This document shows, piece after piece, positions 1-64,000 of a stretch of 64,000 bases of DNA (within the stretch, counting starts at the first letter, position 1; each line of letters starts with the position of its first letter). The position numbers and the translations under genes are program-made. The notes under the pieces are model-generated. The model saw only the letters and a list, made by a program, of their open reading frames with translations. It was not told the origin of the DNA and ran no database searches. This DNA is from Octopus vulgaris (Eukaryota): NCBI GenBank assembly GCA_951406725.2, contig OX597820.1:50220001-50284000 (forward strand). The letters run 5' to 3'.

Positions 1-21
1 TCTATCTATCTATCTATATAC

Positions 22-358
22 CGCTGTCGATTATTAATGATCATGAGATTGCACCTACAAAGTTACCCTCCAAGGTACATATCCGGATAAGATTGTTTAT
101 GGAAGACCAGCAGTCGTCCATGCATATAATACCCCCCCTCTCCACGCCACCGACATTTTCCAAGGAAAAGACAAAGCCAGAATCAACTGGGCAATAATTA
201 CATAATTACATTGCAGCTCATTTCTAGAGCTGAGTGAAGTGGAGCAACTGAAATAAAGTGTTTTGCTCAAGAACACAGCACACAGCTCGGTCCTGCAACC
301 AATCTCACTACCTCATGATTGTGAGTCTGACACTCTAACCACTGAATTATGCACCTTC
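22..358 (-). mobile_element. tRNA-derived SINE with CORE-like central domain (degenerate)
   Basis: The minus strand begins with a tRNA-like head (GTGAAGGTGCATAATTCAGTGGTTAGAG) followed by GTGTTCTTGAGCAAAACACTTTATTTCAGTTGCTCCACTTCACTCAGCT. The same block occurs at 25810-26070, 33545-33820 and 35270-35463. Confidence 0.75.
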
Positions 359-377
359 ACACAGACACACACACATG

Positions 378-445
<68 letters not shown>

Positions 446-862
446 TACATGCATGTATATACATACACGTAATGTAACACTGATTCTTATTGTGTGTAAC
501 ACTGTATGTACATACATACATGTATATACATACATGTATATACATACATGTATATACATACATGTATATACATACATGTATATACATACATGTATATACA
601 TACAAGTATGTAACACTGATTCTTATATATTTATATATATTATATGATTTTTATCTATTTATTTATCTTATCATATTTATATATTTCGAATTTTATATCC
701 GTTCTGTAGAAATAAATGAATATATGAATATATGTATGTATTTGATCTTTGTATCTGGATCTTAGTAATGTTCCTTTAGTTCCTGCTCGCATTTCCTCCG
801 CTCATATTGAGAAGTGGTATACATACACGAATATACATACAAACATATCTGTTTATACATTC

Positions 863-912
<50 letters not shown>

Positions 913-913
913 G

Positions 914-959
<46 letters not shown>

Positions 960-960
960 C

Positions 961-1015
<55 letters not shown>

Positions 1016-1085
1016 GGTATATATATATATATATTCATACATATACATCCATACATCCATATATACACACACATGTATACATACA

Positions 1086-1171
<86 letters not shown>

Positions 1172-1174
1172 AAC

Positions 1175-1391
1175 GCGGCGAGCTGGCACAGAAACGTTAG
1201 CATGCCGGGCGAAACGCGTACCCGTATTTCGTCTGTCGTTACGTTCTAGGTTCAAATTCCGCCGAGGTCGACTTTGCCTTTCATCCTTTCATGGGCGTAC
1301 CAGTTACGCACTGGGGTCGATGTAATCTACTTAATTCGTTTGTCTGTCCTTATTTGTCCCCGCTGTGTTTAGCCCCTTGTGGGTAGTAAAG

Positions 1392-1395
<4 letters not shown>
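1175..1395 (+). mobile_element. Meta-domain SINE (octopus OK-like), small internal deletion
   Basis: Head GGCGAGCTGGCA...GTTCAAATTCC (B box), Meta-like GAGGTCGACTTTGCCTTTCATCCTTTC and tail GCCCCTTGTGGGTAGTAAAGAAAT. It lies in (TA)n and has near-identical copies at 13938, 44831 and 50223. Confidence 0.85.
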
Positions 1396-1437
<42 letters not shown>

Positions 1438-1594
1438 ACATATATATAGATAAATACATACACAGACATGCATACGTACTTACATACATACGTGTATATA
1501 TATATATATAAACACACACATATCCATCTATCAACAACTCCCCCTCCTTCTCCCTCTTGTTATATATATATATATATATATTGTGTGTGTGTAA

Positions 1595-2071
1595 CCATTC
1601 AGAGTCACTACACAAAGAAGATAGACTCCCTGAAGAGGAGACGAGAGAGATATGCACTGCTACACATATGGAAATTTTGGAGGATCTAGCTCGAAATTTC
1701 GGATTTGAAAGCTACAACAATCCCCGAACAAGAAGGCAGTGCACAGTCAGTACGAAAGGTCCCATCTTCTCCATCGAGAATACAAACCCAATATTGTAAT
1801 AGTTTGGGATTCAAGGGACCACAACTTTCTAATGCCCTACAACAGAACGTCAAAGATCTGCGAGCTGTGGACATGGAAGTCTTCAAAAAACTTCTAGACA
1901 TTTTTTTTATATCTGCAAAACGGGATAAACCCACGTTGCGGCAAGAGGCACAAAGAAAAGCGGTAACGTCGAACTCACTACTTCACGACCAGTAATACTG
2001 GAAAAATCCCCGGATGCATTTGAAGCGGTGCACCATCATAGCTTCAGCCGTGAAAGATAAAAGATAAAAGA
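1595..2071 (+). mobile_element. CR1-group LINE, 5'-truncated 3' end (ORF2 C-terminus, frameshifted)
   Basis: Peptides [16 protein letters not shown] and YCNSLGFKGPQL...FKKLLD...SNSL, then a short 3'UTR with a (GATAAAA)n tail. Homologous to 19718-20106. Confidence 0.8.
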
Positions 2072-2130
2072 TATACATACATACGTATGTACATACATAC
2101 ATACATACATACATACATACATACAAACAT

Positions 2131-2564
2131 TTTACTCTTTTGCTCTTTTACTTGTTTCAGTCATTTTACTGTGGCCATTGTAGAGCACCGCTTTTAGTCG
2201 AGCAAATCGACCCCAGGACGTATTCTTTGTAAGCCTAGTACTTATTCTATCGGTGTCTTTTGCCGAACCGCTAAGTTACGGGGGGGGGGGGTAAACACAC
2301 CAGCTTCGGTTGTCAAGCGATGTTGGTGGAGGGACAAACACAGGCACACAAACACACATACACTCATATATACATATACATATATATATCTATACATATA
2401 TACGACGGGATTCTTTCAGTTTCCCTCTACTAAATCCGCTCACAAGGCTTTGGTCGGCCCGAGGCTATAGTAGAAGGCACTTGCCCAAGATGCCACGCAG
2501 TGGGACTGAACCCGGAACCATGTGCTTTATAAGCGAGCTACTTACCACACAGTCACTCCTACGC
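2131..2564 (-). mobile_element. tRNA/CORE SINE (octopus OR-like), full length
   Basis: Minus-strand head GCGTAGGAGTGACTGTGTGGTAAG...GGTTCAGTCCC, CORE-like CTTGGGCAAGTG, an internal TA/TG tract and tail ACTGAAACAAGTAAAAGAG. Several copies occur in the window. Confidence 0.85.
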
Positions 2565-3169
2565 ATATATATATATATATATATCCACAGACATAATAAT
2601 CACTCACAGTGCAAAATTACAACTCGAGATATGTTTCAATTATATAATTATAGTAGACAAATATGTAAAACTTTATTGCATATATATCACTTCTTGCGTA
2701 TAAGATAATACTTAGCATTTGTGAAATAAATGAACAAATTATCGAACACATTTGTAAGCATCTTATATGTATGTACTCTGAGATTTTGATAGAGCAGTGG
2801 AATTCAGAGAAATACAGGGATGGCAAATGAGGAAGAAAACAATCAATCATTTATAAAGACAATCATCTGCGAGAATTGTGCAATAACAGCAACATTCACT
2901 TCAGAGTAAATGCTGTGTGCATTTTCAGGAAATAAATATACTTGATTACAAAGGCCATTTTATTTTCGTTTTATACGTGGTGTAACGAGAAAAGGAAAGC
3001 TACATATCTTTCGCAAAGTCACTTATTGACTCAGTAATTCGTTCGCTCACTCACTCACTCACTTACTCACTCGTCATTTTCTCTCTCTATATATATATAT
3101 CTACAGATTAATGCATGTCTGTATGCATATTTAAATGCATTTACATGCATGTACACATAAGTATATATC

Positions 3170-3209
<40 letters not shown>

Positions 3210-3534
3210 AACACACACACATCTATGTATATATTTATAAATATGTATATATATATATATATATCCATGTACGTGTGAATGAATGTATGCACACGTACAC
3301 CCATCCACCCACACTCGCACAGATAAACGCACACGTACACCCATCCACCCACACTCGCACAGATAAACGCACACGGAAACATATGTTCTTCAAACAGTTG
3401 TAAGGCATGGACCGTATACACATACATAATATCAACAACTCCATTCTCCACTAGTTGTTAATACACATACAATCTTTACATACATAAATACATACATACA
3501 TACATATATATATACATACATATACATATGTATG

Positions 3535-3595
<61 letters not shown>

Positions 3596-3973
3596 CAGAA
3601 TTCACACGCACGTACATGCGTGTCTGTGTGCCTACGTGTGCTTGTAACACCACTCTCAGATTGTTCACGAAGCAATTGTCCAATACATTATATGCAGAAA
3701 AATAAATGAAATGAAATTGAATCTTTGGAGACATAAGCAGGTCAATACTTGACTACCTAATAGTCACCAAACATATGTATATATACTACATTCGTACATA
3801 AAGATACGTTTCATTGTATACACACCCTACAGTAATAAATGGTAATATAGTTTACATATTAAAGCGATAACTTATCTTATTTCTCATATGTTCGGCTTAA
3901 TTTACCAGCTGTGGCAAGAGTTGATATTTCCTAACTCATTTTAAGAAATACTTTCTCACCCACACGTACGTGC

Positions 3974-4022
<49 letters not shown>

Positions 4023-6054
4023 CATACATACACGCACAAACATATATATATATATATGTGTGTGTATGTGTCTGTGTGTGTATAATATTCTGAATATCCA
4101 TGTGGGCGTTTATTTATAAGTATGTCTTGATGTGTGCCTGCATAACTGTTGAAAATATCGTCCATAATAAGGTTTTTATACTCATAAGTAGTACAATTTC
4201 GCATTTATATACATACATACTATATATAGTATGTGTGTCCGTAAAACACACGCACACGTGCATGTACACAAACGCACAGATATACGCACACTCATATATT
4301 CATATAGATATAAAAGGAAAATGTGGGATGTTGGAGGGGAGGAGTTGAAAAAGAAAGACATACATTGTGTAGAAGGGAAACATATTATATCTGTCGTAAA
4401 TAATGTAATTCTGGATTAGGTTTGGGTGGGTTCATAATGTAACTAAAGTATGATTGATGGTGAACACTGAGTTGGAAATATTTCGAGATAATATCAATGT
4501 ATTCTTATTGAAGACTGGCCTGCCACATGACCTGCTTATAAAGATAGTATCGCTGTTTTCTAGTAATAGAGAGAAAATGAGAAAAAAGCTCTGCTAAATC
4601 GCTACAAAAAAATGTATAGAAATATTCACCGACCTGGTGAGGAATTAAATCTCAAATCGAAAGGAAAATATAGTATGTGATAGCAATATTTAGGAAATAT
4701 TAATATAATGATTATATAGTGAATATTTATATAGCTGAGCGCTATAGTTACACGCCATACACTGTAATATTTAGAGAGCTTCACTTGGTGTTTTGAATAA
4801 TAAACAAATATCAATGACAAAGGGCCGTAATAGCTGAACAAATATATATGTATGCTAACGCAATAATTCTTCAACGTATATTTAGTCGTTTGATGTTTTG
4901 TAATGTTGTTTGATTTTATGGCTAGAGGTCACCTGTCTGAATATTGCTGCGGGTAATATATTGTGAATTTTATGATTTTTCCCCACCATTAGTTTATAAA
5001 TCAGTCTAACGTGTGTAGACTCGTTTTAGGTGGGCCTCTGTCCCCTACTAAACTACGCGACTGAGGTTACTGTCAAGTATGTTTAATTGACAGTTGATAA
5101 ATATAGATATATTGCATTGTCACAGTAATGCACTTTTGCCTTTTAATACAATGATATTGAATTATAAAATTGTCGGAAGTCAAATAGTGTTATGTACATT
5201 CTAATCTTGATTTATTTGCTTTCTATCAAAATAAGGGTGACGGAAAAAGTATGTAAGTAGGAAACTTAAAGTTATGTGTTATTGGAAAGGCGAAGAATTA
5301 GGCAACGTTATTGTTAAAAGTCGAAACGATATTTAGAGGAAACAGAAATTCACCACAGTCTTATTTAAGTTATGTAGTCCATAAAATAAATCTAAGCAAA
5401 CGATGTAGGGGATTAAGGAGGATTAAAGAAAGAAAAAAGATTGTATCTTGGTGCAGCGTTCATATACATCGTCTGTCCTCTATATACATTTTGCTCGGTA
5501 TTTTGAGTCCTTAAACAAAATTTAAAAGAGAAAAAGTGTTTCACCATCTCTGGAACATAAATTCTTAATTTCTCAACTTCTCTTCTTTCTGGCTTGGACA
5601 AATACAACATTTTCAATTGAATATACTTTCTTTATGCCTCTAAAACCCGTCACCAAACATTACACACTATTACTTGAGCTAATGCTTTGTAATGCTACCT
5701 GATTATTAGAATCTATCTCTGCAGCATTGTTTTTCACGTGAAACAAACAATAAGACGAAGGTCCATATTAATCAACTTAACCTGCCAATCCTCATACAAT
5801 ATTTTACTAAGAGAGTGCCAAAGAATTTCTTTTCCTTCTCAAGTAAAATGCAATGTAATTTACCGTATTTCTGATAACAGAAATGGAATTGGAAAATAAA
5901 AGAAATCGTTGCATGTAATGGAAATTGTATTTCATTCACAAATTCTTTCAAGTGATATGTTTCTCATCATCTGGTATAAAAAGAAACATATATATTCATG
6001 TTATTAGATATAGTTTTGCTAAAAGTATGATTTGATGTGGAATTGGTCTATATA

Positions 6055-6913
6055 CGTTGTCTGATCAATAAGTATCCGGACTGTTGCCATAATAGCGAAG
6101 CTAAAACACGCAGATTAAAGCCGCTTGCACAGATTGACCTTGAACTCTGCTATGCATAAATAAAAGGTTTTAACGTTTTAGGTCATTTCCGCTGTTTACA
6201 GTAGTGCATGAAAGTAACATGTGTAGCGTGGGTTCGTCGCACTGACCGGTGACAAAGCTGAGCAGAGAATCTACATCAAACTTTGCCAAATGCATTGCTA
6301 TACCTGCTCAGAGGCCAGCTTATAGTTTTCAAAAAGTTTTCATCGTTCTCGACACAATCAAGGAGACTTTATGCAACCGAAACCCGAGTGTGTTTCTGGT
6401 TAGCTGAAAGCAGTTTTGGCACAAAATTGGCAGACATGCATCTAATACTCAAATCTTTAGTGATAATGGAGTGAATTGAATTGTAGCTAATCTGCACATC
6501 TTCTGATAACTCATAGATTGTGAATCGACGATTTCTCTTCACAGCTGCATGCAAATCTGCGATGGTTTTTCCCAATTCTGCTGGTTGCAGGTCTCTCAGA
6601 ACGTTCGTCAATATTGACATTATTTCAGCCATCTTTCAAACTTCTGAGCAACACGTAAACTTGTGTGCGCTCATACACACCTCTCCATATAATTTCTGCA
6701 ACTTTGCATGGGTCTCTGGGCAGGTATCGCCATGAAAACTTTGTCTATCATAGTCAATGTGACGATCGCACGCTACACATGTTCCTTCCAAGCAATGCTG
6801 TAAACAGCAGAAGTGGGCTAGAATGTTAAAACTTAGAGCACATGCACAGCAGAATTCAAGCGACTATGCTTTAGCTTCGTTACTAAGTCCGGATACCTTT
6901 TGATCAGACCTTG
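6055..6913 (-). mobile_element. Mariner-derived non-autonomous element with duplicated, inverted 5' ends
   Basis: TIRs TA|CGTTGTCTGATCAATAAGTATCCGGACT and AGTCCGGATACCTTTTGATCAGACCTTG. Minus-strand transposase N-terminus ...NRRFTIYELSEDVQISYNSIHSIITKDLSIRCMSANFVPKLL (WVPHEL-like). The inverted similarity extends about 200 bp. Confidence 0.85.
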
Positions 6914-7520
6914 GACATCATAATAAATACAAGGTGACATAACCAGCTATAAAGACAGAACGGAGTCGGACTAAATTACTAACAATTATTCTAAAATAAG
7001 CAAAAGACAAGAAATTTGAAAGAACGGGTTTAATCAATTATATTTCATTGTATTTGTCGATTGGTATTTTATTTAGTTCATCTAGGAATAATGAAAGTCA
7101 ACAATTTAACGTCATTAAGATCTGAAGTCGGTGAAAAGTGGGTATTTTCGCGACAACTAACGGTTCTCATAATGTAACATAGGGTTATTAATAATAACTA
7201 AATTTGATCTTCTAAGATTGAACTCATGTACACAATACTTAATTTATATATTTTGTTTTTATATTTGCTTTTTGTACCGTACGCTATCCCAAATACCTCT
7301 GCACTTGTTACTAGCAAGAGAATTTGACTTATTAGCAAGTACCATGAATACATTCATTGCTTAAGATGCCATATCCATAGATGACCCTTTAGCTCCTCCC
7401 ACATTATAACAGCTCAACATTCAAGATAGATCTATCTATCCATCTATCTATCTCTATACATACACACGCACACACACACAAACATACACACGCACACACA
7501 TGTATATGAACACCCATATA

Positions 7521-8966
7521 AACGCTAATAGCTAAGGAGTAAAATTTAGGATTTCTCGGTTTTCCGAGAATCAATGCTGATAAAACATTTCCCAGCTGGT
7601 TTGCACACTATGGCAACACCACTGTGATATTTCTATTATAATGTGTATCGCCCTTTCTTTTTTTATTTCAGTTTCTTCTAATTTTGGGTGAATCACGCTA
7701 ATAGCGTCTCACTTCCCTAAGAACAAAGGGACATAGAAAAGGCCTTATCGATTAAGAAAAGTCTGTCATTATCAAGGAAAGTGCTAAAGGCATCTCGCTT
7801 CATGTCATTGCGGAGATGTTAGGTCGTCATGTGGACACGGTTAGACGATTCCTGAAGGACCTTTCGCCACAGAAGAAACGATCCAATTGTGGGACCTGCA
7901 AGACTGTGACAGCTAGTGATTTAAGTAATATTGGCCGCAAGTTACGTGGGAAACATGCATAAAGAAGCAAAGCCATTTTTACCGCCTCCGGACTTTCTCG
8001 TGTACCGAAAACCACCAGAAACCGCATCTTCGGGACCATGACTTCCGTGCAAGAACCCCTGGGTCTGCATTCTTTAACGCCTCATCACAGGATTTCGAGG
8101 CTTCAGTGAACTCAAAATTACATGATGTTAGACATGAGTTGTTTCCTGTTTACTGAATAAACCCGGGCGACCCTTGACGGACATGACGGTTGGGCAAATA
8201 GTTGGGTCTCTTTGGAGACGAACATGACCAGCGTTTATGACGTCAACAACAGGATGGAGGAGTTATGTTGTGGGCCGGTATCACTGAAGACATATTTATT
8301 GGCCCGGTCAGGGAGTCTGAAAGGGTTAAAGTGACCGCAGCCGCCTACTGTAATCTCCTGAAGGAGGTCTTGGCTCACTGGTTAGATGACATTTCGCTGT
8401 CACGTTTAAGGAATCTCATAGTCATGCATGTCAACGCTCCCACCCATTCTGTTACGACAACTCAAACACTACTAGGGTCTTACAGCATACAAGGTTGATG
8501 GTGTGGCCGCCAGCATCTCTGGATCTCAACCCTATCGAAAATATTAGGTACATCATTAAACAAGATGTTTATGCCGATGGACGGCAATTTATATCTTACG
8601 GGCGACCATCAAAGCTGCAGCAGAGGCAGTCCAACCTGTTACTATTAAGAAATTGACAGATTCCATGACTAATAGAGTTTTTGAAATTATCTGTCGAAAT
8701 GGCGTTCATGTGACAAAGTATCATTACCCTTCAATTTCTGAAAAAACAAAATGTCTAGATGGGCTATTCAAAAGCTATTACTGTGGTTCACCCAAAAACT
8801 GAAGAATCTGATATAAAAGAAAGAAAGGACCTTACACAGAATAGTGAAGACATAGCAATTGTGTTGCCATTGTGTGCAAACCAGCTGGGAAAAAGTTTTA
8901 TCAAAATTGATTCACAGAAAACCGAGAAATCCTAAATTTCACCCTTAAGCTATTAGCGTGGTTCTG
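7521..8966 (+). mobile_element. Tc1-family DNA transposon (DD37E/TRT-like), near full length, transposase pseudogene at about 7727-8720
   Basis: About 185-bp TIRs (7521-7705 and 8773-8966), each with an outer and inner (C)GCTAATAGC-like repeat. Decayed ORF motifs: IAEMLGRHVDTVRRFL, LFTE*TRATLDGHDGW, GGVMLWAGI, IVMHVNAPTHS, LMVWPPASLDLNPIEN. Confidence 0.9.
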
Positions 8967-9017
8967 GTTATATATATAGGCCCACTTCTAAGTTATCTTA
9001 AATATATTTACAAATAC

Positions 9018-9095
<78 letters not shown>

Positions 9096-9228
9096 TGCAA
9101 CGCACAACTGTAGCCACATATAAACTGTTGTTGTTCGTAATGAAACCGAAATGAAATAATCGATGTTACACTCATTTTCTAGATCAAAACTTCGATTTTG
9201 AATGTTAACAATAGTTTATGCCATGAAA

Positions 9229-9298
<70 letters not shown>

Positions 9299-9540
9299 TA
9301 ATTAAGGGTAGAAATTGATATTTATCAATTAAGACCAGTGGTCTAGCATATTAAAAAAGAATCCGAAGATTAAAATATTTATATATACCAATTAAGGACT
9401 GAACACGAAAAGTGGACAGTCAACATGCTAGATATAGACGTCAAATCGTCATTCACCACAAAAGATTATGTTCTCAGATCAAACTCAACACAAAACCATA
9501 GCAATAAACAAGTGAAAAATATACGAAATAAAATAATTAC

Positions 9541-9605
9541 CCATGTACTAACTTAGTTTCAGCTGTTATTTTCCGCAAGGAAAACTGCAGCCATCATCAG
9601 CATGG
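9541..9605 (-). ncRNA. Type I hammerhead ribozyme motif (family A)
   Basis: Minus strand reads CCAUG-CUGAUGA-UGGCUG...CAGCU-GAAA-CUAAGUUAG-UA-CAUGG. Stems I, II and III pair and the cleavage triplet is GUA. Confidence 0.85.
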
Positions 9606-10141
9606 TCCGTTATAAATGTAATTTGCTGGACTAAATGCAAACACGATACCGAAATATCGCGTGCATGGAGTTCAGCCTATTACATTTGAATATATCTTTC
9701 AAATGCCTTTACCTTGGCGCGTTGAAACCCGAAAAAACTAGCCTGCAGCTAATAATTAGCAGCAGTTAATTTATCGGTTAGAGAACATATTTATTTATAT
9801 AAAATTAATTAAGGGTAGAAATTGATATTTATCAATTAAGACCAGTGGTCTAGCATATTAAAAAAGAATCCGAAGATTAAAATATTTATATATACCAATT
9901 AAGGACTGAACACGAAAAGTGGACAGTCAACATGCTAGATATAGACGTCAAATCGTCATTCACCACAAAAGATTATGTTCTCAGATCAAACTCAACACAA
10001 AACCATAGCAATAAACAAGTGAAAAATATACGAAATAAAATAATTAAATAAAATAAATAAAATGTAATAGGCTGAACTCCATGCACGCGATATTTCGGTA
10101 TCGTGTTTGCATTTAGTCCAGCAAATTACATTTATAACGGA

Positions 10142-10207
10142 CCATGCTGATGATGGCTGCAGTTTTCTCTTGCGGAAAATAACAGCTGAAACTAAGTTAG
10201 TACATGG
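10142..10207 (+). ncRNA. Type I hammerhead ribozyme motif (family A, inverted copy)
   Basis: CCATG CTGATGA TGGCTGCAGTTTTCTCTTGCGGAAAATAACAGCT GAAA CTAAGTTAG TA CATGG. Confidence 0.85.
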
Positions 10208-10360
10208 GTAATTATTTTATTTCGTATATTTTTCACTTGTTTATTGCTATGGTTTTGTGTTGAGTTTGATCTGAGAACATAATCTTTTGTGGTGAATGAC
10301 GATTTGACGTCTATATCTAGCATGTTGACTGTCCACTTTTCGTGTTCAGTCCTTAATTGG

Positions 10361-10384
<24 letters not shown>

Positions 10385-10392
<8 letters not shown>

Positions 10393-10890
10393 TTAAAATT
10401 ACTAAGTCTCTCTAAAGGAGATTACGGCAGCGTTACTGGATATTAATAGTTATCGCCATACTAATATGGCAGTCTATAAATAAGACTAAAGCTGTCGCTG
10501 ATTAGCTCCAAGAGGCCATCACCTCTAGCTAGCTATATGACACACGAACCTGCGTCCATTACAACCTTCGAACAGGGGAGGTCAACCGCTTCACCTTGCT
10601 AGTCAGACATCTGCAGACATGTTTCAGGGTTGTTGCCCTTTATCAATGCAGCGTAGTCAGAACCAGCAGGTGTCGCTACTGACCGTCTGTTCGAAGATTT
10701 TATTTACCTAGTTACAGTGGAATACATCCGCTTGTTTTCAATAATAGAAATATTAAAATTACTAAGTCTCTCTAAAGGAGATTACGGCAGCGTTACTGGA
10801 TATTAATAGTTATCGCCATACTAATATGGCAGTCTATAAATAAGACTAAAGCTGTCGCTGATTAGCTCCAAGAGGCCATGACCTCTAGCT
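10385..10890 (-). mobile_element. Retrozyme-like or non-autonomous PLE repeat: 360-bp monomer present in 1.4 copies
   Basis: 10385-10530 is repeated at 10745-10890 with a single substitution. There is no ORF, one hammerhead per monomer, and the left end abuts (TA)n. Confidence 0.75.
10611..10651 (-). ncRNA. Minimal type I hammerhead ribozyme motif, U3:A8 core variant (family B)
   Basis: Minus strand reads CUGCA-UUGAUAA-AGGG-CAACAA-CCCU-GAAA-CAUG-UC-UGCAG: 5-bp stem I, 4-bp stem II, palindromic mini stem III and a GUC site. Confidence 0.85.
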
Positions 10891-10892
10891 AT

Positions 10893-11062
10893 ATAAAACC
10901 AGTAAAACTTTTTTCATTTTCTGTTTTTTTCTTTTTTCTTTCTGTTGAAAAGCGTAGGCTCGCATCGTAAAAGACTTTCTCACTTCCCGAGCGTTAAACT
11001 AATACATCTGTATGTTGTTTACACACTCGTTTTCATCTTCTGTTTTTTTTCTTGTAAATTCC

Positions 11063-11066
<4 letters not shown>
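10893..11066 (+). mobile_element. PLE-like 3' end with decayed hammerhead (10938-10973)
   Basis: CTTT-CTGTTGA-AAAGCGTAGGCTC-GCAT-CGTA-AAAG has the same layout as the motif at 48472. A T-rich tail ends ...AAC|TATA, as at 48608. Confidence 0.55.
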
Positions 11067-11145
<79 letters not shown>

Positions 11146-11153
11146 TATACACA

Positions 11154-11355
11154 CGAGACCGGTGCTGAAAAGTTCCTGGTTTTAAGAGTCTTGCGAAAAG
11201 GCCTGCTTGGAGGCTCAAATTTCCGATTTTTTTTAAGGGTTTAGAAAAACTGAAGGAGAGCTGCAATTAGTGCGTGAATCAGGGAGAGGAATATGATGAA
11301 AAATATCCTGTATTTTTCTTTTACTCAAAGCCAGGAACTTTTCAGAACCCCTTCG
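11154..11355 (+). mobile_element. Mariner-derived MITE
   Basis: TIRs GGTGCTGAAAAGTTCCTGGTTT and AAAGCCAGGAACTTTTCAGAACC. An internal remnant [21 protein letters not shown] resembles the mariner C-terminus. Confidence 0.8.
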
Positions 11356-12338
11356 TTTGTTTAAGTACGCTAATATTTTAAAATGAACTCTTAAAGGTAT
11401 ATTTCTGTCAGACATAAACCGTTGCCCGATCTAACAAGCCTAATAGAAACATGGGTGCTTTTAGTTGAATGCTATTTGCCGTAAACATTTGGTGCATCTC
11501 AACGGGTTACAGATAAATTTCTATCACCAAATTCAGTAGCTCTGAAAAACGTTGTTAGATACGTAAAACCCTAAACATTTCAACTGTCTAATCTTAAATA
11601 CCTTTTGAATCTTAGGAAAGCTAGTATTTCCATAATTCAGAATAATGCCGACTACGCGGGACAACGAATGTTATCGAAGGAACAAAATGCATTTCGTGTT
11701 TATTCATGAAATGGTATTTTCTAGAGGAACCACCTGCATGTTTAAATAGATTTAAGTTTTTGTCTTTTTACCTTTCGAGTTCAACGTTCACACACACCCA
11801 CAGACACGTACGCATGCGCACACACACGCACACACACATACACACACACGTACGCATGCGCGCACTCACACACACACACACACACACAGAAACATTACAT
11901 ACGTACACATATATACATATATCCATGTTGCATTCGTATAAGTGTGTATTTCTTCGCAATTTTGAAACCCATCAAAAAATAAAGCCTGGGCACTATGCTA
12001 TGTTATTCGCCGTCATTTAGATATTACAGAGCATAAATCTTGTGGTGCTACTCTATCTCCTGGTTACTGGCCTTCGACGGTGTAAAAGAAACGGAAAGTA
12101 TTGAAACCTCAAATAGATACAATACTTCGATTCGACAGAATCTAAATTATTTTCTACAGTGTAAAAGACAAGTGTCTCTCTATAGTAAAATAATCCTTTA
12201 TAATCATAAAACTAGCGCTGTCGCAGATCTTGTAATTACAACATACGTACACAGAAACTTCTTCTCTCTCTTTCTCATACACACACACACACTCACATAC
12301 ATATAGACACATATATACACATGTCTATCAACAAATTA

Positions 12339-12383
<45 letters not shown>

Positions 12384-13937
12384 CATATGCACACTCTCAC
12401 ACATGCAAATATATGAATAATATATGTATGTGAACGGGTTTCTCTTCCTGTGTGTGTGTGTGTGTGTGTTGATATTATACACGCAAATTTCTTCGTACAC
12501 AATTTTCTGTTAGCTGAAACTTAAAACTGTACCTGTTGAAATTATTGAGCAATGCTAGTTGCTATTGGAAATCAATAGTTAGAATACTGCATCAATAATT
12601 TTATAATGTATTCGGTTTTTTCTTTTTTTTTTTTTCAAAAAATATTTCTACACTTTCTTTTCACACGAAGAAGCAATGTTTAATAACATTTTACAACCAT
12701 ACTTGTCAGCATTGTATTCACACAAAGAATCTAGGTTACATTCTTCCGTTGCCGTTTCTCGCAAATTTATCAGCATATCTGCCAAATGTGATAGGGTATA
12801 ATAAGCCCATTGTTGAAAGGATGAAGAGTAAAATTATTGCTTCTGGTACGTGTGTTAATAGTACAATTGAACTGAGAAAATGATGGCGAAATTCAGGCTG
12901 GAATTTCCACTTTTATAGTAATTTTTCCCTATGAAATAAAGCATTTTAAATCAGGCGTGAAACCGTATGCAAGTCCTGTAAAATTTTTTGCCCTCGGCCA
13001 CAATGAAATACCTGCTACACCAACTGATATGCAAGTTCGTAACTTACTTACACCATCAATAGCCATACGTTTCATATATAGATAATAATGTAATTTCGAT
13101 CTTTATAGGACTATTTCCTATTTTACGTCCGTTTGTATGCTATAACAACATAATTGATTATATATAATTTATGAGCAGAATCTTTATTATGTTTCTCTCT
13201 AACGAAGGGTTTAATATATCGAATGTTTTGCTCACACATATTATACTATATATTATACTACCGATGGTATATTAACAACAGCAGTACCCCAAACAACAAT
13301 ATCAGGAAAACAGGGACAATATCAACACTATGAATTGCAAAAAAACGATCATAGTGATAATAAAACTAATGATATTAACTTAAGTATGTGATCCAAGTAT
13401 GTATTTCCTTTAGAAATACAAGTTTAACACAAACACCTACGCACACACACGCGCGTACAAATACACACAGTCGTGCGCGCGCAACACACACACACACACA
13501 AATGCAAGCATACAGACACAAGCACAGAAATAGGCACCTCTTTAATTTATTTTATAGGCCACAAGAGCCAAAAACGTTGAAGTACAAAATACGTCGCTAT
13601 ATTGGTGTCATCAATCGAACCACTTACGGATGTGCCCAACGTAACGAAAACTTTTAGTACTCGCATGTTATGTGTCTGTGCTTGGTGATATAGCGCTTCA
13701 TGGCGAGCAGATCAAATCATGCAAAAGACGAATCTGTTTGTCAGCCGAGTCTTTCACAAGAGTCATATCACTATTTATTTTCCTTGGACAGAAACATGTT
13801 TAGTGTTTCTCATTAATTTCTCCAAGTACTATTTCAGGAGACAAGAGAAGGTACAGGTGGAGGTACTGTATTCTAGTGAATTTGAGGAACAGTGAATGTT
13901 ACTAGCTAGACGGGCGTGGTTAAGTAAATGGTATTCT

Positions 13938-14162
13938 GCGAGCTGGCAGAAACGTTAGCACGCCGGGCGAAATGCTTAGCGGTATTTCGTCTGCGTTACG
14001 TTGTGAGTTCAAATTCCATCGAGGTCGACTTTGCCTTTCATCCTTTCGGGGTCGATAAATTAAGTACCAGTTACGGACTGGGGTCGATGTAATCGACTTA
14101 ATACCTATGTCTGTCCTTGTTTGTCCCTTCTATGTTTAGCCCCTTGTGGGCAATAAAGAAAT
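13938..14162 (+). mobile_element. Meta-domain SINE, near full length
   Basis: Same head, Meta domain (GGTCGACTTTGCCTTTCATCCTTTCGGGGTCGATAAATTAAGTACCAG) and tail as 50223-50448. Confidence 0.9.
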
Positions 14163-14473
14163 GGGTATTAACTATGAAGCCTTAAATAAGAAATAGAAGA
14201 CAGTATTCATCTTTCAGCGTCAGGGTAATGGGAGGTGGAGGGTAACGGGTGCCTTGAATTAGCTTATGCAGCTGCTCTCGCATTTTGTGGGACAGTTAAA
14301 TAAGTGCCAGTTGAGCACTGGAGTAGACGTGATTGATTTATTCCCTCATCCTATACTGCTGGCCTTGAGCCAAAATTTTTAAATCCTCCTTCTCTTCCTC
14401 CTCCTCGTCCTCTTCGTCGTCATCGTCCTCCTCCTCCTCATCATCATCATGATTATTACCATTATTATAAGAA

Positions 14474-14735
14474 GACGGCGTACTGGCAGAATCGTGAGCA
14501 CACTGGAAGAAATATTTAGCAGTATTTCGCCCGTCGCTTCATTTTGAGTTCAAATTCTGCTGAGGTCCACTTTGTCTTTCATCGTTTTGGGGGTCGATAA
14601 TGTAAGTACAAGTGAAACATTGGGTCGATGTAACCGATTAGTCCTCAGCACCAAAATTTCTGGGCTTGTGCTTCCAGTAGAAATGATTATTATGATTACT
14701 GAAGGCGGCGAGCTAGCAGAATCGTTAGCACGCCG
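14474..14735 (+). mobile_element. Meta-domain SINE variant followed by a second SINE head fragment
   Basis: GGCGTACTGGCAGAATCG...GTTCAAATTC...CTTTCATCGTTTTGGGGGTCGATAA. A second head GGCGGCGAGCTAGCAGAATCGTTAGCACGCCG starts at 14704. Confidence 0.75.
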
Positions 14736-15220
14736 GACTACACGTCTGATAAGGGTACACCAAACACATGCATCATAACCACATGTGCACGACATGGTGA
14801 TCTCATATCAAGATAAACAGTGTATGAACTTGCAGGTAGGGCCCAGTTAGAAATTTCTTCAGATCAAATAGCCCATCCCGCTCAAAAAGTCCCTGAATAA
14901 GGGTTGCTTAAGGATGATGAACAAAACACCCATGTTGACAAAGGTGAGTTATCCAAATTATCCAAAGAACTCCCCTCAACACATGGCTATGATGCTCCCC
15001 CACTACTTCTGCTCGTGATCAGAGATGCACATATCGTCAGCCACGAACGGACATTCTCAACTGTTGAAGGTCAAACAACTGACAAGCAAATCTGTGGTAT
15101 TGAGCAGAATGTTTGCTGTAGCCTATCTTCTATATCAAGACAAAACTATGTACATGATAATACTTCCAATCTGTTAGGATCAGAAGCCACGAGAGCCACT
15201 GCCTGGTACTGTATCAGGGC
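14736..15220. repeat. About 550-bp non-coding interspersed repeat next to (ATT)n, copy 1 (left-truncated)
   Basis: Colinear and highly similar to 16863-17346. It ends GTACTGTATCAGGGCA followed by (ATT)n. Confidence 0.85.
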
Positions 15221-15242
15221 AATTATTATTACTATTATTGTT

Positions 15243-15275
<33 letters not shown>

Positions 15276-15339
15276 ATTATTATTATTATTATTATTTTTA
15301 TTTTTATTTTTAATTTTATTATTATTATTATTATCATTA

Positions 15340-16615
15340 TATGACTCTTCGATATTTGGTAGATTCAAGCAAATTTTTACTGCATCATTTGCTACACCTC
15401 CGTGTAGCTGGGTTGTGTGTAGCATTGTTGGTGTGTGTTTTTTTATTGCTGTTGGGAGTGTAAGAACTCTTCCAGGTACTGCATTGTGTTAGATATTTTT
15501 TCCCTTGAGCTGCTGTCTTTTGTTGTGTTACTGCTTGTATTGTGTACTGAGTGGGTAATGGTTTGGTGTTCTGACATCCCTTTCTTATCACACCTAAGGC
15601 ACCCAAAATAACAGGAACAGTTCTCGCTTTAACATGCCACTAATTTTGTATTTCGATTTCCAGGTCCTCATATGTACTTAATTTCTCAAATGCCTTTACA
15701 GATATAATTTTATCAGTGAGAACACCTACATCTATTAGTGTAGAAGTATTTTCTTCCCTGTCTTGAATGACTGTCTTGTTGCATTAGGCTAGATTTTTAT
15801 GTCGGTGTTGACTGGAAAATCCCAGACCATAATGACATTTTCACCTTCAACAACTGGCTCAGGATGATATTCGTATCTGTAAGCAGGAATGTTGATTTTG
15901 AAGAGTTTACATATTTACCAATGTAAATACTGTCCTACCCTATCGTGGCGATCTTTGAGAAGGTCTATTGCTTCGTGAAATGTATCCCAGAATCCGCGTT
16001 TAGGGTCACAACCGTTTTGAAGAATTTTAGCCTGTTAGATTTTGGTAAGCAGCTAATATGAAACGTTCAGTCTCTGCTTTCGGTCCTGAACTTCTCAGAC
16101 ACTGATGGCTTCGAAGTATATACTGCCCACGCAGAAGATTCTGTCTTCACCGTTATCCAGTTTGTTTCTTCCCGTTCTTTTTGAAGAGTGTTTGATCAGT
16201 TTTGCATGTTTGGTGGCAATGGTTCTTCATCCGTTTGGTGGCAGTGGTTCTTAGTTCTTCATTTAATTCAGTGTCAATACCGAGGTCCCTTGCGAATTTG
16301 AAAGCTTCCTTGACAATAGAATGTGACCTTTTGCTGATTTCGTGTTTGCATACAAGTCGCCGCATCCACTCCTCTGTACTAGATAGATACTTATTCATTG
16401 CTATTGTGGAGGTTTTACAGCAGAGGTTTACCTACACAATTCCTCTTCTCCCATTACTTCTAAGTAGGTACAAGCGATGAACGTCTGCTTTTGGGTAGTG
16501 CATGTTCTCAGATGTTAGTAATTTTCTTGCCTCCCTGTCCAGGTGTTGGAGCTATGTAAGATTCAAGTGAATGATGTTAAAACTATATTGAACCACCGGA
16601 AGTTCCAGAGGGTTA
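15340..16615 (-). mobile_element. R4/Dong-clade non-LTR retrotransposon, 3' fragment (pseudogene)
   Basis: Minus-strand remnants YPKADVHRLYLLRSNGRRG, RHDRVGQYLHW, WDFPVNTD, EKLSTYEDLEIEI and VPVILGALGVI (RT thumb plus restriction-like endonuclease). Both ends lie in (TAA)n/(TAG)n. Confidence 0.85.
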
Positions 16616-16636
16616 ATGGCTTCGATGCTGCTGCTG

Positions 16637-16787
<151 letters not shown>

Positions 16788-16792
16788 CATTA

Positions 16793-17346
16793 AGTGAGAG
16801 AGCAGTGCATGCCATCAAAGTGACACTGGGGTAAACTATACGAAGCCCAGTATACCCATCATGACTACCCGTCTGATAAGTGTACACTAGGCACATGCAT
16901 CACAACCATATGTGCGTGACATGGTGATCTCATATCAAGATAAACAGCGCATGACCTTGCAGGTGGGGCCCAGTTAGAATTTTCTTCTGGTCAAGTAGCC
17001 CATCCCGCTCAAACGGTCCCTGAATAAAGATTGTTTAAGGATGTTGAATGAACCACCCATGTCTCCAAAGGTGAATTATCCAAACTTCCAAGAATCCCTC
17101 TCAACACATGGCTATGATGCTCTGCTACTACTTCTGCTCGTGGTCAGAGATGCACATATCGTTAGCCACTAAGGGACATGCTCAACTGATTAAGGTCAAA
17201 CAACTAACAAGCAAATCTGTGGTATTGAGCAGAATCTTTGCTGTAGCCCATCTTTTATACCAAGACAAAACTATGTACATGATAACACTTCCAATCAGTT
17301 GAGATCAGAAGCCACGAGAACCACTGCCTGGTACTGTATCAGGGCA
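16793..17346. repeat. About 550-bp non-coding interspersed repeat inserted in (ATT)n, copy 2 (apparently complete)
   Basis: (ATT)n lies directly on both sides and the sequence matches 14736-15220. Confidence 0.85.
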
Positions 17347-17501
17347 TTTATTATTATGATTCTTCTTCTTCTTCTTCTTCTTCTTCTTCTTCTTCTTCTT
17401 CTTCTTCTTCTTCTTCTTCTTCTTCTTCTTCTTCTTCTTCTTCTTCTTCTTCTTCTTCTTCTTCTTCTTCTTCTTCTTCTTCTTCTTCTTCTTCTTCTTC
17501 T

Positions 17502-17548
<47 letters not shown>

Positions 17549-17605
17549 TTCTTTTTCTTCTTCTTCTTCTTTTTCTTCTTCTTCTTCTTCTTCTTCTTCT
17601 TCTTC

Positions 17606-17663
<58 letters not shown>

Positions 17664-17985
17664 GTTATTATTATTATTATTATTATTATTGCGGTTGTTG
17701 TTGCTCTTGTTGTTACTGGTGTTATACTTATTTATCAACTTATCTTTACCTAGCGATAATTCTTTGGTGCTTTCCTAGTTATTTCGCTTATGTAATGTCA
17801 CCAACTCGGTAGGTCCTTGTGGGCAATAAAGTATATTCTAATTATTATTCCTATTAATATATTTCTTCTTCTTCTTCTTCTTCTTCTTCTTCTTCTTCTT
17901 CTTCTTCTTCTTCTTCTTCTTCTTCTTCTTCTTCTTCTTCTTCTTCTTCTTCTTCTTCTTCTTCTTCTTCTTCTTCTCCTTTCTT

Positions 17986-18047
<62 letters not shown>
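17347..18047. repeat. Compound (CTT)n/(ATT)n microsatellite arrays
   Basis: Long pure CTT runs at 17360-17606 and 17865-18013, each followed by ATT runs. Confidence 0.95.
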
Positions 18048-18290
18048 GTCTTATTTTTATTGTGTGTTTTCAATATTCAGCAGAGCGCAGTTCTTTTGTG
18101 CCTAGAGTGACTTTCGCGTGATATTTCGTTTTATGTTTTCCATTGTATTGAAAATATGCTTCGTAACATGTGTGCAGTGCCTCTTGGTAATATTTTGTGT
18201 ATGTCGTTTATGGCCTGTAGATTTGGTTATATATTTGTCTGCATCTTTTAAAATAATTCCTAATGAATCTATTCTTAAAATAGTTGCTGA
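18048..18290 (-). mobile_element. R4/Dong 3'-terminal fragment
   Basis: Remnants LGIILKDADKYITK and RGTAHMLRSIFSI. The 3'UTR resembles 44278-44400 and is flanked by (ATT)n. Confidence 0.65.
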
Positions 18291-18313
18291 AAAATGTTAC
18301 CTCATGGCACTTA

Positions 18314-18368
<55 letters not shown>

Positions 18369-18376
18369 CATCATCA

Positions 18377-18455
<79 letters not shown>

Positions 18456-19252
18456 AGTAAGTTACTGACCTCCTCAGACGTGTTTCCAAATAGCTCTTCG
18501 ACGCTCTGAGTTCTAATATGTTTAAATCATATGAAATATTTTGTTTTGAATGCATATTCTGAAACGGAGTTAAACCACAACTGTATATCTTTTTATTGTT
18601 TTTCTTTTATTTACCATTTTGTATACATATATATGAAACATGGTGACACGTCACGCCCACCAAATGAAAAATCATGAAGGTAAAAGTGTTTTCATAGAGT
18701 TTAACCCTCACCACATACACCCATTCATACACACACATACACTCGCACACATACATACACATATACAAAGAAAAAGAGGATATCTATGGACAACTGCTTC
18801 AAAACTTCTCTCATCAATATAATATTTCCATTTTTTAAATACAATTTGGAAGTGCTATAGCCGAATATGCACACAACCAAGCGTCATCATGTAACAGATA
18901 TCCAGCCAACACTTCCAAACTTTACAGAGCCGAATGTGAATACACTATTCAAACTCTATACCCACATGTATGCTACGTGCAATACCGCAGAAAACTGCAT
19001 TATTCTATCATGCAGTAAATTATAATTTTAAATTAATAATAGAAGGGTAAATTTTATTAATTAAATTAATTAATTAATCAATTAATTAACAATTTCTCCA
19101 AGTAGATAGGTACGTTAAAATAACCTTTATAGGGAAAATTATCCACATAATTATAATTAGGGTTCAGCTAACTGTTTCACCACATACTGAAATTAGAAAA
19201 AGGAGTTAAAAATTCCCTTCCTGCTACTATAAGAATTTCCATGACGGTATTC

Positions 19253-19585
19253 TTATGATCTGGCGCTTCTCATGGGCGATGTGTGGTACAACCTCATCTG
19301 TTTAATGTGTACTACCAGAGTATCACATACAGTGCTGGAGTGCGACAAGAGTACAATGGGCGTGAAGTCTTCTCGGATGTAAATTGCCACTCCTCCATGA
19401 GACCTTTCTCGTATATCGGTCCGTAGCACGACATACCCTGGTATGTGTACCTCGGCGTCCGTTACATCGACATGTAGGTGTGTTTCTGTTAGTGACACGC
19501 ATATTGCTTCATTGCATACCAAAAGGTCTCTTAGAAATTGCTTTTTACGTTGGTGGAGTGTTATAAGGTCCCTAAGTTTTTGTTT
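19253..19585 (-). mobile_element. LINE ORF2 N-terminal AP-endonuclease fragment (CR1 group)
   Basis: VSLTETHL...AEVHIPGYVVLRTDIRERSHGGVAIYIRED. Confidence 0.85.
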
Positions 19586-19666
19586 ATTATCACCCACAGC
19601 AATACGATGTAATACTTGTGTATACATTCATCCGTTCGCACACACACATATACATACAAATACACA

Positions 19667-19717
<51 letters not shown>

Positions 19718-19719
<2 letters not shown>

Positions 19720-20106
19720 TTAAATCCTTAAATCCTTAAAAATGTTTTACCCCGAAGGCCGCGGCCATGCTGGGGCACCACCGCTGAATGAGCTACACTA
19801 GTTTGTGAATCCACCTCTGATACGTGGCACTTGATCAACAAGGGAGTTCGATGCTGCTGCCCGCATCCGTGTCTCCTGTCGTGAGGTAGGTTCATCTGGG
19901 ACTCCCAACAAGAAGAGATCCAGTTTAGTTTTGAAGAAACCCACATCCACACCATGTAAGTCTCTCAGGCATTTAGGGAGGATGTTAAAGAGCTGTGGTC
20001 CTCTGAAACCCAAGCTGTTGCAGTATCTGGACCTGTATTTTGATGGTGATGTTGGAATCCTTGGCACCACGCAGCGGCGCCCCGTTCTGCGGTTGGAGTA
20101 ACTTTG
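19718..20106 (-). mobile_element. CR1-group LINE 3' end
   Basis: GRRCVVPRI...YCNSLGFRGPQLFNILPKCLRDL...FKTKLDLFLLGVPDEP...SNSLVDQ. The 3'UTR GGTGCCCCAGCATGGCCGCGG and a (TTTAAGGA)n tail follow; (TA)n lies on both sides. Confidence 0.85.
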
Positions 20107-20136
20107 AATATATATATTCATATATATATCATATAT

Positions 20137-20208
<72 letters not shown>

Positions 20209-20233
20209 TGCATGTATGCATATAAAATAGTAA

Positions 20234-20270
<37 letters not shown>

Positions 20271-20385
20271 TTTGTACATCTATCTGTCAGTCCATCTATC
20301 TGTCAATCCATCTATCTATTTATCTTCTACCTGTTTGTCAGTCTGTCTATCTATCTAATAATCTCACAATCCATGCACACAACCA

Positions 20386-20418
<33 letters not shown>

Positions 20419-21057
20419 GCACTAAGACACACTGACGCAGCCACACAAATGAATTATTATCATAAAACACTATTTTATAATGTACATACAAAATGACATC
20501 TGTATATACACAATATATACACACAAAATAGTGTTTATATATTGTGTCTACAGAATATATACAAAAATAGTGATTCTGCAATACAGCATTGTAATATATC
20601 TATATGGATTAACATTTTTACGGTTAGTATACCGTATAAATTAAGGTAACTCTATCTTCTAGCTGGTGCAGACATTTAGTTGGAGTCGGTATATTAGAAA
20701 ACTATTTAACTAGCTTCAGTTTCCCGGTGGGTAAATAAATGAGTTTAACAATAACCAGAGATTAGAAAGTTTAAAATAATATCAGATTGCCAGACAAAAC
20801 CTCTTCAGCGTAAGATTTATTTATTTTAACACGCACACACACACTATATTATAGCACACATATGTACACGCTTTCTATGAATATTTATATAAGTCACTGC
20901 GAGTATATATATATATATATATATATTCACACCTAGTTATAGCAAATAATCTCTATGTAACAGTCTATCCAGGTAACTGTTTGTATGGGTATCTATCTAT
21001 CTGTCTATCTATCTATTTATCTATCTACACATATATATATTTAAACATCCATACATT

Positions 21058-21092
<35 letters not shown>

Positions 21093-21106
21093 GTATATAT
21101 ATACAA

Positions 21107-21137
<31 letters not shown>

Positions 21138-21140
21138 CAA

Positions 21141-21222
<82 letters not shown>

Positions 21223-21440
21223 ATATACATATATATTTGTAGGTGTATATATATATAATTAAAGATGAGTGTTTTAAAGTCATGAAAATGAAGAAAAAAT
21301 TAGGGAATAAATGTAGATCTATTTAAAATTTCGAAATGTTGACCAAAGTCTATGCGCGTACATAAACAACATACAGTAATAAGCATATAAGCATGCATGC
21401 ATACGTCTACACATACATGCACACATCACATCTGTCTTTG

Positions 21441-22466
<1,026 letters not shown>

Positions 22467-22739
22467 TATATTTCTATCTGTTTATCTTTCTGTCTGTCTG
22501 TATGTCTCTCTACCTGTCTATCTATATAACTGTCTATCAACCTATCTATCTATCTATACCTCTATCTGTATCCATCCATCTATCCATCGATCGATCGAAC
22601 CATCCATCCAACCATACATGCATACATGCATACATACATACATACATACATACATACATACATACATACATACATACATACATACATACATTATTATGGC
22701 TGTCCATACATACATACATACATTATTATGGCTTAACTG

Positions 22740-23080
22740 TTACTGGTGCTGTGATCGAATGTGACTTTTTAGCCCAGCTAAAGATCTACAATGTCTTGTA
22801 CAGAATTGGCAAGTAAAAACCTTTACCGGTAATAGCCGGCTGTAGTTGTAACTGGGCTTCACGTACCTTTGCATGTCGTTTAAGTCCTCCTACCGAATTA
22901 CACTCTTCCACATGCCCGACAGATATGATTAGTATGGTGGGTTACACCACCACCATTGGCCAGGTTGTCACTCATCTGTCTCGCTTTATGACTACGAAGA
23001 TGGAGTGGTCATCTGGTCAGGATGAAGGATTCAAGGATGCCAAAACAACTCTTTTATGGAGAGTTAGCTAAAGGAGAACG
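22740..23080. mobile_element. RTE-clade LINE 3' fragment with internal inversion
   Basis: Plus strand 22995-23080 reads RWSGHLVRMKDSRMPKQLFYGELAKGER. Minus strand 22990-22740 encodes two frameshifted C2H2-like fingers (HICRACGRV..SVGGLKRH; FTCQFCTRHCRSLAGLKSHIRSQH). Confidence 0.75.
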
Positions 23081-23868
23081 ACATACATATATATATATAT
23101 ATATATACATACATACATACATACAAACAAACAAATACGTGAGTGTATTACTATATATCGAACATGTTATCCACCTTGTGCAAATGCAAAACACAAGACA
23201 TATATGCATCCTGGTGCATAGAGTCAACTAGTGTGCATATGAACAGACGCCTTCGTACGACAATGTATATATTTCTTATAAAGAGGTAGATGTAGAGAGT
23301 TGTTTAGTGAGGGATATGCCCAGACTAATAGCATATACCTGTGGAAGAGGATTTTATAAACAGGGTTAATATCGAAAATATATATTAATGCATCGGGATC
23401 CGTGTACATATATAAATAAATTCACTTCCACATTTATAATTACGGGAGCAAGTTAAATAAGGGTGCGTGTGTAGCATTCAAAAGAACTTAGATTGTTTTT
23501 AATTTGTCTATATTCTAGGTGTTAAAGAAAAACGTTTTTTTTTTTTTGGAGGGCGAAGGAAACCGAATTTAAATCTGTATTGAAGACCTTCGCTCTCTCA
23601 AATAACCTGAAAGCATTGGATTATGACGTGTCTTTGAGTTTTACGTTCAACACAGAGTTAGCGTGTCTAGTGTCAGATTATATGTTTATATTTCGAAATG
23701 TGTGTATATGATGGGTAAGACAAAGTTTAATAAAATGAGGTCTCTTGTGTATCTGTCCCAAGAGTGATGAATAACATTATCAGAGAAAACACCCAACACT
23801 GGCCAAAATAATTTTAAGACCGATGATGACAGTTCAATGCCCAGTCTGGGTATCAAACTGTATATATA

Positions 23869-24838
<970 letters not shown>

Positions 24839-24841
24839 ATT

Positions 24842-24908
<67 letters not shown>

Positions 24909-25203
24909 TTTGATACCCAGCCTGGGCATTGCGTTGTGTTTTTCATTTCATGTTGCTCTGCGATCATTTCGACATCTGTCATATGGCTCCCGTTGCACCT
25001 GTACAGGTAATTCCGATCTGATGGAGGAATGAGCTTGTGTCTACACAAACATTTCATCACTGTAAACAAATCATCTGTGTGGATATTCGGTAAGAAACTG
25101 TTAAACCCTCATACGTAGTCTAACGACGAGAGTCATCATCATATATGTGTGTGCGTGAGTGTGTATGTGTGTGTCTGTGTGTGTGTGTTGTGTGTGTGTG
25201 TGA

Positions 25204-25249
<46 letters not shown>

Positions 25250-25809
25250 TACATAGGAGTATTAGCTTATGAATGTATGTACGCACGAATAAAATTGAAA
25301 GTATGGAAGGCTTCGAAGACACAAATATTTGTAAATGTGATTGTGGGTGACATAAATAGAACACAATGTAAACATTCAGACGATATATGTTGGCCTTTAT
25401 ATAATGAGTCCACTGTTTCTTTGTAGCTGACATCTCAATACGCTTGTAGTGTATGTGGAAATAATTGATTATTCATAATTTAACTCTTTATCGCAAATTA
25501 GTTAATCATTTCCCCGTCTCATAAACACCAGCTCACAATTTTTTTTAACATGTCTAAACTTATAAGTTCATCGAAGTGTGCAACAATGGTATTCTAAAAA
25601 ATTTACTCACTAATTTTGTCAAAGGAATCATCTATAATATATCCCTGTATGCAAAAATTTATAAACTCTTATTTTGTTATGGATCTTTTCTAAAATTTTT
25701 ATCATGAATTTCTGTTTTGTTTCTAAATTAATATGCACTCGTCTACGTAATAATAATTTCCACCCAGATATTTTCAGTATCACACGAACTTTAGCAATCG
25801 ATATAGGTA

Positions 25810-26070
25810 ACAAAAATAAATGCACCCTTTTTAAAGCCTAGCCAGGCTCATGGGTCCGGTTTTCCGGTTTCTATGGCGTATGTGTTCCCCAGCTGAATGG
25901 TACGCCAGTCCATCGCAGTGTTACTCATTTTTGCCAGCTGAGTGGACTGGAGCAACGTGAAATGAAGTGTTTTGCTCAAGAACACAACGCGTCGCCCGGT
26001 CCAAGAATCGAAATCACAATCTTGCGATCATGATGCTGACACCCTAACCACTAAGCCTCGCGCTTCCACT
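25810..26070 (-). mobile_element. tRNA/CORE-like SINE, full length with 13-bp TSD
   Basis: Head GTGGAAGCGCGAGGCTTAGTGGTTAGGG...GATTTCGATTC and TTGCTCCAGTCCACTCAGCTGG. TSD ATCGATATAGGTA at 25797-25809 and 26071-26083. Confidence 0.9.
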
Positions 26071-27170
26071 ATCGATATAGGTACAGAACAAAGTTTTTCC
26101 TTAGATGACTGCTTGCGGATATAGAGGGGAGAATCTCAGCATAGGGATTAAATCAGATTAACTTTGGATAAATATATTTCCACTTTAAGTAACAATATTG
26201 AGTTCTTTCTTGTGATTAATAGCATTTCCCAGCAGCGTTATATGACCAGCCCAGTGCACACAAGCACACATATGAACGGAAAAAAGACGACTTGTAAGTG
26301 AGTGTGTTTCTTAAGAGAAAGGGTCGCCTTATGAATCACCAATATAATGTTTCCACTAAATGGGGTGACATATGAATTGGTGCGTATGAAACGGTTTCTT
26401 ATTAATGTCACATTCGTATTGGAGTTGTTATTGATTGATTGACTGCTATCGGCTTCTTCATCCATCGTCAATGTTGAAAGCATTAGGTAGGAATTCGATC
26501 GCGTGTTAACCGTTCAGGCGATTCTTCGACTTAATTAGATAACCACGTTTCTTTGGTCCGAAACATTGCACTGCTTCTTTTTCATCTCACTGCGAACAAC
26601 CATGACAGAATGAGAAATACATGATTGAAAAGTATGTGTGTGTATATACATACACATGCTCACAAACGCTCGCGCATGCACGCATACACACAAATACCCA
26701 CACGCATACGCACACACGTATCGAGTTACGTTAGTAGATGTATTTATTGAAAGAAGACTACAGATAGAGAGGAAAATGAGTAATGTTTCTAATTGAGGTA
26801 TAAGTTTGAGAAGAGTCGGTTAGTGGATACCACCAAACCTAGCTCTTCAGTGGTACTTTATTTTATCGACCTCGAAAGGAGGAAGCTCTACTTTAAACAC
26901 GGCGAAATTTAGACATAGAAAATAAAAAGCTGCAAGAAATATCGCATAACATTTCCCCATGTTGAAGCTATTTAGCCAGGGCACCGCATGAAAGTAAATA
27001 AATAACATGGATACATATGGTGAACATGCAGACGTAGTTACGCACATATATTATTACATATCCAGGGAAGTATGACTAATATCAGATTGGTATGTATGAT
27101 ACGAGACTAGTAATAGGATATATCATAAGTTACGTGAGTTATGAATGTGGTTAAAACATTTTGTGTACCA

Positions 27171-27224
<54 letters not shown>

Positions 27225-27362
27225 GCCAGGTTCTCTCTCTATCAATCTATGAACCCATCCATCCATCCATTCATCAATCCATCCATTTATTCATGAATCC
27301 ATGCATCCAACCATCTCTTTTCTTTCACTTTCAGCATACATACAAATGTATCTACATATACA

Positions 27363-27416
<54 letters not shown>

Positions 27417-27603
27417 ATCCAAACATGAAAACACAAACAGAAAACACAACAATATATATATATATGCATATGCATATATATATGCACGTGTGTGTATATA
27501 TATGTATGTGTATATATATATGTGTATCTATATGTATGTATGTATGTAATATATATGCACGTGTGTGTATATATATGTATGTGTATATATATGTATGTGT
27601 ATC

Positions 27604-27635
<32 letters not shown>

Positions 27636-27643
27636 TGTATATA

Positions 27644-27692
<49 letters not shown>

Positions 27693-27999
27693 TTACATGA
27701 GCATGTACGCATGTTGGTAAAATGACTGAGAATAAGATAAATCGAAAATAATACGAGCATTACGTTGGAACCGAAAAGAGAGTTGACCATTTATAGAGAC
27801 AAAGATATAGAACGAGGGAGATTTAGGCGTATACATGTACATATGTATGCATATATGTATATATGCATGTATGCTTTTACAGATTCAATTACATGCGTAA
27901 ATTGGTGTCTAATTGTTGACACCAATTGTTCAGTATTTTTAACCAAATCCTGAGTAATTTATTGATAACTGCCAGGATATTTTAATCCCCTTTTTATTC

Positions 28000-28076
<77 letters not shown>

Positions 28077-28426
28077 ACATGTATACATATACGTAAATAT
28101 TCATGTAAACTAACGCAGAATAATATATACATTGAAGGGGAGAAAAAGAGAGAGAGGGAATGAAAAAGCAAAAAGAGAGTGAGGGAGAGAGAAAGGCAAT
28201 ACGACATATTGTGTGAATGCATTAATACAGAGACAAGGAAGTGTGTGAATGAATATATTATTCCTGATATACACAAATGCACACACACACACAGACATAC
28301 ACACAAACACATGCACCCAAACCCAGCACATGAGTGCGCAAACATACTTATACATAGATGTGAACATATTTCAGACATCAATATATAGATACGATATATA
28401 TATATATATATATATTTATGTATGTC

Positions 28427-28474
<48 letters not shown>

Positions 28475-28584
28475 CATATACAAAGACAAACTGATAGAGT
28501 ATATGGGAAGAGAACCTAGACAACGATAAAGTGATAGAAATGAAGTCAGCGAATAAGTATTTGTATGCATGTGTGTGTGTATAT

Positions 28585-28627
<43 letters not shown>

Positions 28628-28665
28628 TAGATAGATATGTATGTATGTATATACATATAGATATG

Positions 28666-28725
<60 letters not shown>

Positions 28726-30170
28726 TATACATTCGTACATACACACACATATATATTAACTTGGTAGATGCGAATTAACCCTGTATGATAAATTGAATGA
28801 AACAGATAGTAGGATTGATAGATAAATAGACAGACAGAACTATATATGTGAACACACACATATACAACTATATATGAAGAAAGAAGGAAATAGAGAAAGA
28901 TAGGGAAATAGATAGAACGAAAGTAAAAAAAAAAGAGGGAGAAGAAAGACTTTTCCGTCTAGAGATAAACAGTATAAAGTAAGATTGATATATAGATAAC
29001 AAGATACAGATTTAGATGGGGAGACAGAGAGGTATAAATAGGAAAGCGTGAGGCTTTAAGAAACAATTGAATGTTCAACTAAATGAAAGAAAATACAGAC
29101 ATAAAACAAACGAAAGGCAAACGATAGAACTGACTGAAAGCCGTTGCCAGTAGTAAAATTTGGCCAAAGGTCAGTTGAGCGAAAAAGCTTCCAGATTATT
29201 CGCCATTTCTCACAGACGTAAATTCTTCTATCGCTTTCTTCAGTGGTCGATTAAATTATGTTTTCGCCTGATTTCTCAATCATTCCTTATGGCCAGTCAC
29301 AGACGTTTCCTTTGCCATTTCAGATATACACTATAACAACAAGAAAAACAGCAGCAAAAGGAACATAAGAGCAACAACAACAATAACAACAACAAAGCAA
29401 AATAGCAAAACAACAACAACAACAATAATGATAATGTTAATAATAATAATAATAATGATAATACTAATGCTGACGTTAATGGTAGTGGAGCAAAAGTAAA
29501 CACCCACCATTTACCATAACCATCATCCAGATATATCAGCACCAAACAATTCTTTTAGGAATCAGCAACCTTCTTAGATAGATTCTGTCAATTGGAGAAT
29601 AAATCTGAAAACGGACATATTAAGAAATCTAGTAACCTCATTTAGTTTTGAATATACCGTTTCAGTGTTCAAATCCCACAGAAACTTACTGGGAACGTAT
29701 CAAACATATGATACATTTTGGATTCACGGTATTAAATATTATATAATTCTACTCTTCACTCCCACACTCTCACCCTCTCTCACCCTCTCTTTCTCTCCCT
29801 CTCTCTCTGTACGGTCCTTCTTGCGTTAGGTCAAAAGATTAGCTATGTGTACGCGGAGAGCTGTATGCAAGGTAGTACAGCCTGTCGATGTTGTTGTTGA
29901 TGAAATTTGGTAGATAGAAAGCTATTGCTAAGTCCGTAGGAGAGTTAATACTTGTGTTTGTATCGAACGTGTTGTCAGTTGTCCAGTTTAACCACTCTAG
30001 GTAAATCAGAACTCGTCTCATAGTGTAGCTGGTCTGGCATAGGGGCGCAAAAGCTGCCCATCTTTGTTGAATTTAACCACATTGATTTCGACTCTAATTC
30101 GATACTTGATCATTACATGACATGATAATTATATGACTAATTTTTATAGTTCTTAGTCACTAGCAAAACA

Positions 30171-30223
<53 letters not shown>

Positions 30224-30318
30224 TCACACACACAGTCACCTCACACACACTCACACATATAAACACACACGCATGCATGATAAACGTATGTACTGACATG
30301 CATAGTACCTACCAGCAT

Positions 30319-30384
<66 letters not shown>

Positions 30385-32231
30385 GTCTGTCTGCTTGTCT
30401 GTCTGTCTGTTTGTTTGTCTGTCTGACCGTCTGTCTGTCTGTCTGTCTGTCTGTTTGTTTCTTTCTTTATCTATCTATCTATATTGTGTGAGTGAGTGCG
30501 TGTGTGTGTTTATGTGAGTGAATATGCCTAAATACACATGGCTTCGTAAGCAGTCCCGTTAGTATAAGCGGATTTTTCACCTTTCTGTAATGAATACTAA
30601 TCTATTTAATATTAATACAAACACTTTAGCTTATTGCGCTTAAACTCAAACTTCGAACGCTATGATAAAAATTATACATTAAAAATATCTATTAGAACGA
30701 AAAAGCTATAATTTGCAAATTTTCTAAAAAAAAAAAAAAGTAGAAACCCTGTAGAAATGAGTCGCAATAAGAAAGTTCATAGATTGATTGTAGCAGACTC
30801 TCCTAAGAACGATGTGGAGTCATTTTTGAGAGGCATCTGAAATATTAAAAAAATAGCAACAGCATAACGTGATTCATAACATAACAACAAAAAGTGGCTA
30901 AATAAGCTACGGAGTAAGTACTGGGCAGAGGTCTCTCTGAAAATTTAAAATATTAACATTTAAACTCTCCTAACGGTTGTCGCAAAAGGGCCGAACGGTA
31001 GTCAGAACTGATTGCATTTATAGATATGAAAAACTCACTTTCTACAAGCTAGACTTCATTAATTTGCTTCGAAAAAGAACCTCTTCTAGTGATGAGAATT
31101 AGAATGTAGTTCTGACCTACTAGTTATGAGATTTCCTCTTGGGAGTGTGGTAGAAGGTGAATTGTTTTATATTTTCTAGCATTGCAGCAAGTGTTGGTTG
31201 GATTTGTGATAATTTTACACAGTTTGTTTAGATAAATACAGGACCATCCATTAAAGAATTTATGTCAATGTTCCTCCAAATTTCTCACATTTCAGCATAA
31301 AAACAAACTTTTATCGCAGTTTTCTATGTTATGAATGAGAGAGCCATGAGCAAAAAGCTGATTGTATTCTGTCAATGCAAGACGTTTGTTTTGCACATGG
31401 AACTAGATATTTTAGGAACCCCTTGAAATAAATGCTAGAGTCATAATGGGTTGTTAAATGTTGCTACACACTTTGTGAAGATAATTTACGTAATCAAAAT
31501 ATGTCACTCTTTTTGAAGTCGTCTGGGCTCAGCGAATTCTGTAACACTCACTTTCCATTTTTGCCGGATATTAAATAAACTGCAACCTGTCCATTTCTTC
31601 TGCGGTCTATTCCTGAATGTAGGCATTGCCTTATACTCACAAACTGTGTTTAGCAAGTCAAATATTGAAGTGGAAATATGTTGACTTGCCACAACAACGA
31701 GAGCAAAAACACTTAGAAATGAAATACGTAATATTACCTTTAGAAATGTGCAGTGCGAGTGAGTGAGTGTGTTTGTGTGTGTGCGTGCGTGCGTGTGTGT
31801 GTGTGTGTGGGCCGCGCGCACATGTGTATGTTCATTTAATTGTGTGAGGTTTGCAGATCAGCAGAATCGTTATTATGTCAAACAAAATGCCTTGATATAA
31901 TTCTTCTGGCTCTCTCAACGTTCTGAATGTTCAAATTCCGCCCCTGTCAAGTTTATATAACAGTCCTCCGGGTCGATCACATAATATGATTGTCACTTCA
32001 ATTTAAGGCATTCTGCCGACATTAGAAAGAGCTATTGGAAATGTGTATCACTGAAAATACGGCTTTTGATTAAATTCTGTATTATTGTCCCTCAACAAAG
32101 TCTCTTTATACCTTTCTTTTAGTTATTCTTTCACCTGCAGTTAAATTTCCTAATAAAGAAAATGAAAATGGCATTTCAAGTACGAGGTGTCAACAGTCTA
32201 AAGAAAAAAAAATATTAGAAAAACGAAATAT

Positions 32232-32301
<70 letters not shown>

Positions 32302-32406
32302 TGCGCTACTGCTGCTGCTACTACTACTACTACTACTACTAGTACTACCACTACTTGTAATAAAAATAATAATAACAACACCACCACCATCAACAACAAC
32401 AATAAC

Positions 32407-32444
<38 letters not shown>

Positions 32445-32829
32445 TAATAATAATAATAATAATAATAGAATTGTAAACCAAATTAACAAGTAAAAAAAGA
32501 TGGCGTTGTGAATATTTGTTGATAGTTGTGCCAAAACACGTTACTTGTTCAATACTCGAAAAAATGTCTTGTGATTGATTTCCGCTAAGTGGAGAGCAAA
32601 TGTTTGGTATTGAGTTATGTCGTTACAACATGTCAAACGGAGATTGACTGATGTCAGGACGAATATCCGAGAGTTCAGTTCATTTTAATGCATGCGTACG
32701 TGAGTTCACACAAACACACACACACACACACACACACACAACACACACACAAACACACACACACAACATACACACCTATAAACATACATATATATATAAC
32801 ATATGTATAAATATAAATACATATATACA

Positions 32830-32869
<40 letters not shown>

Positions 32870-33286
32870 TATGCATACATGCGTATATATTTATTTATAT
32901 GTGTGTAAATATATATACATATACACACAAACAAAGACACTCACACGTATATACACACATAAACATACATATACAAGCATACACCAACATATAAACGGTA
33001 ATACTAAGCCTTATAGGCATACCTTTATTTAATCATACACACGCACAAGTGTCTGTGTGTTTAAGCATTCATGTAAACAAACACTTGTGTATGTATATAT
33101 GGCTTACTTATGCGTTAAAACCTGTGTGATTATATGTTATTTGTTTGAGTACACATAGTGTGCATAAATCGATTTTTGCGAGAAATTTGCATGTAATAGG
33201 TGTCTGTGTATATGTATTTGTGTCTGTATATGGTTGTGTATGTGTGTGTATGCTTGTGTGTGTGTCGAAATACAGATATTCACACG

Positions 33287-33317
<31 letters not shown>

Positions 33318-33544
33318 ATGGATAAAGAATCTTATATATGCACAAATGGATAAATATGCATACGTACGTGAATATATGTTGATGGGCAGTCTCCGTCAGT
33401 CGCGACGAAGAGCAGATGTTTTTTTTCGTCGGAGATTTTGAAAGACATATATTGTGTTTCAACAAAATTGTCAGTTCGTACAATCATAGGAAGAAGGTTT
33501 ACAACTGGGACCCACATCGCTTACGACGACATGGATCCCAGTTG

Positions 33545-33820
33545 ATGCAATCAACATAACAACCTCTTCGTAAAATTAACGTGAAAGTGACTAAGCATTC
33601 AACAGAGACGCGTAGTCTTAAAATAGTTCTCAGGGTGAGCATGATACAAAATGTGTCATGACAGGCCCTTTGAAATAGAGGTACCACTCATTTTTGGCAA
33701 CTAGTGAACTGGAGTAACATAAAATAAAGTGTATTGCTCAAGGACACAACACACCGCCAGTAATCAAAGTCGCAACCTTGCGATTGTGAGCCGAATAACC
33801 TAAACACGAAGCCACGCGCG
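33545..33820 (-). mobile_element. tRNA/CORE-like SINE (degenerate)
   Basis: GTGTTGTGTCCTTGAGCAATACACTTTATTTTATGTTACTCCAGTTCACTAG, with the tRNA-like head at the 33820 end. Confidence 0.7.
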
Positions 33821-34176
33821 TTCATTGTAAAATGAGAGAGAAAGAAGAAAATGTGATTGAGAGAAAAGTCGACTACAGTATCTTATTTTCAATGAAAGTG
33901 AGAATTTATCCAGTGGCTATTTGAACTCAAAAAGTGAAAGCCGGAATGAATACCGTAAGACATTCTATGGAATGAAATAATGATTCTACAAATTCACCGA
34001 TGGCGCATATTAAAAAAAATGATATTTGATATATGTTTTTTTTTCCTTCCAAATTCATAGCACTGGCCACAAAATCATTCACATAGTTTATATTTGTTCA
34101 CATATGGAGGCATATATAAACACAACCATACATACATACATGCATACATACATACATACATACATACACACATACA

Positions 34177-34208
<32 letters not shown>

Positions 34209-34545
34209 GACAGGGAAACACAAGATATATTTCGAATTATATACCTAGATAGCATGCTGATTGATTTATATATGCAGATATATATCAAAAGTTCACATAC
34301 GCACTTTTTTTTATCTTATTGTTACATTTGTCTGCTGATGGTTATTTTTCTCTTTTCGAAAGATCTCACTGAAATTACGTAAGATCTCACTTCGTAATTT
34401 CGTCATGTATTCTGTTTGTCTCTGTTAATGTTTGTATATTTCGGTAGCAATCCGGGCCCGCTGAAACCAGAGTGTAAAACTGAAGGTTAATGTATCAAAA
34501 TTATCTACACCTTCCCTCAAAATTTTTTAAATAATAAAGTGATCT

Positions 34546-34992
34546 TACACTCTTTCACTCTTTTACTTGTTTCAGTCATTTGACTGCGGCCATGCTGGAG
34601 CACCGCCTTTAGTCGAGCAAATCGACCCCAGGACTTATTCTTTCTAAGCCTAGTACTTATTCTATCGGTCACTTTTGCCGAACCGCTAAGTTACGGGAAG
34701 GTAAACACACCAGCATATGTTGTCAAGCGATCTTAGGGATAGGGGAACAAACACAGACACACAAACACACACACACGTACACACAGGTATATACACATAC
34801 AAACACACACATATATATATAAATATATACGAAGGTCTTCATTCAGTTTCCGTCTACCAAATCCACTCAAAAGTCTTTGGTCGGCCCTAGGCTATAGTAG
34901 AAGACGCTTGCCCAAGGTGCAACGCAGCGGGACTGAACCCGGAACCATGTGGTTGGTTAACGAGCTACTTACTACACAGCCACTCCTACGCC
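34546..34992 (-). mobile_element. OR-like tRNA/CORE SINE, full length
   Basis: Colinear with 2131-2564. Tail GGCGGTGCTCCAGCATGGCCGCAGTCAAATGACTGAAACAAGTAAAAGAG. Confidence 0.9.
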
Positions 34993-35269
34993 TACTTGTC
35001 TACTAATTCTGTGTATTTTAGTTTTCAGTGTGTTTGATTGTAACTACCCAACATTTTGTCTTCCCTTTCTAACTCTCTCTCTCTCGTTCACTTCGTCTCT
35101 CGCTCTCTCTCTTCAGCTATTCTAGATTTCATTATGACTTTCCATGAAACTAGGTATTCTATCTATGTTTCATCTTTCATTTTGATCTCCGAGCTGCCAC
35201 TGGTCACATCATTCACCCTCCTGTCTTCCCTTTCAGGGATAAACGTCTAACTACTAAAACTATTGCTTC

Positions 35270-35463
35270 TTAGCAATTCCTGGACCGGACGTTTCGTTGT
35301 CTTCTTGAGTAAAAGCATGTATTTTCAAGTTGCTCCAGTCCACTCAGCTGGTTAAAACGAATAATCCAGCTACGGACTATCGCCCCGTCCAGCGGGGAAT
35401 ATATGCGTCACAGAAACCGGGAGACCGGCTCTATGAGACTACAAGATCATTATCCTTTAGCCT
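35270..35463 (+). mobile_element. CORE-like SINE (same family as 25810), degenerate
   Basis: GTTGCTCCAGTCCACTCAGCTGG...AGAAACCGGGAGACCGG...CTTTAGCCTA. Confidence 0.7.
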
Positions 35464-35805
35464 ATCCGAAATAACTCACAGTTGAATATGCTTCGTAACT
35501 ACAACCTGTATCCAGATTATATTGGGCATGCCAACAAAATTTTCCTGTATGCTTTTACACTCGTTGTCACCTGACATAGTCTCCAACTCTGGCGCGCTCA
35601 AGCGAGTGCGTAATTTTGTTGCTTGATGTGCCAAAATTTTCCTTGACCTTCACTTAACAGCTATCAAAAGTTTATGGATAATTTCCTATTATCTTTACCT
35701 TTGCACAAGCCTTGAAGTTTCTCTCTCCTCTCTTTTTTCCTCCTCCTCTCTCCTTTTCTCGCCCCCTCTCTCTCCAATTTCTCTGTCTCTCCCTCCTCTC
35801 TCTCT

Positions 35806-35853
<48 letters not shown>

Positions 35854-35854
35854 T

Positions 35855-36302
35855 TTTAATCCTTTATTCTTTTACTCGTTTCGTTTCAGTCGCTTAACTG
35901 CAGTCATGCTGGAGCACCACTTTGAAAGAGGTTTTAGTCAAATAAATCTACCCCAGGACTACCTTTTTAAGCCAAGTACTTATTGTATCGGGATCGTTCG
36001 CCAAACCGCTATGTTACGAATACGTAAACGCACCAACGGTGATGAGGGAACAAACACAAACACAAAGACACACATATATACACGCATACATCGGGCTTCT
36101 TTCAGTATCCCTCTACTGAATCCACTCACAAGCCTTTGATCGGCCCGAGACATTATTAGAAAACTCTTGCCCAAGGTGCCACATATTGAGTCTGAACACG
36201 GAGTAGCGTGGTTAGGAAGCAAGTTTCTCACTACACAGCCACACCTGCGCCTATCCACACATCCACGCCTGTGTCTATACACACGGCCACACCTGCGCCT
36301 AT
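35855..36302 (-). mobile_element. OR-like SINE with triplicated about 24-bp 5' terminus
   Basis: Colinear with 34546-34992. CACACAGCCACACCTGCGCCTA-like units occur three times in 36230-36302. Confidence 0.8.
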
Positions 36303-36439
36303 ATATATTTAACATGTGTGTGCATGTGTCTGTGTTTAGGTTTATACATGTGTCTAGGTTTATACATTCATATACACATATATGAATATACGTGTCTATG
36401 TATATATGTTGTTGTTGGTGGTAGTGTTTGTGGTAGTTT

Positions 36440-36900
36440 TGATAGCATGACTGTATAAGCAGTTGATGCAGTGCCTTATAGTGAGCATTTGCTGCTGTGT
36501 TGTGTGACCTCTAATAATGTTTGATCACTTACACCTATGACGTTAGGCATTTCTGCAATGGCCATTCACGGGTTTCCTTATGTTCACAAAGTCCAGAACA
36601 ATATTCTCCAGCGGTAGCGTGTGTTATATGTTGGAGTAGGCTGTTATTTCAAGTAGGTCGAGCAACCATATAGGGTTTGTTTTGTTGAGTTTTGTTATAG
36701 TGGTTGAAAGGATATAGTATGTAGATAAGGATCAACTTGCAGTATTGGCGGGGATTAACGCTAATGCGGCGCATGATTGTTTGGTGTTTCGTTAATTTTG
36801 GCTTCATTATAAACAGACAGATTCTATGGGTTGTGCTGAAGTCATTCAGCTTTGGCAATCGTTTGTTTAAGTTCCTTGTATCAACAGTTGGCATAGATTA
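36440..36900 (-). mobile_element. Highly decayed LINE AP-endonuclease fragment
   Basis: Frameshifted remnants NSLLQHITHAT, ENIVLDFV and GVSDQ resemble the L.Q...PT...NILDL...SDH motifs. Confidence 0.45.
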
Positions 36901-37774
36901 TTGATGTTTCTAATGATTCTTTAAAGTTTGAACTCAATATAAATAAAATGTTTAAAGGTAAAAAAAAAATACAAAAAATGAAAAAGAACTAAAAGAAGAA
37001 AATTTTATCAGGCAAACATTCCATTTGCTCAAGCTACACTTTTTTTAATTCACGACGCTTAATACCATTCCACTCACTGCTAAATCCAATATTGTCTTTG
37101 GAAGTGCCACAGTAAAATCAACACTTGACTAGAATTGCATTTTCACGTATTCCACCCCACTGCCAACACTTGTGAAAAAAAGGCCACCATTCTGTTAACA
37201 AGAACTACAGCAGCAATTGCAACATCATCAAGTCTCTCGGCATGGTTATTCACCATGCTAGAAATAGCAGATACACATGCTTCAAATATCATATATAACT
37301 GTATAAAAAAGAAAAAAAAAAGGAAGCTGCATAATGTTCTAATCATTTAAGTAGACTACGTCTGTGAGAAACACGAGATTGTCACGCATGGAATAACTAT
37401 GATCGCAAGAGAGCTTGATCAAGAATAACGTGGGAGGCGAAAGCAAAATAACAACGAAGATTAAAAATGTTAGTATCGATCATCCTAACAATCATCACCG
37501 TCACCTTTCCCAGCTTCATTTTCATCGTCGTCGTCATCGCTATCGTCGGCGCCGTCATCGTCGTCATCGTCGTCATCATCATCATCATGATCATCATGGT
37601 CCTGATCATCATCACCGTTTCTCTGCATATAAGCGCATACGTACGCACTCACATATACATATATGACCAAAGAGAAAGAGCATATAGTTTTACATAGTTA
37701 TATATGAATACATAAGTTCTTAGAAGAATTATATTAAATTAATATTATAATATAGAACTAATATAGTTCTATTA

Positions 37775-38920
37775 CACCGGTCCGCAATTTTGAAAAGTTA
37801 TGTTCTTCTTAAATAAGATTAGTTAATTCATATGCATTTTCATGTCCTGAATCCAAATATCACCTTGAAAAATACTTGTTAGCTATAGGCTTAAAGATAC
37901 GCGACATGTAATATTTAATTATTTTATCATAACGTACAATATGTGTCATGTTTTAAGCTCTAGTCCATATCTTCTCTCTGCCTTTTTATTTGACACTTAT
38001 AGTGAACTGAAGAATCCTCTCTTGCAATAGTTTGCAAGCATTGTTGTGCTCCATTTGCCTTGGTATCGCTTTTCCGTGGCGGAAATATCTTGGTGAAAAC
38101 TTTCACCATGTTCGTCAGTAACTGCACCACTATTCACTGGAAAAACACTCTAAATGTGAGCCCAAGAAGTGGATGTTAAGTGACATATTACATCCCATGT
38201 TCTTTTAAGCGTCGATGAAGTTTTCGCCCTATTCTTCATAGTTTCTTTCCCTTCTGTTTCCGAGAAATCCCATCTCCACTAACTTGAACGCGTCCCCAGC
38301 AGCTATCTCCTCCTCATGAAGGGATGATTTCCTTCATCTTTAAGAAGCTCTCGAATCAGAGGACCAATGTAGATTCCCCTTTTTAGCTAGGCGTCGCTCA
38401 GTGAAGAGAATTTTGATGTTAAATACTTGAACCACTGACAGGATTTGTTCATAGCTTTTAGAACATTTTCATAAGCTGCAGTTTTATATCTAGTGATGGT
38501 AGCAAATTTTCGTTTGGTTTAGTGAGAGGTGGATGTTGAAAATTTTTCATTTCAGGATCCAATAATTGAAGAGGTGGCAAATCTCTCCTGATATAGTGAG
38601 AACCTCTAGCACTGCTAACCCATTCACACACAAAGCAGCAGTATTTGCTGCACCCCCCTGCCAGCCCATCACAAGTGCGAAAACCTTTAAGTCGCCACAG
38701 AGCTACCATTGATGTCCATCATATTTTATGCATTGTAACATACGCTTTATATTCTCATAAGTATTTTCCATATGTGATGCGTAGACGACATGAACTGATA
38801 TGTCACTATTGCCATTATGCAGCAAGCCACTTGACAGACTAGATTTTGATGAATGCCATTCTCGGTATATCAAGTTTTATACTAGAGTGACCTTCTCCTC
38901 AATATTTCCTTTACGTATTA
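37775..38920 (-). mobile_element. Chapaev3-like (CMC) DNA transposon, 3' half (pseudogene)
   Basis: Remnants LLHNGN, KYCCFVCEW, LLPSLDIKLQLMK, GIYIGPLIR, MGCNMSLNIHFL and GAVTDEHGESFHQDISATEKRYQGKW. The terminus TTA|CAC at 37772-37777 fits CAC ends with a TWA target. Confidence 0.8.
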
Positions 38921-39229
38921 GCATATATAAATATCTCCCTCTCTCTACATACATACATACATACATACATACATACATACATACATACATACATACATAC
39001 ATACATACATACATGCCCACTTATATGCATACATTCAAATGATCATGATACCTGAGACAACAGAAATCTGCAACACTTTCATAAGATTTAAAGGATGTTG
39101 GTCAAAAAAGGTACCTACTTTCATAATCTTGCTACCAAGTAGGTGACTGGTCAACATTTAGTCTAAAATTAAAAAGAGAAGAACAAACACACTTACATAC
39201 AAAATATGCACATATATTCATCTTTAATA

Positions 39230-39625
39230 TTTTAGCCGTATCAGTCATTTTGACTGCAGCCATGCTGGGCCACCGTCTTGAAGTGTTCTAGCACAAGAAA
39301 TCGACCTCACGTCTCACTTTTAATATCTGGTATTTATTCTGTCGATCTCTTTTGCCGTACTGCTAAGTTACCGGAAAGTTAACACACCAGCACAAGTTGT
39401 CGAGCTGTGCTGGAGGACAAACACAGGCAGAAAGACACGTGCACATTCACACACACACACACACACATACATACACACATATACGACGATCGTCTTTCAG
39501 TTTCCGCCTACCAAATTCACTCACGAAGCTTTGTTTGGTCGGCTAGATTTTATAGTAGAAGATACTTGGCCAACAAGACCATGAGGTTTTGAAGAAAGGT
39601 TCTTCTCACACACTCACGCCCACGC
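39230..39625 (-). mobile_element. OR-like SINE, older copy
   Basis: TCAGTCATTTTGACTGCAGCCATGCTGG...GCTAAGTTAC...TTTCAGTTTCCGCCTACCAAAT. Confidence 0.75.
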
Positions 39626-41245
39626 ATATATTAAGGTATTGCTAGTATCTTACCAAATCGCTGGTTGTAACTAAATTAAATATTACCGTAAAATTGAATT
39701 TCAAAATTTTTCACTGGCGAAACTGAAAAGCACAGAAAATGCAATATTTAGTTGTTAGCTCGACAATTGGTGTAGTCATTCCCTGATCTGACGCTGCTAA
39801 CCCTTCCATTATCTTCAGCACTATATTTTTCACAACCACGAATATTTTATCACCTCCATATTCAATACTAGACTCTTTAATTCTACTTCTTCGACCGTAA
39901 CCATCTCTCAGGCTCTACATCTCGTACTCAAATAATTAACGTCTTTAATAGCATTTTACCAATTCCAAACCCACCGACATCGCCTCCACAAACACCAGCA
40001 ATTAACAGCAACAATCAACACCCGCCAACAACAATCCGCAACAACACAACGAATAACAGCAACTGTGTTAACGACAATAATAACTCTCTTATATAACGAA
40101 TTTGTAACCGTTTATAGACGAGAATATGTTTTCTCAAAAACATTCCAGTAAAAATTATGTATAACTCATTGTATCACTACCATGGAAAGCGACGACGACG
40201 TCCACTATCAACACCATCTTTCCCGCCATCTCATAGACACCTCCGCCTCCACTATATGAGAAATATGGAAATTCCACACTAAATAAAACAGATATAAATG
40301 AATATAAGCTATTGATTGTGCATAAATACGCGTGAGTGTGTGTAAGTGTGTATGTGTGTGTGTGTGTTCTTGTATATATATATGCCTGAGCTCACATATA
40401 AAAGTGAAGACATTTAGTTACACAAATATATATCAAGAATTAACGAGTATGCGTGGAAAATTTATTTATGTACAAACACACGAAAATACTCATACAGTCT
40501 TATAAACGTACACAAACACACCCTCAGTTATATACTTTGTAAACAAGCACACACAATCATACATACACATTCTAATTAGCACACCGTGCGAGCATGTACG
40601 ATCGCACACATTTTCACACACATTCTCAAACTTACATTAATTACTATATATAACAGTCCAATATCTAAATTTAAATTTCTATCAGTAACAACACGATTAA
40701 TAATAAAATGAAATGACAAACACGAATAAAAATCAATGTAAAATATATGTAAAACTAATCGGATACTACTTAGAAAAGTATGAATCATATGTTGTATTGT
40801 TTGAAACGAAAATAATATTCAGTGATATCATGGACGCTTCGTATCTAGTTGACCTCCTAAGTTATTTAAACATACTTGAATGATTTATCAAAAATAGTAT
40901 TCAAACATAAAAGTATTAATGTATTTATACATCAACATCAAAATCGTTATTCTTGCGTTGAATCGTCTTCATTTTGAGCACTGATGAAAGCTGATAGATA
41001 AATTGACTTGTGGATGTGTTATCTGGGTAAAAACAGCGTCAGTTCTTCAAAATCGGAAGGAAAAAAAAAAGGATTATTGTAGAATTGGTTTTTATTTGGT
41101 GTATTTCATTGTCTGTGTGATTGACGTATTTCTTTACTACTTTGTTTTCAAAAGAATTCTTCAACGCTGCCGGTTCGATCCGTGATTCTTCTACAACCTT
41201 CCTGTTTGTGTCTCTCGTTCACTCTCTTCCTTTCACTGCATATAT

Positions 41246-41341
<96 letters not shown>

Positions 41342-41342
41342 A

Positions 41343-41379
<37 letters not shown>

Positions 41380-43985
41380 GTATATATATACATATATATG
41401 TATGTGTATGTGAGTGTATATATGTGTATGTATATATATGTATATATATGCAGATGAATATATATATATGTTTGTATATAGGGTATATTGACATACACAT
41501 ATATATATAATCTATGTTTTTATATATGTATTTATTTGTGTGTGTGTGTGTGTTTGCCACAAACGCATAAATACTTGCGTGCACACATACATATATATAT
41601 AATTGCTGTCATTGTTCCGTAATTGCTATTTGTCTGCTCAAAATCATAAGCTTTTTAATCTAAAACTGTCTTCTAAACTCACTACAAATATTCACGTTTA
41701 ATACAAATTTGACATACTCACCATCCTTGCCAGTAAGCTTATTAGCTAATCCAAGAACACCAACTGATCCCAAATGATCTTCAATCTTCGGTTGTCTTCT
41801 CTGTAACATTTCTTGCTACAAAGAGAACTATGTTTCTAGATGAGCTTCATATAACAGAAATATAGCGTCTCTGCACTCACCCCAGCAAACAAATCTTCCT
41901 GAAATATATAGGCACTTTATTGCATAGTATATACGTTATTTGCAAAACATAGTGGGATATACACTAGAAGTACGTATCACTAAAAAGTGTTAAGAGCAAA
42001 AAAAGCAGGAACATAGAACAATTTTGAATGCCAAACTAGAATGACGTGCACAGATATTCACCCATTTACATCAGCTAGGCCACGTTGCACTAAATGCTTC
42101 TTGTAAAACCATAAATTAACTCCGTTAATCTTCGTATACAATATTCCGAGAAAAAGTTAAAATTTCATCTGCTTATTTCTTTTTCCTTCGTTCTGAAAAT
42201 TTTGATGTTCTCGACTTTTCCAAGTTTTCAAATAAACATGAGTATATCTAACAGGAGAACATCAACAAATAAAAAGTCATATTAGTTGGTCGGTTCTCAG
42301 ACACTGTGCACATACATAGTAACTCCCGTCTTGTCACAAATTAATCAAGGCTGCTAGAAATTTAAAATAAAATTCAGTTAACTAGCAGATATAAAAGAAA
42401 TGCCTATGATCTTCGCAAAGCCTCATCCCTCGACACACCATCATTCGAAAAATACTAATCAATGTTATTCAAAATGTTTGGCTGGTCTGATGTTTATTAA
42501 AATGTAACTGCCGAAGTTCCTATGTCGTGGGCTAGTAGCTAAGAGATTTTGTTTGCTTTCTGAACATCATCAACAAATGAGCTGTTATAGTTTGACGTCA
42601 TGATAGGTGCAAAAGCTTGATATGAGCCACGTATCTAGAGCGGTAATGGAAGTGTGATTAAATGTGATAATGATGAATGAAATTTAACACGATTTGCTAG
42701 ATTTTGTGTGTGTTTAGGGGATACAATAGTTTACAACAGTTAAGACTTACTCACCAACTGTGAGAGTAACGCAGTCTCTTCATATACTGGTTTCAATCTG
42801 CTCCGGACTTTATAAAAGATATTCGAGAGGATCTTATGAAACCAAAGTTTTGCAGCTGGTCTTTCTATGCCAATCGGTGCAATGAGAAATGTAGATAAAC
42901 ATTTTAGTTTCCTCTTCTACCCTCCACTGACCATGCCATTTAATTTGCACTAATGTTAAAATCCGAAAAAGAAACAAGGTGAAATAATAAAATATCTCCT
43001 GAATGGTTCTATTTACTGCTGTCGAACAACTGTGGACTTCAGCAAAAATGTGCCTCGAAGCGCACTTACTATAATAATAGTCAATCGCAAGTAACCGTTA
43101 TGTTCTTCATAGCCTCTGAACTATGCATTAAACAAGATAGTAATGAATGCAGCGAGGGAGTTTCGGCTGTTCGTAGTAGCATGTAGAGGAGTCTGTTCAT
43201 GACCTGTGATATAATTTGATATATCAAGGTTTATCTGAAGTCGAACAACAACAGTATCAATAACACATACTAAATATTTTCTTTAAACACTTTTTGATAG
43301 AACATCACTCCATTGGGAATCCATCTTTCCAGCTCCTGTTCTTAATTTCACAAATGACTACTAATATGAAGTTGAAATGAAATATATTCAATTTTAAAAT
43401 TGGAATGGCCTGTGAAAGTCAAGGGTGTCACCTTTCCTCTTTCGAATGAATAATTAAAAATGCCTCAATTGAAAAGAAAATTAATTGCTCGAGTAGATAA
43501 CTGACTGTATAGAATTTCATAATTTTCAGTACAAATCTATTGAAAGTGATTTTGACGACTGCTCCTTTGACTTCCTTTCGATAACACATTCAGCTGTCCA
43601 ATTGACAGTACTCCATTATCACCCACCATGATTTTACTAAATAAATGTTTTTCTTCAGATTGAAGACGCCAATAATATGTGCGTAAATTTTGTACGTTTT
43701 TTTTCCCTTACATTTTCAACGAACAAGAAATAAAGAAAAATAATTTGATCCCACATTTGAATTCAATTAAGAAACTTGTAGTTCGCGCAATACTCATTTC
43801 CTTCTTTTATACTATTGCGTGTCTCTTCAACATGATTTACTGCATTCAAACTCTTGGACAATTTTTCGTTCCAAATAATTCCCATTGCTATAACATAATG
43901 GCACATCATTAATTAGACGTAATTAATATAAATTAACTTTAATTCATTCTTAAAGTAAACATTAATTTCTAATTTTAATTTGATC

Positions 43986-44069
<84 letters not shown>

Positions 44070-44085
44070 GTTATCATTGTTATAA

Positions 44086-44153
<68 letters not shown>

Positions 44154-44178
44154 GTTATTATTGTTATCATTGTTATAA

Positions 44179-46148
<1,970 letters not shown>

Positions 46149-46170
46149 GTAATTATTATTATCATTATTA

Positions 46171-46258
<88 letters not shown>

Positions 46259-46270
46259 CATTATTATTAA

Positions 46271-46455
46271 TTTACTCTTTTACTATTTTACTTGTTTCAG
46301 TCATTTGAGTGTGGCCATGTTGGAGCACCGCTTTTAGTCGAGCAAATCGACCCCAGGATTTATTCTTTGTAAACCCAGTACTTATTCTAGCGGTCTCTTT
46401 TGAAGACCGCTAAGTTACTGGGACTTAAAGACACCAACATCTGTTGTCAAGCGAT
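46271..46455 (-). mobile_element. OR-like SINE 3' half
   Basis: TTTACTTGTTTCAGTCATTTGAGTGTGGCCATGTTGGAGCACCGC...GTTGTCAAGCGAT. Confidence 0.85.
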
Positions 46456-46909
46456 AAAGAGAGCGATGTCTTAAAGAAAATAAATACGAAGAGAATTAAT
46501 GAAGGATTAGTAAACAGAACGCCGCACACACAAAAATAAAGAATTTAAGAGATATTAAGCTAGACAAGAGATTGAATCAGAGGGAAATAGCAACCGAGAG
46601 AAACCAAAACTGAGAAGTGTGAGAAACCATAACGTATAAGATGAATTATAAAGTAGTAACACGATACACTCCTGAAACAGAGGTAGAGACGGTAGTAAAC
46701 GCGGGAGATGTGCATTAGAGTACAAGGAAGGTAGAGAGAAGAGTAAGAAGAAAAATAATCGTGTATGATCTGAAGAAAAATAGATGTAAATATTAGAATG
46801 AAAGAGATCTAAAGAAATATAGATGAAAATCGAGTGAGAAGAAGAATGACAGAAAAATATTAGTAGAGCGAGAGAGAGAAAGAGATAGATGCATCGGTTA
46901 TAATTCATT

Positions 46910-47103
46910 CATATTCTGTCACCAAGCCAGCAGTTTCGGCGTGAGGAGTTAGTCAATTATATCGACCCTAGTGCTTGAATAGTACTTATTTTATTGATCT
47001 GGAAGGGATGAAATGTAAAGTTGATCTCAGAATGAAAATGGCCAAATGAAACGCCGCTAAGCATTTTGCCCAATGCTCTAACAATTGCACCAACTCCCTC
47101 CCT
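46910..47103 (-). mobile_element. Meta-domain SINE variant, degenerate
   Basis: AGTACTTATTTTATTGATCTGGAAGGGATGAAATGTAAAGTTGATCTC and CCGCTAAGCATTTTGCCC. Confidence 0.7.
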
Positions 47104-48404
47104 TGTGAAATACATATAATGAGAATGAGACGCTTAGAGCTAGAGGGGTAAACGCTTTTTGGCTGTGAGAGAAATAACAGCAGTAATGTGTCGAGAAAGG
47201 GAGGGATACATAGCTAAGGAATGGAGTGAAGGAGAGAGGTAGATAGATACATAACGATAAGGGAGTAGGGAGATAAAATGTAACACTGAGAAATAAAATG
47301 TATATTAGCCTTACGATATAAATAGAATATGTCCAAATATTTGGTCCACCTTTGCACAGAACGTGTGTAGGTGCATGGGCTAGTGTTTAGGGTGTTGGGT
47401 TGAAAATTTGTTGGCCATATGCTTAATCACTCACAGTCCTCTCCAGTAAGCATGGCCGTCAGTGCGTGTTTGGAAATTGCCCATTCTACAGATTAGCGTT
47501 CTCTTCAAATGGTATGATATACTTTCAAACTATATGTCTTGAAAAATGCAGATGAACGTCGGCTTCAAGAACATGTATCGTCGTGAAACATACTAAACGT
47601 GCCAACCAATACGAGTATGCTGACGTAAATATTAATTCATTTTAATACGCCAATACCTCATCTTTATGAGAAGAGTGTTGTTGTTAAAATCGTTATATCG
47701 TTAATATGCAGATGGAATGTGAAATCTGAACGCCACGGGATAACAAAACATAATTTGTCTCTTGGTCCTCCGATATTGTTAGTCTGTAGCAGTTGTTTAG
47801 ATATTAAAGAGGCCGAGAACTAAGGCATACGAAAGAGGGAGAGGACAGATAGTATACTAAGGAAAGGAATGGGGAATTGAGAGGAAGGGAGGAATTGAGA
47901 TTGGGTGTTAAAGAGTGAGAGAATGAGTAAAAGCGAAAGACAGAGAAAGAAAGAGAGAGAGACAGAGAGAGAGTAAGAGAGAGAAAGAGAGAAATTTATT
48001 CTTCTGTTGGATTGAGAAGGAAAACATAACTAAAATGAGTGACGTGGATATATTAGAAGTTCCTGTATTAAAGCAAGACCAAAAGAAGTGAAGAATTAAT
48101 TTTAAAAAGCGAATAAATGAAAACTTTGTGAAATACGCTAATTTTTTTAGAGATATTGTAGAATATTTATATGTACTATTTTAATGTTAAAAGCAAAAGA
48201 CGTAATAGTAATTGAAGAGAATGAATTTTATTCGATATACTGCCCATAAAAAGCACTTAACCATGAATATTAGAATACACTGAAACGAAAAGTAACTAGT
48301 CAGTATCCAATCGATGTATTTGAAAGCTTATCCACAAACAAACATCTACCTACCTATCGATCAAACTGTCTATCTATATGTATATATATATACATTCAAT
48401 ATGT

Positions 48405-48608
48405 GACCGCGTGTGTATCGTTGGCGATTTGTTTCCTCCGTCTTCCCTGCTTGGATCTTTCCTTTTTCTATGTTTCTGACGAAGAGCTCCGCTCGAAACG
48501 TTAGATCCTCCTGCTTTCTTTCCTTTCCTGAGCATTCAATAGCACTATACTTGTTCCACGTCCTAGCGTTGTTGTGTTTTCTGTTTGTGTTTTCATTTTT
48601 GGATTAAC
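48405..48608 (+). mobile_element. PLE-like 3' end (family D) ending in (TA)n
   Basis: It contains a hammerhead. Its last 40 bp recur inverted at 27413-27452, also inside (TA)n. Confidence 0.7.
48472..48506 (+). ncRNA. Minimal type I hammerhead ribozyme motif (family D)
   Basis: GTTT-CTGACGA-AGAGC-TCC-GCTC-GAAA-CG-TT-AGAT. The core is intact; stem I is weak with two G-U pairs. Confidence 0.7.
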
Positions 48609-48659
<51 letters not shown>

Positions 48660-49021
48660 GCAGACATACAAATACACATATTGACAGATATATGGATAAA
48701 TAGATAGATAGATAGATATATACATACTTACATATATACACGCATAAACACAAACAAAAATGTATATATACATGCACGCACATGTACACTTTCGCATGTG
48801 TCTTTTGTACCCTTTTATAATTATTGGTACACTTTATTCTACTGGTTTTTATAAAGTTTCTGTGCACGTAATTTGACGCACAAATTATGGGGGTCGACCG
48901 GCAAGTAAGAGTGACATTTGGCCAAAATATCCCTGGAGAGGGAATGAATCTGAAACACCATGATCGCAATATGAAATTCTTAATCATTAGGCTATATTCG
49001 CACCTTTCTATCTATTTAGTC

Positions 49022-49116
<95 letters not shown>

Positions 49117-49195
49117 AATCTAAATATCTATATAACATTCTAGATATTTATTTATTTTACTTTCTTTCTTTCTTCCTTTCTATCTATCTATCTAC

Positions 49196-49274
<79 letters not shown>

Positions 49275-50099
49275 GCTATCTATCTTTCTTTCTTTCTATA
49301 CATACATACACACACAAGCAATTGGTGAGATGGCGTTATCAGAAACATACTATAGATTAAAGCCTTATTAGTCTTGTCCAGATTCTTAAGAACCATCCTC
49401 TCAATCAGAGTAGAAATTATTCGGGGGAACAAAACTAGATTATAAGAAATGTATTGCAACAGCTTATGATAAAGAAATGAAAGACGGACAAATACATATA
49501 TGACATTATAATATTTATATTACTTTTAAATGATGTTTCGTAAACGTAACCATGCTTATAATTTTAGAAGAATAAATGTTATTAAAATCTTTTCAGCTGT
49601 TCCAAAAATCAGCAATTTGTTGATGTCAGAATTGCTAATAAGCAAATAGGTGGGGAGATTGATGCAATAAGACACATAGAACAGTTAGAAATTGTTATGG
49701 ACAAAATAGTAAGCAAGAAGTATTAATGTGATCAAGTTGGACGAGTTCAAGCCAATTTCTTCTTGAGAGGAATTGAAGATTGCGAATTATACATCAGTTC
49801 ACCTGTACATAAGAGCACACAAATATCAATAAAATGACGGAGGAAGAGTGGAACAAGTGATTGTGAGGTAAGAAACAAAATGTACGGGAAGGAAGGCTGT
49901 GAGTTGAAATTTGAAGTATTATATTTTTTCCAGAGATATGTCTTTAGTTATGCCTTAATATATGACGGTATTCATGTCGTAATTCAGTTTCTACTAACTT
50001 CTGCTGTCTATAACATAATGCAAAAATTTCTCATATATTTATTACCCTTTATGACAGATTTCTCTCAGCCTTTCTCCAGGTAAGTCCGTTCATAATTAC

Positions 50100-50160
50100 G
50101 GTTGATTGATTGATTCTAGTTTCAGCTTATGAGCTGTGGCCATGCTGGGGCACCGCCATT
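50100..50160 (-). mobile_element. Isolated CR1-group LINE/SINE 3' tail
   Basis: GGCGGTGCCCCAGCATGGCCACAGCTCATAAGCTGAAACTAG followed by (AATC)n. Confidence 0.65.
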
Positions 50161-50222
50161 TTGTCATTACAAATTTTGTCTAGCAACGAAGCAATATTTA
50201 AATTTTTTAAAATTTTTAGGTG

Positions 50223-50448
50223 GGGAGCTGGCAGACACGTTAGCACGCCGGGCGAAATGCTTAACGGTATTTCGTCTGTCGCTACGTTCTAAGTTCAAAT
50301 TCCGCCGTGGACGACTTTGCCTTTCATCCTTTCGGGGTCGATAAATAAAGTACCAGTTTCGCACTGGGGTCGATGTAATCGATTTAATCCCTTTGTCTGT
50401 CCTTGTTTGTCCCCTCTATGTTTAACCTCTTGTGGGTAGTAAAGAAAT
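50223..50448 (+). mobile_element. Meta-domain SINE, full length
   Basis: Head, B box GTTCAAATTCC, Meta domain and tail as in the other copies. Confidence 0.9.
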
Positions 50449-50599
50449 AAATATTTAAAAATATCCAATAGACCTCCACATAACTCTTGGTCCTAAGTTC
50501 AGCCTTGTCTCTTCATATTACCTTGATCCTACATGATTGCACCTACAGGATACAAGAGACTGAGGACAGGTTAACTATGTACGCGATTGATTTTTAGGT

Positions 50600-51424
50600 A
50601 GTATGTCTTAATAGAGCAAGAAGAAATAAAGGAAACGGAAGGGTTTATCATAGCAGCCCAAGATCAATGCCTACCTACAAGGAACTACTAGGCCAACATA
50701 TTAAAGAACGGCAGCTTCCCAACATGTCGTGTATGTCAAGAACAAAATGAAACCATTGACCATGTTGTCTCCATGTGCAATCTTCTTGCGCCTACAGAGT
50801 ATCTCAACAAGCATGATAGAGCTGCACAATATATTCACTGGGTAATTTGCAAAAACCTGTACTTTTCCCATGATAAAAATTGGTGGGAATACAAACCACC
50901 TCGAGTGCTTGAAAATGATGACATCTCACTCATCTGGCACTTCACCATTCAAACCGACAGAAAGATAGATGCAAATATGTCAGAGTTACCTGTCAAGACT
51001 TACCAAAGGCTGAGCAAGTATAAAGATCTTGAAATGGAAATCAGCAAAACGTGAAACCTGAAGACTAAAACAATACCTGTTGTCATATGTGCTTCAGGAA
51101 TGACAGGAAAAGGGGCTGATTGTTACCTAGCTCAGATACAGGGAACCCCAAAACGGCAGAAACTCAAAAGATAGTGCTCATGGGAACTACCCATATTCTA
51201 CGTAATATTCTGTCTATGTAATCTTAAATTTTAAAGGAAACACAATTTTCTTTTGGTTTCTTAAACATTTTCTAGAACAACACTATGCACAAAACCAAAT
51301 ATATGACACCCCAGGCATAACACCATCATGAAAACCTAGCTTGTTGCCTCTAGAGGTCTCTGGGTGAGACTTGGAGCTAACTTGTACAAATGCAAATCGA
51401 AAGTCAAACATAAAATAATAATAA
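50600..51424 (+). mobile_element. R4/Dong-clade retrotransposon 3' fragment
   Basis: ETEGFIIAAQDQCLPTRNY, the CCHC knuckle CRVC...ETIDHVVSMC, KHDRAAQYIHWVICK and LSKYKDLEMEISK. The 3'UTR ends in (TAA)n. Confidence 0.9.
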
Positions 51425-53105
51425 TATTAAATCGTTTATAAATCTATCGTTATATTGCAGTTAACTATTTGGCATATTTCTCGTCAAATGTATTTAACTA
51501 GGTCAATTATAAGCTCAACGACTTAATGCTTGGAGTTCATCTATCGCAGGCGAACGAAACTCTTCTGGCTAAAGTTAAAGTCAAATTGGAAGTTTCAATT
51601 TTGAAGTAAACTGTAACAACATTTTTTACTTTAGATACAATGGGAGGAATATAGCCGATTAAATCTACCTCAGTTCGCGTCTCGTAGTTTCTTTTTTTAT
51701 TGAAGCTCTAAAGACGAAAGAGACTGTTTTAGCATTGAAGGGTTTTGAACTCAGTACATGAAGAGAAATTGCTAAATACCACAAAACATTTATCGGATGG
51801 GGTACTGGAGATTTGCTCTGCAAATATCCATCTTAACAACAGCTATAATGAAAGAACCAAAGATAACTACAGTAGCGCCATCATCAAATAAGATCAACAG
51901 CTAAAAAACACAAGGACATTTGATTTGAAAACAAATTATATGCTTTTTATATCTATTGCTTGTTTGATGACAAACAATAGATAAAAAAAACAGATGAAAT
52001 AATGCAATTTGATAAGACGTTAACCATGCATGAAATAATATTGATTTCTTACACAAGCACAAGGCCATATATTTTAGTAGGCGATTAAATCAATCTCAGT
52101 TGTTGATTGATGATTTATATTTTGTGTGATTGTTGTTATTTTTGTTTTTGATGTTTAGCACCAGACAAAGCATAATGTTGCAGTCGAAAGACCATAGGTA
52201 TTTAAAGTGCACGTAGTAATAATGTTAGGGATATATCAAGCATTAGAATTTATTCAAAATAATCTCTTCTCATTTGTGGGCGCAACATGGCCGAATAGTT
52301 AAAGGTTTTCTTCGAAATGTTAAGCTTCGATAATAATATAAAGTATCATGGGCAAGATTCTTTTTACAACTGCTTGGTCTCATCCCGAGGTTTTTGAATG
52401 AAATTGTAAATAGAACAGAAGCCTATCGTGTGGATTGTAGTTTTAATTTAAATGGACAAGCTGGTTACACAGTGTATCACATTGATTGTGCTGGATATTA
52501 AATTACATTAGGGGTGTATATGTCCGTTTAATGCTCCGCTGTTTACGAAGGAATTCAAAGAGTTAATAACTGAACCGATGAATCCAATTAATGCTTTGAC
52601 AGGAACCCAATTAATGCTTTGCATGTAATTGTAAGATATTGTATGAGAGGTGACTGATTGTTATTTCTACCTGGTGACATGATCGCATTGTAGCGCATTC
52701 TATGTGTTTTTACTCTTGGTTTAGCTTCAGTTCCACCCTAAACAAACAATTTTAAAGTCAAACGTTTTAACAATGTGACAACCACATTCTTTTTGTTACA
52801 CTCTATATCTAAAACTACTGTATATTATTTTTGGAGATGATGAATGTAAGATATAGCATGAACGTTGTAACAGCAGCATACAATAATGGTCTTCCTTCGT
52901 CGACTGCATAGGCTATAGAATTGAAAGTACAGAGGAATTTCGAAGTAACTACTTATTATCATTGTTATTTCTGTATTTTAATTATTTTAGATTATTCCAT
53001 TGTACATTCCTCTAATAGATTCAACAGTGTACGCTGACGCACGCATACTGACGGATACATAAGCACGCACAGACAAATGGACGCGCACACACAAGTATAT
53101 ATACA

Positions 53106-53171
<66 letters not shown>

Positions 53172-53277
53172 AGTATATATACATATTTATATACATATAT
53201 ATATATATATATATACATATATACATATACATATATATATATATAAGTATATATATATAAGTATACATACATATATA

Positions 53278-53315
<38 letters not shown>

Positions 53316-53852
53316 CACATTTATATATGTAAATATATGTATGTATATATATTTGTATATATATATATATATATATATATGTACAAGTTTGAGTTTGTGT
53401 TAGCAGCTACAGGATGTTTTTTAGTTGCCGACACTCAGTCATTCGACGCCTAATGAAAGGGAAACAGAAATTCAGTTTAGCGACGTGAATCAACTTATCA
53501 TTGAATAACTGATATCTTAAACCACCTACATTCTTATGCTTATTGAACTGCAGGTTGTTAATTAAATGCATACGTACCCCACTATATATATATATCTGTC
53601 TACGCATGCATATATAAATTTGTGTGTGTAAGTGTTTGTGTGAATGATACGCATCTATATATGCTGATATATATGCCTCTGCCTTGTGTGCGTGTTTAGG
53701 TACACATAGATTCACAAAATATCCTTCATTCATATATTTATGATTCACTGCATGAATGTAAATACATATGGCCATATAAATGCCGACGGTAACAAGCTTA
53801 GTTTTCAATATACTCTCACACACACATTTGTATGTCTATGGGTCAATATATG

Positions 53853-53975
<123 letters not shown>

Positions 53976-54011
53976 ATATATATATGTATATATATATACA
54001 TATATATATAA

Positions 54012-54261
54012 TAATAAATATTAGGGAATAAATTCAAATTTACAGGGAAAAAAATCAGATTTAGGATTAAATCCAATTTTATAGTAAAATATTATAAAAT
54101 ATTATTAGAGACAAAACCACTATTTTGCAAAACAAACAAGGAAAGACTTAATCAATACATAAAATTTTAATAAATAGTCAATTTATTAAAATTTTATGTA
54201 TTGATTAAGTCTTTCCTTGTTTGTTTTGCAAAATAGTGGTTTTGTCTCTAATAATATTTTA
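54012..54261. repeat. Family C-related PLE terminus forming a perfect 81-bp hairpin
   Basis: Arms 54095-54175 and 54181-54261 are exact reverse complements with loop AGTCA. 54012-54094 matches the tail 24757-24838 inverted. Confidence 0.9.
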
Positions 54262-54675
54262 CATATATATATATATATATATATGCATATATATACACAC
54301 ATATGTATATATATATATATATACATGCACATATGCATACATATATATGTATATATATATATGTCTATATAGACACACACATAGACGCGCAAGTATATAT
54401 ATGTATAGGTTAATGTTGGACTAAGTAGCGTACCTCGCGTATTGTGTAATAAAATTTATATATAAATAAATAATTTTATATATAAGCAAATAAAATTTAC
54501 ACCAGTTTAATAAACATATAAATGTACTTCCTCTGGAACGCATATGGTAGTATCAGCATGGCTCACAGTGATAAGAATGACATTAAAACTGCAGTTTTGA
54601 ATTCATCTGATGAAATTTCACCTCGTTCCCATTAACCCAACGTAAAATGTTCTTGAATAATCATACACGAGTTTA

Positions 54676-54786
<111 letters not shown>

Positions 54787-54804
54787 TGTGTACAGGGTTC
54801 CCTT

Positions 54805-55755
54805 GTTAACAATTAACAATTAAATATAGATAAATAGTTACCAGGGTAGCAAAATGTCACACAGTTAAAAAAATTGTAACTCCTTGTTTGTAAAGGTCAA
54901 ATATGTTGTATAATATATATAAATAAGGAAATGGAATTAAACGCACGTGTTATTCAAATTCTTTTACTTCTGATACATGTCTCGAAGATATCCCTTGTAT
55001 TATTCCAAAGGAATAAAATAGTGTAAAACAATGCAGTCTTCCCTTTAAGGAAATAAAGAAATGAATCTCGTCAATAAGTGATTAACTGTTTTAAAAAATG
55101 TTAGAGGATATAACGTCAAAGGTAGTCTATAGAAAGAGGAGGGGGTTAAGGAAAGTAAAAACCAAATGAATGAGAAGTATATAACGATATGTAAATTAAA
55201 TAAAACCCCATAGTCTTGGAAAAAGATATATCTAGTGAGTGTGAAATGTAAGAAGAAAATTAATGTTTAAATTATATATAATGGTAGATATCACGTATAT
55301 GAACTAAAGGTGTGTTTCTGGCAATGTTTACATCGGTATGCACGCTCTATAACCGTGTTTACAAAGGCATCTTTAGAAAAAGAATAAAAAACAGTTCAGA
55401 ATTACAGATAAGACAGTATTCCTTGTCTTTATCATATAGTATCGAAATTGAGAGAATCAACCAATCTACATTAAAGTGTTTATTGTGGTCTTTTAGATAC
55501 CGAATTAATTTACTAATCCCTGTACTGTTACGTTTATTTTTATCTTTAAATATAGAGCAATGATTAGAAATTCTTTAGATAACTGAGATGAACTGCTTAT
55601 ATAAAAAAATCACTTCATTACCAGAAGTAATTTTACACTGGTAAATAGAATGTCTTAATTTTAGAGTTACTTGACATAAACTTAATTATGTCGTAATTGA
55701 CTTCAGATACAATAACCTTGTTAATAACATTTCTAGTGGGATGGATGACATTAGC
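54805..55755 (-). mobile_element. Penelope-like element 3' part: decayed GIY-YIG endonuclease (about 55291-55655) plus 3' UTR/pLTR
   Basis: Frameshifted SIYQCKITS..YIS..ISNHCSIFKDKNKRNSTGISKLIRYLKD..VDWLI..YCLICNSE..RCKH. This matches the NH..F/NST.LSK/CxxC..E/C.H pattern of Naiad-type PLE endonucleases. A decayed hammerhead lies at 54970-55051. Confidence 0.75.
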
Positions 55756-55758
55756 TAA

Positions 55759-55849
<91 letters not shown>

Positions 55850-56059
55850 TGTGTGTGTGATATAGTAATTTCACACACACCTGTTTATAACACATTAGTA
55901 ATTGCAAATATAATATATATATAAGCACAGAGACACACACTAAGAAAGACATACGCACGCATACACATATACTTGCAAATATAAATAGTAAATATACGTA
56001 TATTACATAGATACATGTATACATACGTAATTACATATGTACGCACATACATACATACA

Positions 56060-56690
56060 TTATGAAAGACCAAGACAGAAAACATCAGTCACGTTGTTAC
56101 CAACTGTGAGAGAATTTCTTCCAGGTATTACACGTCCATGTGGCATGATATGGTACCCAGAACTGTCTGCAACAGGATTACCAAAACGAAAATATCTAGA
56201 AACGAAGTGGAACATATTGAGACCGATGGGCTAAAAGAATATTGGTGGAAATTAAAAATTAAAGCATCCACCAATTTAAAACTGAAGCCGTCGTATATCG
56301 TTGCTTGGGATCAAAAATAAAAAGGGTTCCATTCCGAAAATCATCTGTCCTACGGACACAAAATAGCTAGGAAAGTAAAAGAGAAGGAGGTCCATTGATA
56401 AGTAGTTTGCAAATCCAGCACTCGTGATACATTTTCAGCTTGAAACCTATTATTATTGGAGCTACAAGATAGATACCAACCCATCTGGAGCAGAGTTTGG
56501 CTGAACTTGGGAACTTTGAGAGAGATTGCAAATCCTTACGCTACAGAAGATCATGATTCATGATATCAGGGACCATAAATATCTCTATGAACTTCAGATC
56601 TAAAGGATGATGCTTAAAACCAGATATTTTCCTTCACAATCATGCTGTAAGAAGATGGCCGATCAAAATTTATTCTAAATTAAAACAAAA
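56060..56690 (+). mobile_element. Decayed R4/Dong-like RLE-domain fragment
   Basis: ISHVVTNC, WHDMV, EYWW, LKPIIIGA and ISGT remnants occur in the expected order. Confidence 0.55.
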
Positions 56691-57709
56691 ATAGAAAGAA
56701 CATACCTATCTATCTACATACATACACACACACATATATATATACACGGGTATTCTGCATAAGTTAAGAAACGTTGACGACTGAAAAAATATTTCATAGA
56801 CAGAAGTATAAGTTATCTCTCTATATATTCATCGATATATACAGAATTTCCCACTTAAACAAAACTACTGGAAGATATTTTGTAGACGCTCAATAATTAT
56901 GCTATACAGCTTCTTTCCCAATATAGAGGATATTGTCACTCGTAAGCCTTACTTGGATCTCGTTCCCAGTTATAACCACTAGACACTGAAACTTGTCACT
57001 AGATCAGGCCGCTTGATAGACTCAGACGTCTATGAGGCTGAAGTTACAGAAGTGCTTCAAGATGACGTAAATGAAAACAAAAATTACGTTAGTTGATGCG
57101 AAGGCACCTTGAGGGGCGTTGTACGAACAATTATCTTCTTTCCGAAACATCCATAAAAATAAAGTTGGCTAGCCACCTATGGGGTCCGAACAGCATCTGC
57201 ACGTTACATACAATGAAATTCAGAATCGTATACAACTCTATGCTATATGTAAATGTACCGAGGTAATGTAACTTATGCGAAGCTGAAAGATCGCACGCTG
57301 TTTTTTAGATCCAAGGATTCTACCACACTACTTAATCCCAGGTCCGAAATAATCAGTATACGCAAGACTATGGAAAACTTCTCTCGTCAAATGAGGGGGA
57401 CACCACTCTCTGCAGTTTGATCTACTGTCTCGTCGGCTAGTGGACTCGTCACCGTTGAATTACTCTACGATAACTAGATTAATTATAGTTTCTAAGTGGC
57501 CGTAACTATCAATTTTCTCCCTTCTTTTTCCACTTTTATCCACCCTATACCTTCTCATTCAAAATTTTGCATCAAACGTCTATTTCTTTTTTCTCGAGAT
57601 GTTTCATGTACCAGCGTCCCGGTTTCCAAATACATATAACCATATGTCATGAGACTGAAGCATGTTTGGCGACACATAGCAAGTTATATAAATCTGCTGA
57701 TCCCCAGTG

Positions 57710-57752
<43 letters not shown>

Positions 57753-57756
<4 letters not shown>

Positions 57757-57925
57757 AATTGAGGACTGAACACGAAAAGTGGACAGTCAACATGCTAGAT
57801 ATAGACGTCAAATCGTCATTCTCCACAAAAGATTATGTTCTCAAATCAAACTCGGATTCTTTTTAATATGCTATACCACTGGTTTTAATTGATAAATATT
57901 GATTTCTACCCTTAATTAATTTTAT
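57753..57925. repeat. Family A mini-insertion with inversion, in (TA)n
   Basis: 57753-57853 matches 9386-9486 directly. 57852-57925 is the reverse complement of 9295-9366. Confidence 0.9.
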
Positions 57926-57937
57926 TATATATATATA

Positions 57938-58002
<65 letters not shown>

Positions 58003-58515
58003 GAGAGAGTGGGTAACAGAGAGAGGGATAGAGATAGACGAAGGAAGAGAGGAAGGTAAAGAAGAGTGTTAAGAAGAGAGAGAGAACGAGAGAGATTATA
58101 CAGATGTAGATACATGTCTCTGTGTGTGTATGTATGTATTTACATTGAAGTTTGTTAGGAAAACATCAGATATATATCTCAATACATGAGTATCGTGCAT
58201 GACAATTATGAAAGTAAGTTCGAATGTGTAAGTTGCTTCCTGTATAGAAGTCTTAGTGGAATTCTCTATTGAACATTACTCTTGGAGGGTAGCCTAAAAA
58301 ATGGGAATGTTTTCGGAAAGTCTTACATGTTAAACGGATATAAGTCTTTGGAGAAGATATAATGCAATGAAAAAATAAATACACACATCCGTACACATCC
58401 TTATTTCCATACGTACAACATCATCTCACCCTCTCTCTCACTCTCTCTCTTGCTCTCTCTCTCTCTCTCTGTCTATCTATCAATATATCTATCAATCCAT
58501 ATCTGTATGTCTGTA

Positions 58516-58575
<60 letters not shown>

Positions 58576-59534
58576 CGCAGTCCATATCTATAGACACGTA
58601 AACATAGACATAAACAAACACACACTCATACACATTCCCACACACACATGCACACATACATATATGTATATATATATATGCATATATATATATATATATA
58701 TGCACACATATACATCGTGATATTCACTTGCTATAAGCAGCAATTTACGCATGTGTATTATGTCAATAGAAATAGAATTACGTATATATTTTCTTTCTTT
58801 ATTATATATTTATAGGTTCACACGTGTGTGTGTTCGTAGGAAATTATGTATATAATTGTATTTCTATTGACATAATACGTAATCGCAAATCGATGTTATA
58901 TGTAAACATAAATGACACGCTCTATCTGTGTGTGTGTACGTGTGTGCATATGTGTGTGTGCGTGTGTGCGAGTGTATTTCATGGGTATGTGCACGTAAAA
59001 ATAAGCATATGTATATGTGGATGACTGCATTTTATCTCCTTCCAAACTTTTTTCTATTTAACTGACAGACTATTTGGAGAGTGCGCATTTTCATGTGATC
59101 CGCCAATGTTACTTTCTAATCAAATATTCCGGAAGTATTTGCAATACAGTCTATATAAAAAAATCGAGATTATATATTTGATGTCAGATAAATGCCATTG
59201 AGGAAACTCTCAGTCTTTGAACCATATTTTGCCTATTAAAAATTACAAGATCCACTTATATATACACACATATATATTGTATGTATGTATGCTATGCGTA
59301 TTTCAAAATATATAGCACATAAACTATATTACGCATCGTTCAAACATTGTCTGGCATAGAGCTCATTTAGTAGAATGGATAGATATATTTATCATATATC
59401 AAAAGTGTTGATAGTCTAGTTTGAGTTTAACTTTTAACTGTTCACATTAGTTTACGATTCTCACAGACGGAAAGAGACAAGCAGGAAACTACGAGTAAAC
59501 AGTGATATATATATATACATAAACACGTACATGC

Positions 59535-59613
<79 letters not shown>

Positions 59614-59663
59614 TGTATGCATGTATATATATATATATATATATATAAGATAGATAGATATCC

Positions 59664-59717
<54 letters not shown>

Positions 59718-60599
59718 GTACACACATACACTCATAGACATATTTATAGTCATAGAGTTTCAATTCAGTTCACCCTTGGTTCGCTTAGGATACGTGATAT
59801 TAATAGGACAAAAACAAAAAAAAATAAATGAGATTAAGGTAGAGTTGTCTTGCATGTCTAGAACACTCACGTGTTTCAACGCCCAGTGAGTGCTTCGAGA
59901 GAGACATCCACACTGCGCAAAAATCAGCGTATCGACTAACAAGCAAACACATACATTGAGTATGTGCGATCGATACTGTTTAAAACCCTAGCGCTGCATC
60001 TGATTTATAAGTGAATTTTTACTGGGCATACGAGCAAATGTTTTTTGTTCTCTTTACACCATTTCTAGAGACTGGCGATTCACATTGTCTCCGATTCGAT
60101 TCAGTTACGTGCTGTTGATGAAAAGCGATATCCATCACAACTGAATGTGATTAGAAGCGTGTTGTCTCGGCTGTCTATGGCTTTCAGATGTTTTAACGCC
60201 ATGTACTTTGAGAGAGTCTGTTTCACTGTGCTATTCGCAGTGTAACGGTGAAGAAGCAGACATATCGAGTATGTAAGGTCAATAATGTTTACAATACTAC
60301 CATACACACACACACACAAATACACACATGCACGCACGCATACACACATACATACACATACATGCATGTGCACACTCACACATACGTATACACACCCACC
60401 CACACATACATACACATACATACACACTTGCACAAGCACACAAACACACATACACGGGCGCACACCTACATACGCATATGTATATGTGTGTTTGTGTGTA
60501 TGTTCGTGTGTTTGTGTGGGTGTGTATGTATTGACCTAATACTTGCGACCCACGACGAACATTAGGTGTAAACAATTAAACAGCGTCACTGATTCTTTC

Positions 60600-61140
60600 C
60601 TTTAGTTGTATGATCTCCGGCGATATACAGTGCTCTTCGTGTTGCAGTTTACATGTGCGTTTGTAGAACATACTGCACAATTATTCTGACACGTGATTCC
60701 ATAAAATGGTTATGATCTACTTTCTACAGATTTAATAGTCCTACCTTTTCTTCAATGCCCCACTTAATTTGTTCCTAGGTGTAGTGTCAACAAACATTAC
60801 ACTGTGAAACTTCTTGTTATACCAATTTCTATTGTCGGTGTCCATCTCCAACCTATTCCAGAACTTGTTGCGGTATAGGGGGCATATACCGTTTTCGTCA
60901 TCTCTTAGAAAGCGTTCGAATCTTGTTTTCGCTTTTTTGTACACTCTGATTCTATCGTACTACGTGTATCCGGAACGTTGCATTCGGAATATGTAGTTCT
61001 AAATGTGTTGTCGTTCTATATATTTAAAGAAAAAAAAACGTTTATAAGTCACAATTATAAACGCTTTTCTTCTTCATATTTTATGATAGCATGTTTGGCC
61101 ATTGATATATTCATAAATAATCTTTATTTATAATCTATCC
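60600..61140 (-). mobile_element. Penelope-like element ORF fragment (RT thumb, linker and Cys-rich region)
   Basis: RMQRSGY..DRIRV, GICPLYRNKFW, NWY...SVMFVDTTP and PFYGITCQNNCAVC...NCNTKSTVY. Confidence 0.7.
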
Positions 61141-61366
61141 TTCGTAATGTTTTTAAATTACTTTCTACTTATCTATATTTTCCTAACTCATATCTGATGA
61201 TGTTGTCGTGGCTACAGATTATTGGTTTTCTCACATAAAAGCTGTGCGTGGCATTTGCATTCAAATCTCGATTGTGTAGATAGAGGTGAAAACATTTCTA
61301 TTGCCGGTCGGGATTCATGCTAGCCTCAAGGTAAAGTCTTGTTTTGATTGCTATCTATAGGAATAT

Positions 61367-61428
61367 TTCCCCTGACGAGGCGAATGGGTCCCTTAAGTGG
61401 TTCCTAACGCCGAAATTGCAATAGGGAA
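61367..61428 (+). ncRNA. Type I hammerhead ribozyme motif (family E)
   Basis: TTCCC-CTGACGA-GGCG...CGCC-GAAA-TTGCAA-TA-GGGAA: perfect stems I and II, palindromic stem III and an AUA site. Confidence 0.9.
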
Positions 61429-61670
61429 TCAACCAATTATTTTCATGTTGTGGATTCTATGTCGCCCGAGGACAATGTTTATAGTGAGGAGAAATATTAA
61501 GAGTATCATGATGGCCTTATAGCGGTTTTGGCTGCTATTTTTCACATGTAAGTGTTTTTTAACCCTCTTATTTATAATTGTGACGTGTCCATAATTATAA
61601 ACCTTTTTATATATAGATAATGTACTGATCCGTGATAGAGAATTCAACAACAACAAATGTAGTCCGTCTG

Positions 61671-62593
<923 letters not shown>

Positions 62594-62664
62594 CACACAC
62601 ATACATCTATATATGTGTATATATGTATGAATATATGCATATATATATATATATATATAGATGT

Positions 62665-62880
62665 AAATGTGTGTGTCTTTGTGTTAGTGTTTGTCCACCA
62701 CCGTCGCTTGACAACTGGTGATGGGATGTTTGCATCCCCGTAAACTAAAGGTTCCACAAAAGGGAAAGATACAGTAGTTGGCAAGCTTAAAAGTACTGGA
62801 GTCGATCCGTTCGTCGAAAAATTCTTGAACGTGGTGCCCCATCATTGCCTGAGTATAATGACTGAAACAAGTTTAAGAAA
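62665..62880 (+). mobile_element. OR-like SINE 3' half
   Basis: GTGTTTGTCC..CGCTTGACAAC..GGTGCCCCATCATTGCC..ATGACTGAAACAAGT. Confidence 0.7.
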
Positions 62881-62891
62881 AAAAAGATATA

Positions 62892-63688
62892 CGAGATGTA
62901 TTAGAAAAGTACCCGATTTTATTTTTTCTTGCCAAAAGTAATGCCACGCGGCTATAATCCTTCGGGTGGAAGGTGACGCCTCACTTCCGGCAATGGAAAA
63001 AACCAAATTTACGCCCGTAGGCCGCGTCACAGTTCCAAGCTGTTAGATCTAGAGTAAAGATGGCGAAGTGTGTTCTTGACAGATTTTCGTTTTCATGCAT
63101 GATGGTCGAACGCATCGAGTAGGAAAAATAAACCCATGTCTCATCACCAGTGATGTTTGTCTCCATAAAGTCTGTGTCATGGTTTGCAGCATATCCAGTG
63201 TGATCTCCATGCAGAGTTACTTCTGCTGTCCGCGAACACCTTGGGAACGAATTTCATCGACACCCTCTGCACGAACACATCACCTTTTAAAATGGAATGC
63301 ACCGATTCAAGCTTGTTTCCACCTCGTATGATTGTTACACGTCCTCCCCGATTGTTACACGACGGTCTTCCATGACTATTCGCTGAACCTTTTCAAACGG
63401 CTCCTCATTTCGGCTTATGGATAGCCTGCTTGAGCGTGCTTCGCTCTCCACAGAGGTGTGTCCATGTTCGAAGGGGTTGTACCACTCCTTTATCTGTGTT
63501 TTGCACATGGTGTAATCGGCAAAGGCCGACTAAATCTCCTGGATTGTATAAACTTGAGTATCATCAAGCTTTTGACAAAGAATTGATGCAATATATCTGC
63601 TCGATGCGTTCAGTAAAAATGAAAATCCGACGCAGCACTTTGAACGGACCTATATTTTACCATAAGTTTTTTCCTAATAGAACGTCTT
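62892..63688 (-). mobile_element. Mariner-derived element with decayed transposase N-half and duplicated 5' end
   Basis: Minus strand reads TERIEQ.YCI, MCKTQIKEWY..GHTSVESEARS and ITGDETWVY. The left end is TA|CGAGATGTATTAGAAAA; the right end is weakly complementary. Confidence 0.75.
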
Positions 63689-64000
63689 AGAATTTTTCCA
63701 GGGTGAACTCATTATCACATGCTACATCTTGAAATTACAATGAAGTTATTATTTAAGTGCTTAACCTGCGAGAAATAATAACCAAAATTTCTCTTAAAAC
63801 CTGAAAGTCATGTTGTGTAATATAGTAGCTGAAACGCTACATATGAACAGTAAAAGGAAGGATGCATTGTTTAGTTAGTAACTTTTAATTACGTTATTCT
63901 TACATTTGAAAACAATGGTTTCAAATTCTGGTACAAGGCCAGCAAATACGGGAGATGGGGCAAGTCCACCGTCTCAGCCCCAATGTTCAAATGGTTATTA

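Follow-up and report, generated by a model that had tools for sequence, protein, structure and literature searches.

Positions 10384 to 10891 of the window (the whole 64,000-nt stretch of Octopus vulgaris DNA analysed here) hold a repeat insertion that is longer than its own repeat unit and carries a predicted hammerhead ribozyme well away from both of its ends. This locus raises the question of what kind of mobile element would leave such an insertion behind and, more specifically, whether the offset between the ends and the cleavage site points to a circular RNA template, as the initial annotation had proposed.

Architecture of the insertion and its predicted hammerhead

The insertion is 508 nt long and amounts to 1.41 units of a 360-bp monomer. 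Its outer parts form a direct repeat of 148 nt with a period of 360 (10384-10531 and 10744-10891), in which 147 of 148 positions are identical, the sole mismatch being C at 10520 and G at 10880. The features to which the text refers are as follows.

10384..10891, minus strand: the whole insertion, 1.41 units of an ORF-less 360-bp monomer, with its 5' end at 10891 and its 3' end at 10384 (the sense strand is minus)
10744..10891, minus strand: 5'-truncated partial upstream unit of 148 nt, ending 84 nt short of the expected next cleavage site
10384..10531, minus strand: second member of the 148-nt repeat, at the 3' terminus and abutting (TA)n; 10384 is equivalent to 10744, the family's preferred 3' end
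10611..10651, minus strand: type I hammerhead motif (from descriptor and fold) with a palindromic helix III of 2 bp; a dimer is predicted to be necessary
10615..10616, minus strand: predicted self-cleavage site, after the C at 10616 (from the motif)
10563..10699, minus strand: predicted long rod with the hammerhead at its tip and a 10-bp inverted pair (10566/10687) at its base (from the fold)
10736..10758, minus strand: predicted 8-bp AU-rich hairpin whose 7-nt loop, 10744-10750, contains the preferred 3' end (from folds)
10361..10386, no strand: (TA)13 microsatellite, the target, on which an inverted neighbour of a 507-bp family also has its 3' end (from sequence)
10890..10895, no strand: 5' junction with three TA units that probably remain from the right side of the target and overlap the element by 2 nt

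The 360-bp unit has a GC content of 0.42; the window is AT-rich (GC 0.26-0.40) and dense in microsatellites. When the unit is read as a circle, its longest stop-free stretch is 34 codons on the minus (sense) strand and 56 codons on the plus strand, and the 56-aa plus-strand frame retrieved no Pfam match. There is no poly(A) tail at the insertion, whose target is an AT-rich microsatellite, no TSD is readable, both junctions being TA, and no inverted 5'-truncated partner is present at this locus. The hammerhead sits inside the unrepeated 212 nt, so that the locus carries one hammerhead in 1.41 units rather than two consecutive hammerhead units, and the direct repeats themselves contain none. The initial annotation had described this insertion as a 1.4-mer of an ORF-less 360-bp monomer with a single hammerhead on an unstated strand, ends that do not coincide with the cleavage site at 10615/10616, and a 10-bp inverted pair around the ribozyme. 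All of this agrees with our analysis, which places the hammerhead on the minus strand, the ends 232 nt and 276 nt from the cut, and the inverted pair at exactly 10566 and 10687.

Read from 10651 to 10611, the motif consists of a 5-bp helix I, the core UUGAUAA, a 4-bp helix II with a 6-nt loop, GAAA and the palindromic helix III. Its core has U3-A8 instead of C3-G8, and helix II contains A10.1-U11.1. The descriptor used to find such motifs was composed after this one had been seen; it gave 0 matches in 3000 shuffles of the unit, and 6 matches in the real window as opposed to 0 in 50 shuffled windows. Rfam assigned no family at gathering score in the window, and at E<=10 over 9200-11100 it returned six chance matches, none of them to a ribozyme or a hammerhead model. 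The rod (10563-10699) folds at -61.4 kcal/mol with a z-score of -6.6, and none of 200 shuffles was equally stable. Counting against a ribozyme, the minimum-energy fold mispairs the catalytic core, the hammerhead-ready fold being only 0.3 kcal/mol higher.

Two copies of the hammerhead co-fold through an intermolecular helix III at -31.2 kcal/mol, versus 2 x -13.1 kcal/mol for separate copies. A U3-A8 core is already documented for hammerheads elsewhere, as is the need for a dimer when helix III is palindromic (PMC4209133), and the hammerhead of the 360-bp unit is predicted to cut well only as a dimer. Because its helix III is palindromic and efficient cutting is predicted only for the dimer, the one-hammerhead copy at 10384-10891 would be unable to release a monomer or a circle by itself. 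We would like to note that, according to the in vitro results given in one preprint, 8 of 9 predicted frog elements failed to cut (bioRxiv 2026.07.22.740005). Compared with the PLE hammerhead variants set out in Cervera & de la Pena 2014 (PMC4209133), the present motif is similar in its U3-A8 covariation (as in Schistosoma Cercyon), its palindromic helix III and its presumed need for a dimer. The minimal PLE motifs described there differ in that their helix II is longer and A9 is followed by one additional base; the octopus motif, which lacks that base and has a helix II of 4 bp, resembles the canonical ones.

The repeat family and its copy ends

The stretch is wholly or partly contained in 20 of the 24 sequencing runs listed, at least half of the sampled words being present in 18 of them; the runs containing it carry 4 organism labels, come from 8 studies and are all represented as contigs. 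Contigs of four runs (X1, X2, X11 and X14) were aligned to 10532-11060 at 85% likeness. X1 may be the source of the window, X2 is filed under a different organism label, and X11 and X14 may be RNA; none of the listed runs is recorded as RNA. Contigs do not reveal circles, strand, expression level or the ends of molecules, and the cover of the unit in X11 and X14 was counted neither for nor against expression. In X1, summed contig depth over the 360-bp unit exceeds that over the unique flank by a factor of about 900 to 24,000, a ratio that is not a copy number; the same flank has little or no cover in X2, X11 and X14, where no empty site was seen. The 360-bp repeat is thus plainly a large, very high-copy family and not a one-off. 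The details below come from 32 of 20,191 pieces, 23 of 664 loose ends, 15 of 27 joints and 40 of 71 variants, which are not a random sample.

Joints that go back from 10891 to 10532 occur in X1, X2 and X11. Contigs cross both unit junctions, and other family copies read through both of the 148-nt repeats; none of the listed pieces is long enough for two hammerheads. Diverged contigs (up to 20 differences) span 10601-10729 and 10731-10786, extending by at least 31 letters to either side, and copies that are 5-15% diverged are continuous from the 3'-end region to the hammerhead (X1 piece 3, X2 piece 31, X14 piece 18 and X11 piece 9). Since diverged copies bridge the whole unit without an ORF, the closed, ORF-less unit is a trait of the family and not just the pLTR of a coding element. 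The initial annotation had named a unit always attached to a PLE ORF as the finding that would speak against its reading, and copies spanning 360 nt without an ORF are the opposite of that.

None of the 40 listed variants falls in the catalytic core or helices I-III, and two fall in loop 2. Between 10560 and 10700, 14 of 18 variants were scored, leaving out four that come from a single X14 contig or have negligible depth; 10 of those scored reach 10% in X1 or X2. Three of the 10 change G-U to G-C, one changes A-U to G-U, one is unpaired, one extends helix I to 6 bp, and two alter loop 2 to CAAAUA, which we take to be the loop of canonical animal hammerheads. The two common variants at 10593 and 10662 disrupt predicted rod pairs, which counts against conservation of the rod.

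The 360-bp unit accounts for 26 of the 32 listed pieces, six of which continue for at least 20 unaligned letters past the 3' (low-coordinate) side. Four of these six stop at 10742-10745, the same end as that of the copy at 10384-10891, in a sample that is small and not random. The other two, which stop at 10715 and 10543, speak against a single end site, as does a loose end in X1 that puts a TA junction near 10818; a loose end in X11 made of TA-repeat letters lies at 10741. A second 3' end may lie about 29 nt beyond the main one, a distance of PLE "tail" size (X14 piece 20 at 10715 and X1 piece 4 at 10716). Judging from the folds and the copy ends, the hairpin at 10736-10758 is a candidate internal start site of reverse transcription.

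Contig depth peaks at 1.48 M at 10748-10765, just upstream of the preferred 3' end, and falls to a minimum of 0.056 M at 10658-10675, some 280-300 nt further upstream. This gradient fits 5' truncation, although it is confounded by the divergence of this copy itself (indels at 10659-10662), and depth climbs again from 10694 to 10747. Joints between opposite strands make up 6 of the 15 listed (of 27 in total), each in one contig. Inverted joints are a PLE signature and partial tandems a standard form of PLE insertion, as set out in an account of these elements (PMC8557442). The family therefore shows several Penelope-type features, namely a partial tandem, 5' truncation, a preferred internal 3' end, a (TA)n target and inverted copies.

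Other hammerhead families in the window

The six hammerhead matches in the window belong to five families, and each is followed, in its own sense, by a (TA)5+ tract 106-251 nt downstream. A random position has a 23% chance of lying within 260 nt upstream of such a tract, a cut-off that was chosen afterwards. The 360-bp unit (unit A), its two neighbours (B and C) and the three other hammerhead regions share nothing beyond 18-nt AT-rich matches, and we therefore treat the hammerhead regions as separate families. The two neighbours are as follows.

9295..10373, both strands: neighbour B, an unrelated 507-bp hammerhead family, made up of a 1.48-mer on the minus strand (9295-10046) and an inverted 5'-truncated copy (10060-10373)
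10942..11065, plus strand: neighbour C, a very high-copy repeat that ends on (TA)n at 11066 and is the deepest in contig depth

Neighbour B has hammerheads at 9600 (minus) and 10147 (plus) and lies tail to tail with the 360-bp insertion across the same (TA)13. With its period of 507, it is ORF-less, has a C3-G8 core and a long helix II, ends on (TA)n at both 3' ends, and gives a circular fold with a z-score of -8.5. Its 1.48-mer has its 5' end at 10046, only 6 nt before the next cleavage site would be reached (10052/10053), which hints at a linear template starting at the cut; this is a single event, expected by chance at about 1-3%, in a different family from the 360-bp unit. Two short family-B pieces lie inverted at 57740-57938, each ending on (TA)n and 91-97% identical to the copy at 9295. 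The start of neighbour C was missed by the descriptor and, by eye, looks like a possible decayed minimal hammerhead on the plus strand.

The remaining hammerheads are found farther along the window. At 24295-24860, two truncated copies stand in inverted orientation, each bordered by (TA)n on its outer side, and the pair contains a hammerhead at 24460 (minus); additional pieces of this repeat occur at 54022-54258, and its flanks contain a 35-nt inverted match (23835-23869 and 24897-24931). The region 48476-48608 contains a minimal hammerhead on the plus strand, 106 nt upstream of (TA)n, and the last 40 nt of the region recur inverted at 27413-27452. A complete type I hammerhead (61372) with a 2-bp helix III is found on the plus strand within 61367-61673, 251 nt upstream of (TA)n, and this region has no second copy within the window.

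Decayed Tc1/Tc3-type transposase (weak HTH and DDE_3 matches) and LINE-like fragments were seen at 7756-8802, 19253-20190, 50692-51054 and 61795-62118. Pfam searches with 35 frames of the window retrieved Tc1-type and LINE-type fragments, and no PLE reverse transcriptase or GIY-YIG domain. A metagenome scan with a hammerhead 16-mer, covering about half of the collection, yielded 119 loci, none of which was similar to unit A, B or C by blastn. Four of them (L002, L004, L005 and L009) and about 30 more of the 119 belong to an unrelated multi-copy repeat that shares the 16-mer of the hammerhead 3' half. Viral contigs gave 0 matches in a search with a 20-mer.

Relation to known elements and probable mode of movement

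Animal hammerhead repeats of similar size, and their link to Penelope-like elements, have been published before (PMC7229834, bioRxiv 10.64898/2026.07.22.740005). Similar to metazoan non-LTR retrozymes as portrayed in Cervera & de la Pena 2020 (PMC7229834), the octopus unit is a non-coding sequence of a few hundred bases with a GC content under 50%, its type I hammerhead has a short palindromic helix III, the unit is continuous head to tail, and it pairs strongly with itself; that account also proposes PLEs as the mobiliser and gives 350-390 bp for mussel units. In size and GC, the 360-bp unit lies within the retrozyme range (~150-450 bp, GC under 50%). It departs from the retrozymes in that account in having one hammerhead at 10384-10891 and not a tandem of at least two, in its U3-A8 core with A10.1-U11.1, and in belonging to a family that looks mostly dispersed, 5'-truncated and tied to (TA)n, as seen here in contigs.

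The ORF-less hammerhead units derived from PLE pLTRs that Li, Clavereau & Pollet report (bioRxiv 10.64898/2026.07.22.740005) are likewise commonly present as dispersed, evenly spread "monomer" copies. Their "active" class needs two consecutive hammerhead units, and by that scheme, as their preprint outlines it, the copy at 10384-10891 is a monomer. They conclude that such retrozyme units are non-autonomous PLE derivatives, and the sections of the preprint compared here contain no map of where copies end with respect to the ribozyme. Among non-autonomous Chlamys PLEs (Craig et al. 2021, PMC8557442), MRC1 and similar elements resemble the present family in having ORF-less, head-to-tail copies and pLTRs. 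The same paper's coverage of Chlamys and of the (TA)n-targeting Naiad/Neptune PLEs includes partial tandems, 5' truncation, inverted 5' copies and microsatellites that hide TSDs, all of which recall the octopus repeat; in contrast, Naiad and most Chlamys elements are there described as being without canonical hammerheads. On these comparisons, we file the 360-bp repeat as a putative non-autonomous Penelope-type element with a predicted type I hammerhead, working like an animal non-LTR retrozyme. The copy at 10384-10891 is not filed as an active retrozyme since it has only one hammerhead.

The closest parallel for the ends comes from Poseidon_Ac (Frangieh et al. 2024, PMC11167929), in which in vitro reverse transcription begins at an internal stem-loop of the RNA, downstream of the hammerhead, and genomic ends match that start. 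In that system, nicking is at AT-rich sites, hammerhead mutants insert normally and uncut RNA is the main substrate (PMC11167929). The 360-bp family is similar in that its insertion 3' ends lie inside the RNA at a predicted stem-loop downstream of the hammerhead, and in its AT-rich targets. It differs in that Poseidon_Ac is autonomous, with an ORF that starts in the hammerhead and a start of reverse transcription in an AC-rich stem-loop 111-118 nt into the ORF (PMC11167929), whereas in the octopus family the preferred end is some 232 nt beyond the cut, in a predicted AU-rich hairpin loop.

Taken together, we consider it probable that the abundant ORF-less 360-bp repeat moves as a non-autonomous Penelope-type retroelement, and that it is copied from a linear RNA longer than one unit rather than from a circle. 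A head-to-tail or longer-than-unit source would be transcribed in the minus-strand sense, and a PLE protein presumably encoded elsewhere would nick (TA)n, the target observed at this insertion. Reverse transcription would then begin in the AU-rich hairpin loop, some 232 nt downstream of where the hammerhead cuts; the preferred end lies there in the copies, the hairpin is predicted, and the start is proposed by analogy with Poseidon_Ac. The enzyme would pass an uncut hammerhead, or jump between self-cleaved monomers, into the next unit and stop at a variable point. At 10384-10891, where the copy reaches 148 nt into the second unit, it may have taken either route. As to the template within this scheme, we give a linear multimer, uncut or partly cut, about an even chance; a circle is clearly less probable, and jumping between linear self-cleaved monomers less probable again.

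The strongest competitor to a linear template is a version of the scheme in the initial annotation: master arrays would give rise to 360-nt monomers that cut themselves free and are closed by ligation, and a PLE reverse transcriptase starting within such a circle would roll past one unit, leaving 1.x-mers. The retrozyme-like, ORF-less and mobile nature of the unit holds up, and copying by a PLE reverse transcriptase is likely; what fails is the use of the offset as evidence for a circle. The 3' end is preferred family-wide, and the offset is common to all six hammerheads of the window. Because PLE reverse transcription starts inside uncut RNA downstream of the hammerhead (PMC11167929), offset ends say nothing about circularity. 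Any RNA mobilised by a PLE is expected to show such an offset, and a linear transcript that is longer than one unit or partly cleaved is sufficient; we therefore reject the argument that offset ends imply a circle.

Some observations nevertheless suit a circle. In size and GC (42%), the unit is like mussel retrozymes of 350-390 bp, for which the account in PMC7229834 reports accumulation as circles, and a route from circle to longer-than-unit cDNA has been put forward in the treatments of PMC4209133 and PMC7229834. The cDNA runs through the cleavage site without a scar, and the geometry of the hammerhead is nearer to the canonical type than to the PLE minimal motifs. The circularised sense strand folds at -114.8 kcal/mol with a z-score of -4.9 against 60 shuffles, but the opposite strand folds almost equally well (z -4.7), so that the stability of the circular fold reflects the rod and not circularity. 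Furthermore, any linear RNA longer than one unit would give an equal 1.4-mer, the only PLE system available in vitro works mainly on uncut RNA (PMC11167929), neighbour B stops beside its cleavage site, and depth along the unit suggests less than unit length for most copies. We thus hold it rather unlikely that master arrays fed circles in the way just described, and similarly doubtful that a 360-nt circRNA was the template, primed by a PLE reverse transcriptase at the fixed hairpin loop and rolled round.

An improbable alternative to a non-autonomous element is that an autonomous PLE left two 5'-truncated pieces (pLTR plus tail) here in partial tandem, with no self-standing 360-bp family behind them. 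Partial tandems are the normal form of PLEs as presented in PMC8557442, the repeat junction coincides with the preferred 3' end, and the hammerhead termini at 24460, 48476 and 61372 in the window are single short pieces ending on (TA)n. This reading is largely refuted by the 5-15% diverged copies that keep the continuity from the 3'-end region to the hammerhead, and sense-strand frames of at most 34 codons also stand against it. The related possibility of an ordinary pLTR of a coding element is rejected, as there is no ORF between the repeats and diverged copies bridge the unit without one.

It is very improbable that one monomer inserted and 148 bp of it were later duplicated locally by slippage or repair, or that a 148-bp TSD surrounds a 212-bp insert: the near-identity of the repeats and the position of the only hammerhead between them would fit, but the 148-bp part is the deepest in the family, other copies cross both junctions, and neighbour B shows a longer-than-unit form at a different period, and both versions are rejected. 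A plant LTR retrozyme is rejected as well, given that the motif is type I and outside the repeats and that the definition in PMC5680766, as excerpted for this comparison, has a type III motif in each LTR and a 4-bp TSD.

A search of the literature on octopus retrozymes or hammerheads and non-autonomous Penelope elements found no paper whose title or opening abstract lines describe the 360-bp family, repeat libraries and subscription papers being outside its scope; the O. vulgaris repeat paper counts Penelope families and, in the portion compared, does not mention ribozymes (PMC13282606). We therefore regard the 360-bp repeat as a new family of a kind already known in animals. What it adds is mechanistic and modest, namely a retrozyme-like unit with the end pattern of Penelope internal initiation, which is unmapped for retrozymes in the literature compared. 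If the template were a circle, thousands of dispersed copies with a fixed 3' end and variable 5' ends would constitute a genomic read-out of it, and such a read-out would settle circles versus linear multimers for the transposition of retrozymes and PLEs, in a host genome with at least five hammerhead families sharing (TA)n targets.
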